NCBI GenBank assembly: GCA_034659695.1
Contig: JAYEHY010000026.1
Span: forward strand, 1 to 53,562
Length of the DNA: 53,562 bases
Direction of reading: 5' to 3'
Source of the DNA: Campylobacterota bacterium
GTDB lineage: Bacteria; Campylobacterota; Campylobacteria; Campylobacterales; Sulfurovaceae
In this document: positions 1-53,562 of the stretch, piece after piece
How the letters are laid out: each line of letters begins with the position of its first letter
How positions within the stretch are numbered: position 1 is the stretch's first letter
The notes under the pieces: model-generated
Databases searched by the model: none
What the model was told of the DNA's origin: nothing
The model's input: the letters and a program-made list of their open reading frames with translations, nothing else
Program-made: the position numbers and the translations under genes

Positions 1-203
1 GGGGAAAAAGGGAAGGTTGTACCTTTGTACTCAAAGCTGTTGAGCTTTTGGAGTTGATGGAGAAGTACATCTTTAAGCAGCACTTGTCCTGTGTTAACCC
101 TGTACCCTTTCATCTTCTCTGGAGAGATGTGGATATAGCCCATGCTTTTGAGGAGCTCTATAGTGTTATTTTGGGTTTGAATTTCATTAGTATTTGGGAT
201 CAT
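1..203 (-). CDS. hsdR: Type I restriction enzyme R subunit, N-terminus (partial, runs off window)
   Basis: Not in ORF track. Manual translation from ATG at 203 (ATGA overlap with kinase stop): MIPNTNEIQTQNNTIELLKSMGYIHISPEKMKGYRVNTGQVLLKDVLLHQLQKLNSFEYKGTTFPFS..., typical HsdR N-terminus (LLxxMGY...VLL..L..LN), last gene of an hsdM/hsdS operon. Confidence 0.85.
   Translation of the reverse strand, partial: MIPNTNEIQTQNNTIELLKSMGYIHISPEKMKGYRVNTGQVLLKDVLLHQLQKLNSFEYKGTTFPFS
182..203 (-). repeat. Direct repeat copy 1 (hsdR first codons)
   Basis: tttcattagtatttgggatcat is 20/22 identical to 1379-1400. Confidence 0.75.
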
Positions 204-1357
204 GCTTCATCCAATGTCAAAAGTGTACCCACCCTCTTTTCTATATATCCCTCTATCTTTCGTAGTCTTTTATTAGGAAGTTTATATTTAGAGCTTGTAT
301 CAAATTTAAAACCTATCAATTTTCTTACTTTTTGTTTGACTTTTTTCGTCAGTATTTTTTCAGCGAAAAACATAAAATCACCTGCATTTTTCATACTTTT
401 TGTCTTGGCATACTGTTCTATATTGTCCAAGTCATCCTCTAAAGCATCAGCAAAAAGAGATAAACCATTATCGAAGATAGGAGCGACACTTACTATCTTA
501 TTGCTACTGTTATCTATCAAAAGACCTAAATTACCAAAATGCCTATCGGTATTGAGTATGATCACATCAAAGATAAGCATCTCTATCAACGCTTCATAAT
601 ACTCCTCACCTAAGTTTTTGTAGTATGCCAACACAGCTTCCCATCCCCCCTCTTTCACAAGGTGGTAGATGGGTATAAAAGCAAGCTCTTTAGATGAAAA
701 AAGTGCACAGACAGAGTTGATCTTCCCTTTCCATTTTCCTAGTGTATAGGCTGTAGCATTTAACCCCATAGCCTTAGCTATCTGTGAAGCATAAAACTCC
801 GAGTAAGGCTCTTTACCGCAGTTGGCACAACCATGTGAACCCCCTTTATAAAGAAAAGTTCCTTTTCTGCCTTGTGGGTTTCGTCTCCATGCTTTTGCCA
901 ACATACCATTGGTAGTAAACTCTGGGCTAGAGAGAAACCCCTCTTGTTTCACAGAGGCATACCCTGTGTAGGCAAGCAAGGAAAGTGTTTTGTTAAAGTC
1001 GTTATCATAAAGATTATATTTTTCAAATCTACCTTCAAATCCTTTTTCGACTATCCAGTAGCAGTCATTGAGTGAAAGACTTTTAGAGATGGCAACAATC
1101 CCCTCTACATCTTCCAGGCTCAAACCTAGTTCCATGAGTACTTTATGTACGAACTCTCTGTTTTTAGGTATGGTTCTTGACTTTATCCATGAGAGTAAGT
1201 TAACATCATTCATTTCAAGTCCCAAAGGGGAAAAGGTTTTATGCTCTTTATAAATGTGTGTTATCTCTATACTGCTACCAGAGAGTGCACTAGAGTTAAA
1301 ACGAAATGCTACTATGGCTTTATCAAAATGTTTTAGAATGTAGGTTTTAGGTTGCAT
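200..1357 (-). CDS. HipA/CtkA-like Ser/Thr kinase
   Basis: Kinase motifs GMLAKAW, SEFYASQIAKAMG, catalytic NTDRHFGN, APIFDNG; N-terminal WIKSRTIPKNR segment; no HipB partner adjacent. Confidence 0.85.
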   Translation of the reverse strand: MQPKTYILKHFDKAIVAFRFNSSALSGSSIEITHIYKEHKTFSPLGLEMNDVNLLSWIKSRTIPKNREFVHKVLMELGLSLEDVEGIVAISKSLSLNDCYWIVEKGFEGRFEKYNLYDNDFNKTLSLLAYTGYASVKQEGFLSSPEFTTNGMLAKAWRRNPQGRKGTFLYKGGSHGCANCGKEPYSEFYASQIAKAMGLNATAYTLGKWKGKINSVCALFSSKELAFIPIYHLVKEGGWEAVLAYYKNLGEEYYEALIEMLIFDVIILNTDRHFGNLGLLIDNSSNKIVSVAPIFDNGLSLFADALEDDLDNIEQYAKTKSMKNAGDFMFFAEKILTKKVKQKVRKLIGFKFDTSSKYKLPNKRLRKIEGYIEKRVGTLLTLDEA

Positions 1358-1378
1358 ATTTTTTCCTTATATCTTGGC

Positions 1379-1400
1379 TTTCATTTATATTTGGGATCAT
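1379..1400 (-). repeat. Direct repeat copy 2 (duplicated hsdR start upstream of the kinase)
   Basis: tttcatttatatttgggatcat; on - strand reads MIPNINESQ... versus hsdR MIPNTNEIQ... Confidence 0.75.
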
Positions 1401-1494
1401 TTTCTTTTTCCTCTAAATCTTCGCTTTTTCTTTGCCAAGACGTTATTGCCTCTCAACGATGCTGGTCGGGATATTGATTTATTCACTTACTTAA

Positions 1495-2079
1495 TCATCC
1501 TACCCATGAATCAAAGTTTTTGTACCCATTATCCTTATTCCATTTATACGTTCTGTATACGGAAGATAACTGGTAAAACTTTCCTCGTCTTGCGATTGAA
1601 GCCTGACTATCTAATACGTATGTATCAGAACCATCAATTTCTCTATACAAAACCCATTTAGAGTTTTTCCATTCATACATAGTTGACTTTTTACCATCTT
1701 CACTGATTTTATATCCCAAATAATCAAAAGGATTTTTGCCTAAATCTTTTGTCTGACCATTTTTACATTTTATTCCATTGATATGAATACCAAATATATG
1801 ATTTCCTTTCTTCATACTTTTAAATATTTCATATCTTACCCATGGTCTTAAATACGTACCAGAACCAATTAATACACATGAATTTGAAGTATTGTTTAAC
1901 CCTTTATTAATCAATCTTTTAAGTGCTATCGAGCCTTGTTTTTTTGCAGACTCCCATATTGAAGCATCATAAAACCCAGAAACTTCTCTATCTTGAGTTC
2001 TCCAGTGGTTTCTTACAACATTAGCTCTAAAGTCAATTACATCCTGGTAATGAAAACTAAAAAAAACTCTTTTTGCCAT
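1495..2079 (-). CDS. TIR-domain protein (MTH538/DUF1863, ThsB-like)
   Basis: KRVFFSFHY beta-A strand, CVLIGSGTYLRPWVRYEI with the catalytic Glu, IFGIHIN. Confidence 0.88.
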   Translation of the reverse strand: MAKRVFFSFHYQDVIDFRANVVRNHWRTQDREVSGFYDASIWESAKKQGSIALKRLINKGLNNTSNSCVLIGSGTYLRPWVRYEIFKSMKKGNHIFGIHINGIKCKNGQTKDLGKNPFDYLGYKISEDGKKSTMYEWKNSKWVLYREIDGSDTYVLDSQASIARRGKFYQLSSVYRTYKWNKDNGYKNFDSWVG

Positions 2080-2510
2080 TATACACTTCCTAAAAAATCT
2101 AAACAGCTTATAAATAGTAACAATACCAGTAATCCGCCATAGAACATACGCAAAGAAATTGAAAACATTGTTTTAAGATAATCATCCACATCACTTTCAA
2201 ATCGTTTAGGGTTTAAATCAAAAAGAAATTCATCACTTGTAGGTCTATTTTTAACAACCCATCCATATAGTTTCCTATAAATTCTCTCTGTTCTTAAGTA
2301 ATATGTATCTAAAATCCAAAATGAAAATAATGGTAAAAATGCCAATAAATAATTTGTATCTGACTTACCTTTAAATATAAGTGTGATAACAATTAATGTC
2401 ACTGTCCAACCTTTAATTTTAAAAGAGTTGTCAGCCATTCTTTTTATGATATCTTGTATAACTTTAATTTCATCAATTAACAGTTTTTCATTTTTTGTTA
2501 GATCTTTCAT
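2079..2510 (-). CDS. Small multi-pass membrane protein, putative TIR-associated effector
   Basis: 143 aa with ~3 hydrophobic segments; IQDIIKRMADNSFKIKGW and FWILDTYYLRTERIYRKLY motifs; start and stop overlap both TIR genes. Confidence 0.75.
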   Translation of the reverse strand: MKDLTKNEKLLIDEIKVIQDIIKRMADNSFKIKGWTVTLIVITLIFKGKSDTNYLLAFLPLFSFWILDTYYLRTERIYRKLYGWVVKNRPTSDEFLFDLNPKRFESDVDDYLKTMFSISLRMFYGGLLVLLLFISCLDFLGSV

Positions 2511-3088
2511 CTACTAGTACCTCCTAACCAATCTTGTATATAAACCTTCGCTCCATACGTTTCACACCTGATAAAAAGATCATCTACTGAATAGCCTTTT
2601 TTATCTTTCAATACCCAACAGTAAAGACCAAGATATTCCTGACCTTTAAAATACTCACTAAAACTATTATTATTTGTTGATATAGGTAGTACAGCTACTC
2701 TTTTATTTTTTATTCCATCAAAATAGCCAAGTTCCCAAGGCATCCATTTTGAGCTTGGAGAGTTTTCCGATGTAGCAAAAAATAAACATTTAGATTGCTG
2801 CATTCGTTTTTGTAAAACCTTTGCTGTTTCTTTTGTAACCTCGTCTCTACTTAATAATTTATCTGTAATCCAGTCTACATAAACAGTATATCCCATCCGT
2901 TCCAATTCTTTTTTTAGAGCAGGGATAATCTCTTTATCCGCATAACTATGTGATAAAAAAATATCAAAATTATCATAATCACTTACATAAATATTACTTG
3001 CATTTTTTGATTTATATTTTGCGATATAATCATAACTCTCTGTCAAAGGCGTATAACTCTTCAAATTTTCATAATTAAATAATGCCAT
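2507..3088 (-). CDS. TIR-domain protein (TIR_2, ThsB-like)
   Basis: DIFLSHSYAD, GYTVYVDW, SKWMPWELGYFDG with the catalytic Glu, VAVLPI. Confidence 0.9.
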   Translation of the reverse strand: MALFNYENLKSYTPLTESYDYIAKYKSKNASNIYVSDYDNFDIFLSHSYADKEIIPALKKELERMGYTVYVDWITDKLLSRDEVTKETAKVLQKRMQQSKCLFFATSENSPSSKWMPWELGYFDGIKNKRVAVLPISTNNNSFSEYFKGQEYLGLYCWVLKDKKGYSVDDLFIRCETYGAKVYIQDWLGGTSR

Positions 3089-4341
3089 TACTCTTCTCCC
3101 TTAGTTTTATATGTTCTCACTTCCCCACTCAACAACCTCTGCATCAACCCACGCTTCTGCTCTTTAAGTGCTTCAAGTTCATTTTTGAGCAAGTCTATCT
3201 CTTTGTCTGCAAGAGTTAGGACTTCTGCTATATTTTGTTGTTCTCGTATAGATGGAAGCCTTATTGGTAAACCTTTTACAATTTGAGCATTGAGATTACC
3301 TTGTGTTCCAGTTTCAACAAATCTATATATATACTTTTTAAACTCCAAAAGACAATAATACAAATATTCTAAATCAACTCGTTCAAGATTCGGAATTATA
3401 TTTATCATTGCTTGACTCGTAGATACTTCTACTTTATTTATTGTCACAAATCCAACAGAAGCATACATTGAATAAATTAAAGTGTTTTTAGGAACTATCC
3501 ATGCTGAAGAACTATCTAATGCATCTTCAGTAATATGGACTTTAGTATCCAATAAATATTTACCACTATTTGTCATATCATTAACTTTAACAAACGGTAT
3601 CTCTCCCGTATAAAAGTCTTTATTTGTAGCTTTAGGTGTTCCTCCAGATTGCATTTTCAATGCAATCTCCCCTAACTTCACCTCTTCCCACTCCCCATCA
3701 AATCCATCAAACCGAACTTCCCCACTCAAAAGCTTCTGCATCAACCCTTTTTTAAGCTCTTCTTTGGCCTCTATGAGTGCTTCTTGTTTACTGATGGCAT
3801 CATCCCAAGTGGTGAGAATTTGGGCTATTTTTTGTTGTTCTTTTAGGGGTAGAAGAGGGATTTTTAACTCTGCAAACTCTTTTTGTCCCAAAGTTTTGTT
3901 TCGACCTGCTCCACCAGGCGAAGCTAAACCAAGTAAATGTTTTCCTCTTTTTGATTTAAAAAAGTACAAGATGTAATCAATATCAGATTTATTATCTTTG
4001 GGCTGATACATAGGAAAACGATGAGAGGCGATCATACCTTTCTCATTTATAGTTGTTTTTGCCACAGCCTGTTCCCACGCAAATACAATATTTACAATGA
4101 AACAATCTTCTTCAATCCAAAATACAGACTTATTACCTAATACTTCACCTGTTACTGATTCCTTATGGAATATTCCCTTGGCATGAGAACGAATACCTAT
4201 TTGTTGATACTCTACTTCTTTTTCAACATCAACTTTTTTTCTAATACGTTGCAAAAATGTATCAATACGAGGAGTATCCCAATCCTCAGGAATCACCCCA
4301 ACCTTAGTCTGCTTATAGCCTTTTCTAATAACTTCAGCCAT
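3088..4341 (-). CDS. hsdS: Type I RM specificity subunit
   Basis: Two TRDs with repeated conserved helices (PLKEQQKIAQIL..KKGLMQKLLSGEVR and PSIREQQNIAEVL..KRGLMQRLLSGEVR); GVIPEDW start. Confidence 0.95.
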   Translation of the reverse strand: MAEVIRKGYKQTKVGVIPEDWDTPRIDTFLQRIRKKVDVEKEVEYQQIGIRSHAKGIFHKESVTGEVLGNKSVFWIEEDCFIVNIVFAWEQAVAKTTINEKGMIASHRFPMYQPKDNKSDIDYILYFFKSKRGKHLLGLASPGGAGRNKTLGQKEFAELKIPLLPLKEQQKIAQILTTWDDAISKQEALIEAKEELKKGLMQKLLSGEVRFDGFDGEWEEVKLGEIALKMQSGGTPKATNKDFYTGEIPFVKVNDMTNSGKYLLDTKVHITEDALDSSSAWIVPKNTLIYSMYASVGFVTINKVEVSTSQAMINIIPNLERVDLEYLYYCLLEFKKYIYRFVETGTQGNLNAQIVKGLPIRLPSIREQQNIAEVLTLADKEIDLLKNELEALKEQKRGLMQRLLSGEVRTYKTKGEE

Positions 4342-5320
4342 TTTTATTCTCTATGGATTTTATAGCATCTTCAAAATCACTCTCAACTCTGCTTTTTTCA
4401 TTGATTGCTATTGCTTTATATTTATCATACTCTTCATTTGCTTTTTTAAGTGCTTGTTTATGAGAGATGACACCTCTGTTATTCAAGATCTCAAAATCAG
4501 AAAGAGTCAAAAAGTCATCTAGCTTTTTTATCCAGTCTTGCATCTTCATAGTTTTTCGTTTTTTTGCTTGAAGCTCTGCAAATTCTAGATATGATGTCAC
4601 TATTCGGTTGAGGGTATCTAGCTCATCATCAATAAGATAGTTTTTAGCTATACTGGCCTCTTTTTTTGTTGGTTTATTCCCACTAAAGTTTGTCATACCC
4701 ACATTTTCTTTTGTACTATCCACTCTTTTATGCACTATCTCCGCAGCTGTATGCCCGTGCGTTGCAAAGTGCATTTTGTTTTGTATGGTTTTAAAAAAGT
4801 CTTGGGATCTTTCATCATTTGCATCATAATCAACACTCGTGGCATAGATGTCTAAAACTTTTTTCCAAAATACTTTTTCACTACTTCGTATATCTCTTAT
4901 ACGTTCTAACAACTCATCAAAATAGCTATTTTTAGCCTCTTTGAGTCTCTCATCATCCATTACAAAACCTTTGATGACATACTCTTTGAGCCTTGCCGTT
5001 GCCCACTGTCTAAACTTTGTTGCTATGTTTGATTTTACTCTATACCCAACTGAGATAATCATATCAAGATTATAATGTTCAATGTCTCTTTTTACTTTTC
5101 TACTACCTTCTTGCTGAACTATTAGGAAATTCCTAATAGTTGGAGTCTCTTCCAGCTCTTTTTCTTTATAGATATTTTTTATATGCTCATTTATGGTAGC
5201 TGTTGTGACACCAAAAAGTTCTGCTAACTGTTTTTGAGATAACCAAAGAGTCTCATTTTCTAGTTTTATATCAAGATTGGTAGTACCATCTTCACTTTGG
5301 TAAATTATCATCTCACTCAT
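4334..5320 (-). CDS. rhuM: RhuM family protein
   Basis: ETLWLSQKQLAELF, YNLDMIISVGYRVKS, FRQWAT, IRDIRSSEK motifs; family often found in type I RM operons. Confidence 0.9.
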   Translation of the reverse strand: MSEMIIYQSEDGTTNLDIKLENETLWLSQKQLAELFGVTTATINEHIKNIYKEKELEETPTIRNFLIVQQEGSRKVKRDIEHYNLDMIISVGYRVKSNIATKFRQWATARLKEYVIKGFVMDDERLKEAKNSYFDELLERIRDIRSSEKVFWKKVLDIYATSVDYDANDERSQDFFKTIQNKMHFATHGHTAAEIVHKRVDSTKENVGMTNFSGNKPTKKEASIAKNYLIDDELDTLNRIVTSYLEFAELQAKKRKTMKMQDWIKKLDDFLTLSDFEILNNRGVISHKQALKKANEEYDKYKAIAINEKSRVESDFEDAIKSIENKNG

Positions 5321-6804
5321 AGCCCAAGCTCCGAAAGATAACTCTGCATCTGTTTTTTCACCTCTACCAACTCATCTTCTATCTTAGCTATATTGGCTTT
5401 AGTAGCTTCAATATCTACAGGCTCTTCCTCTTCAAAGGTATCGACATATCGTGGGATATTGAGGTTGTAGTCATTCTCTTCCATCTCTTCAACTGTAGCC
5501 ACATGAGCGTACTTCTCTATCTCTTTTCTGCTTTTGTAAGCCTCTAATATCTTATCTATATGTACAAGGCTCAGGGAATTCTGGTTCTTGTCTTTGTCAA
5601 ACTCACGACTTGCATCTATGAAAAGTACATCAGTATTCGTTCTGCCTTTTTTAAAGATGAGTATCGTCGCCGGTATACCGGTACCGAAGAAGAGGTTTGC
5701 AGGTAAGCCTATGACAGCATCAAGTAGATTATGTTCGATGATCTGCTGTCTTATGCGTCCTTCACTTGCTCCACGGAATAATACACCATGAGGAAGCACT
5801 ACACCCATACGACCGTTTTCATTGAGTGAAGCTAACATATGCTGCACAAAAGCGTAGTCACCCTTGCTCTTTGGAGGTAACCCATACTCAAAACGCTTAT
5901 AATGGTCATCTGCCAATTCATCTGCACCCCATTTATCTAGTGAAAAAGGAGGATTTGCAACAACAATATCAAACTTCATAAGATGATCATTTTCTACATG
6001 CAGAGGGTTACGCAAGGTATCCCCCCATTCTATCTTAGCATCATTGATCTCATGAAGAAACATATTCATTTTAGTAAGGGCTTGGGTTTCACCATTTTTC
6101 TCTTGCCCATAGATGGCGAAGTTGTCATTATCCACCTCTTTGCTTGCTTTGATGAGCAAAGATCCAGAACCACAAGTAGGATCATAAATCCTATCTCCCT
6201 CTTTAGATTCTACCAATTTAGCCAACAGCGTAGAAACAGCAGACGGGGTGAAAAATTCCCCACCTTTCTTCCCTGCATCAGAAGCAAAGTGGGCTATTAG
6301 ATACTCATACGCATCCCCTATAACATCATTACCCTCTAGCATAGAAGGGCGAAGGTCAAGTCTCTCATCGGCAAAATCTTCAAGTAAGTGCTTGAGTATG
6401 GAGTTTCTCTCCTTGGTTCGTCCCAACTTCACCTCAGAGTTAAAGTCCACATTACGGAAGATACCCTCTAGCTTCTCTCTGTTATCCTCTTCTATACGCT
6501 CCAAAGCCTTGTTGATGACTTCACCCAGTTCATTAGACTCTTTATGCTTTAAGATGTACTCAAAAGTACAAGAGTCATCAAGCACAAATTTTTCACGCTT
6601 CAGGCTTCTCTCTATACGCTCTTGATTGTCCCTATACTTCTCCTGAAGATCCTCCAACTTCTCTCTATAAAAATCAGACAAATACTTTACAAAAAGCATC
6701 GTAAGCACATAGTCTTTGTACTCACTACTGTTCATCGTCCCCCTAAAAGTATCACATGCCCTCCATACGATATCGTTGATAGTCTTTTGAGTTGTCTTTT
6801 GCAT
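5317..6804 (-). CDS. hsdM: Type I RM methyltransferase (m6A)
   Basis: GEFFTP, YDPTCGSGSLL (motif I), VANPPF (motif IV), VLPHGVLFRG, YNLNIPRYV. Confidence 0.97.
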   Translation of the reverse strand: MQKTTQKTINDIVWRACDTFRGTMNSSEYKDYVLTMLFVKYLSDFYREKLEDLQEKYRDNQERIERSLKREKFVLDDSCTFEYILKHKESNELGEVINKALERIEEDNREKLEGIFRNVDFNSEVKLGRTKERNSILKHLLEDFADERLDLRPSMLEGNDVIGDAYEYLIAHFASDAGKKGGEFFTPSAVSTLLAKLVESKEGDRIYDPTCGSGSLLIKASKEVDNDNFAIYGQEKNGETQALTKMNMFLHEINDAKIEWGDTLRNPLHVENDHLMKFDIVVANPPFSLDKWGADELADDHYKRFEYGLPPKSKGDYAFVQHMLASLNENGRMGVVLPHGVLFRGASEGRIRQQIIEHNLLDAVIGLPANLFFGTGIPATILIFKKGRTNTDVLFIDASREFDKDKNQNSLSLVHIDKILEAYKSRKEIEKYAHVATVEEMEENDYNLNIPRYVDTFEEEEPVDIEATKANIAKIEDELVEVKKQMQSYLSELGL

Positions 6805-7394
6805 TATTTGTTATCCTTGTTTGATTGTATTATAGTATCTAAAACAGCTTGTCCAAACTGTTCTTTTTCTTTTTTGAGTTTTTCTAACAATTGTATTTCT
6901 TTTTCAGAAAGCTTCATCAATGCTACTACTCTCTTCTGCTCCTTAAGTGTGGGTAAAACTATCTCTAAATCTTCTAGATCTCTAGTCTTTAGAGAGAATA
7001 TAGTTGCAAGTTTCATCTTCTTTTCAAGCACTCTTTGGGCTGTAATACTATTGATATAGTAAGCCAAAAACTCGTTGTCAATCATACTACTGTTTACTCG
7101 TACAATACTCATAAAAGAAGGCACTACCATACCCTTGAAGCTCTTATCTATACAAACAGCTGTCACAGGATCTCTCAATCTTACTACAACATCCCCTTCA
7201 CGACTAATATAAGAATCGTCTATCTCTTCAGTAGAAACAAAATCATCAATATAATCAAGCATAAGTGAAGTACTGTTTGAAAAAGATTTGAGAGTAATCT
7301 GCTTATAGCCAATCTTTACATTATCAGAAAGAGCGGCTTTCTTACGTGAAAGAACAAGACCTGTTCTAATATCTGCAATCTGCTTTAGCTTCAA
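6804..7394 (-). CDS. Half-size (single-TRD) HsdS-like protein
   Basis: LKQIADIRTG, EGDVVVR, EFLAYYINS, LEIVLPTLKEQKRVV coiled-coil. Likely TTG start at 7394 after AAGGAG; ORF-track start 7433 lies inside the promoter. Confidence 0.8.
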   Translation of the reverse strand: MKLKQIADIRTGLVLSRKKAALSDNVKIGYKQITLKSFSNSTSLMLDYIDDFVSTEEIDDSYISREGDVVVRLRDPVTAVCIDKSFKGMVVPSFMSIVRVNSSMIDNEFLAYYINSITAQRVLEKKMKLATIFSLKTRDLEDLEIVLPTLKEQKRVVALMKLSEKEIQLLEKLKKEKEQFGQAVLDTIIQSNKDNK

Positions 7395-7424
7395 AACCTC
7401 TCCTTTTAACTGTTTATTATAAGA

Positions 7425-7453
7425 ATGATACAATAAATTTATACGATTGTCAA
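7425..7453 (-). promoter_or_regulatory. Sigma70 promoter of the RM/TIR operon
   Basis: TTGACA (7453-7448), 17-nt spacer, TATCAT (7430-7425). Confidence 0.7.
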
Positions 7454-7502
7454 GTTTTTTGTTTATTTTAAAAAGAAACTATATTTTATGTGCGTGTACC
7501 CT

Positions 7503-7545
7503 TTATACACATCCACTTTATCACATTTATTCACACTTATCCGTA
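7503..7545 (+). repeat. Phased DnaA-box-like nonamers
   Basis: TTATACACA 7503, TTTATCACA 7517, TTATTCACA 7527, TTATCCGTA 7537; last three on a 10-bp period. Confidence 0.45.
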
Positions 7546-7636
7546 CTCTGTCAACTAAAAAAAATTGCTTGTTTCTAGAATAGTTTTATGGCTAAATAAT
7601 AGTAATAATTTTTTGTGTGATTTTCAATAAACGGAA

Positions 7637-8160
7637 GAAGTAGCAAGTTAAAGATGCCCTGAATTGAGACCTCAATCATCTTTAACTCACATTGAGAGAA
7701 GTATATCAGAAAAATACTTCTAAATCAATGCCTTATCATTGTCAACCTCTACTTCATAAAACTACCATAAAAAACCACATAACACCCTCTGGAGGTTCGA
7801 CCTTATCTCAATCTAAGTCATTGATACAATTGAGGCTGGTAAGATGAATGTGAAAGCATTCTAGAGTTGATAGCACATATGCCGTGTTTTCAGCTTGAGT
7901 GATCAGAGTACTCTTTTGGGTCACCAGAATATAATAGCTTAACACAGATTGAAATGCATCCCATCAAAAAGCCGACTCAAGATCTCTCAAGATGTGAAAG
8001 CACTCTCTAATCAAGTCGGAACACCTGAATTAAGAGACCTATCAAGGATAAGAGCTGTATATCAGCTATCAAATAGATATACGTCTGACGATAAACAGCG
8101 TGTGACAGATTGTGTTGTTCAGTGTTTTGAGCCCTGATTTTACATTAGGGCTCAAAGCTC
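7637..8160 (+). ncRNA. Candidate large structured non-coding RNA (unassigned family)
   Basis: At least 12 nested helices found by eye, two GAAA tetraloops, and G-U pairs that work only on the + strand; no credible ORF. Confidence 0.6.
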
Positions 8161-8269
8161 TTCAAATTTGTTCGGGATTATGTATTAGGTTGGAAGATTG
8201 AAAAGTAAAAAATAGAAATTAGCTTCAAAGTACGTTGTATTGGGAATAAAATGGATGATATTAAAATGG

Positions 8270-8357
8270 TGGCCGGGAGAGGGGGATTCGAACCCCCGGA
8301 GGTATAACCCTCACCGGTTTTCAAGACCGGCACATTCGACCACTCTGACATCTCCCG
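8270..8357 (-). tRNA. tRNA-Ser(TGA)
   Basis: Acceptor CGGGAGA/TCTCCCG, anticodon arm CCGGT-CTTGAAA-ACCGG, long variable arm, GTTCGAATC, encoded CCA. Confidence 0.97.
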
Positions 8358-8416
8358 GTATTAGTAGGACGCTTTTTGAGTAAAGCTACAAAAAACTACG
8401 TTAAGCACTTAGCTAT

Positions 8417-8450
8417 CTTCAGTAGATGGCTCATACGACTAGTCGTATTT
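8417..8450. repeat. Dispersed double-hairpin palindromic element, copy A
   Basis: cttcagtagatggctcatacgactagtcgtattt is 27/34 identical to revcomp of 16469-16502; contains perfect 16-bp palindrome 8433-8448. Confidence 0.7.
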
Positions 8451-8506
8451 ATAATACTTATTGTTAAGACGAAATTCTATCTAAAAAAGATAAAACTAAG
8501 TTTATA

Positions 8507-8582
8507 TGGAGGAGCCAACCAGACTCGAACTGGTGAATAGCAGATTTGCAATCTACGGCCTTACCAACTTGGCGATGGCTCC
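8507..8582 (-). tRNA. tRNA-Cys(GCA)
   Basis: GGAGCCA acceptor, GTAGA-TTGCAAA-TCTGC anticodon arm, U discriminator + CCA. Confidence 0.96.
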
Positions 8583-8589
8583 ATAATGC

Positions 8590-8747
8590 ACCATCAAAAA
8601 ATCAAAGGTGGCTTGATTAGAGCGACTAGTAGCGAGAGCTTTCTGCTGACAAGCATTAAAATGCAGTGCATGTGAAGCACTAAATGCTGAATCGTAAGAA
8701 AACTTAGCGTTAGCGTAAATCAAGATGAACTTTGTTCATTTGATGGT
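8590..8747. repeat. Long imperfect hairpin (MITE/REP-like) in tRNA spacer
   Basis: Nested pairs ACCATCAAA/TTTGATGGT, CAAAG/CTTTG, CTTGATT/AATCAAG, TTTCT/AGAAA, AGCATT/AATGCT, AGTGC/GCACT. Confidence 0.65.
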
Positions 8748-8756
8748 CCATTTAAA

Positions 8757-8844
8757 TGGTGCCCGAGGCCGGACTTGAACCGGCACGGTCGCAATGACCG
8801 GGGGATTTTAAGTCCCCTGTGTCTACCAATTCCACCACTCGGGC
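8757..8844 (-). tRNA. tRNA-Leu(TAA)
   Basis: GCCCGAG acceptor, GGGGA-CTTAAAA-TCCCC, long variable arm, CCA. Confidence 0.97.
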
Positions 8845-8868
8845 ATATTGGCACCATTTATAAAACTA

Positions 8869-8943
8869 TGGAGCGGGCGAACGGGTTCGAACCGTCGACC
8901 CCAACCTTGGCAAGGTTATGCTCTACCGCTGAGCTACGCCCGC
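8869..8943 (-). tRNA. tRNA-Gly(GCC)
   Basis: GCGGGCG acceptor, AACC-TTGCCAA-GGTT anticodon arm, GTTCGAAC, CCA. Confidence 0.97.
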
Positions 8944-9045
8944 AAATCCATACCAAAATTAAATTAGTTTATTTAAAATTGGAGTGCGATTATAGCTAAA
9001 AAATATTTAAATGTAAAGGGTAAATGGCAATTTTGAATAAAAAAG

Positions 9046-9054
9046 TGCTATAAT
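9046..9054 (+). promoter_or_regulatory. Extended -10 promoter for ilvD
   Basis: TGCTATAAT 33 nt upstream of the ATG (Campylobacterota sigma70 consensus). Confidence 0.65.
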
Positions 9055-9087
9055 CTATAAAATATCTAAATATACAAAGGTTTATAC

Positions 9088-10776
9088 ATGAGAAGTGATG
9101 AAATAAAACAGGGTTTTAGTAGAGCCCCTCACAGAAGTTTGTTGCGTGCAACAGGTGTAAAAGATGAAGATTTTGAAAAACCATTTATTGGTGTAGCTAA
9201 TTCATTTATAGAGATAATTCCTGGACACTTTTTCTTAAATAAAGTTTCTGAAATTATAAAAGATGAAATCAGAGCCAATGGCTGTGTTCCATTTGAGTTT
9301 AATACTATCGGCGTAGATGATGGGATAGCAATGGGGCATGATGGTATGCTCTTCTCTCTTCCTAGTCGTGAGATTATTGCAAACTCTATAGAGACTGTTA
9401 TGAACGCTCACAAGCTTGATGCAATGATAGCGATACCAAACTGTGACAAAATCGTTCCTGGGATGATTATGGGTGCATTAAGAGTCAATGTACCTACTGT
9501 ATTCGTAAGTGGTGGACCTATGGAGAAAGGGTACAAAAAAGATGGTACGCCTATTGACCTTGCAACGGCATTTGAAGCTGTTGGACAACATGAGGCTGGT
9601 GATATAAGTGATGAAGAGCTTTTAGACATAGAGTGTAATGCTTGTCCAAGTGGTGGGTCATGCTCTGGTATGTTTACTGCAAACTCGATGAATACACTTA
9701 TGGAGGCTATGGGGATAGCTCTTTCAGGTAATGGAACGATTTTAGCCTTAACACCAGAGAGAACAGAGCTTTATAAAAAAGCTGCACGTCGTGTATGTGA
9801 AATAGCAAAGTCTGATGCCCCAAAGCGTGAAAAATATAGAATGAAAAACATTCTTAATGAAAATGCTGTAAGAAATGCATTTGCTGTAGATATGGCAATG
9901 GGTGGTTCTTCAAATACTGTTCTTCACATGCTAGCCATAGCTAAAGAGGCAGATGTGAACTTTAACCTTGAAGATATCAATGCCATCTCTAAAAGAGTAT
10001 CGCACATTGCAAAAATATCTCCATCATTGACTACTATACATATGGAAGACATTAACAAAGCTGGTGGTGTAAATGCGGTCATGCATGAGATGATGAAGCG
10101 TGGAGATGATATCTTACTTGATAATCTTAATGTAACGGGTGATACACTTTATGAAAAGGTAAAAGATACTGAAATTTTAGATACTGAAATTATTCATACC
10201 ATTGACAACCCTTACTCAGAAGTAGGTGGACTAGCTATACTTTATGGTAACTTAGCAGAGCAAGGTGCTGTTATAAAAACTGCAGGGATTACTGGAGATA
10301 GAGTCTTTACAGGAACTGCTGTCTGTTTTAACTCTCAGGATGAAGCTATCTCAGGTATTATCAATGGAAAAGTAAAAGCTGGTAATGTTGTTGTTATCCG
10401 TTATGAGGGTCCTCGTGGTGGTCCAGGTATGCAAGAGATGTTAAGTCCTACCAGTCTTATTATGGGTATGGGTCTTGGAGATGATGTTGCACTCATTACA
10501 GATGGTAGATTTTCTGGTGCTACTAGAGGAGCAAGCATTGGTCATGTAAGTCCTGAGGCGGCAGAAGGTGGACTTATAGGTTTACTTGAAGATGGTGATG
10601 AGATACATATTGATGTAGATGAGTATATCTTGCAGGCAAACTTAAGTGATGAACTCATAGCCAAAAGAAGAGAAAACTTTAAACCTTTAGTGAAGCCACT
10701 AAACAGTAGATGGTTAAAGCAGTACAGAGCATTGGTTACAAATGCTAGTAATGGAGCCATACTAGAAGCTGAATAA
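9088..10776 (+). CDS. ilvD: Dihydroxy-acid dehydratase
   Basis: [50 protein letters not shown]. Confidence 0.98.
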
Positions 10777-10818
10777 TCTGCTTCTAGTACTTTTAAAATA
10801 TTAAGTTTTAAGAGAGAC

Positions 10819-10838
10819 TGAGGAGTGAAAACTCCTCA
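10819..10838. terminator. Hairpin between convergent ilvD and LysM genes
   Basis: TGAGGAGT-GAAA-ACTCCTCA; near-identical copy at 16030-16049. Confidence 0.6.
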
Positions 10839-10857
10839 TGAGATAAAAGAGGTTAAT

Positions 10858-12219
10858 TTATGAAGTTACGCGTCTTGCACCTTTGTATCTTTTACTATAA
10901 AATGATTTACCCAATTTCGTAATAACCACTTTCTTTTTAGCAGAACTTGCATGAATAAATCTATCATTTCCTAAATAGATACCTACATGATTTACATACC
11001 CTTTACGTCTTTTAGAAGTATCAAAGAAAATAAGATCACCTGGTCTCAAGTCACTTCTACTTACAAATTTACCATGTTTTGATTGTGCAATAGCTCTTCT
11101 TGGAATGTTGATTCCATTTTTCTTACATACATAAGAGGTAAGACCAGAACAATCAAATGTATTTTTTTGACCTATCGCACCCCAAACATATTTCCCTCCT
11201 AGCTTCTGTTTAGCCAATCGTGTAATTTTTTTTGATTGTGCTTTTTCACTTCTACTGAAGAAAATATCACCAAAAGAGAAACTCTTATTTTTTCTTGTTT
11301 CTCTCTTTGCTATTTTTGTTGATTTAACTCTTTTCAATGTTTTTGCAAGTTTTTGCTCTTTACGTTTTGATTTTTTAACATATCTCTTAGAGCGTTTACT
11401 CTTCTTTATCTTTTTAACTTTTTTAGCTATTTTTATCTTTTCTGACTTATAAGAATTTTTTTGAACGCTTAAAACTTCTCCTACTTTAAGTGTGTCATTA
11501 AGTTTAATACCATTTTTTTCTCTTACATCTTTAACTGAAGAGCCATGTTTACGTGCAATGGTAAAGAGCGTCTCTCCTCTTTTAATTGTGTGCTTTACAA
11601 TTTTAGAAGATTTTTTAGCTTTTTTTGCATCTATTGAAGAGTAAGAATTTTTAGTTACCTTTAAAACTCTACCTAGTTTAAGTGTTTCATTTAGCTTAAG
11701 ACCATTTTGCTCTCTTACATCTTTAACTGAAGAGCCATGTTTGCGTGCAATGGTGAAGAGTGTCTCTCCACTTTTTATAGTGTGCTTTACAATTTTAGGA
11801 GATTTTTTAACCAATTCATCTGTGCGAAAATAGGTATTTTGTGCGACAGTTAATACTCTACCTACTTTAAGCGTATCGTTTAATTTTAATCCGTTTGCTT
11901 CACGTACTTTTTCAACTGAAGTACTATGCTTACGTGCGATGGTAAAGAGTGTCTCTCCACTTTTTATAGTATGTTTTACCATCTTTTTATCTGGAAAGTA
12001 AGTATTTTGTGGTACAGTTAATACTCTACCTAATTTAAGAGTATCACCCTTTTTAATATTATTTATTTTTCTAACTTCTTCTATTGTTGTATGATTTTTA
12101 TGTGCAATTGTATAAAGTGTCTCTCCACTTTTAATTGTATGTTCTACTGTTTTTGCTACCGCATGACTTGATACAGCACCAAATGATAATGTAAATAATA
12201 GTGTATAAAATTTTCTCAA
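10858..12219 (-). CDS. LysM x4 - NlpC/P60 peptidoglycan endopeptidase
   Basis: Signal peptide, four HTIKxGETLxTIA LysM repeats, Lys-rich linker, FDCSGLT and HVGIYLG..FIHASS. Confidence 0.95.
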   Translation of the reverse strand: MRKFYTLLFTLSFGAVSSHAVAKTVEHTIKSGETLYTIAHKNHTTIEEVRKINNIKKGDTLKLGRVLTVPQNTYFPDKKMVKHTIKSGETLFTIARKHSTSVEKVREANGLKLNDTLKVGRVLTVAQNTYFRTDELVKKSPKIVKHTIKSGETLFTIARKHGSSVKDVREQNGLKLNETLKLGRVLKVTKNSYSSIDAKKAKKSSKIVKHTIKRGETLFTIARKHGSSVKDVREKNGIKLNDTLKVGEVLSVQKNSYKSEKIKIAKKVKKIKKSKRSKRYVKKSKRKEQKLAKTLKRVKSTKIAKRETRKNKSFSFGDIFFSRSEKAQSKKITRLAKQKLGGKYVWGAIGQKNTFDCSGLTSYVCKKNGINIPRRAIAQSKHGKFVSRSDLRPGDLIFFDTSKRRKGYVNHVGIYLGNDRFIHASSAKKKVVITKLGKSFYSKRYKGARRVTS

Positions 12220-12460
12220 TATATTCTCCTATAATAGTAATTTTTATTTTAATTATGTATAATTGTAACTGCTATTCGTTAATCAAAAATAAATATAATT
12301 TTAAACCTGACTTAATTCAAATTCAATCTTATATTATTCATAACTGAAACAAAATAGCATAACCAAAATGATACAAATTCAACCGTTTAAGTTGGCTTTT
12401 TTAATGCCTTCCTATATAAATAATAACAAAATAGGCTTTAAAATAAAATAAAAGAAATCT

Positions 12461-14140
12461 TTATTTATTCTTATCTAATTGCTCTACAATATACTCACCT
12501 ACCCTAAGAGCATTGGCATAAATAGTCCAACTGTAAGGGGTAGAACCCCCTGTTGGCATAAAACTAGCATCCGTAACAAATAGGTTACTAATATCATGTG
12601 TTTGACAATATTTATTGAGTACGGAAGTTTTAGGGTTATTTCCAAATCGACAACCCCCAGCTATTAAGTTTGAAGGAGGAAGTGTATTAATAGTACTGCT
12701 TATATTAATTGCACCCATTTCATTAAGTACATTTTCACATTTTTTTGCAATGAATCTTCCTACTTTAACATCTTGTGGGTGTGCTTCTATACGTAATTTT
12801 CCTACAGGCATACCATAGGTATCTACATGAGTTTCATCTAACGCTACAAAGCAGTTATCATTGGGTAGCCAGTCATTAAATATTTCAAAGCGTATTTTTT
12901 TACTCTCTTTAAATTGTGTAACAAGGTGTTCACCTAAGGCTTTTCCCCATATTAACTTCTCTCCTTGCCTACTATTTCTTACTGCACGTGAAATAATATT
13001 TTGGTGTTCAAACATAAACTCTACTAACCCACCTTTAAATTTGCCCTCCCACCAATGATCTATAAAATACCAATCTAAAATAGAACGATTTACAAAAAAC
13101 CCTTTTTGCATCACATCTTTAAAGCTAACCTGCTTTAATCTATTTTTATGCAACTCTCCATACCCATAACCACCTCCTGAAAATATTAAGTTTTTTCCTA
13201 ACTCTCCACTGCTGTTTGCTAAACCATTAGGGTAGTCACTATTGGATGAATTGAGTAAAAGTCTCGCACTCTCATGTGCTTGTGCCGCAATTACAAATAC
13301 TTTTGCAAAGAGATGTTGTTCCTGCTTTGTAATAGTATTGACTACAGAGACAGATGCTACAGTGTCTTTTCTATTACAGTGAAGTTTTTTTACATAAGTT
13401 TGACTCATAAGAGTAAGATTACCTGTAGATAATGCTGGCTTTAACAGTGCTTCCATTGCACTCCCTTTTGCACCTGAACTACAGCCATAACTTCCACAAA
13501 AATTAGAGTAATAACACCCTTTACGATGCTCCCTATCACTAGAGAGTATGGCTCTAGCTGTGACTAAAGACAAAAGACCTAAAGCGTGACAACTTTTGTC
13601 AAACAGTTTTACTACATCATTCTCTTTAGTTGGAGGTTGTGCAAAATAAGACCTGCTTCTAGGAGGTGAAAATTCATGTCTCTTTTCTACACCTGTAATA
13701 CCAATAATATCTTCTACTAAAGTATAGTATGGTTCTAGCTCGTCATAAGTAATCGCCCAGTCTTCAATATTGGCACCTTTTATCTTTCCATATTTGCTTT
13801 TGAGTCTAAAATCATCTGGATGCATACGATGGAACATCCCTGACATAAAGTTAGAGGAGCCTCCCACAATATTGCCATTCCAAAAACTCCAACCTGTCTC
13901 ATAAGTAGGTCTGCTAACCCACTCATCATTCAATCTCTCTTCTATCGTATGAAACTCATCAAAAGGGTTGGAGGTTACAATGTCTCTTCGCACATATGCT
14001 AATTCATCCTTAGAAAACTCTTCACGTCTGATGAGACTTCCTTTTTCTACAACTGCTACTTTGTACCCAGCTTTACAAAGGCTATATGCAACTGCACTTC
14101 CCCCTGCTCCTGAGCCAACAACTACAACATCATACTTCAT
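12461..14140 (-). CDS. GMC family oxidoreductase (gluconate 2-dehydrogenase-like flavoprotein)
   Basis: DVVVVGSGAGG FAD motif, VGGSS, CYYSNFCGSYGC, GGCRFG, NLFVTDASFMPT; likely start MKYDV at 14140. Confidence 0.9.
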   Translation of the reverse strand: MKYDVVVVGSGAGGSAVAYSLCKAGYKVAVVEKGSLIRREEFSKDELAYVRRDIVTSNPFDEFHTIEERLNDEWVSRPTYETGWSFWNGNIVGGSSNFMSGMFHRMHPDDFRLKSKYGKIKGANIEDWAITYDELEPYYTLVEDIIGITGVEKRHEFSPPRSRSYFAQPPTKENDVVKLFDKSCHALGLLSLVTARAILSSDREHRKGCYYSNFCGSYGCSSGAKGSAMEALLKPALSTGNLTLMSQTYVKKLHCNRKDTVASVSVVNTITKQEQHLFAKVFVIAAQAHESARLLLNSSNSDYPNGLANSSGELGKNLIFSGGGYGYGELHKNRLKQVSFKDVMQKGFFVNRSILDWYFIDHWWEGKFKGGLVEFMFEHQNIISRAVRNSRQGEKLIWGKALGEHLVTQFKESKKIRFEIFNDWLPNDNCFVALDETHVDTYGMPVGKLRIEAHPQDVKVGRFIAKKCENVLNEMGAINISSTINTLPPSNLIAGGCRFGNNPKTSVLNKYCQTHDISNLFVTDASFMPTGGSTPYSWTIYANALRVGEYIVEQLDKNK

Positions 14141-14639
14141 TGAAAATATACTTTCTTTTGGGTCTTGGCTCTCCACCATGTGTGCCTAATGCTACCCATG
14201 CTTCTTTTTTAATATTTGAACCATATATCGGATCTGAAAGTATGCCTTCAAGAGTAAGAACCATGATTTGAGAGAGCCAATTACTTCCTAAAGAGGTATC
14301 TTCATACGCTCTTAAGGCTTGCTCTTTTTTATCTTCTGATAAAGAGATAAACATACCTTTTTCACGTTCTTCTAACTCCTTCGCACCCTGCACAATAAAT
14401 AATCGTATATCTTTATCGTAACTATGATGCGTAATTGTTTCAAGTAAAAAGTCTATAGCCCTTGTAGATTTTGCAGAGGGTAACTTACTCCCCTCAGGAA
14501 AAAGATGTTCTTGTACAGATGCAATAGTTTTTTGAACACTATAGAGTGATGAAAATTTTATGGTATTATTATTTTTAGCAATTAGTATAGAGGAGAAACT
14601 AAAAATTGACCCAAGGACTAAAAAGACTCTTCTTTTCAT
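14130..14639 (-). CDS. Gluconate 2-dehydrogenase subunit 3 family (Tat-exported)
   Basis: Twin-Arg KRRVFL signal; EGILSDPIYGSN..W motif; overlaps GMC gene. Confidence 0.88.
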   Translation of the reverse strand: MKRRVFLVLGSIFSFSSILIAKNNNTIKFSSLYSVQKTIASVQEHLFPEGSKLPSAKSTRAIDFLLETITHHSYDKDIRLFIVQGAKELEEREKGMFISLSEDKKEQALRAYEDTSLGSNWLSQIMVLTLEGILSDPIYGSNIKKEAWVALGTHGGEPRPKRKYIFNEV

Positions 14640-14733
14640 ATATTACTACTTCTTTTAATTAAATATATATCTTATTTACTATATCGATATAAAATCATGT
14701 ATAATACCTTTAATTTTTCAAAAGGTATTACAT

Positions 14734-15207
14734 ATGAAACATATTCTATTGACGGTTATTTTACTATTCTCTCTTACCGCTTGTCAAGACAATAAAGAGG
14801 AACAAGCAAAACATGATGCTAAAGTAGCACAAGAAGCCAGAGAACAACTACTTCAAGAACTTAAACTTAAAGAGGAACAGCAAAAAGAAGAAGAGTCAAA
14901 AAATAATAAATTGGCTCACATGGGTATCTCAACCTATGACGGAAAGATTACTATAGATACAAATAAAACACAACATTTTTTCAAAGATATTGCTAACAAA
15001 TTAAAAGATAGAATGCATAAGATAAATGAAGACTTAAAAGATAATACCTTAGACCACAAAGAGGCAGGGATACAAATAGATAAAGGTCATGTTAGCATCG
15101 ATTTAAACAAGACAAAAAGTTTTCTTGACCATTGGGGTATAAAAATGAAAGTGTTTGCCCAAGAGTTTAATGATTTAGCAAAAGAGTTTGATAATAACAC
15201 CAAATAA
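14734..15207 (+). CDS. Putative lipoprotein
   Basis: Lipobox LTAC, coiled-coil, two GKITIDxNKT-like repeats. Confidence 0.75.
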   Translation: MKHILLTVILLFSLTACQDNKEEQAKHDAKVAQEAREQLLQELKLKEEQQKEEESKNNKLAHMGISTYDGKITIDTNKTQHFFKDIANKLKDRMHKINEDLKDNTLDHKEAGIQIDKGHVSIDLNKTKSFLDHWGIKMKVFAQEFNDLAKEFDNNTK

Positions 15208-15218
15208 AGGATATAAAT

Positions 15219-15956
15219 ATGCAACAAATAGATATGAATTCAGATGAATTTCAAGCAGAACTAGAGAAGACCACACAGTTTGTAGAGAAGGTAAATACAC
15301 AGTTTGGTTTTGTTCAAAACCCAAATGAAGAGGTAAATGAAGGTGTGACTATGGGTCTTGCCAGAAACAAACTGATTTATGGCAAACGATTCTGTCCTTG
15401 TTTTATGGTAATAGGAGAGACTAAAGAGGAGCAAAAAACTGCAGACAACCGTATCTGTCCTTGTAAGCCTGCTTTAGAAAAAGAGATTCCTGAAGAGGGG
15501 CTTTGTCATTGTGGTATTTTCTGTACTCCTGAGTATGCATCCCAACAAGCCATACATGATGAGATAGAAGAGATTGTACACGAACACTCAAAAGGTCTTA
15601 CCAAGGAACAAGCCCAAACACTTCTTAAAGAAGAGCAACTTGATGGTGATGAACTTGAAGCACTTTTAGAAGCAAGAAATCTTCAAATGATAAACTTTAC
15701 ACTTTTAGATGTTCGTGAATTCATGGAGTTTCAGATGGGTCATATCGTAGGCACAGATGCCCTTGTTCCTACTTCACAATTTTATGCAAAAATTGAAGAA
15801 CATAATGATAAAAAACAGACACCTGTCATCGTTTACTGCCACACAGGGAGTAGAAGTTTCCAAGTACAACACGCCATGAAATCTCTAGGCTTTGAACAAG
15901 TAGGTAACCTACGTCCAGGAATTGTCGGTTATCAAGGTGCTACACAAAGAGGATAG
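15219..15956 (+). CDS. Ferredoxin-thioredoxin reductase catalytic domain fused to rhodanese
   Basis: FCPC..ICPC..LCHCGIF FTR cysteine pattern; LLDVRE..GHI..YCHTGSRS rhodanese with active-site Cys. Confidence 0.88.
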   Translation: MQQIDMNSDEFQAELEKTTQFVEKVNTQFGFVQNPNEEVNEGVTMGLARNKLIYGKRFCPCFMVIGETKEEQKTADNRICPCKPALEKEIPEEGLCHCGIFCTPEYASQQAIHDEIEEIVHEHSKGLTKEQAQTLLKEEQLDGDELEALLEARNLQMINFTLLDVREFMEFQMGHIVGTDALVPTSQFYAKIEEHNDKKQTPVIVYCHTGSRSFQVQHAMKSLGFEQVGNLRPGIVGYQGATQRG

Positions 15957-15958
15957 AT

Positions 15959-16020
15959 ATAATTGGATTTGGCATAATTGGATTTAGCATAATTGGATTT
16001 AGCATAATTGGATTTAGTAT
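15959..16020. repeat. 15-bp tandem repeat, ~4 copies
   Basis: (ATAATTGGATTTAGC)x4 with two single-base variants. Confidence 0.95.
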
Positions 16021-16029
16021 AAAAGGGGA

Positions 16030-16049
16030 TGAGGAGTCAAAACTCCTCA
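16030..16049. terminator. Hairpin between convergent FTR-rhodanese gene and rplT
   Basis: TGAGGAGT-CAAA-ACTCCTCA. Confidence 0.6.
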
Positions 16050-16068
16050 AAAGATAGTCAACTAAGAC

Positions 16069-16425
16069 TTATTTAGCAAGTGCTGCTTTTGAAGCATCCG
16101 CTATTTTTGTAAAACTTTCAGGTGCATTCATCGCCATATCAGCAAGAATTTTTCTGTCAAGTTCGATATTTGCAAGTTTTAAACCATGCATAAATGTTGA
16201 GTAATTCATACCATTAAGTCTTGTAGCCGCATTAATACGAGTAATCCATAATCTTCTGAAATCTCTCTTCTTTTGTCTTCTATCTCTATAAGCATATACT
16301 AATGAACGCTCGAGTTGCTCTTTAGCTTTTCTGAAGTGTTTTCTTCTACCACTGTAGAACCCTCTAGCTTGTTTTAATAATCTTTTATGTCTTCTAGTTC
16401 TTACGACACCAGTTTTTACTCTCAT
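16069..16425 (-). CDS. rplT: 50S ribosomal protein L20
   Basis: [31 protein letters not shown]. Confidence 0.99.
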
Positions 16426-16565
16426 GGTTATCCTTTACCTTATACTTGTACTATGCTAAAGCAATATCAAATGCAACTAGTTGCATGAGCCGACTGCTGA
16501 AGTCATGTTATAGTAGGTGTTAAGCATTTTCTCTGCTTAAACTTGCCCCTAATCGGGGGATTATA
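16426..16565 (-). promoter_or_regulatory. rplT promoter and structured leader (candidate L20 autoregulatory RNA)
   Basis: TATAAT at 16565-16560; hairpins CCCC-GATTA-GGGG and TTAAGCA/TGCTTAA; ACCT/AGGT stem next to SD AAGGA. Confidence 0.5.
16469..16502. repeat. Dispersed double-hairpin palindromic element, copy B
   Basis: Perfect palindrome ATGCAACTAGTTGCAT 16471-16486; homologous to 8417-8450 with compensatory changes. Confidence 0.7.
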
Positions 16566-16589
16566 GCTTTTAAAAAAATGTAACTAAAA

Positions 16590-16781
16590 TTAGTTGATCA
16601 TCTCTTTAATATTTTTTGCATCAACAGGGTCAACGTGCTTAGGACTTCTCATACTTCTGTGATGTTTACCATCAACTTTAGTAAGAATGTGACTTCTATA
16701 CGCAGTTCCTCTTTTGATTTTGCCGCTTTTTTTAACTTTAAAACGCTTAACAGCGCCTTTTACACTTTTCATTTTTGGCAT
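16590..16781 (-). CDS. rpmI: 50S ribosomal protein L35
   Basis: MPKMKSVKGAVKRFK..HILTK. Confidence 0.98.
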   Translation of the reverse strand: MPKMKSVKGAVKRFKVKKSGKIKRGTAYRSHILTKVDGKHHRSMRSPKHVDPVDAKNIKEMIN

Positions 16782-16986
16782 ATGCTTACTCCCTTAAAAT
16801 ATTTTTTCAATACATTAAATGTAATAGAAAATGGGACGATATTATACCTAAAGTTTCTAAAAATAGTATGAAAGCATGATTTTAAATATAACTGTTCCTC
16901 ATTGCGAAGCTCCATAGACTATAAATTCGTTGTGACTTACTAATCCTTTTTGTGGTAAAATTTAGGGACTAAAACAAAGGGTAGAT

Positions 16987-19721
16987 TTGGATAAGGCTAC
17001 AGAGATACTTTCTAATAAAAAGAAACTTTTAACAGAAGTCTATTTTGATTTACAACGTTATTTTGAAGAAAAGTATGGGCGGGATGCTCTAGTTCTTATG
17101 GAGATAGGTACTTTTTTTGAAGTTTATGAAGTGAATAATAATGAGCTTAAAATCGGTAAAGCTAAAGAGATTGCTGAACTTTTAAACATTCAACTCACAA
17201 GAAAAAGTAAAGCTATTCTTGAAAATTCTGTGCATAACCCTCTTCTTGCGGGTGTACCTGCTGTGTCACTTGACCGATACCTCTCTCGACTCATAACTAC
17301 TAAAAAATATACCATTATAGTCGTTAAACAAAAAGGTGAAATGCCTCATATTAAGCGTTACGTCTCTAATATTATCTCTCCTGGTACAAACTTTGAATAC
17401 CTTTGTGAACCAACTGAAAACAACATTGTTTCACTCATTGTAGATGAAAATGCAGGTATATACTCTGTGGGTTATGCAGCAATAGATGTCAGTACAGGAA
17501 AGACTATCTGTAATGAGATACACCCTACAAGAGATGACAAAACCTATGCTCTTGATGAAGCATTTAACCTTTTACAAACCTATACTACATCTGAAGTTAT
17601 TGTAACACTTGAAAGTAAAGAGATAGACCAAACATGGCTAATACACTACCTTGAACTTGAATCTTTGCATTACAGTATTAACAAAAAACGCGTAAAGATA
17701 AATTTTCAAAATGAGCTGTTTATCCGAGTATTCAATATTAACTCTTTTCTCTCTAGTATAGAGTTTTTAGACCTTGAAAGACACCCCTATACTACAGAGT
17801 CTTTAGCTGTACTGATTGCATTTATCATTGAACATGATGAGAGTATTATAGAGAAGATGAATAAACCACAGTTTTTAGGCAACAACCGCTATATGTATGT
17901 TGGTAACAATGCCATGGAGCAACTCTCTGTCATTTCACGTGACCCTTCTGACATTACGCTACTAGACCTCATAGACAAAACCTCTACCGCCTTTGGGAAA
18001 TGTCTGCTTAAAGAGAGACTACTTAACCCCATTTGTGACAAAGAACTTCTTGAAGCACGTTACAACTTAACAGAGCTACTACTGCCTAACATCGACCGTT
18101 TTGAGACACAACTTAAACAGATATATGACCTCGAACGCATTACAAGGCGTATAAAGCTACGCAAGTTACACCCTGTAGAACTTACCTACATTGCCATGTC
18201 ACTTGAAGCTATTTTGAAACTCTTAGACAATGCAAAACTAGAAGGGATAGAAGTAGAGAACCAACTGCACGATGAGACTAAGGAGATGCTTAAAGTACTA
18301 GATGACACCTTTGAACTTGATATCTGTGCAAAGTTTCGTATAGAACAGATAAACGATAACCTTTTTAAGGATGGCATATACCCTGCTATTGATAACATTG
18401 TAAAAAAGCAAGAGAGAGAGGTGAGTAAAATGGATAGTGTAGCTACCCATGTAGAGTCTCTTTTTGAAAAAGAGAAGCTCTTCACAGGAACTACACGCTA
18501 CACCACTATCTCATACTTGGAGAGTGAAGGGTATTTTCTCAACTTAACAAAAAATCGATTTACCATAATAGAGAAGTCTCTAAAAGACTCTTTTGTAACC
18601 ATAGATAATCAACATCACTTTTTTAAAGATTTTCACTATAAATATCTCAAAAATAGTGTGAAAGTACAAGCACCTCTTTTTGAAGATATTACAAGAAACT
18701 ATGAAACAGCTCAAGTAAAGCTGGTCTCTTTAGTGAAGCAACGTTATATTGAGAGTCTTGATTTACTTGAAAATAGGTTTTCATTACTTCTTGAAAAGCT
18801 CATCTCTTTTATAGCTAATATTGATGTAGCGATCTCTAATGCAAAATGTGCTAAAAAAATGAATCTTACTCGTCCCATAATAGAAAAAGGTAATTTTTTT
18901 GAAGCCATTGCCTTACGTCATCCTATTATAGAGTCCAATGATGAAAGGGGTATTTATGTACCCAATGATTTGTATTTAGGAGAAAACAATAACACTTCAC
19001 ACAACCACATAACGCTTAATGCAAGTAATGGAGAAGATGTTTTAGGTGTACTGCTATATGGGATAAACTCTTCAGGAAAATCCTCCTTAATGAAAAGTAT
19101 AGGACTCTGCATTGTATTGGCACAAGCTGGGTTCTTTGTTCCTGCGGTTGAGCTTCGCTTTGGACTTTATGAAAAACTCTTTACGCGCATCGTCTCTCAA
19201 GACAATCTCTATAAAGGACTCTCTACCTTTGCTGTAGAGATGATGGAGCTTAAAAATATATTTAACAGAGCCAATGAACACTCTTTAATCCTAGGAGATG
19301 AGATAAGCCAAGGAACAGAGACTGAGTCCGCACTTGCCATAGTCTCTAGTGCAATTTTAAAACTTATATCTTTAAAGTCTACATTTATATTTGCCACACA
19401 TTTACACCAATTAGAAAATATTTCTCAGCTACAAAATATAAAGCAACTAAGCAGACAAAAAACAGTAAATACCATAAAGATTTATATATAGGAAAATGTG
19501 CATTATGCGATAAAAATGTTGAAGATGTGCATCATATTGTAGAACAAAAAAATGCAAATAGCAGTGGACACATAGAGCATTTTCATAAAAACCACAAATA
19601 CAATCTCATCCCTCTTTGCAAAAATCACCACAACATGGTACACGAAGGTAAAATTATAATTTCAGGTTTTGTAATGACATCTAAGGGGTTAAAATTGCAC
19701 TGGGATGAAAAAAATGAGTAA
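16987..19721 (+). pseudogene. mutS: MutS7-type MutS-HNH fusion, disrupted (deletion plus frameshift near 19450-19465)
   Basis: IGTFFEVY mismatch domain, GINSSGKS Walker [22 protein letters not shown]. The -1 frame continues [39 protein letters not shown] (HNH). Promoter TGGTAAAAT at 16953. Confidence 0.8.
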
Positions 19722-19742
19722 AATATTCAAAAGGAGTTAATA

Positions 19743-19865
19743 ATGGCTAATTTAGATGAATTTGAACTTGATATATTAAAGAGTGTAGAGGAGATGGAGA
19801 GTGGGGAAAGCAAAGCTAGTATTGCTATCAAGCATTCCCAACAAGGAGAGTTGGAAACGAGTTAA
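19743..19865 (+). pseudogene. Short ORF, probable remnant of a CopG/BrnA-like antitoxin
   Basis: SD AAGGAG then MANLDEFELDILKSVE..., with DGEW in a shifted frame; only 40 aa; family call from recollection. Confidence 0.4.
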
Positions 19866-19884
19866 AAGATTAGGTGCTATAGAC

Positions 19885-20436
19885 CTATTTCTTTAATGGA
19901 GTTACATACATGTTGATATAACGACCTTCTTGACTAGCTTTACTCTCTAGGTTACCTACATCTTCTAACATTGGCCATATACGGTTAAGTACATCTATAC
20001 CCCATTCGGGATTTGCCATTTCACGTCCTCTAAGGAAGACACGAAGTTTTACATGCTTTCCTTGATCTAAGAACTCTCTAGCATGCTTTACTTTATAGCT
20101 GATGTCATTGTCAGCAATTTTACAAGAGAACTTTACTTCTTTAACTTCTATCTTCTTTTGGTTCTTTCTTGCCTCTTTTTTCTTCTTTTCAAGTTCGTAC
20201 TTGTATTTACCGTAGTCCATGATCTTTGCAACAGGAGGTTTTGCATCAGGTGACATAAGCACAAGGTCTAAACCTTTCTCATTGGCTATATCCATCGCTT
20301 CATTACGAGAGATAATACCAAACTGCTCCCCATCATTGCCAAGAACACGGAGTTCATTAATTCTAATAGCATCATTCATGATGGTATCATCAGGCTTTTT
20401 TCTTCCTCTGTTGTTTCTGTCGTTTTGTCTACTCAA
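19885..20436 (-). CDS. infC: Translation initiation factor IF-3
   Basis: PPVAKIMDYGKYKYE, KEVKF, VFLRGRE; TTG start overlapping thrS stop. Confidence 0.98.
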   Translation of the reverse strand: MSRQNDRNNRGRKKPDDTIMNDAIRINELRVLGNDGEQFGIISRNEAMDIANEKGLDLVLMSPDAKPPVAKIMDYGKYKYELEKKKKEARKNQKKIEVKEVKFSCKIADNDISYKVKHAREFLDQGKHVKLRVFLRGREMANPEWGIDVLNRIWPMLEDVGNLESKASQEGRYINMYVTPLKK

Positions 20437-22247
20437 ATCTTTCCTTCTTGAAGTTGTTGTGTTAATTCTACCATAAATTCATCTTGAGTAAGATTATACT
20501 GTTCCCTAGTTCTTCTGTTTCTTATCGCAACAGTGTTACCTTGAACCTCTTCATCCCCAATAATCACTACATACGGCACTCTTTGCTTCTCAGCTGTTCT
20601 AATACGTTTGTTGAGAGAATCATTTTTATCATACACTTCTGAATCTATCCCCTCAAGCATCAATGTTTTCTTAAGCGATTTAGCATAAGCTATATGACTC
20701 TCAGAAATAGGAACAAAGATAACTTGCGTAGGAGCTAAGAAGAATGGAAACTCTCCAGCATAATGCTCAACCAAAATAGCAATAAATCTTTCAAATGAAC
20801 CTAAAATTGCACGGTGTATCATGACAGGTTGCTTACGTGTATTGTCTTCAGCTACATACTCTACACCAAATCTTTCAGGTAAATTAAAATCTACTTGAAT
20901 CGTACCACACTGCCATTTACGACCAAGTGCATCGGTAATTTTTACATCTATTTTAGGACCATAAAATGCTCCACCACCTTCATCTATGGTAAATGGTAAA
21001 TTGTTTTGTGTCAATGCATCTTTAAGACCCTGTGTAGCTAAGTCCCAAACATCATCTTCCCCGATGGCTTTTTCTGGCTTCGTTGCCACTTCCATAGTGT
21101 AGTCAAAACCAAAAAGTTTCATCACAGAATCAACAAACTCTACTACCTCTATGACCTCAGTTGCTATCTGGTCTGGAGCACAGAAGATATGTGCATCATC
21201 TTGCGTAAACTCTCTTACACGAAGAAGCCCATGAAGAACTCCAGACTTCTCATGTCTATGAACTACACCATATTCATAAAATTTTACAGGAAGGTCTCTA
21301 TAGCTTTTTTGCTCTTGTTTAAAAATTTGAATATGCCCAATACAGTTCATAGGCTTAATACCATACTCTTGCTCATCAATTGTTGTAAGATACATATTTT
21401 CACCATAACATGCATAGTGTCCTGATGTTCTCCACATATCTGCTTTAAGCATCTCTGGACCTCTTACAGGCTCATATCCTCTTACACGGTGTGCTTTATG
21501 AAGTATCTCTTCAAGTTTTGCTCTAAGTTTTGCTCCTTGAGGCATCCAGAAGGGAAGTCCTGCTCCTGACGCTTCATCAAACATAAAGAGATTCATCTCT
21601 GCACCAATTTTACGATGATCACGTTTTTTCGCCTCTTCAAGCATTGTCATATGAGCTTTGAGTGACTCTTTATCTGCAAATGCTATACCATAAATACGCG
21701 TAAGCATCTCTTCATTTTCATCACCACCAAGGTATGCACCAGCAACACGAGTAAGTTTAAAGTTATGTAAAAATCTTAATGCAGGAACATGAGGTCCACG
21801 ACATAGGTCTTCAAAATCCCCTTGCTTATAAATAGAAAGTGTTTCATCTTCAATACGAGACATAACTCTTAATTTCAAGTCATCATCTTTGAACTTTTCC
21901 AAAGCTTCAATTTTACTCATTTCGTACTTTTCTATTTTGTACTTTTTCTTAATGAGTTCTTTCATCTTCTTTTCAATGGTTTTTAAATCATTTTCACCTA
22001 TCTGCTCATCGATTCTAAAGTCATAATAAAAACCTTCATCTACTACAGGTCCTACAAAAAACTTTGAGTTAGGGTAGAGTTCTGTAATAGCTTGTGCCAT
22101 TAAGTGTGCTGTAGAGTGGCGGATAATTTCTAATGCATTATCGCTGTTATCATACTCTATTGGGGTAGCTGTACAGTTTTCACCTGCACTTTGCGTATCT
22201 AATATATTGCCTTGGTCATCTATATAACCGATAAGATTTTCACTCAA
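20433..22247 (-). CDS. thrS: Threonine--tRNA ligase
   Basis: HSTAHLMAQA, DLCRGPH, KPMNC, LRVREFTQDDAHIFC, GAFYGPK, HRAILGSFERF. Confidence 0.99.
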   Translation of the reverse strand: MSENLIGYIDDQGNILDTQSAGENCTATPIEYDNSDNALEIIRHSTAHLMAQAITELYPNSKFFVGPVVDEGFYYDFRIDEQIGENDLKTIEKKMKELIKKKYKIEKYEMSKIEALEKFKDDDLKLRVMSRIEDETLSIYKQGDFEDLCRGPHVPALRFLHNFKLTRVAGAYLGGDENEEMLTRIYGIAFADKESLKAHMTMLEEAKKRDHRKIGAEMNLFMFDEASGAGLPFWMPQGAKLRAKLEEILHKAHRVRGYEPVRGPEMLKADMWRTSGHYACYGENMYLTTIDEQEYGIKPMNCIGHIQIFKQEQKSYRDLPVKFYEYGVVHRHEKSGVLHGLLRVREFTQDDAHIFCAPDQIATEVIEVVEFVDSVMKLFGFDYTMEVATKPEKAIGEDDVWDLATQGLKDALTQNNLPFTIDEGGGAFYGPKIDVKITDALGRKWQCGTIQVDFNLPERFGVEYVAEDNTRKQPVMIHRAILGSFERFIAILVEHYAGEFPFFLAPTQVIFVPISESHIAYAKSLKKTLMLEGIDSEVYDKNDSLNKRIRTAEKQRVPYVVIIGDEEVQGNTVAIRNRRTREQYNLTQDEFMVELTQQLQEGKI

Positions 22248-22264
22248 ATTAAACCTTTATGTAT

Positions 22265-22283
22265 CACAGCCTACAATGCCGTG
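22265..22283 (-). promoter_or_regulatory. tRNA-Thr anticodon-mimic hairpin (candidate thrS translational operator)
   Basis: mRNA CACGGC-AUUGUAG-GCUGUG: 7-nt loop with central UGU, U 5' and A 3', ending 6 nt before SD AAAGG; -10 TATAAT at 22305-22300. Confidence 0.55.
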
Positions 22284-22312
22284 CGTTAAAAATGCAGTTA
22301 TTATAGCTAAAA

Positions 22313-23383
22313 TTAACTTTTAATATCACTGTAAAGCATATGATAAGTATTTGGTGTTTTTTTCGCTATATACATTGCATCATCTGCATACTTACTAAGC
22401 ATCATCTCTACACCTCCACTATTAGGGGTAAGACCTCTAATATCATCTGGATACACACTTACCCCCATACTCAATTCTATAAGTACTGTTACCTCATTTA
22501 CCGTATGATCTCCGATGACAGTATCTTCTAACTTTTTTAAGAACTTTGGTAGAAAGATTTTCTTTCTTCTACTTATGATAACAAACTCATCACCTCCAAG
22601 TCGTGCAAGGAAGTCTTCACTACTCATATTATTTTGCAATCTTTTTGAAACTTCTATCAATACCTCATCTCCAACATCATGTCCATACGTATCATTAATC
22701 GCTTTGAATTTATTAAGATCGATAAAGAGTAAAGAGAAAAATTCTTTTTGCTTTAAAGTAGCGTCCATTACCTCTTTATACATTTTTCTGTTTGCAAGTC
22801 CTGTTAAGGCATCATGGTTTGCATCATGCTCTGTTGTGGTAAGTATTTCACTCAGTTCATCATTTTTCTCATGTACTTTATCTATAAATTTCAAATAAAA
22901 CAGCGGTATCAAAAATGTAGTCATTGCAAATGTTGCAATAATATCATGCTCTTCTCCCCAATATGAAGAGTAAAACAGAAGCAGTATCCATGAGATACTT
23001 GCCAAAATAATACTTGTATAAAAATATCCAATACCAAAACTTAAACCATTTTGCATCACAATAATAAGATAAAGAGGTAGGAGAAAAAGTCCATTCTCTT
23101 CAAATATTGCAATAAAAAAGGTTACAACAGCCAAATCTAGTAAAATTAACAGTATTTTTCTAACTATGACAAAAGTTGTAGATTTTCGTAAAATAAAAAG
23201 GTAATGCCCCATAGAGATAAGCAGTGTTCCTACTAAAGCCACTTTAACCAAAAAGACTTTAGAAGCGAGTTGAGCATCTACTTGCTCAACAATAATCAGA
23301 CTGAAGAAAGTAAGTATAAATAAAACTATCAATCTTATACTTGCATACTGCTTCTCTGCTTGATAGTAAAAATTTGATTTCAT
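22313..23383 (-). CDS. Membrane-bound diguanylate cyclase
   Basis: N-terminal TM helices; DALTGLANR, FIDLNKFKAINDTYGH, RLGGDEF. Confidence 0.93.
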   Translation of the reverse strand: MKSNFYYQAEKQYASIRLIVLFILTFFSLIIVEQVDAQLASKVFLVKVALVGTLLISMGHYLFILRKSTTFVIVRKILLILLDLAVVTFFIAIFEENGLFLLPLYLIIVMQNGLSFGIGYFYTSIILASISWILLLFYSSYWGEEHDIIATFAMTTFLIPLFYLKFIDKVHEKNDELSEILTTTEHDANHDALTGLANRKMYKEVMDATLKQKEFFSLLFIDLNKFKAINDTYGHDVGDEVLIEVSKRLQNNMSSEDFLARLGGDEFVIISRRKKIFLPKFLKKLEDTVIGDHTVNEVTVLIELSMGVSVYPDDIRGLTPNSGGVEMMLSKYADDAMYIAKKTPNTYHMLYSDIKS

Positions 23384-23471
23384 AATAATACCCTACTTAT
23401 AAATAGTTAAGTTATTATTGCAACTTTCAAAAACTGAGATATTGATAAATTTAGGGAATATTGAGTTAAAG

Positions 23472-23547
23472 TGGTGCTCGCTACAGGACTTGAACCTGTG
23501 ACTTCCACCATGTCATAGTGGCACTCTACCAACTGAGTTAAGCGAGC
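23472..23547 (-). tRNA. tRNA-Val(GAC)
   Basis: GCTCGCT/AGCGAGC acceptor, CCACT-ATGACAT-GGTGG, GTTCAAGTC, CCA. Confidence 0.96.
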
Positions 23548-23611
23548 ATTTTGTAGGGTAGAAGTATAACCAAAAAAACTTTATATTAAAAAGCTTCATC
23601 GTTAAAAAAGC

Positions 23612-24361
23612 TTAGTTGATAAATGTTTGAGCAACAAAAGTTTTTGTCACCTTACCACCAAAACGATAGACACCCTCTTCATAACTTACATAGAGTTCAT
23701 CTTCACTTTTAGGGTGTACTTTCACTTGGTCAGCTACCTTTCCCTCTTTATGGTTACGAATAAAACATGCCACCATACCTGTACCACAAGCCAAAGTTTC
23801 ATCTTCCACACCACGCTCATAAGTTCTTACATACATGGTATCACCCTCTACTTTACAAATGTTTACATTACAGTTATATTTTTCTCTAAGCATACGAGCT
23901 TGCTTAAGGTCAAAAGTATCAAGATTTTCTCTTACTGCAACTAAGTGCGGTACACCTGAGTCTATAAGCCACCAACTCTCACCCTCTTCTATAATGTCTT
24001 CTCTTTGAATATCTGGTTCTACCATGTCACTTACTACATAGAGTCCATTTACCGTTGCCTTGATAACCCCTGCACCTGTTAAAAACTCAGATACACCTTC
24101 TGTAGAAATACCCTTCTCCTGTGCGAAATGTGCCACACAACGAGAAGCATTTCCACACATGGCAGCGTAGCTTCCATCTGAGTTATAAAACTCCCACTCA
24201 AAATCATATGTTTCATGTGGCAACAATACTACCAAGCCATCTGCCCCTACACCATTTTGTCTATGACACAGTTTTCTTGCAAGTTCTGACCTATCTTCTT
24301 TATGTTTTGCAACAAACATTACAAAATCATTTCCATTACCTGAGTATTTAGTTACCGTCAC
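23612..24361 (-). CDS. dapF: Diaminopimelate epimerase
   Basis: GNGNDF, NSDGSYAAMCGNASRC, RTYERGVEDETLACGTG. Confidence 0.97.
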   Translation of the reverse strand: MTVTKYSGNGNDFVMFVAKHKEDRSELARKLCHRQNGVGADGLVVLLPHETYDFEWEFYNSDGSYAAMCGNASRCVAHFAQEKGISTEGVSEFLTGAGVIKATVNGLYVVSDMVEPDIQREDIIEEGESWWLIDSGVPHLVAVRENLDTFDLKQARMLREKYNCNVNICKVEGDTMYVRTYERGVEDETLACGTGMVACFIRNHKEGKVADQVKVHPKSEDELYVSYEEGVYRFGGKVTKTFVAQTFIN

Positions 24362-24954
24362 CTGAAATCTCCCAAAATTTGTTCTTTTATTTTTATATAT
24401 TCATCTTTAAGTGCATCTTTATCCCTTCTGTTATCTATAAGATATGTAGCACTTTTTCTCTTCTGCTCTATAGATATTTGCGAAGCGATACGTTTGCCTG
24501 CCTCTTCTTCTGCAGAATCATCCCTTTGCATAAGCCGTTCTAACTGCTTTAGAGGTGTCGTATAGATGACTAAAATACGCTCCATAGGGTAACGCTTTCC
24601 CCCTTCAAAAAAGAGTGGTATATCTACAAAATAAGGCTTTTTAAGTCTCTCTTGCTTCTTCGCTTGAGCTATAATTTCATTGTAAATAAGTGGATGAAGT
24701 AACGCTTCAAGCTCTCTTCTTTTTACAGGATTTGAAAAAATCATAGCCCCTAAAGCTTTTCTATCTACCACTTGCTCTTTAACCAAGAAGTTACCAAATA
24801 TATCTGCTATTGCTTTATGCTGCTGATTAAGTATTTTATGGGCTATTTTATCTGCATCAATAACAGCAAATCCATCTTCCTTAAGAAGTTTCGCAACAGA
24901 ACTCTTCCCTGTAGCAATGCTCCCTGTCAAAACAATAGCGTACTCAAATGCCAT
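24358..24954 (-). CDS. coaE: Dephospho-CoA kinase
   Basis: LTGSIATGKS, IDADKIAH, DIPLFFE. Confidence 0.96.
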   Translation of the reverse strand: MAFEYAIVLTGSIATGKSSVAKLLKEDGFAVIDADKIAHKILNQQHKAIADIFGNFLVKEQVVDRKALGAMIFSNPVKRRELEALLHPLIYNEIIAQAKKQERLKKPYFVDIPLFFEGGKRYPMERILVIYTTPLKQLERLMQRDDSAEEEAGKRIASQISIEQKRKSATYLIDNRRDKDALKDEYIKIKEQILGDFR

Positions 24955-24967
24955 GTTTAATCAGAAA

Positions 24968-26659
24968 CTACCATTTACGAGAAGAGGCTATTTGCATTTT
25001 ATCATAGCCATAGATGTCATCTCTGTATTGGAGTACGCCATCATAATCTACCCATGTGGTTAAATATACTACATCTACAGGCACTGTACTGTCTAAGGGA
25101 AGATAGGTTCTTTTTCTTCCTTTTAGTACCTTTTTAGATTTTGTATAATTTACATTTTTATTAAAGGTTGAAAAAGTTTCAAGTAACTTTCTAGGTTTAT
25201 GCAGACGGATACAGCCATGACTAAATGCTCTTACATTTCTGTTAAAAAGTTTTTTGTTAGGGGTATCGTGCATATAGACAGCAAACTTGTTAGGAAACAA
25301 AAACTTCACTTTACCCAGAGCATTTCTAGTGCCTGGCACTTGTGCAAAACGAAAAGGCATACGCTTACTGTAACGGTATTGACTCCAGTTTACAGAACTA
25401 CCACTTATTTTTTTAGCATTTTTACCCCATCCTGTATGAATCTCTATCCCTTTTCTTGCCATTGCATTAGGGTTTCTCATAAGTTTAGGAATCATCTCTT
25501 TTTGAATAATACTTCTAGGTATATTCCAATAAGGGTTAAGTACAATTGTTTTCACTAGGTTAGAGAAAATAGGTGTAGGATGTTTTTTCTTACCTACAAT
25601 GACCCTCATTGTTTGCCTAAGCTTATCATCTTCTTCAAAGTAGAGTCTGAATGCCGGTATATTGATAATGACATGACGTTTTGCATTACGCTCATTAAGC
25701 CACTTAATGCGGTCTAAGTTTACTTTGATGGTAGCAATATATTCATCTACAGTTTTTTCTAATGCCTTACGTGTTCTCTTTCCTATAACTCCTTTAGCAA
25801 TAAATCCGTTTCTATTTTGAAAACGAATCACTGCTTTTTTAAGACATTCATCATAAAGGGTACTCTGGTTACTCTCTTCTGTCTGCTCTTCACAACTTGT
25901 ATAATCACCAGAGATGCGTAGTCTTTCACGTATTTGCACAACTGATTCATGACTTTTACCTGGCTTTAGTGTAGTTTTTAACGCTATTAGTGGCCACCCT
26001 CCACTCTCTTTTATGGCGATATGTCTATCAAGTGCTTTTTTTAATGCTTTATATCGATATTTATTGGGTTCTGCTTGAGAAAAAGCCTGTTTTAAACTTC
26101 CACTCATCATAGCATTGTCTATCAATTTTAAAGGGCTAACTTCAGGTTTATGCGTTATCCAACCCGCCGTAATAGCATTTACTCTAAGGTTTGAGAGTCT
26201 TGCTTGAAATGCACCCCAGTTGATACTTCCATAAAGCGTATAATTGGCATAGTCTTGGTAAAGGTTACTTAGTTTAAACTCCAACCCTACTGCATCTGCA
26301 CTACTCATACTAGAGCTATATAGAAGTTGCATCTCATACTCTAATGCTAAGCTTTTTTTATAAAGTGTACTGTTTCTGTCTAAACTGCTATCTTCTTTAA
26401 TAGAAGAGAGCAGCTCACTTGCTAACACTGACGCTTTCTCTTTCCCCATCCAAAGAGGAACAAAAAAAGTTTGTGTATAGAGTTTACGTAAAAAACTATT
26501 TTTTGGTTGCGTCTGCAACTTCTCCATCATGACATCTGACATAGATTCATGAAATGCTACATTCTGCGTATTTGCATAAAGACTTTCATTAAACACCAAT
26601 AGAGAAAAAATCCCTACTCCCATAAGCAATTGCATTACTTTTTTTCTTAATTTTATCAT
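24968..26659 (-). CDS. L,D-transpeptidase (YcbB/LdtD-like) with PG-binding domain
   Basis: INIPAF, VIVGKK..TP, NPYWNIP, VYMHDTP..FSHGCIRL. Confidence 0.93.
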   Translation of the reverse strand: MIKLRKKVMQLLMGVGIFSLLVFNESLYANTQNVAFHESMSDVMMEKLQTQPKNSFLRKLYTQTFFVPLWMGKEKASVLASELLSSIKEDSSLDRNSTLYKKSLALEYEMQLLYSSSMSSADAVGLEFKLSNLYQDYANYTLYGSINWGAFQARLSNLRVNAITAGWITHKPEVSPLKLIDNAMMSGSLKQAFSQAEPNKYRYKALKKALDRHIAIKESGGWPLIALKTTLKPGKSHESVVQIRERLRISGDYTSCEEQTEESNQSTLYDECLKKAVIRFQNRNGFIAKGVIGKRTRKALEKTVDEYIATIKVNLDRIKWLNERNAKRHVIINIPAFRLYFEEDDKLRQTMRVIVGKKKHPTPIFSNLVKTIVLNPYWNIPRSIIQKEMIPKLMRNPNAMARKGIEIHTGWGKNAKKISGSSVNWSQYRYSKRMPFRFAQVPGTRNALGKVKFLFPNKFAVYMHDTPNKKLFNRNVRAFSHGCIRLHKPRKLLETFSTFNKNVNYTKSKKVLKGRKRTYLPLDSTVPVDVVYLTTWVDYDGVLQYRDDIYGYDKMQIASSRKW

Positions 26660-26741
26660 TTCATCTCACCCATAAAAATTTTAATAGCTATAGTATATCA
26701 AAATAGCATAAAAGAAGTATTTTTTATGCTAAAATATTATT

Positions 26742-27665
26742 ATGTATTTTACATTTGGCTCACTATACTTCCTAGTACTGTTACTCTTTCTACCCTGCTT
26801 CTTATGGTGCAAACAATACAACAAAATTTATTATTTCCCAAAACTAGCGTGGATAACAAAACAGACTCCTCTACTTAGTTGGGAGCCGTGGCTTAAAATG
26901 TCTCTTTTTTCTCTTATGGTATTGGCTCTGTCAAAACCTTTTGTTTATGATGCAAAGAACACCCAGCATAAAAAAGGCAGAGACCTCATTTTAGCCATAG
27001 ATGCCAGTGGCTCTATGGCACAAAGTGGATTCAATGAAAAAGAGCAGCTTAAAAATAAATATGAAACCACCATAAAACTCTCTCAAGCATTTACCAAAAA
27101 TCGTTTTGATGACAATATGGGTGTCGTAGTTTTTGGTACATTTTCTTACACCGCTTCTCCTTTAACGTATGATTTAGAAGCCTTAAACTATCTACTTGAA
27201 ATGACCACTGTGGGTTTAGCAGGAGAGAGTACAGCCATTGGTGATGCACTTATGCAATCTATACGTACACTCTCTTATGGTGAAGCAAAAAACCAAGCCA
27301 TTATTTTACTTACAGATGGTTATCACAATGCAGGAAGAGACTCACCCTTATTTGCTGTAAACAAAGCAAAAGCCCTGGGCATTAAAATTTACACCATAGG
27401 CATTGGGAAGAAATCAGACTATGATGTCGCCCTACTTGAGACTATTGCAAAGGAGAGTGGAGCAAAAAGTTACCATGCAAGTGAAGCAAGTGAGTTAAGT
27501 AAAATCTACAAAGAGATTAACCACCTTGAACCTAGCCCTATACGAAGTGAAAACTACCTCAACCAAAAACTACTGATATTTTTCCCTTTAGTTTTAGTTG
27601 TTATACTACTTTTACTTTGGATACTCGCACCTAAAAGCATCAAGCTTCTAAAGGCTAAAGTATGA
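26742..27665 (+). CDS. BatA-like vWA membrane protein
   Basis: MIDAS DASGSM, TAIGDAL, LLTDG, YTIGIG; N- and C-terminal TM. Confidence 0.9.
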   Translation: MYFTFGSLYFLVLLLFLPCFLWCKQYNKIYYFPKLAWITKQTPLLSWEPWLKMSLFSLMVLALSKPFVYDAKNTQHKKGRDLILAIDASGSMAQSGFNEKEQLKNKYETTIKLSQAFTKNRFDDNMGVVVFGTFSYTASPLTYDLEALNYLLEMTTVGLAGESTAIGDALMQSIRTLSYGEAKNQAIILLTDGYHNAGRDSPLFAVNKAKALGIKIYTIGIGKKSDYDVALLETIAKESGAKSYHASEASELSKIYKEINHLEPSPIRSENYLNQKLLIFFPLVLVVILLLLWILAPKSIKLLKAKV

Positions 27666-29206
27666 TGTTACTCTACCCTACTTTTTTATGGTTACTTATC
27701 CCTCTTAGTTTACTCTTTTGGTATAGAGAAAAAACCCTTATGGAAACGGTGCATTTAAGTATTGTTATACTTCTGGTTTTTGCACTAAGTCGTCCTGTGC
27801 TAAAACAGGGTATAGAAGAGCATCCTATAGATGCAAAAGAGTTTATCATTGCTATCGATGCTTCTTACTCTATGAAAGCGAAAGATATTAAGCCGAACCG
27901 TTACACTTTTGCCAAGCAGACAGCCCATGCACTTTTGACTATAAACCCTAGTGACCATATTATGCTTATTGCTTTTACCAGTAACCCTCTTCTTCTCTCT
28001 CCTCCTACAACTGACCACCAGCTCATAGCCCTAGCATTAGAGAGTCTTAACCTTGAGTATATTCTTACAAAAGGTACTTCACTTCAAAGACTTTTTGAGA
28101 AGGTAGCTAGCATGAAAAGTGAACAAAAAAATCTCATACTCATTACCGATGGAGGAGAAGAGAGCAATATAAACCAACTAAGTGACATTTTAAAAAAAGA
28201 AAATATCTCTTTAAGCATCTTAGCATTAGGAAGCAAACATGGGTCAACCATAGAAAACAACGATGGCTCTTTACTTAAAGATGAGACACAAAACCTTATC
28301 GTTTCACGAATTAACCCTCTTTTAGAAACCTTGGCTTCACAAACAGGAGGCAGCTACTTAATGGCATCTTCCACCCCTCTTTCTACAGCGAAAGCCCTTT
28401 ACAACTCACTCAACATGAAAGAACAAAAGAGCAAAAAAGTAAAGAAGAAACAACACCTTTACACAGAGCTTTACCAAGTACCTCTACTCCTTGCTTTAGT
28501 GCTTTTCATGATGTTACACACACGTGCTGTAAAGTACTTGTTAGTCATATTTACACTGCTTGGCATACATGTCCAAGCCTCTATGCTCGATGACTACTAT
28601 TTAAAACAAGCCTATGAGACGTACGCTAAAGGTGACTTCAACACAAGTAGACAACATCTTGTAAAGATAGACACTCCCTCTTTACAAAGTCATTTTGCTT
28701 TAGCAAACACATACTACAAACAAGGGGCATATAAAGAAGCCTTAAAAACTTACCTAAGTATTCGTTCTACTTCACCGCAAATAAAACAGAAGCTCTACTA
28801 CAACATTGCAAACGCTTATGCAAAACAAGAAGCGTATGAAAAAGCAAAAATATACTATACTAAGGCTTTACAACTTGGTGTTGATAATGATGCAAAAGTA
28901 AACCTAAAGCTTGTCATGTTTTTACTCCAAAAGGAAAAGGCTTCTCTAGGTATTGCCCATCCTAAATCACAAAATAGTGACAGTAGTAAAAGCCCTTCTC
29001 AAAAGAACAATAATAAAAAAGAGGAGAGAAGAAGAGAAGAGAAACCTAGCTCTAGTAGTGGTGATGGTGGAGAAAAGAGTAGCAGCAAAGAAGAAGAGAA
29101 AAACAGACTTATACTAGATACACACACAAAAGAGAAACAACCTCTTAGCTCTAAAGTCTATGAACTCATAAACAAAGGATACATACATGAAAAACAACCT
29201 TGGTAA
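27662..29206 (+). CDS. BatB/BatC-like vWA-TPR fusion
   Basis: DASYSM..DIKPNR, LITDGG, TPRs (LANTYYKQG, YNIANAY), low-complexity tail ending QPW. Confidence 0.88.
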   Translation: MMLLYPTFLWLLIPLSLLFWYREKTLMETVHLSIVILLVFALSRPVLKQGIEEHPIDAKEFIIAIDASYSMKAKDIKPNRYTFAKQTAHALLTINPSDHIMLIAFTSNPLLLSPPTTDHQLIALALESLNLEYILTKGTSLQRLFEKVASMKSEQKNLILITDGGEESNINQLSDILKKENISLSILALGSKHGSTIENNDGSLLKDETQNLIVSRINPLLETLASQTGGSYLMASSTPLSTAKALYNSLNMKEQKSKKVKKKQHLYTELYQVPLLLALVLFMMLHTRAVKYLLVIFTLLGIHVQASMLDDYYLKQAYETYAKGDFNTSRQHLVKIDTPSLQSHFALANTYYKQGAYKEALKTYLSIRSTSPQIKQKLYYNIANAYAKQEAYEKAKIYYTKALQLGVDNDAKVNLKLVMFLLQKEKASLGIAHPKSQNSDSSKSPSQKNNNKKEERRREEKPSSSSGDGGEKSSSKEEEKNRLILDTHTKEKQPLSSKVYELINKGYIHEKQPW

Positions 29207-30329
29207 ACTACTTTTCACTTTACTGTATGGTTTGTGGCTTCAAGCAGAAGACTTTACACATCACTTCACACTAAGTAACAGTTCACCTTACATAAAAGAG
29301 GGTGTGGTACTGACACTTGACTTAAACCAGACCAACCATGACAAAGTACTGTTCTTTCAGTTTACACTAAAAAAAAGCCCTACATATACCTTTCATCGTT
29401 TGAGTGCTAAAGAGCGTGGAGCAAACAATGCAGCAAAAATACACTATGCATACCTCATCTACCCTCTTCAACAAGGAGAGCTAGCCTTGCATTTTGAACT
29501 TACACAAAAAGCCACCACCGAGGAGAACTTAGCGTACAGTTTTTCAGGAGACAGAGACAATGTCAAAGGATTAACTACTCTTGACACATCCATAAAGCTA
29601 GCTCCTCTGCTACTCCAAGTAAAACCTCTTCCTGATGGCACATCTGTTGTGGGAGACTTCAACCTAACATACCACATTAAAAAGCACCAAGCCAATGCCT
29701 ATGAAGCACTACCTTTTCAAGTCATACTGAAAGGCTTAGGCTACCCACCACTTTTGGAAAATATTTTACCTAAAGAGGGTAACTTTACACGCTTTGAAGA
29801 GACCCCTATTGTCAAAGTAGTAAACAGTTTAAAAGGGACGAAAAGTAGTGTAACCTATCCTATGGCACTTTCACACCACGAAAGCTTTGACCTTAACCCT
29901 TTAGTTATCAAAGCCTTTAACCCTAAAACTAAACAGAGCTATACGCTAAACATAAAAAAACAGCATTTCAACATTCAACCTGTAGAGCCAAAAAGTCTAG
30001 TTGACAAAATAGACTACCCTAAAACTTTACAAAGTGACTTCTCTTGGCTTACTGAGTCAATAGGGTACATCGTAGTATTTGTTGCAGGGTATTTTACTGC
30101 ATTGAGTCTAAGATGGAGACCAAAAGAGAAATATAAACAGACAAAAAAGCATCCACTAAAAGAGAAAATCAACAGATGCAGAGATGAAAAAGCCCTACTA
30201 CAACTACTCATGGCAACCGATGCTAAGTACTTCTCAGCAGATATTGAGAAACTTGAAAAGCATTTATATGGAAAGAGTAAAGTTAACATCAAACAATTCA
30301 AACAAGATTTAGGAGAAAAAGTACAATGA
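29187..30329 (+). CDS. BatD-like protein
   Basis: Signal peptide, beta-rich repeats, VGDF motif, C-terminal TM; Bat operon context. Confidence 0.75.
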   Translation: MKNNLGKLLFTLLYGLWLQAEDFTHHFTLSNSSPYIKEGVVLTLDLNQTNHDKVLFFQFTLKKSPTYTFHRLSAKERGANNAAKIHYAYLIYPLQQGELALHFELTQKATTEENLAYSFSGDRDNVKGLTTLDTSIKLAPLLLQVKPLPDGTSVVGDFNLTYHIKKHQANAYEALPFQVILKGLGYPPLLENILPKEGNFTRFEETPIVKVVNSLKGTKSSVTYPMALSHHESFDLNPLVIKAFNPKTKQSYTLNIKKQHFNIQPVEPKSLVDKIDYPKTLQSDFSWLTESIGYIVVFVAGYFTALSLRWRPKEKYKQTKKHPLKEKINRCRDEKALLQLLMATDAKYFSADIEKLEKHLYGKSKVNIKQFKQDLGEKVQ

Positions 30330-31273
30330 ACCAACAAATACTTCAACTCAAACAAGAACTAAGTAAAGCGGTTATCGGTCAAGAGAGCATGATAGAAGGC
30401 TTGCTTATTGGGCTACTTTGTGAGGGGCATATTTTGGTAGAGGGGGTACCTGGTTTGGCTAAAACCACAACCATTAATGCTTTTTCTAAAGCACTAGGAC
30501 TAGACTTTAAGCGTATACAGTTTACCCCAGACCTTTTACCTTCAGATATTATTGGGGCTCAAATATATAATCCTCAAGACCACAGTTTTAGCATTAAAAA
30601 AGGTCCCCTCTTTACCCACCTGCTTCTTGCTGATGAGATCAATAGAGCCCCTGCAAAAGTACAGTCTGCTCTGCTTGAAGTGATGCAGGAGAGACAAGTG
30701 ACTATTGCAGAAGAGACGTTTAAACTAGCCTCTCCTTTTTTAGTAATGGCAACACAAAACCCCATAGAACAAGAGGGAGTCTACGCTTTACCCGAAGCAC
30801 AACTCGACAGATTTATGATGAAAATCATTGTCAAACACAACACAGCAGCCCAAGAAGTAAAAATCATGCGTAAGGGAGCAAGTAAAAGTTTTGCAGAGGT
30901 GCAGAAGGTACTCAGTATTGAAGCACTTCATGCGTTACAAAAAGCGTTAGCACAGGTACATATCGACGAAGAGTTAGAACTCTACATTGTACAGCTCATT
31001 ACCGCTACAAGAGAGCCTGATGCATTTAACTTAACTTCTCTTAGCCAAAGCATTATGTTTGGAGCAAGTCCAAGGGCTTCCATTGACCTCTACAAAGCAG
31101 CAAAAGCAAAGGCCTTTTTACGGGGTAATGACTTTGTAACCCCCGCAGACATTGGCTATGTAGTCCATGATGTACTACGACACAGAATCGTACTCTCTTA
31201 TGAGGCAAGAGCAAAAGGGGTAAGCACCGATGAGATTATCTCTACCATTATTGAGACTTTGCCTATACCGTAA
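30326..31273 (+). CDS. moxR: MoxR family AAA+ ATPase
   Basis: EGVPGLAKT, RIQFTPDLLPSD, DEINRAPAKVQSALLE, LPEAQLDRF. Confidence 0.96.
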   Translation: MNQQILQLKQELSKAVIGQESMIEGLLIGLLCEGHILVEGVPGLAKTTTINAFSKALGLDFKRIQFTPDLLPSDIIGAQIYNPQDHSFSIKKGPLFTHLLLADEINRAPAKVQSALLEVMQERQVTIAEETFKLASPFLVMATQNPIEQEGVYALPEAQLDRFMMKIIVKHNTAAQEVKIMRKGASKSFAEVQKVLSIEALHALQKALAQVHIDEELELYIVQLITATREPDAFNLTSLSQSIMFGASPRASIDLYKAAKAKAFLRGNDFVTPADIGYVVHDVLRHRIVLSYEARAKGVSTDEIISTIIETLPIP

Positions 31274-32100
31274 TGAACACCGCATTTAAAACACTACAAC
31301 TCAAAGCTAAACACCAAGTCTACACCCTACTCTCTGGACACAACCTCTCTAAACTTCATGGAGAGGGTTATGATTTTTCAGAGTTGAGAGAGTACCAAAT
31401 GGGTGATGATATCCGTAAAATAAACTGGACGATTACTGCAAAACTTGGAAAACCCTACATCAAAGAGTTACACGCAAACCGAGAACTCTCTGTTGTGGTG
31501 GCTACATTTATGGATGGAAGCCTTTACTTTGGTTCAGGCAATGAAAAACAGAAGAAACTTTGTGAAGTAGCTACACTTTTGGCTTATGCAACGCAACACA
31601 ACAGTGACCTCTTTAGTGGTATAAGCTACAGTCAACCCCACACATACACCACCCCTCCTACCAAACAAGTTTACCACATAGAACAGTTTTCAAAAAACAT
31701 CTTTGAAGCTCAAGTTCTAGGAACTACCCTAAACTACCATGCCTCCACACAAGACCTCTTTAAAAAAATTGCTAAACCTTCACTTGTTTTTATAGTAGGT
31801 GATTTTTTAGAAGAGATAGACCTCTCTTTGCTTACACAAAAACATGAAGTCATTGCTATAATAATACGAGACAAAGAGGAAGAGTCTCCTCAATCTCTTG
31901 GAGAAGTAAACTTTCACAACTCTAAAAACCATACAAAACTAGACACCTATTTTGGAAAAAAGAGTATAGAAAAATACCTAGCAAAACTACAAAAACATGA
32001 TGAAAAAACCATAGAACAGTTTTCACAATACGGCATTAGGTACGTAAAAGTATTTTCAGATGAAGAGGTGGCTGGGAAACTTATGGGGTTGTTTTTGTAG
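31273..32100 (+). CDS. DUF58 protein
   Basis: GYDFSELREYQMGDDIRKINWTITA; adjacent to MoxR. Confidence 0.93.
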   Translation: MNTAFKTLQLKAKHQVYTLLSGHNLSKLHGEGYDFSELREYQMGDDIRKINWTITAKLGKPYIKELHANRELSVVVATFMDGSLYFGSGNEKQKKLCEVATLLAYATQHNSDLFSGISYSQPHTYTTPPTKQVYHIEQFSKNIFEAQVLGTTLNYHASTQDLFKKIAKPSLVFIVGDFLEEIDLSLLTQKHEVIAIIIRDKEEESPQSLGEVNFHNSKNHTKLDTYFGKKSIEKYLAKLQKHDEKTIEQFSQYGIRYVKVFSDEEVAGKLMGLFL

Positions 32101-32254
32101 GTGTATTTAACTTCATAGCCAAGATAACTAATCTTAAAGTAACAAAGCTTGTAGATGATAAACTATTGAAAGTAAGAGGTAAAGTGGATTCGTAAATAAC
32201 CTTCAGTAATTATTATGATACAATAGTCTCAAAAAGAGTTAATAAGGTTAACTT

Positions 32255-32551
32255 ATGCAAATAATAAAATACACTATAATACTTATGCTTTTTTCTTCTC
32301 TTGGAGCTAAGGAGAAAGTGGATGTTAGTAAGATTTATGGGAAGGTACAGTATGTTGATGCTTTTGCAGATTATAAGGTGGAGGTTGTAGAGCATTTTTC
32401 TGATTTAAAAGTTCAAGAGGTGAAGCATTTTCCTGACTCTGTGGGTAGGTGGCAAGTAGTTACAGCTTTTCCAGACTTCACCATTCAAAAAGTAAAAGCA
32501 TTTGGTGATTTTAAAATTACTTATGTTGATGTTTTTCCTGGTCTACCTTAA
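32255..32551 (+). CDS. Small secreted beta-repeat protein (possibly DUF6150 / 7-1 knot family)
   Basis: Signal peptide plus ~11-aa repeats KVxxVxxFxD. Confidence 0.6.
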   Translation: MQIIKYTIILMLFSSLGAKEKVDVSKIYGKVQYVDAFADYKVEVVEHFSDLKVQEVKHFPDSVGRWQVVTAFPDFTIQKVKAFGDFKITYVDVFPGLP

Positions 32552-32882
32552 ACTCTTTTTTTAATGCCTCTACTTTTTGACAAGCTTGTGTAAAGAGTGT
32601 CGCGTGTTGTATCTGTTCTGTAGACAGATGCTTATGCCGTTCAAAAGAGGCTATGACTTTAGATGCCTTTAACGATGCATTTTTACTGTTGCGTCTTATA
32701 TGTTCAAACGCAATGGCTCCATTTATCAACCCTTTTACTAAGTTTTGTAAAGGGTGTTTTGACAAGCGTAGCGGATGCCATGCTTCTTCTAGTACTTCAT
32801 GTGCATCAAAATACTCTTTACTATTCATAAGATGTAGATACGCTTTTAAGGCACCCTCTAAGTCTTCATTCATTGTTAGCAT
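32517..32882 (-). CDS. DUF309 protein
   Basis: YFDAHEVLEEAW..KGLINGA motif. Confidence 0.88.
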   Translation of the reverse strand: MLTMNEDLEGALKAYLHLMNSKEYFDAHEVLEEAWHPLRLSKHPLQNLVKGLINGAIAFEHIRRNSKNASLKASKVIASFERHKHLSTEQIQHATLFTQACQKVEALKKEFKVDQEKHQHK

Positions 32883-32986
32883 TGTTTATAAACTTCCTTT
32901 TTACTGTATCTGTTAACTTTACAGTAAAGATGCTTGTCACTATCTTTAAAGTATAATAGTTCAAATACACTATATAGAGTAATACC

Positions 32987-33325
32987 ATGACAAAAAATGA
33001 AAAAAAGTATATCACTAAGAAGATAGAAGAAGATATTGTTTTCTTAAAAAATCAAATTGTTACACTAGAAGAGAAAGTGAAGCCTATTGCTCCTGATTGT
33101 TCACTAGGGAGGCTTACTAGACTAGAGGCTATGGGAGAACAGCATGTCAACCATACGGTACTAGATGAGTCAAGAGTAAAGTTGACACGTCTTAACAATG
33201 CCCTGCTTCGTATAGATAAACCCATGTTTGGTATTTGCATTGAGTGTGAAGAAACCATAGGAATGGGACGCATGAGTATACGTCCTGAAAGTGTTAGATG
33301 TGTGGAGTGTGCCAATAATCTATAA
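32987..33325 (+). CDS. TraR/DksA C4-type zinc-finger protein
   Basis: GRLTRLEAM, ALLRID..FGICIECEETI..RPESVRCVEC. Confidence 0.88.
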   Translation: MTKNEKKYITKKIEEDIVFLKNQIVTLEEKVKPIAPDCSLGRLTRLEAMGEQHVNHTVLDESRVKLTRLNNALLRIDKPMFGICIECEETIGMGRMSIRPESVRCVECANNL

Positions 33326-33973
33326 GCTTTCTATATTACCTACTACTTTACCTACAATCGTTATTTCATCTGATGCAATAATCTCAGGTGAGTACATCTT
33401 GTTGTCAGAAATAAGCTCTACCATGCCATCTGCCCTTTGACGAATACGTTTGATAAACAATCCTGTTGTTGTAGCAGCGATAAAAATACCATCTTTGTTA
33501 ATATTTGTTTTACCTCTATCTAAAAAGACAATAGATCCATCCTGCAAGGTGGGTTCCATTGATTCACCATTTACATGAATCGCTTCTAACTCTACGTTAC
33601 CTTCTCCAACCATATTTTGCATAATTTTTCTATCTAGGGTAATTACTTCATAATTTTCATCAAACTCATATGCACCACCACCTGCACTTGCACCTATGTC
33701 AGCAAAGTAGCGTATTTGAAAGAACTTATCGGTCTCCTCTTTAAGCATGTCTACGGCTTGGTCAAAAAAGAGCCAATTCACAGAAATTTTCTTAATTGCA
33801 CAAAACTCTAAAATCTCTTTATAGGGTATGGAGCCTCTTTGTTTCATGGTTGCGAAAGTTGCTTGAGGTATATTGAGTGCCATTGCGACATCTTTGTCAA
33901 ATACTTTTTTACCTATGGTATGTTCAGAAATAACATCTTTCAGTTTTTCTATGATTTCACTTAAAACTAACAT
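33320..33973 (-). CDS. CI/LexA-like repressor (phage CI HTH + S24 peptidase)
   Basis: DVAMALNIPQATFATMKQRGSIP..VNWLF HTH; ASAGGG cleavage site; GESMEP (Ser) and IKRI (Lys) dyad. Confidence 0.9.
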   Translation of the reverse strand: MLVLSEIIEKLKDVISEHTIGKKVFDKDVAMALNIPQATFATMKQRGSIPYKEILEFCAIKKISVNWLFFDQAVDMLKEETDKFFQIRYFADIGASAGGGAYEFDENYEVITLDRKIMQNMVGEGNVELEAIHVNGESMEPTLQDGSIVFLDRGKTNINKDGIFIAATTTGLFIKRIRQRADGMVELISDNKMYSPEIIASDEITIVGKVVGNIESL

Positions 33974-34098
33974 CTTAACTCCTTATATAATATATTATAC
34001 GGTATTTTTACTAAAAGTATAACAATTTGACATACTTTTATAGTTTAAAATATCAAAATTGTATAATTCTAAATATAAACTATTTTAAAGGATACAAA

Positions 34099-34215
34099 AT
34101 GGATTTTAAAAGAAACAGAAACTTACTCAATGAAGCGATAAACTCAGGGTGCAAAACCGTAGCAGAGCTTGCACTGTTTTTAAAAATACACACCTATTTA
34201 AACAAACTTTACTAG
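34099..34215 (+). CDS. Small 38-aa protein divergent from the repressor
   Basis: SD AAGGA then MDFKRNRNLLNEAINSGCKTVAELALFLKIHTYLNKLY; TATAAT at 34062-34067. Confidence 0.55.
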   Translation: MDFKRNRNLLNEAINSGCKTVAELALFLKIHTYLNKLY

Positions 34216-35411
34216 TCTAAAAGAAGTACTTCAACACTATCGCCTATCTCTTTAGAAGTCTCATCTTCTGAAGTTGCAAGCAGTGCAATAGACCCTAGCA
34301 TATTTGTTAAGATGGCACTAGAACCTACTTTTTTATCTTTAAAGTCTATTCTGTACTCTCCATTAACACGCTCTACATTACATGCGGTAAATTCAGCTTT
34401 TTTCGCACGTTTTATAAAAGGTTCACTGAGTGTAGCTTTTACTTTTTTAAGCGAAGCATTCCCTTTTTGTAACTTCTCTATGAGTGGTACGACATAAAGC
34501 AGTGCAGTCACTGTAGAAGAGTAAGCAAAACCTGGTAGCCCAACTATAAACTTATTGCCTTTTCGTGCTACCATGATGTGTTGCCCAGGTTTTACTCGTA
34601 CCCCCTTAAAGAGTACATCACAGCCAAGCTCAACAATAACATCTTTAACAAAGTCAAAATCGCCTACACTCACTCCACCTGTAGTAACGACAATATCACT
34701 TTTTTCTAAAGCACTTGCAACGGCTTTAGTAATGTTTGCTTTATCATCTTTAATGCACCCTAGTTGCATAGGAGTAGCATCATATTTTTGTACAATTGCT
34801 TCTAAAATATAGTTATTTGAAGAGCGAATTTGTGCATGGTTGGTTTGAGTCTCTCCTAGCTCTAAAAGTTCAGAACCTGTAGAGAGTATAGAGACCGTTG
34901 GTTTTTCATACACAAGAGGTGTCACAATGTTTAGACTAGCCATTACCCCTATTTGAGGAAAGCCTATTTTAGTACCTTTAGCAATAAGCAGTTGACCCTT
35001 AGCATAGTTTTCACCCACTTCACGTACTGAAAAGCCTTGTGGGACTTCCTCTTTAATGACTATCTCATCACCCTCAACTTCTACATTCTCAATAGGGATA
35101 AGCGTATCTGCACCTTTGGGCATGAGTGAACCTGTAAATGTCTTAATGCATGTTCCTCCTATCACCTCATCTTTAAGCATAGACCCTGCGGGGTTGATAC
35201 TTGCTATTTTTAATCTTTCTAAAGTCATATCTTCATGAATGATGGCATAACCATCCATAGCAGAGGTAGGGTATTCAGGTGAGTTATGGTCTCCAATAAC
35301 ATCTTCTGCCAAGATATACCCTAGTGTATCTACAAGGTAGAGTTTTTTCGTTTTATATTGTGTAATCTCAAGATTTTTTATTATCTCAATTGATTCATCA
35401 AAATGAAGCAT
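34212..35411 (-). CDS. moeA: Molybdopterin molybdotransferase
   Basis: SAMDGYA, STGSEL, TTGGVSVGDFDF, VKPG, GLPG. Confidence 0.96.
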   Translation of the reverse strand: MLHFDESIEIIKNLEITQYKTKKLYLVDTLGYILAEDVIGDHNSPEYPTSAMDGYAIIHEDMTLERLKIASINPAGSMLKDEVIGGTCIKTFTGSLMPKGADTLIPIENVEVEGDEIVIKEEVPQGFSVREVGENYAKGQLLIAKGTKIGFPQIGVMASLNIVTPLVYEKPTVSILSTGSELLELGETQTNHAQIRSSNNYILEAIVQKYDATPMQLGCIKDDKANITKAVASALEKSDIVVTTGGVSVGDFDFVKDVIVELGCDVLFKGVRVKPGQHIMVARKGNKFIVGLPGFAYSSTVTALLYVVPLIEKLQKGNASLKKVKATLSEPFIKRAKKAEFTACNVERVNGEYRIDFKDKKVGSSAILTNMLGSIALLATSEDETSKEIGDSVEVLLLD

Positions 35412-35430
35412 ATAAAAGTTCCTTTATATT

Positions 35431-35502
35431 TGTAGGGTGCGTAATCACGCACCATTATTAATGTTTGGTTTTGTATTGTGGTGCGTGATTACGCACCCTA
35501 CA
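35431..35502. repeat. REPIN (inverted pair of GTAG-family REPs)
   Basis: TGTAGGGTGCGTAATCACGCACCA (35431-35454) and its exact reverse complement (35479-35502), 24-nt spacer; each arm is itself a hairpin. Confidence 0.85.
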
Positions 35503-35503
35503 G

Positions 35504-35938
35504 TTATGCCAACAGACCTGCACCATCCATAGCAATGCTTCTATCGGCAGCATAAATACGCTCACCATTTTTCACATCATATTTCCATATGGGTGCATTG
35601 GCTTTAAAGTCTTCAACAAACTCATCTATAAGCTCAAGAGCCACTCTACGTTTAGGAGAAAATACCGCAGAGACATAAGAGGATGTATGTACAGGCACAT
35701 CACCTATGGCATGAGCCATTTTAACTACAGCTCCCAAAGCTTTAGCCTTCTCTTGCCACTGGTCAAACCACTTTTGAAGTACAGGTTCATAAATGTCAAA
35801 ACTTAATGCTTCTATATCATCTTCTGCACGTATAGTACCTACAAATGGAATGTAAGCTCCGTAGTTAGAGTGGCTTTGTTCATCTAACCATCGTCCAAAT
35901 ATCTCTTTCGTATCTAATGGTCCCTGATAAAGTTCCAT
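35504..35938 (-). CDS. moaE: Molybdopterin synthase catalytic subunit
   Basis: FVGTIR, AHAIGDV, SPKRR, FKANAPIWK. Confidence 0.95.
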   Translation of the reverse strand: MELYQGPLDTKEIFGRWLDEQSHSNYGAYIPFVGTIRAEDDIEALSFDIYEPVLQKWFDQWQEKAKALGAVVKMAHAIGDVPVHTSSYVSAVFSPKRRVALELIDEFVEDFKANAPIWKYDVKNGERIYAADRSIAMDGAGLLA

Positions 35939-35941
35939 GCA

Positions 35942-36163
35942 CTAACCTCCACAGACAGGAGGTAAAATAGAAATTCTATCTCCATCTTTTAGTGTGATAC
36001 TTAAGTCGTTGACCATTGTATCATTTAGTGCTACTGCACATTTATCTAACCAGTCACTCACTACTGCATCAACTTTAAGTTTACTCGCAACCTCTGCAAG
36101 TGTCTTTGCTTCCATCTCTATGGGTGCTTTTCCGATAGGACCTAAAAATTCTATTTTTACCAT
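35942..36163 (-). CDS. moaD: Molybdopterin synthase sulfur carrier
   Basis: Ubiquitin-like fold, C-terminal LPPVCGG. Confidence 0.95.
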   Translation of the reverse strand: MVKIEFLGPIGKAPIEMEAKTLAEVASKLKVDAVVSDWLDKCAVALNDTMVNDLSITLKDGDRISILPPVCGG

Positions 36164-36237
36164 AACCTACTCTTTTTATGAATTGAGCTGATTATAAATC
36201 TTGTTTGGTATAATTACGCTTAAAAAAAGGGGTTGGT

Positions 36238-36882
36238 ATGCTGTTTGGTTCTATCTCCTACCTCAATCTTTTACCATTTCAACTTTTTTTAAAAAAACAT
36301 CTTACCCATAATGCTTCAAAAATGAGTTTCAGATACAAACGTGCTGTCCCCTCAGAAATTAATAAATCCCTAAAAAGAAGAGAGGTAAATGCTGCGTTTA
36401 TCTCCTCTGTAACTTCTGCTAAATACAAATGTACAGACTTAGGTATTATTGCCAACAAAAAAGTCTATAGTGTACTCCTACTAGAGGGAGAGCATCAAAC
36501 AGACCCAGCATCTGCTACTTCTAACAAGCTTGCCCATGTTTTAAATCTTGAAGGAAAAGTTCTTATAGGTGACGCAGCACTTAACTACTATCTTAATGGA
36601 GGAGAAGGCATAGACCTTGCAGAAGCGTGGTATGAAAAGAGTGGTCTTCCTTTTGTTTTTGCCAGACTTTGCTACAACAAACATGATAAAACAGTGAAAA
36701 ACTTAGCCAAAGCTTTCTCACAGGAAAAAGTAAAAATACCCCAATATATTTTAAAAAAAGAGGCAAAAAAACGAGGTATTACACCAAAACAACTTAGTTG
36801 GTATTTGAAGCATATTTATTATGAGATGGATGATAAAGCAAAAAAGTCTTTGAAGTTGTTTTTGAAACAGTCTAGGATCTAA
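36238..36882 (+). CDS. mqnA: Chorismate dehydratase (futalosine menaquinone pathway)
   Basis: GSISYLNLLPF, SATSNKL, LIGDAAL, DLAEAW..GLPFVFA; TGGTATAAT promoter at 36206. Confidence 0.88.
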   Translation: MLFGSISYLNLLPFQLFLKKHLTHNASKMSFRYKRAVPSEINKSLKRREVNAAFISSVTSAKYKCTDLGIIANKKVYSVLLLEGEHQTDPASATSNKLAHVLNLEGKVLIGDAALNYYLNGGEGIDLAEAWYEKSGLPFVFARLCYNKHDKTVKNLAKAFSQEKVKIPQYILKKEAKKRGITPKQLSWYLKHIYYEMDDKAKKSLKLFLKQSRI

Positions 36883-36984
36883 ATAACTTCCTTGTCTAGT
36901 CTCACCACGTTATACCATTCCAAACAAACTAAAAGCAGTAGGCTGATACCATCGTAAAATCTTTACAGCCATAAAGGAATTACA

Positions 36985-37297
36985 ATGTCACAAGTCTACC
37001 ACTCGAATGCAAAGTTAAATAAGCACTCAAGAGAGATTATACAAAAGTCACAATTAAGTACTATTGAGCTATCAGCACAATATAGAGTAAATGAGAAAAC
37101 AATCAGAAAGTGGAAAGATAGAGACTTCACAGAAGATAAAAGCTCTTGTCCCCATAAGATACACTATGCCCTTACTCCACTAGAGAAAAGGCTTATAGAG
37201 CTTGTCAGAAGTACTACTTGGATGAGTTTGGATGATGTGGTCGACACAGTCAATCAAGTGATACCCTCTGCGAATAGAAGCAACGTAAGTAGAACCC
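36985..37297 (+). mobile_element. Truncated IS481-family transposase (N-terminal HTH only)
   Basis: MSQVYHSNAK..KTIRKWKDR..EDKSS.P..LDD..NRSNVSR, then unrelated sequence; no DDE domain. Confidence 0.75.
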
Positions 37298-37412
37298 ATA
37301 AATTTCCACCTTTTAAATTAATCTTCCGTCTACTTCAATCACCATATTCTGCCATGTTTTGTGATTATAATAAATTTGGATGGAATATAGGTATCTTATA
37401 GTAAATTTAAAC

Positions 37413-38801
37413 TTATCTTATTGATTTTATCGCTTTCTCAATACGAGCAACCGTCTCATCTACACCCAGAATAGCCATAATCTCATCAAGCCCAGAACCA
37501 GTCATAGAACCTAACAAGCTTACACGAAGAGGCATACCTATTTTACCAAAGCCTATCTCTTTTGTCTCGACAAGTTTATCTATTACTTCATGATAATCAC
37601 AAGGAAGGTGCAGTGTTTTATCCCAGTTTTGCAACATCTTAGCAAAATCACCTAAGATAACTTTAGCTTCACCCTTAAAAGCTTTTTTCGAAGACTTTTC
37701 ATCGTATTCACTTGGAGTAGTAAGGATAAGATTAATTTGATCTGCTAACTCTACAAGGGTCTTACCTCTCTCTTTGGTTGCATCAAGAAGTAATTCTAAC
37801 TTATCATCTCTTTCTATGCAAACCCCATACTCTTTAAGTTGTATAGCCAATTTCTCATTTGGCATATTTTTAATGTAATGCGCATTAAGCCATAATAATT
37901 TATCAAGATTATAATTTGATGAAGATTTGTTAATATTTTTAGGGTCAAAGAGTTCTACCATCTCTTCGAGTGAGAAAATTTCCTGATCACCATGACTCCA
38001 ACCCAAACGCACAAGAAAATTCAGTAGTGCTTCTGGTAAGTAGCCCATAGTTTTATAGTCCATTACATCTGTAGCACCATCACGCTTAGAGAGTTTTTTA
38101 CCCTGTTCATTGTTTATCATAGCTACATGGTAAAAATTTGGAATCTTAAATCCAAGAGCATTATAGACTACGATCTGCTTAGGTGTATTATAAAGATGGT
38201 CATCTCCGCGTATTACCTCAGTAAGTCCCATAAGTGCATCATCTATGGCAACAACAAAGTTATAAGTAGGTGCACCATCTGCTCTTGCAATGACGAAGTC
38301 ATCTACTTCAGATGCTTCAATATTCATCGTACCTTTCACACCATCAACAAAAGAGATTGTTCCTTCTTGTGGTGCCTTGATACGAATTACAGGCTCAACA
38401 CCCTCAGGAGGTGTACCTGTGAAGTCTCTATAGCGTCCATCGTAACGTGTACGCTCTTTTTTAGCCATCTGCTCTTCACGTAAAGCAGTAAGTTCTTCTT
38501 TACTCATGTAACACTTATACGCCTTTCCCTCTTCTAGCAGTTGGTCAATATATTTTTTATAGAGATCAAAACGTTTAGACTGATAGACTACCTCACCATC
38601 ATGACTCATCCCTACCCATTCAAAAGCTTTAAGAATGGCATCTTTTGCCTCTTCTGAGTTACGTGCCATGTCTGTATCTTCAATACGTAAAAGAAACTCT
38701 CCTCTGTTGTGTTGTGCTGTAAGCCATGAAAAGAGTGCTGTTCTAAGCCCACCAATGTGTAGATACCCTGTAGGAGAAGGTGCAAAACGTGTAACTGTCA
38801 T
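37413..38801 (-). CDS. gltX: Glutamate--tRNA ligase
   Basis: RFAPSPTGYLHIGG, LRIEDTD, KKLSKRDG. Confidence 0.97.
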   Translation of the reverse strand: MTVTRFAPSPTGYLHIGGLRTALFSWLTAQHNRGEFLLRIEDTDMARNSEEAKDAILKAFEWVGMSHDGEVVYQSKRFDLYKKYIDQLLEEGKAYKCYMSKEELTALREEQMAKKERTRYDGRYRDFTGTPPEGVEPVIRIKAPQEGTISFVDGVKGTMNIEASEVDDFVIARADGAPTYNFVVAIDDALMGLTEVIRGDDHLYNTPKQIVVYNALGFKIPNFYHVAMINNEQGKKLSKRDGATDVMDYKTMGYLPEALLNFLVRLGWSHGDQEIFSLEEMVELFDPKNINKSSSNYNLDKLLWLNAHYIKNMPNEKLAIQLKEYGVCIERDDKLELLLDATKERGKTLVELADQINLILTTPSEYDEKSSKKAFKGEAKVILGDFAKMLQNWDKTLHLPCDYHEVIDKLVETKEIGFGKIGMPLRVSLLGSMTGSGLDEIMAILGVDETVARIEKAIKSIR

Positions 38802-38872
38802 AATAATACCTTGAAATAAATTAGTGAAATTGTATCGAAAATGTGGTTAAGAGAGATTGTATACGTTTTAAG

Positions 38873-38900
38873 AAAGTGAAAGAGAAGTCTCTTTCACTTT
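38873..38900. terminator. Intrinsic terminator-like hairpin after comEA
   Basis: AAAGTGAAAGAG-AAGT-CTCTTTCACTTT. Confidence 0.65.
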
Positions 38901-38906
38901 TATCTA

Positions 38907-39152
38907 CTACATCTTATGTTGTTCTATCTTTTCAGCCAAAGATGGACCCACACCCTTAACATTAACTACATCTTTAATCGTTTTAAACTTATTCGCTTTT
39001 CTGTACTCTATAATAGCATCAGCTTTTTTCTCACCTACGCCTTTTACTTCCATAAGTTCCGCCTTAGAAGCCTTATTGAGTTCACTAACACTCATAGCCA
39101 ATAGTGATGAAGTTGCTAAAACTAAGAATCCTGTAACTACTTTTTTAAACAT
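38907..39152 (-). CDS. comEA: ComEA-like helix-hairpin-helix DNA-binding protein
   Basis: Signal peptide; LNKASKAELMEVKGVGEKKADAIIEYR..VKGVG. Confidence 0.88.
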   Translation of the reverse strand: MFKKVVTGFLVLATSSLLAMSVSELNKASKAELMEVKGVGEKKADAIIEYRKANKFKTIKDVVNVKGVGPSLAEKIEQHKM

Positions 39153-39211
39153 ATTTTTTCCCTTTAGATAATTATTTAAGTTATGTTCATAATATAACCA
39201 AAATGATTATA

Positions 39212-40987
39212 TCAAATTTTTCTTTTAAATTCTGGTACAATCTTTTGAAGAGCCTTAACTTTATCAGAAGCTTGAAGTAACGCCTTAATATCTCTCTCTA
39301 AATGCACTATATTATATGCCGTAGTCTTTGTAATAAAAATCGAGCTATACTGCGTCTTCTCTTCACTCTCATCTAGTAGCAACTCTTCATAAAGCTTCTC
39401 TCCTGGACGCAAGCCTGAAAAAACAATTTCTATCTCCTCCTCTTTACCATAAAGGCGTATCATCTGCTTTGCTAAATCTGCTATCTTAATGGGTTCCCCC
39501 ATATCTAAAATAAAAAGCTCCCCTCCTTTTGCAATGGCTGCTGTTTGCAAAACCAGTTGGCACGCTTCAGGAATAAGCATAAAGTAACGGGTTATTTCAG
39601 GGTGTGTAACCGTAACTGGTCCCCCCTCTTCTATTTGCTGTTTAAATTTTGGAATAACCGAACCACTAGAGCCTAGTACATTTCCAAAACGCACAGCTAC
39701 TATCTCTGTATTCTTTGCCTCAACATTGTTAGCATAAAGTTCCGTTACTCTTTTGGTAGCACCCATAATATTAGTAGGGCGTACTGCTTTATCTGTAGAG
39801 ATAATGACTACCTTCTCTACTTCATTCTCAATACTTATATCAATAACATTTTTTGTACCTAGTACATTATTGAAAACTGCTGATTCTTGATTGTCTTCAC
39901 ATATAGGTACATGTTTATACGCTGCTGCATGGATGACTATCTGTGGCTTAAGCGTTTTAAAAATTTCACTTAAACTTTTTTTATCGGTAACTGATAAAAG
40001 TTTTAAGACGGCCATAGGTACCTTATCTCCTACTTGGTAAAGATTATACTCACTATGGTCTATAAGTGTTAATGAAGCAGCTCCAAACTCTTGACACTGC
40101 TTTGTAATCTCTGAACCAATACTCCCCCCAGCCCCAGTGATAAGAATAGATTTACCTTGGATAAAATCTGATATTACATCAGTATCTAGATCTTTTGGGT
40201 GGCGGGCTAGGAGGTCTTCAATAGATATATCTTCAAGTTTTTCACCATTATTACCTAAAAGTTTTACCTGTTTTATATCTGTAATACCTTTAAGGTTTAA
40301 CTGATTCACTACACTTTTCATCTCTTGAGGAGGTAGCGATTGTGTAATAATAGCTGAGGTAATCTCTTTATCTTCAATAACTTTATCTAACATCTCAATA
40401 GGATATACTTTTACATTATTGATATACCCATGTGTAGTATTTTCATCTTTATCTATGGCAATTATTCCTGAAGGATAATACGCTATATCACCACGTAATG
40501 CACTTTGTATCATTGTTGCTGTATTATTATTTACCCCAATTAATAGTGTAGATTTTACGGTTATAGGTTTTGTCCTTTCATTAAAAAAACGTTTACTTAC
40601 ACGCAATAAGCCAATAAATATAAGTGATAAAAAGAAGTCTATTACAATGACACTTCGTGGGAAAGGGGTAAAGTATTCTGAAAAAAGTAAATAGATACCA
40701 ATAAATAAACTATACGATACAACATGAGCAAAAACCGTATTCTTAGCATCATTAAAACCAAAAAATCTCCAAACAATAAAATAGTTTTTAAAGAAAAATA
40801 GAGAAGCCAATTTTACACCGGTTAATATAAAATAGACTAACCAAAATGATTGTATAAACTCAGCAGGTATCTGAAAATTAAATCGTAACAAATATGCCAA
40901 ATAAAGCGTGATAACAGAAAGAAAACTGTCAATAAAAATAAAGAAAATAAAACGTTTTATTGCTGTAGGTCGTAAAATATTTTTCAA
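39212..40987 (-). CDS. pglF: UDP-GlcNAc 4,6-dehydratase
   Basis: N-terminal TMs; ITGAGGSIGSE, HAAAYKHVP, STDKAVRP, VRFGNVLGSSGSV, GLRPGEKLYEEL. Confidence 0.93.
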   Translation of the reverse strand: MKNILRPTAIKRFIFFIFIDSFLSVITLYLAYLLRFNFQIPAEFIQSFWLVYFILTGVKLASLFFFKNYFIVWRFFGFNDAKNTVFAHVVSYSLFIGIYLLFSEYFTPFPRSVIVIDFFLSLIFIGLLRVSKRFFNERTKPITVKSTLLIGVNNNTATMIQSALRGDIAYYPSGIIAIDKDENTTHGYINNVKVYPIEMLDKVIEDKEITSAIITQSLPPQEMKSVVNQLNLKGITDIKQVKLLGNNGEKLEDISIEDLLARHPKDLDTDVISDFIQGKSILITGAGGSIGSEITKQCQEFGAASLTLIDHSEYNLYQVGDKVPMAVLKLLSVTDKKSLSEIFKTLKPQIVIHAAAYKHVPICEDNQESAVFNNVLGTKNVIDISIENEVEKVVIISTDKAVRPTNIMGATKRVTELYANNVEAKNTEIVAVRFGNVLGSSGSVIPKFKQQIEEGGPVTVTHPEITRYFMLIPEACQLVLQTAAIAKGGELFILDMGEPIKIADLAKQMIRLYGKEEEIEIVFSGLRPGEKLYEELLLDESEEKTQYSSIFITKTTAYNIVHLERDIKALLQASDKVKALQKIVPEFKRKI

Positions 40988-42084
40988 TTCAATACCCGTA
41001 TAATTTCTTCACATACATAAGAGACTTGTTCATCACTCATGCTACTTCCACTTGGCAAACAAAGCCCCTTTTCAAAAAGTTTTTGTGACGTACCATCTTG
41101 GGTTACCAATGCATCCAAAAAAAGCGGTTGCAGATGCATAGGCTTCCACAAGGAACGACTCTCAATATTGACTTTTTCTAGTGCTTCTATAACTTTTAAA
41201 GGATTACTTTTTTTTAAAATTAATGTAGTCAACCAACGATTTCCACAGCTATCTCGTATCTCTGGCATAAACTCTATTTCTGCTACTTTACAAAGGTTTT
41301 TTTGATAAAGCTGAAATATCTCTCGTCGCCTCTCTACACGTTTGCTTAACACTTCCATTTGAGCTACACCTATAGCAGCCAATACATTGGACATTCTATA
41401 GTTATAACCAAACTCCTTATGTTCATAATATGGGTAATCTTCTTTTGCTTGTGTTGAGAGAAATTTAGCTTTAGCTATCCACCCTTCATTTTCACTCACA
41501 AGCATACCTCCTCCTGAGGTAGTAAGTATCTTATTGCCATTAAAACTATAGACCGCCATATCTCCAAAAGTTCCGCTCTGGCTACCATGATAAGAAGCAC
41601 CTAAAGACTCTGCTGCATCTTCTATAAGATAAATACCATTTTCTTTACAAATGGCCACAATTTCATCTAGTTTACATACTTGTCCATAAAGATGTGTAAG
41701 TATTAATACTTTTGGCTTTTTAGGTGCTGTTTTGATAGCCTTATAGAGTAATTCAGGTGAGATATTCCAACTCTCATCGCTATCTACAAAAATAGGTTTT
41801 GCATTTTGATACAAAATAGCAGAAACTGAACCAATAAATGTAAAAGTTGAAGCTAAAACATAGTCCCCCTCACCTACCCCTAATACTCTCAATGCCAAAT
41901 GTAATCCAGCCGTAGCAGAAGATAAAGCTAGGGCATTTGAAGCTCCTGTATAGGTTTCTACACTCTCTTCAAAACGATTAACAAAAGTACCAACAGGAGC
42001 TATGTAGTTGCTTTCAAAAACTTCTGCAATATACGCTTGTTCTTTTCCACTCATATGAGGGGGTGAGAGAAAGATTCTATTCAT
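40984..42084 (-). CDS. pglE: UDP-4-keto-6-deoxy-GlcNAc aminotransferase (DegT family)
   Basis: FLSPPHM, IEDAAESLG, YSFNGNKILTTSGGG, GYNYRMSN. Confidence 0.93.
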   Translation of the reverse strand: MNRIFLSPPHMSGKEQAYIAEVFESNYIAPVGTFVNRFEESVETYTGASNALALSSATAGLHLALRVLGVGEGDYVLASTFTFIGSVSAILYQNAKPIFVDSDESWNISPELLYKAIKTAPKKPKVLILTHLYGQVCKLDEIVAICKENGIYLIEDAAESLGASYHGSQSGTFGDMAVYSFNGNKILTTSGGGMLVSENEGWIAKAKFLSTQAKEDYPYYEHKEFGYNYRMSNVLAAIGVAQMEVLSKRVERRREIFQLYQKNLCKVAEIEFMPEIRDSCGNRWLTTLILKKSNPLKVIEALEKVNIESRSLWKPMHLQPLFLDALVTQDGTSQKLFEKGLCLPSGSSMSDEQVSYVCEEIIRVLN

Positions 42085-42260
42085 ATTTTATCCTAATACA
42101 TTATATATTTTTGAAATATCAAATTTCAAATACAGCCCTTATTTATATTTTACCATACCACATACAATCTCTCTCAACAATACATTGAAGAGCTATATAT
42201 ATTTTACAAAAAACATAGGTTAAGACATACTTACTATGGATAGATAGCTAAAGCCTAACA

Positions 42261-44372
42261 TTACTTTTTCAGTTTATATATTTTACTATAAGGTGAACTC
42301 ACTACCAATTCAAAAAGATTTTTATCATATTTTTCAAGCATAAACATCTGAACGAATGTAGAGTTAAATGTTTCTGTATCCATCACAATAAACTGATTAT
42401 AGCTCTTCATATACACTATTGCATACTCGCCATCAGAGCTGTATCTTTGCGATTTGAGACTTATTTTGCCACTCTTTGTGTTTTGAGCCAAGATGAAGCT
42501 TCTTACGCTGGCTTTTTTCTGTCCTATTGTGACTTTGCCTTTTTTGGCATCAAATATAATGCCATTGGCTAGTATGATAGTCCCATCTTTGCTACTGCGT
42601 ACGCTACTCGGATAGAACTCCGCTTTTCTTTGAGCTTTTCCAGTCGTCAAATCTAGATTTCCAAACAGCATCACAGTAGGAAAGATTCTCAGCATTCTGT
42701 ATGGCAGATAGAGATATATGTCTCTTGTCTTCTTGGGTAGCTTATAGTTAGCATCATCCAGCTCCGACAGAAACAGATTTGGATCAAGCTGATCCTCTTG
42801 CTTGTTTTTAAACAATGTATTTGCAACCACTTTATAGTCAGAACTCACATAAGTCTCCACCGCCAAGCGACTTAAATTTGCAGCTAACTCTTGCGAAGAA
42901 GTTTGCATGATTTGAGAAACTATGAAGTTATCATTGTGGTGCTTACCTCCATCTATAAGTGTATTGGTATTACTGTAATACCAAATAGGATACCCATAAT
43001 CCCACCAAGCTATGGTATAGTCTTTCTCATCTGAAATTTCACTTAATTTCACAAGATCTTGCACTTCAGATTTATTAAGCACAGTAGGTACTTTATAGCC
43101 TATAATATGTGTGATATTTGGATAAATAATCATTGCCGTAGAAAACACTATAAAACTATACTTTAATTTTTTGTCTTTAAATAAATCACCTATAATAAAG
43201 AATAGATATATCGCAGACATAGCAGCTATAGGGACAGCATAAACAGTAAAACGAAGTCCACCAAAAAGAGCAAAAATCCCAATACCCACCAATGGTAAAC
43301 CCAAAATAAAGGATCTATGCTTAAGCACAAGAACAACATAACCAATAAGTGAGAGTAGTACACCTACTTGTGATCCACTAATACGATTAGCAAAGGTAGC
43401 AAAAGGAATTTGACCCGCTTCTCGTACAGTTTGGGCTACACCATAAAAGCGTAGTCCTTCTGCAGCAGTACCCGTTGCGAGATATCCCATGATCTTAGTA
43501 AATATTAATCCAAATACATTACCAAAAATAAAAAATAAAAAAAATAAAACACCTGACAATATCATCAGTTTTTTTTGTTCTATCGATATACTTTTCAACA
43601 CAATGTATAGGAGGATAAGCATAATCATTTTTATGACAAAATCATATGGAGCATTAAAAGGAAAAGGAAATAGAGATACAAAAATCAAAATCAATGAAGC
43701 ATAGGTTACGATATCGTTACGATGATAAAATATCATATATAAAGCGTAAATAATACCCATAGCATACACGATAGAGAGTCCTTGATCATATAAAAATGGA
43801 TAGATTGCAATCGCCAATGCTGCATATAATCCACTCTGTAAATTAGAATCCATAGTGCCTTTAATTAAGAAAAATAATATAAACATTGGAGCCATGGCTG
43901 AAAACATATCCGTATCATAGTAGCCCACCATAGTTCGATTATAATAAGACCATGCAATTGAACCTAAAAGAGCAGATAAAAAACCCCACATCGTTAAATT
44001 ATACAATCTTGCAATAAGAATAATAGGTATAACTACCATTGACGAAATAATAGCAGGTAAATAGAGCATGACGCTTTCTAAGGAAAAAGGTGTAAACTTT
44101 GCTAAGAACACAGTAATGGCAATTATCCCATGCTCCATCATCTCGGGTAAACGAGGATTATCTCCATGAAGTCCTTCCAAGATATGCTGTGCACCTGAAG
44201 CAAAAATATATCCATCATTGGTATTAATCATCAATTGGTTATTCCAGTAAAATGCCTCTGTATCTTGAAACTGCCATACCCATATCATACGTACCACAAA
44301 ACTAAATACATAGGCAAAAAGCATTAACCCTACCAACTGTATACTACTTACTTTAAATTTATCTTGACTCAT
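42261..44372 (-). CDS. pglB: STT3-family oligosaccharyltransferase
   Basis: INTNDGY, RTMVGYYDTDM, TVRE, GLRF, WWDYGY, DGGKH. Confidence 0.97.
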   Translation of the reverse strand: MSQDKFKVSSIQLVGLMLFAYVFSFVVRMIWVWQFQDTEAFYWNNQLMINTNDGYIFASGAQHILEGLHGDNPRLPEMMEHGIIAITVFLAKFTPFSLESVMLYLPAIISSMVVIPIILIARLYNLTMWGFLSALLGSIAWSYYNRTMVGYYDTDMFSAMAPMFILFFLIKGTMDSNLQSGLYAALAIAIYPFLYDQGLSIVYAMGIIYALYMIFYHRNDIVTYASLILIFVSLFPFPFNAPYDFVIKMIMLILLYIVLKSISIEQKKLMILSGVLFFLFFIFGNVFGLIFTKIMGYLATGTAAEGLRFYGVAQTVREAGQIPFATFANRISGSQVGVLLSLIGYVVLVLKHRSFILGLPLVGIGIFALFGGLRFTVYAVPIAAMSAIYLFFIIGDLFKDKKLKYSFIVFSTAMIIYPNITHIIGYKVPTVLNKSEVQDLVKLSEISDEKDYTIAWWDYGYPIWYYSNTNTLIDGGKHHNDNFIVSQIMQTSSQELAANLSRLAVETYVSSDYKVVANTLFKNKQEDQLDPNLFLSELDDANYKLPKKTRDIYLYLPYRMLRIFPTVMLFGNLDLTTGKAQRKAEFYPSSVRSSKDGTIILANGIIFDAKKGKVTIGQKKASVRSFILAQNTKSGKISLKSQRYSSDGEYAIVYMKSYNQFIVMDTETFNSTFVQMFMLEKYDKNLFELVVSSPYSKIYKLKK

Positions 44373-44474
44373 GAGAACCCTTTACTAGACTTAGTATGGA
44401 AATTATAGCTTAAACTCTTTATACTCCTATCAATCACTTCCATTTTCAATAAAGTCATCAAGTATAATTTCCTT

Positions 44475-44690
44475 TTACGGTACAAACAAATCTGCTTCAC
44501 CATCTATTACTATTTTATTTTTTACTTTACAGATTGTATCAAAAAAACACTCTTCTTTTTGATAAATCAATTTTTTTACAATTACTGTTACAATAACCAT
44601 ATCACCTAAATATACAGCTCTTTTAAATCGTAAAGATTGAGCTATAATGCTCCCTTTTTTTATATCTTGAGTCTTAGGCATATTCATCAT
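44475..44690 (-). pseudogene. MaoC-like dehydratase C-terminal fragment
   Basis: GSIIAQSLRFKRAVYLGD..TICKVKNKIVIDGEA; lacks the N-terminal DxNPxH catalytic half. Confidence 0.65.
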
Positions 44691-44704
44691 CTAAATGTAC
44701 AGGA

Positions 44705-45328
44705 TTATTGTTTCCTTAAAAATTTTATAATATCTTTTCTATTTTCTACCTCGTAGGTAGCATCACTTACATAATTATTATAAATACCAATTGGATTTTT
44801 ATATCTAATACTTTTCCACCCTAGACTATTTGGTGCTATAAAATCTTTTTTAGGGTTATCTGATATATAAATAAAATCTTTTTCATTTTTAAACTTTTGC
44901 ATTACCATTTCAAATGCTTTTAATTCTGGCTTCTTTGTATGATAAAAATCAGTAAAAACAGGGTAGTCTATATACTTATCTAAACCTAATGTTTTATATT
45001 TATTTTGTTGCATTAAGTAGAAACCATCGCTAATTAATGCCGTAGTATAGTTACTACTATATTCTAGTAGTTCTAAACTTTCTTTAGGTAAATGAATATT
45101 TGGTTTGTGAAATCTATATATCTCTACTAATTTTTGTATAGAAATATTTAGATTAAACTTATCTATTAAATTATTAAAAACTTTTCCGCTTCCATGTTCA
45201 ATAAAATCATCAAGCATAAAATCATAATAACTATCATTAACTAAATAGTTTGATATTTCTTTAAATCCACTTTTAACAAAATCTATTTCATCATAAAGTG
45301 TATCATCAAGATCAAATACTATTGTCAT
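44705..45328 (-). CDS. HAD family hydrolase (phosphatase)
   Basis: [25 protein letters not shown]. Confidence 0.92.
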   Translation of the reverse strand: MTIVFDLDDTLYDEIDFVKSGFKEISNYLVNDSYYDFMLDDFIEHGSGKVFNNLIDKFNLNISIQKLVEIYRFHKPNIHLPKESLELLEYSSNYTTALISDGFYLMQQNKYKTLGLDKYIDYPVFTDFYHTKKPELKAFEMVMQKFKNEKDFIYISDNPKKDFIAPNSLGWKSIRYKNPIGIYNNYVSDATYEVENRKDIIKFLRKQ

Positions 45329-46268
45329 TTATTATTACCTCTGCATCATATCTTAACATTATATTTCCATCTATCCAATTTTCATCATATTTCAAATCTA
45401 TTTCCAAATAATCTTTGATTAAATATTCTGCAAAATTTGCTCCACTTAGTGGGGATAATGGATATCCACCACCAAATCTAGGATTTATTTCAATAAAAAC
45501 TATTCTATCATCAGTTTTAAATAACTGTATAGTAATACATCCATAAGCACCTTTTAAAATTTTACATAAATCTTTAATAGCATTAATTATATCTTTATCT
45601 TTAACTGCTTTAGCTTTATTAACTTCACCTGCTCGTACTTCTAATCGTTGTCTTGGTACTACAGATATAACTTCACCATATTTATCTATAAATGTATCAA
45701 CTGTAAACTCATCACCTTGAATAAATTCTTGAAATACATAGTTTTTATCACAGCTTAACTTTTTTGCAATTTCAGGTGTATATACTATCTGAGCACCAAT
45801 TGAGCAAGACGAATTATTGAGTTTAGCAAAAATTGGATAATTACAATTTGCAATATCATTAATTTGTCTAGGTGTATCAATATTATTGCTAACAAAAAAA
45901 TCTTCTGTAGAGTCTTTTAAGTAAAATATATCACAAATCTCTTTTGATGATATTGCAATAAATATATTAGACTTTAAAAAATCTTCTTTAGCTTTGGCTA
46001 ATATATCAAGCTCAGTATCAATTGTTGGAATAACTATTGATATACTATTTTGAACACAATACTCTTTTAATATTTCTAAATATTTTTTATCAGTTACTCT
46101 AGGTACTTTTAAGTATCCATCAGACACCTGACAAGCACTACTTAAAAATGGATTCATATCAGTTGTAAATACTTTTCCATTTGGATTAAATTTTTTTAGT
46201 GTATCTTGAAAGTTTTTTACTAAACTTACTCTTCTACCTGCACTTGTAATTAATATATTATTTATCAT
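45312..46268 (-). CDS. ATP-grasp ligase (PglB2 C-terminal-like)
   Basis: [45 protein letters not shown]. Confidence 0.88.
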
Positions 46269-46863
46269 CTTCTTTTATCCCTTTAAAAACTTCCATTGTT
46301 GCTTGTCCATCTTGACTTATATCACTTCTTCTAACTACTTTTAAAAAAGTCATCCAAAGTATCTTTATATCTAACCAAAAAGATTGATTGTCCACATACC
46401 ATACATCATACTCAAACTTTTGTTCCCAAGATATAGCATTTCGACCATTTACTTGAGCCCAGCCTGTGATACCTGGCTTTACATCATGTCTTCTTTTTTG
46501 TTCATCATTATAAAGTTCAAGATACTCTATAAGTAAAGGACGAGGACCCACAAAACTCATCTCACCTTTTAGCACATTAAATATTTGAGGTAATTCATCC
46601 AAACTTAGACTTCGTATAGTTTTCCCCAATCCTTTTAGTCTTTGTTCATCTGGAAGTAATACACCATCTTTATCTTTATCATTTGTCATCGTTCTAAATT
46701 TATATATACCAAATATATTTTCATCTTTTCCAGGTCTTTTTTGTCTAAAAAATATTGGACTTCCCATCTTAGTTAAAATAAGAATAGATACTATTATATA
46801 AAATGGTGAAAATAATATTATTAATATTAGGGCTAATGTTATATCAAATAGTCTTTTAATCAT
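46258..46863 (-). CDS. pglC: Undecaprenyl-phosphate phosphoglycosyltransferase
   Basis: [37 protein letters not shown]. Confidence 0.92.
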
Positions 46864-48070
46864 TTTTCTTTCCTATCTCTTCTTCTAATACCTTTTCAAA
46901 TTTATCTACTAGAATTTCAATAGAATAATTATCTTCTGCATACTTTCTTATTTTTTGTCCTAATTCATCTCTTTTTTCTTGAGGTAAATTATAAATTTCT
47001 AAAATTGTTTTTTCTAAGGTATCAACATCATCAGGAGCTATACTATACCCTGCATTTGCATCTTTTATTGGATTGTTTTTTGAATTACCTGCAAATATGA
47101 TAATTCTTCCACTTCCCATATAGTCAAATAGTTTATTTAAACTTATTCCAAATCTATATAATGGACTATCTTTTAAACTTAAATATACAACATCAAAACT
47201 ATTTAATATATCAGAAACTTTATTTTTAGGAACTAAACTATTTATCTTTACAATATTTTCTAAATTATAATTTTTAACATACTCAATATATTTTTGCCGC
47301 AAAGAACCTTCACCATAAATATGAAACTCTATGTTTTTATTGTCCTTAAACTTTTTTGTTGTTTCAAAAAAAGCATCCATACTATTAGATGCACCAAGAC
47401 TTCCCATGTATCCAACAATTAATTTTTCACTTTTTTCTTTTCGAATATATTTTATATTTGACAGATCTACACCATTTGATATCCATTCAAATTTTTCTTT
47501 TGATACAAAGTTTTCAATATGTTCATAAGCATAAGGAAGATTTGAGATTATTTTATCTGCTTTTTTATATAAATACTTTTCTAAAAACCCAAGTAAGATT
47601 ATAAATGGATGCCATCTTGATATGCCCATATCTATTAGAGTTTGTGGCCATATATCTCGTACTTCCATTATAAATGGTGTATTATATTTTTTTGAAAGTT
47701 TATAGGCACTATATACAGCAAAAAGATGCACAGAAGATCCTACGATGATATCAGGTTTTTTGAGATTTAACTTAGGTATATATCTTAAAACTTTTAAAGA
47801 ATATGAAAGCATATTTTTAACACGACTAAAGCCATTTCCAAAATAAGGTGGTGTTTTGATCCAAATAAAATCAATACCATCTATTTTTTCACACAAATAC
47901 TCTTTGTCTTTGTACTCTTTAATCTCTTTATACTTTGAGTAGTGAAAGCTAGAAGCTATGATAGTAACACTATGACCTCTTTTTACTAACTCTTTTCCAA
48001 AGTCATAGTGTCTAGTCCCTCCACTCATATCAGGAGTTAAGGCATGATGATTAAATATCCAAATGTTCAA
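46856..48070 (-). CDS. GT4 glycosyltransferase (WbuB-like)
   Basis: [31 protein letters not shown]. Confidence 0.9.
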
Positions 48071-49177
48071 TTAATACTCCAACAGTTCTTTTATAATATT
48101 TTCACTAGCTTTACCACCACCATACAAATCTAACTTAGAATTTTGGTTCCTTCCAGAATTTTCAATATTAAACACACCATTTGATTTATAAGTTTCTAGT
48201 ATTTTATCTTTATTCGCACCAACTAAAATATTAGTACCACACTCTACAAGCTCTACCCACTCAGTTTCATCTCTTAAAGTGATACATTGTTTTTCAAAAA
48301 AGTATGCCTCTTTTTGAAGCCCTCCACTATCAGTCATCACAAGACTACAGTTATCAATAAGCCAAACCATTTCCAAATACCCAACAGGTTCAATAATAGT
48401 TAAACAAGAACTGTTTATCTCTAACTCTGCTAGTATTTTTTTTGTTCTAGGATGCAAAGGCAAAATCACCTGCTTGGTTTGGGCAATTTCTTCTAAGGCT
48501 TCGAAAATATTTTTAAGTCTGCTTTCATTGTCTGTATTTTCTGCTCTATGAATAGTACATAAAATAAAATCTTCACTTATGTTAAGCTTGGGTTTTTGGG
48601 AAAGACTTTTATAAAACAAAGCCCCATCTTGCATCACATCACCACTTTTTATTATCTTACAATCAAAATTTTCAAAGCCCTCATTTTCTAAATTTTGTAT
48701 GGCTGTATCTGTGGGACAAAAAAGTATATTAGAAATTCTATCTGTTAAAATACGATTTACCTCTTCAGGCATTTGCATATTAAAAGACCTTAATCCTGCT
48801 TCAATATGTGCGAGTTTAATATGTAATTTACTTGCCACTAATGCCCCTGCTAAGGTAGAATTTGTATCCCCATACACAATCACCCAATCAGGCTTTTCTT
48901 TTAGACAAACTTCTTCTATTTTTTCTATCATTTGTCCTGTCATTGCCCCATGAGACTTACCACCTATACCCAAAAAGTAATGTGGTTTAGGAATTTGCAT
49001 CTCCTCAAAAAAAATGTCAGACATATTTGCATCATAATGTTGCCCAGTATGCACAATAATTTCTTCTATCTCTTCATATTTAGCGATTTCTCTACTAAGA
49101 CTTCCTGCTTTAATAAACTGTGGTCTTGCACCTAGTATAGTGAGTATCTTCATATTTTTAATTTCCTTTTTATTCAT
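48071..49177 (-). CDS. wecB: Non-hydrolysing UDP-GlcNAc(-type) 2-epimerase (WecB/WbpI family)
   Basis: GARPQFIK, HTGQHYD, GDTNST, HIEAGLRS, TDSGGLQKEA, LRDETEW. Confidence 0.9.
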   Translation of the reverse strand: MNKKEIKNMKILTILGARPQFIKAGSLSREIAKYEEIEEIIVHTGQHYDANMSDIFFEEMQIPKPHYFLGIGGKSHGAMTGQMIEKIEEVCLKEKPDWVIVYGDTNSTLAGALVASKLHIKLAHIEAGLRSFNMQMPEEVNRILTDRISNILFCPTDTAIQNLENEGFENFDCKIIKSGDVMQDGALFYKSLSQKPKLNISEDFILCTIHRAENTDNESRLKNIFEALEEIAQTKQVILPLHPRTKKILAELEINSSCLTIIEPVGYLEMVWLIDNCSLVMTDSGGLQKEAYFFEKQCITLRDETEWVELVECGTNILVGANKDKILETYKSNGVFNIENSGRNQNSKLDLYGGGKASENIIKELLEY

Positions 49178-49575
49178 TACAAATATTTTTCTACAAACTC
49201 TCTGCTTGATAGAGTTTCAAGCTCCGATTTATAAAACCCTTTATCATTTGTGATAACACAATCACAATCAAAGCTTTTCGCACTCAAATATTGTAAAGTA
49301 TCTTCAAAATCACTATTTTTTATCTCTAAAGCTGTTGAAATCATTTCATTTGATACACCCACTATGCTGAAATTTACATTTATAAGTTGAATAAACTCTT
49401 TTATATCTTTTACTTGTTTTTTTGCTACATAATCAATATTCAAAACAGTTATATCTAAAATTACCCCTGAAAAAATATTTTTTTCAACTGCATTGAATAA
49501 TAAAAGTGCATCACGAAAATGTTCTCTTTTTAAAATCAAATCAAGAAAAATATTAGTATCTATAAATATTTTCAT
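49177..49575 (-). CDS. PIN-domain toxin
   Basis: IFIDTNIFLD, DFEDTLQ, ITNDK acidic PIN motif. Confidence 0.88.
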   Translation of the reverse strand: MKIFIDTNIFLDLILKREHFRDALLLFNAVEKNIFSGVILDITVLNIDYVAKKQVKDIKEFIQLINVNFSIVGVSNEMISTALEIKNSDFEDTLQYLSAKSFDCDCVITNDKGFYKSELETLSSREFVEKYL

Positions 49576-49820
49576 CTAACTATTGCTTTGTATTTTTCAT
49601 CTTCTACTTTAAAATCATTATCTAAAATTCCTATAAACTTATTGAAAGAACCCTCTTCTAAATCTTCCTTTTTTATAGATTGTTTTAAAAGTTTTTCATA
49701 CTCTTTATAAGGCATAATCACAGCCTTTTTTTGATGTGCTTTTTTATCTATTATAAAAACAGTTTGAGTCAAAAGTTTTGTAAACTGAGCTTGTGCTTGT
49801 GAAATTCCTAATTCTAACAT
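49572..49820 (-). CDS. Phd/YefM-like antitoxin
   Basis: GISQAQAQFTKLL..KAVIMPYKEY; overlaps PIN start. Confidence 0.75.
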   Translation of the reverse strand: MLELGISQAQAQFTKLLTQTVFIIDKKAHQKKAVIMPYKEYEKLLKQSIKKEDLEEGSFNKFIGILDNDFKVEDEKYKAIVR

Positions 49821-49884
49821 AACAACTTCCTTTTAATAATATATGTACATAGTAGATTATATATATTTATTCGCATAGTATACC

Positions 49885-49989
49885 TTAAACTAATATATCA
49901 TAAATATTATATAATTTTTTCTCTTCCACATCCCAGTTATACTTTTCAAGAACAGCTTTTTTTCCATTTTGTCCCATTTGTTCAGATTC
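49885..49989 (-). pseudogene. C-terminal remnant of a GT4 glycosyltransferase
   Basis: Manual translation ESEQMGQNGKKAVLEKYNWDVEEKKLYNIY..stop (GT-B terminal helix) with no upstream body. Confidence 0.7.
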
Positions 49990-50107
49990 TTTTGTCTAAA
50001 TCATCAACATCTTCATTTTTATCTTGCCACATACAAAACATATCATCTGATTTTACAAACTCTTCATCTTTTATGGAGATTAATTTTGCTTTTGTAGTAG
50101 CTATCAT
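49982..50107 (-). pseudogene. Short ORF, probable antitoxin remnant
   Basis: MIATTKAKLISIKDEE..MFCMWQDKNEDVDD (41 aa), abutting the GT remnant. Confidence 0.4.
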
Positions 50108-50127
50108 TTTTATACTCTAAGGATATA

Positions 50128-51246
50128 CTATATTTTATTAGTGTTTAATAGTTTCTTATATATCTTTATCATCTGCTTCACATTATCATCCCAATTATAC
50201 AATTTTTTAACTCTTGCTCTTCCGTTATTTCCTATTGTAGCTTGAAGTTCATTATCTAAAATCAGCTTTTCAATAGCATCAGCTGTTTGTTTTGGATTTT
50301 TTGGTTCTACTACAAATCCACTTACCCCATCTTCTACAACTTCTGGTAGTCCGCCTACATTTGAAACAACCACAGGTTTGCCACAAGAAGAAGCTTCGAT
50401 AATAGCAACACCAAAACTTTCACTATTGCTTACACTTACACTTACACTTACACTTAGCATATTATGATATTTTGGTACTTCAATAAAAGGAACCTTTCCT
50501 GTAAATATAGTTTTACTATCTATTTGTAGATCTTCTGTTAGTTGCTTTAATTCTTTATCAAAACTGCCACCACCAACTATCAATAATTTTAGTGGTAAAT
50601 CAACATACTTATCGCTCACTATCTTAAATGCTTTTATAAGATACTCAATACCATACTTTTCTTCTAGTGTTTTAACAGTTCCTATAACTATATCCTCTTT
50701 ATCAAACAACTCTGCTTTAGTATAGATTGGTTTAAATTGTTCCATATCTATCCCAAAAGGTGTAACTTCTATATCTTTATCTGTATATAGTTTTGTCTCT
50801 TTTGCCATAATATGTGAAGTTGATAATATTTTATCTGCTTTTTTTAAATTATATTTCAACATAGCCTTATGTAAAAATGACTTATGTGGAAAACTAAATA
50901 CATCACTCCCCCAAACTGAAAGTATAAAAGGTTTAAAGCCACTCATTGCCCCAAGAAGTCCATAGCTTGTAGCATAGTGACTATGAATGATATCTGGTTG
51001 AAATTCTTTAATTAAACTTTTAATTGTAGGCAATGCTTTTAGATAATTTAATTTAGCAAAACTCCCTTCATCTCTTGTAACTAATTGATTTAATGTTTTA
51101 ACTTCTATATTTTTTATATTAGTATAGTCATCGACTGTAAAATCTCCCAAACCAAATATTATTATTTGTATATTATTTTGAGCTAATGATTTAGCCCATT
51201 TTATTGTGTGTACTGAGTTTGGATCAGATAGTAGTAGTAGTTTCAT
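50128..51246 (-). CDS. GT4 glycosyltransferase
   Basis: HSHYATSYG, SVWGSD, ESFGVAIIEA, SNVGGLPEVV; likely start MKLLLL at 51246. Confidence 0.92.
   Translation of the reverse strand: MKLLLLSDPNSVHTIKWAKSLAQNNIQIIIFGLGDFTVDDYTNIKNIEVKTLNQLVTRDEGSFAKLNYLKALPTIKSLIKEFQPDIIHSHYATSYGLLGAMSGFKPFILSVWGSDVFSFPHKSFLHKAMLKYNLKKADKILSTSHIMAKETKLYTDKDIEVTPFGIDMEQFKPIYTKAELFDKEDIVIGTVKTLEEKYGIEYLIKAFKIVSDKYVDLPLKLLIVGGGSFDKELKQLTEDLQIDSKTIFTGKVPFIEVPKYHNMLSVSVSVSVSNSESFGVAIIEASSCGKPVVVSNVGGLPEVVEDGVSGFVVEPKNPKQTADAIEKLILDNELQATIGNNGRARVKKLYNWDDNVKQMIKIYKKLLNTNKI
50429..50456. repeat. In-frame hexanucleotide tandem repeat
   Basis: (CTTACA)x4.7 encoding SVSVSVSVS. Confidence 0.85.
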
Positions 51247-52331
51247 TTTGTTAAATCCTTTTGAACTTGCAATGCTCTTGCTTTCCATGTGTTTTGTGGA
51301 ATTATTTTTTCTATATTTTTAATCTTTTCATCTATTTGAGATGGATTATTTTGTATATCAATAATCAACTTGTTTAATTGACTTTCATCATAATCAATCA
51401 CCCAACCAATATTATTTTCTTTAACAAACTCACCTACAGCAGTACCTTTTACTGCAATAATAGGCTTTTTATATGAAATATATTCAAATAGTTTTACACC
51501 CATAGCAAATGACCACAATTCATTTGTTTTTACAAAATAGATTGAAACATCACTTTTTATATAAACTTCACTTAAGGCATCACCATTTTTATGATGTATT
51601 TGCATATTTTCCAGATAATTATTATATTTATGATTGTTTATTTCCCATTCCTTCTTTCTTGTGCATAAATTAAAATGTATATTTTCAAAAGAATTAATAA
51701 CTTTAGAGAATATAGTTAAATCATATAGATCACTAATTCCACCTACATATATAAAACTTAAAGTATTATTCTTTTTACTTATTTTATATGATTCTTTTTC
51801 TTCTACTGCAGGTGGTAAAGCTATAATTTCATTTGTAAAATCAAATGGTACATAATCATACATTTGTTTTGATGGTAAATAAAATATATCTACACACTTT
51901 TTATACTGCCCTAAATCAAATTTATAAAAATATTTAGCAAGTCTATATTTTAAAAATAGCATATTATTTTTGTATTCATCAAATACCCAATATATGTCCC
52001 GATAAAACAATCCAACTTTTATATCATTTTCCCTACAAAATTTAAAAAAATTAAAATCTAAAAATGGAGCTACTGGCAGATGGTGTTTTTCTGTTAAAGC
52101 TGTAGGCATTGTAGAGCTTTCACTATATAAAAAATCATATTTCATACCATCTTTTATATTTTGTTTTATTTGTTGTATTTGTTTTTTTCGTTGCTTTACA
52201 TAACCCATAACAATATCAACATCATAACCAATATCTTTAAATGCTTGTATCATTTTTTGTGGTCGTATCTGACTACCACTATGTAGATTGATATCAATCT
52301 GCATTGGTATATGAAATATCATTCTTTTCAA
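51243..52331 (-). CDS. Glycosyltransferase (GT-B)
   Basis: SGSQIRP, FYRDIYW, YVGG, KLFEYISYKKPII, NTWKARA. Confidence 0.82.
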   Translation of the reverse strand: MKRMIFHIPMQIDINLHSGSQIRPQKMIQAFKDIGYDVDIVMGYVKQRKKQIQQIKQNIKDGMKYDFLYSESSTMPTALTEKHHLPVAPFLDFNFFKFCRENDIKVGLFYRDIYWVFDEYKNNMLFLKYRLAKYFYKFDLGQYKKCVDIFYLPSKQMYDYVPFDFTNEIIALPPAVEEKESYKISKKNNTLSFIYVGGISDLYDLTIFSKVINSFENIHFNLCTRKKEWEINNHKYNNYLENMQIHHKNGDALSEVYIKSDVSIYFVKTNELWSFAMGVKLFEYISYKKPIIAVKGTAVGEFVKENNIGWVIDYDESQLNKLIIDIQNNPSQIDEKIKNIEKIIPQNTWKARALQVQKDLTK

Positions 52332-52426
52332 AGTATTTTCCTATAAGTTACACCAGTTACTTAGTTTATTCATATTGTATCCAAAGAGTTATTCTAAAGA
52401 TAAATACTATTAATTATATGTTCTAA

Positions 52427-53562
52427 TTAATTTAAAACATTCTCATAAATATGTTGATACTCTTTCCACTTTGTTGTATTAAAACTACTATTATGCCAAA
52501 GATATACAAAATCTCCATTATATTTTTTTACTTGCGTCATTAAAGATAATATTTTGTCTTGCATAATTCCTGGATTTATATTTGCTTGGTATGTTGCAAA
52601 GCTACCCTCCATGACTATAAGTGGCTTTTCTTTCAAGTTCAATTTTTTTCTTGTAAGTATATTAAACACACTATACTCATAACAGATACCACATCTGAAA
52701 CCTTCTTTATCTGCATAACCGACTGTACTGTCCCAAACCATATTATTATCTTCCCATATTTGCCATGTGGTTGGTATTTCAAACCTTAAGAAATGTTCTC
52801 TACCAAAAGTAATATTACATTTTAGATTTTCTTCTAGCTCTAGTTTTTCTCTATAAAATTGTTCATTTTTATTGTATGCATTGTAGGTAGGGTGTATTCC
52901 TATATGATGACCTCTCGTCTTTATTTTTCTTATTAACCTTTTTACAAAATCATCATGACTTGCATACATATTATCAAATTGAGTCAATCCTTTTCCCATA
53001 AAGAAAAAATATGATTTCGTACTAACACTTTCACTTATATCCATTAGGTAATCAAATGTATCAAATGGATCATTTTGTAAATTTAAATGAGTTTTTATCT
53101 TCTTAAATAAATTATTTAATGCCAATATTAAACTTTTTCTTTTTATAATATCACCAACTATCTCTCGTACCCCACTTAAAATATCAGGATACTTTAGTAT
53201 TTGATCTACATCATGAGTTAAAACCAATTGAAACTCTCTTTTTTTAAAGTCCAAGCTACTATCAAGGTCTAAAAGCATAGTTTTTAACTCTTCTACATAC
53301 TCATTCACTACAGGTCTATCTAAAAAACCTTGTTTAAAAGCTAAACTCTCAGTTGCTGGAAATCTATCATGAGAGTCTCTATTCTTATTGACATACTCTT
53401 CCCATCTAGTGAGCATAAAAAAACAAGCTGCAAATATATCTAATTCTTCTATTCTTTTTGGAATATTTTCAAGTTTTAGGTACTCTAAATCATTTGGATG
53501 GTTGTTAAAAAAGGTGTCTTTTATTATTAATTTTTCTCTATTTACTAGTTCAATTTCATAAT
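52427..53562 (-). CDS. Polysaccharide deacetylase family protein (5' partial)
   Basis: LTHDVD, IGIHP, REHFLR, DSTVGY..GFRCG, LWHN; frame stays open upstream of 53416 to the window edge. Confidence 0.88.
   Translation of the reverse strand, partial: YEIELVNREKLIIKDTFFNNHPNDLEYLKLENIPKRIEELDIFAACFFMLTRWEEYVNKNRDSHDRFPATESLAFKQGFLDRPVVNEYVEELKTMLLDLDSSLDFKKREFQLVLTHDVDQILKYPDILSGVREIVGDIIKRKSLILALNNLFKKIKTHLNLQNDPFDTFDYLMDISESVSTKSYFFFMGKGLTQFDNMYASHDDFVKRLIRKIKTRGHHIGIHPTYNAYNKNEQFYREKLELEENLKCNITFGREHFLRFEIPTTWQIWEDNNMVWDSTVGYADKEGFRCGICYEYSVFNILTRKKLNLKEKPLIVMEGSFATYQANINPGIMQDKILSLMTQVKKYNGDFVYLWHNSSFNTTKWKEYQHIYENVLN

Follow-up and report, generated by a model that had tools for sequence, protein, structure and literature searches.

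A large structured RNA, likely of a new family, at the tRNA-Ser end of integrative defence islands in Sulfurovaceae

In a contig of a Sulfurovaceae bacterium (the window: all 53,562 nucleotides of JAYEHY010000026.1), we found a conserved element at 7603–8160 on the + strand that is very probably a real structured RNA, about 560 nt long, at the tRNA-side end of a defence island. A first reading of the window from its letters alone (the sequence-only reading) had proposed that a tRNA-linked defence island ends in an undescribed large + strand RNA with an elaborate fold, and homology, covariation and the lack of an Rfam match bear this out. The RNA is likely a new family of the ornate ROOL/GOLLD-like kind in a new setting, that of non-phage defence islands.

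Conservation, fold and strand of the element

A DNA search over 249 other genomes of the family (Sulfurovaceae, which are sulfur oxidisers) returned homologues in 13; a fourteenth raw match, in G472, was a 33-nt chance hit and was excluded. Pattern scans widened the set: a 19-letter pattern matched 44 metagenome stretches, 22 of them true homologues by nhmmer, and of the 46 stretches that a 21-letter pattern picked out of 185,579 species genomes, 13 proved to be true homologues (nine labelled Sulfurovum, two Sulfurovaceae, and one each Nitratifractor and Sulfurimonas), which makes Sulfurovaceae the likely host family. Beyond the family, a DNA search of 401 genomes from the order gave only matches below 55 nt at E>0.001 and no real homologue. 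A covariance model of 7960–8120 (R1), run on 151 genomes of the order and on 40 from genus g31, gave no accepted homologue; its weak matches in G210 and G603, both within 700-aa ORFs, were dismissed. Of 261 genomes in the family to which the Sulfurimonas-labelled carrier belongs, only the carrier itself matched, apart from one 25-nt chance hit; that carrier's contig may be mis-binned. BLAST against phages gave eight short chance matches and no homologue, BLAST against plasmids gave none, and nhmmer confirmed no homologue among the 2, 45 and 3 matches of three IMG/VR scans. Its absence from the phage collections searched leaves the RNA with no direct link to phage biology; the narrow host range limits the significance of the family. 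The most divergent copy (L051/L035, G575:C185:1763-2015) comprises only the 3' part, on a contig that ends inside the RNA, away from any att end and with neither att arms nor tRNA; it adjoins a haemagglutinin-like toxin/immunity-type gene pair.

After identical copies were removed and partial ones excluded, 25 distinct full-length copies remained (alignment A4), 67–100% identical with a mean of 82%, and holding 193 invariant columns in runs of up to 13 nt. Conservation sets in sharply at about 7603 rather than at 7637, where the sequence-only reading had begun its unit of some 520 nt, so that the length becomes about 560 nt. The RNA is better conserved than the adjacent hsdS DNA (77–80% versus 60–67%). 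No ORF is conserved across the 25 copies, in keeping with the earlier claim that the region has no credible one. A small-protein gene or a decayed coding sequence with incidental structure is barely credible: the best shared frame (45–84 codons, starting at TTG 7949) stays open in 10/25 copies, that of the window included, but is absent from the remaining 15, its stop positions differ, frame-breaking indels occur throughout, and variation by codon position is 0.06/0.07/0.10.

Every helix arm named by the sequence-only reading was found in the window, if not exactly where stated then no more than a few bases off, and its 108 pairs, having been drawn without homologues, formed an independent set for a tree-aware covariation test. 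Three of these pairs reached E<0.05 and ten E<0.5, against 0 and 0–1 in slid controls. Our revised model on A4 comprises 146 pairs arranged in 30 helices and is 96.4% paired, with 50 pairs changed on both sides compared with 18.4 ± 2.8 in shuffled and 6–14 in slid controls. Because this model was chosen on the same alignment that was used to score it, the tree-aware test was added for it as well, and gave 6/146 pairs at E<0.05 and 15/146 at E<0.5 (slid controls again 0 and 0–1). Testing all positions against all, tree-aware, yielded no pair at E<0.05 (best 0.1–0.2); four of its top five were canonical pairs within helices.

The 5' hairpin P1 (7611–7636, stem 7611–7616/7631–7636) carries a loop predicted to pair twice at long range, through 7617–7621 with 7774–7778 (three of five pairs compensated) and 7622–7628 with 7948–7954 (five of seven pairs invariant). 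Domain 1 (7637–7755) is a three-way junction closed by 7637–7643/7749–7755, with two long compensated arms; in the tree-aware test 7649–7684 and 7691–7729 reach E of about 0.001. It had been drawn correctly before: in the 25 homologues its closing helix GAAGTAG/CTACTTC is 95% paired with one compensated pair, GTTAAAGATG/CATCTTTAAC 94% with five, CATTGA/TCAATG 81% with two, and AGAAGTAT/ATACTTCT 92% with four. The 3' end hairpin and the hairpins 7807–7834, 7846–7861, 7872–7888 and 7993–8002 of the sequence-only reading also hold on A4, whereas the closing helices proposed for domains 2 and 3, and four inner helices besides, are paired in just 49–70% of cells.

In hairpin P6 (7800–7840), CTCAAT/ATTGAG is 100% paired with four compensated pairs; the proposed CTTATC/GGTAAG (60%) gives way to the true register 7800–7802/7838–7840, in which the pair 7800–7840 has a tree-aware E of 0.003. 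The hairpin that follows (7846–7861), drawn as GAATGT-GAAA-GCATTC, is 100% paired in the 25 homologues, with five of its six pairs compensated and a GNRA loop in 25/25. Both loops claimed as GNRA were confirmed, each being GAAA in 24/25 copies. Domain 2, for which closure by TCTG/CAGA had been proposed (69% paired), is redrawn as a predicted four-way junction at 7864–7978 closed by 7864–7869/7973–7978. It has an invariant 13-mer at 7862–7874 and an optional sub-helix of about 25 nt (near 7921–7943) that is missing from 7/25 copies. Within it AGCAC/GTGTT is near invariant and 100% paired; of GAGTTGA/TCAGCTT the inner five pairs stand (98%) and the helix as a whole does not (74%); GTGATC/GGTCAC (57%) fell away. 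Domain 3, similarly, is not closed by AACACA/TGTGTT (49%) but is predicted to be a four-way junction at 7984–8054 closed by 7984–7986/8052–8054. It holds a near-invariant stem at 8004–8037 and the second GAAA loop (7996–7999, 24/25 copies), whose hairpin TGT-GAAA-GCA is 93% paired with three compensated pairs; CCGACT/AGTCGG (70%), ATACG/CGTGT (60%) and CTG/CAG (66%) were not upheld in the 25 homologues. Two hairpins follow at 8056–8109, where AGCTG/CAGCT, although 94% paired, is displaced by the better helix 8056–8063/8076–8083 with six of eight pairs compensated. The loop 8065–8071 is invariantly complementary to 7868–7874, a candidate kissing or intermolecular pairing that would compete with local helices. 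Other competing candidates are 7884–7888/8020–8024, 7889–7893/8025–8029, 7785–7788/7905–7908 and 7804–7808/8046–8050; several invariant segments can thus pair in alternative ways. We found no conserved self-complementary loop in the RNA. The 3' terminal hairpin (8126–8156) is 92% paired with no compensated pair, and because it has a U-tract on neither strand it is not a classical intrinsic terminator.

P6 contains an internal loop, 7812–7817/7825–7829, that by its sequence reads as an 11-nt GAAA-tetraloop receptor with a U-A outer pair. The motif occurs in 23/25 copies, as UCUAAG/UAUGA in 21 and in two as variants (CUACG with UAUG or UACG, that is, an A-to-C platform and/or a U-to-C bulge change), compared with 1/25 reverse strands and 110 of 5000 shuffles (2%). 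The available text of PMC3494683 describes the platform change as naturally occurring and that of 10.1101/2024.03.11.584472 includes the bulge change as a measured receptor variant; within what these portions cover, both changes are reported as tolerated.

The region is more stably folded than expected by chance (z = -4.5 on +, 0/100 shuffles; -2.8 on -). Folding energy alone chooses neither strand nor molecule: folded as DNA the z values are -4.5 on + and -3.6 on -, and in G096 they are -3.3 versus -5.1, which does not discriminate the strand. The claim that non-canonical pairs are G-U on + (A-C on -) was borne out, with 110 G-U versus 43 A-C cells in 136 Watson-Crick-dominated pairs. Directly upstream, at 7570–7602 on +, homologues carry TTGACA-16/17-(A/C)ATAAT or TAAACT, a promoter motif at fixed offset in 13 of the 24 copies that have upstream sequence, across several unrelated spacers. 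The window's own version is degenerate (best TTTCTA-17-AATAAT, 8/12 consensus bases), and the promoter listing of the window has no + promoter at 7570–7602. Transcription of the element from a sigma70-type promoter of its own, to give an RNA of about 560 nt, is likely, with both ends placed by conservation and promoter position. One wetland metatranscriptome held two contigs (173 and 151 nt, depth 3.4–4) inside the RNA, at about 7844–8107, and none on the flanks, a hint from a single study of low depth with unstranded contigs, in which DNA carry-over is possible and the uncovered parts of the RNA are uninformative. Six changes at paired positions were listed for these contigs: two form one compensated pair and four look broken, three of the latter close to the end of a contig, where changes in the pairing partner could be missing from the list. 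A search for antisense targets in the element's own genome gave none above chance.

The sequence-only reading had offered a single-strand origin or oriT as an alternative. A structure acting as ssDNA (such an origin, an oriT or an ssDNA promoter) in transfer or replication of the excised element would fit the folding as DNA and the NikA, relaxase or coupling protein of some carriers, and a stretch at 7803–7810 resembles, in some copies, what we take to be the MOB-P nick motif. These nick-like bases vary, however, covary with their partners and differ from the motif in the two relaxase-bearing islands. No oriT was located elsewhere in G034 or G096. The GAAA/11-nt receptor belongs to the tertiary motifs of RNA, the promoter at the 5' edge is double-stranded, the RNA also persists in genomes whose islands showed no relaxase (G013, G537 and the window), and its presence in an RNA library weighs weakly in the same direction. 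Comparative methods, according to the sections of PMC5737381 available, hardly tell ssDNA from RNA, which favours this alternative; all told we consider it very improbable. Supposed likenesses to 23S rRNA and RP4 oriT were dropped on pairing, variation or lack of tool support.

The island and its tRNA-Ser end

In 22/25 full-length copies the RNA is followed by arm-type repeats and then by the 3' end of an opposite-strand tRNA-Ser(TGA); the other three contigs end before this region, so that all 22 assessable copies abut the att end. In the window the arm-type repeat GGTTGGA (8188–8194) is single; in relatives it forms a direct pair, found alike at either end of the island. The att core (8270–8288) is the 3' end of the host tRNA-Ser(TGA) at 8270–8357 on the - strand, the last of a Gly-Leu-Cys-Ser cluster, which converges on the RNA. 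In five relatives (G034, G096, G424, G013 and G537) the att core (17–27 bases) recurs 8–30 kb away, just ahead of a tyrosine integrase, together with the arm repeat. These relatives therefore have the duplicated tRNA 3' end, tyrosine integrase and arm repeats of a tRNA-targeting integrative element, and the RNA marks its tRNA-side end. The link to a tRNA that had been drawn by analogy with GOLLD and ROOL is real in that a tRNA adjoins, but it is the integration-site host tRNA-Ser on the opposite strand and not a tRNA array. The spacers within that cluster (Ser-Cys 8358–8506, Cys-Leu 8583–8756) contain palindromic sequence and are much longer than in most relatives; that sequence recurs 2 and 6 more times in the genome at 74–87% identity, and probably represents short intergenic repeats.

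Carriers are integrase islands of 8–22 kb with no virion genes in the ORF lists read, and some encode NikA plus a relaxase or a coupling protein. Their cargo is mostly defence: type I RM, TIR, HipA, AbiEii, Vsr, PLD, SNF2 and Schlafen. The window's cargo, all on the - strand, comprises a type I RM S gene (6804–7433), the M gene (5317–6804), a RhuM-family gene (4334–5320), a second S gene (3088–4341), a TIR gene (2507–3088), an unannotated membrane-like ORF (2079–2510), a ThsB-type TIR gene (1495–2079) and a HipA-like kinase (200–1357), the region 1–1357 also holding the start of hsdR. The two TIR genes thus lie around the membrane-like ORF within the type I RM operon, with hsdS on one side and hipA/hsdR on the other, and no ThsA-type effector was seen there. 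By overlapping ends, hsdR continues in contig C42, followed by a peptidase-like gene and then ordinary host genes. The assembly (95.5% complete) shows no integrase and no second att core; the island is a fixed relic of which only the tRNA-side end survives. Its RNA copy keeps 139/146 pairs, with slight decay in the weak promoter, an altered receptor 3' strand and the single arm repeat.

The sequence-only reading had suggested that the RNA might be a component of the RM/TIR operon. It does lie divergent from hsdS in the window, L003, L067 and L080, and one gene away in L098, yet a type I RM S gene is the immediate neighbour in no more than 4 of the 23 full-length copies that have an ORF upstream, and the second gene in a fifth. 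Elsewhere the neighbours, in either orientation, are GGACT, Vsr, DUF6088/AbiEii, a ParA pair, PLD, SNF2 helicase, Schlafen or HTH genes. With at least ten unrelated neighbours, in both orientations, varying freely among copies, the RNA is not part of that operon; the integrase is the only protein family common to all islands. Gene context has already largely refuted an RNA component or antitoxin of the operon, which we regard as hardly tenable.

A far-end att copy is present in 14 family genomes, seven of which carry the RNA. Among the other seven, G029 and G446 have a different arm type, G092 has lost the RNA, G087 keeps a 60-nt remnant, and three have no assembled tRNA-Ser. The loss in G092 is a deletion of about 740 nt that includes 200 nt upstream of the RNA, and leaves no clean empty site. 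Twelve element ends at tRNA/tmRNA genes (three at the same tRNA-Ser; G021 of the same genus) have arm repeats and no homologue or comparable fold. The tree of the RNA ignores arm type (nine changes, shuffled mean 10.7, 18/200 shuffles as low). Together with the sister elements that lack or have deleted it, this argues that the RNA is not needed for integration, and it is dispensable for the integrated element. A recombinase guide of the bridge-RNA kind was rejected on similar grounds: absence from 14 related element ends, loss in two, and a tree incongruent with arm type.

The fixed position does keep alive a cis role in excision or integrase expression. On this view transcription would continue into the att site. 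While the element is integrated, the RNA could oppose read-through from the tRNA operon; in the excised state, directly upstream of the integrase across attP, it could be a leader, attenuator or antiterminator. Position and direction against the arm repeats are fixed in 22/22 assessable copies, the RNA is co-directional with the far-end integrase in all five relatives named above, and the end hairpin's missing U-tract also fits such a device. By eye, integrases have sequence resembling their own -10/-35 beside the arm repeats, which speaks instead for a stand-alone RNA. Against a cis device stand the 12 related tRNA/tmRNA elements and G029/G446, which have arm repeats without the RNA, the tree's disregard of arm type, and the retention of the RNA in the window genome though integrase and far att are gone; moreover, 560 nt with a tetraloop receptor go far beyond the needs of known attenuators. 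We think it unlikely, but a serious contender.

The integrase family occurs in 43/301 genomes of the order. Its loci L174–L203 show a widespread Campylobacterales family with many tRNA/tmRNA targets, each with its own 7–9 bp arm repeat pair, among them TGTGGGG, GGTTGGA, GGTGGTA and GGGTAGCA. At tRNA-Ser we saw tandem accretion (L068, 2640–2900; G034:C1 near 2543900; G013:C18 near 133000; G092:C26), in which the ends of elements that differ in their arm repeats meet across the att core; the integrase of G106 and the second one of L068 are frameshifted. Two tRNA-Pro island ends (L271:9150-10150 in G142, L277:15981-16981 in G312) have about 1 kb without a long ORF, not strongly folded, and a common short conserved stretch just before the arm repeats. 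Pfam-less proteins of 464 and 560 aa after HTH genes (L039:13627-15021, L073:749-2428) have a similar N-terminal HN-x motif and, judged by eye, are probably Mob/Pre-type relaxases. Another Pfam-less protein of about 310–330 aa occurs in three RNA-associated islands (L090:1273-2256, L172:9566-10486, L046 near 19600), once directly after the integrase. Finally, L039:1-1799 (G424) has nucleotidyltransferase- and membrane effector-like genes, CBASS-like by eye, about 9 kb outside the far att.

Relation to known RNAs and possible role

Over 7400–8270 Rfam returned only chance matches at E≤10, the window's only matches at gathering being its five tRNAs, and over 12 homologous loci nothing across the element appeared at E≤5. 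The earlier impression that there is no rnpB, tmRNA, SRP or intron signature was right: Rfam gave no such match and ARAGORN no tmRNA, and neither tool matched the element to tmRNA, RNase P, SRP or tRNA. Our literature search, which covered freely accessible papers other than the GC-IGR motif surveys, met no description of the RNA or the island; the motif may have been described outside Rfam.

We liken the RNA to ROOL and GOLLD, yet it is a member of neither. ROOL, as far as the available parts of PMC5737381 and PMC12286853 go, averages 581 nt, assembles into cages of RNA only and is not known to have a protein partner. The RNA described here is close to it in size (about 560 nt) and shares multiway junctions and pseudoknots, having three predicted junctions and two to three pseudoknot candidates, as a ROOL-type RNA should. 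It also shares a tetraloop/receptor contact (predicted for our RNA; P2-L5 in ROOL, in the accessible portion of PMC12191101), a place on a mobile element beside a tRNA, the lack of a fixed protein neighbour, and dispensability. It differs in that no ROOL match was found at gathering, at E≤10 over 7400–8270 or at E≤5 over the 12 loci, and in having three modelled junctions versus six. ROOL sits in prophages and phages, often in tRNA islands, while this RNA sits on a non-phage integrative element in Campylobacterota, has a narrow range and faces a host tRNA that is merely the integration site. The RNA-only cage of ROOL is homo-oligomeric. GOLLD is likewise a large ornate orphan on mobile DNA near tRNA genes. 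Many GOLLD RNAs exceed 800 nt; this one is shorter, lies outside prophages and tRNA arrays, and has no match to the GOLLD covariance model or conserved 3' domain in our Rfam searches. ARRPOF, from Fusobacterium plasmid pKH9, is also a pseudoknotted RNA on a non-phage mobile element, but it is 255 nt long and lies in a plasmid replication region, while ours is dispensable and has no Rfam or plasmid match. The islands themselves resemble tRNA-targeting tyrosine-integrase islands and IMEs: the tRNA 3' end is duplicated as att, arm repeats are present, the integrase sits at one end, some members encode a relaxase, the cargo includes defence genes and elements accrete in tandem. We know of no such family with a fixed large structured RNA at its att end.

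The receptor and the invariant runs keep alive the reading that a ribozyme of a new kind, say a nuclease or what is left of a self-splicing element, has settled at the island end. Group I and II introns, HYER and RNase P type B have a GAAA tetraloop with an 11-nt receptor and are of similar length; here no catalytic-core motifs were seen, and there are no exons, RT or Rfam match. Group II introns are marked by the domain V AGC/CGC triad and AC bulge, a domain VI branch site and a GUGYG 5' end at an exon junction, group I introns by a P3-P7 core with a G-binding site that interrupts a gene. Reading GTGTG/GTGCG and the end hairpin in this way failed, as GTGTG at 7615 is internal and pairs with 7776–7780 and the triad-like bases vary; a group I reading of the receptor hairpin was dropped for want of an Rfam match, a host gene or, on inspection of A4, a P7 pairing. 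In favour of a ribozyme are the 193 invariant columns with runs of up to 13 nt and several pseudoknot candidates. The available part of PMC3494683, a survey of 78 loop-helix contacts, takes all four of its classical GAAA/11-nt contacts from RNase P or group I ribozymes, and ORF-less group IIC introns of comparable size (about 640 nt) cut DNA, as the accessible text on HYER1 (PMC12990946) has it. Against it, no Rfam intron, RNase P or ribozyme matched at E≤10 in the window or E≤5 in the 12 loci; by eye we saw neither an invariant AGC/CGC triad carrying an AC bulge (in 7846–7861 the AGC varies) nor a branch hairpin, a group I P7 pairing or an interrupted gene, and no RT in the islands read; and the G092 deletion, extending 200 nt upstream, leaves no clean empty site. 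We judge a ribozyme decidedly doubtful.

For an RNA that is conserved and compensated, constant in its place on the element and independent of its neighbours and of integrase type, we tentatively favour the following explanation, with a little less than even confidence in the mechanism as a whole. A free-standing RNA of about 560 nt would be made from its own promoter at the island's tRNA-side end. Docking of GAAA into the 11-nt receptor, with long-range pseudoknots, would collapse it into a compact fold with packing of the ribozyme type, as our model suggests. It would then act in trans, in the fashion of ROOL and GOLLD, as a protein-independent particle that may help island and host in conflict with phages, for instance as a decoy or scaffold. 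Oligomerisation and a defence role are the least supported of these steps, and draw on analogy and the island's cargo. The fixed position at the att end (22/22) is not what plain cargo would predict, and counts against this explanation, as do the dispensability of the RNA, its absence from the phage collections searched and the lack of a conserved self-complementary loop. That a new ribozyme-grade RNA, whether catalyst or RNA-only particle, is itself an anti-phage or anti-rival weapon on Sulfurovum-type defence islands seems to us distinctly unlikely.

Bacteria have, to our knowledge, few large RNAs of intricate fold, and the orphans ROOL, GOLLD, OLE and ARRPOF are still without a function. 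This family brings ribozyme-type tertiary motifs to small non-phage islands with defined ends, replaceable cargo and natural variants with and without the RNA, which should make the role of an ornate RNA easier to test here than in uncultured phages, and it offers a new target for cryo-EM. If the weapon reading were true, an RNA of this sort would be without precedent on non-phage defence islands, and in a setting that already has natural deletion alleles.
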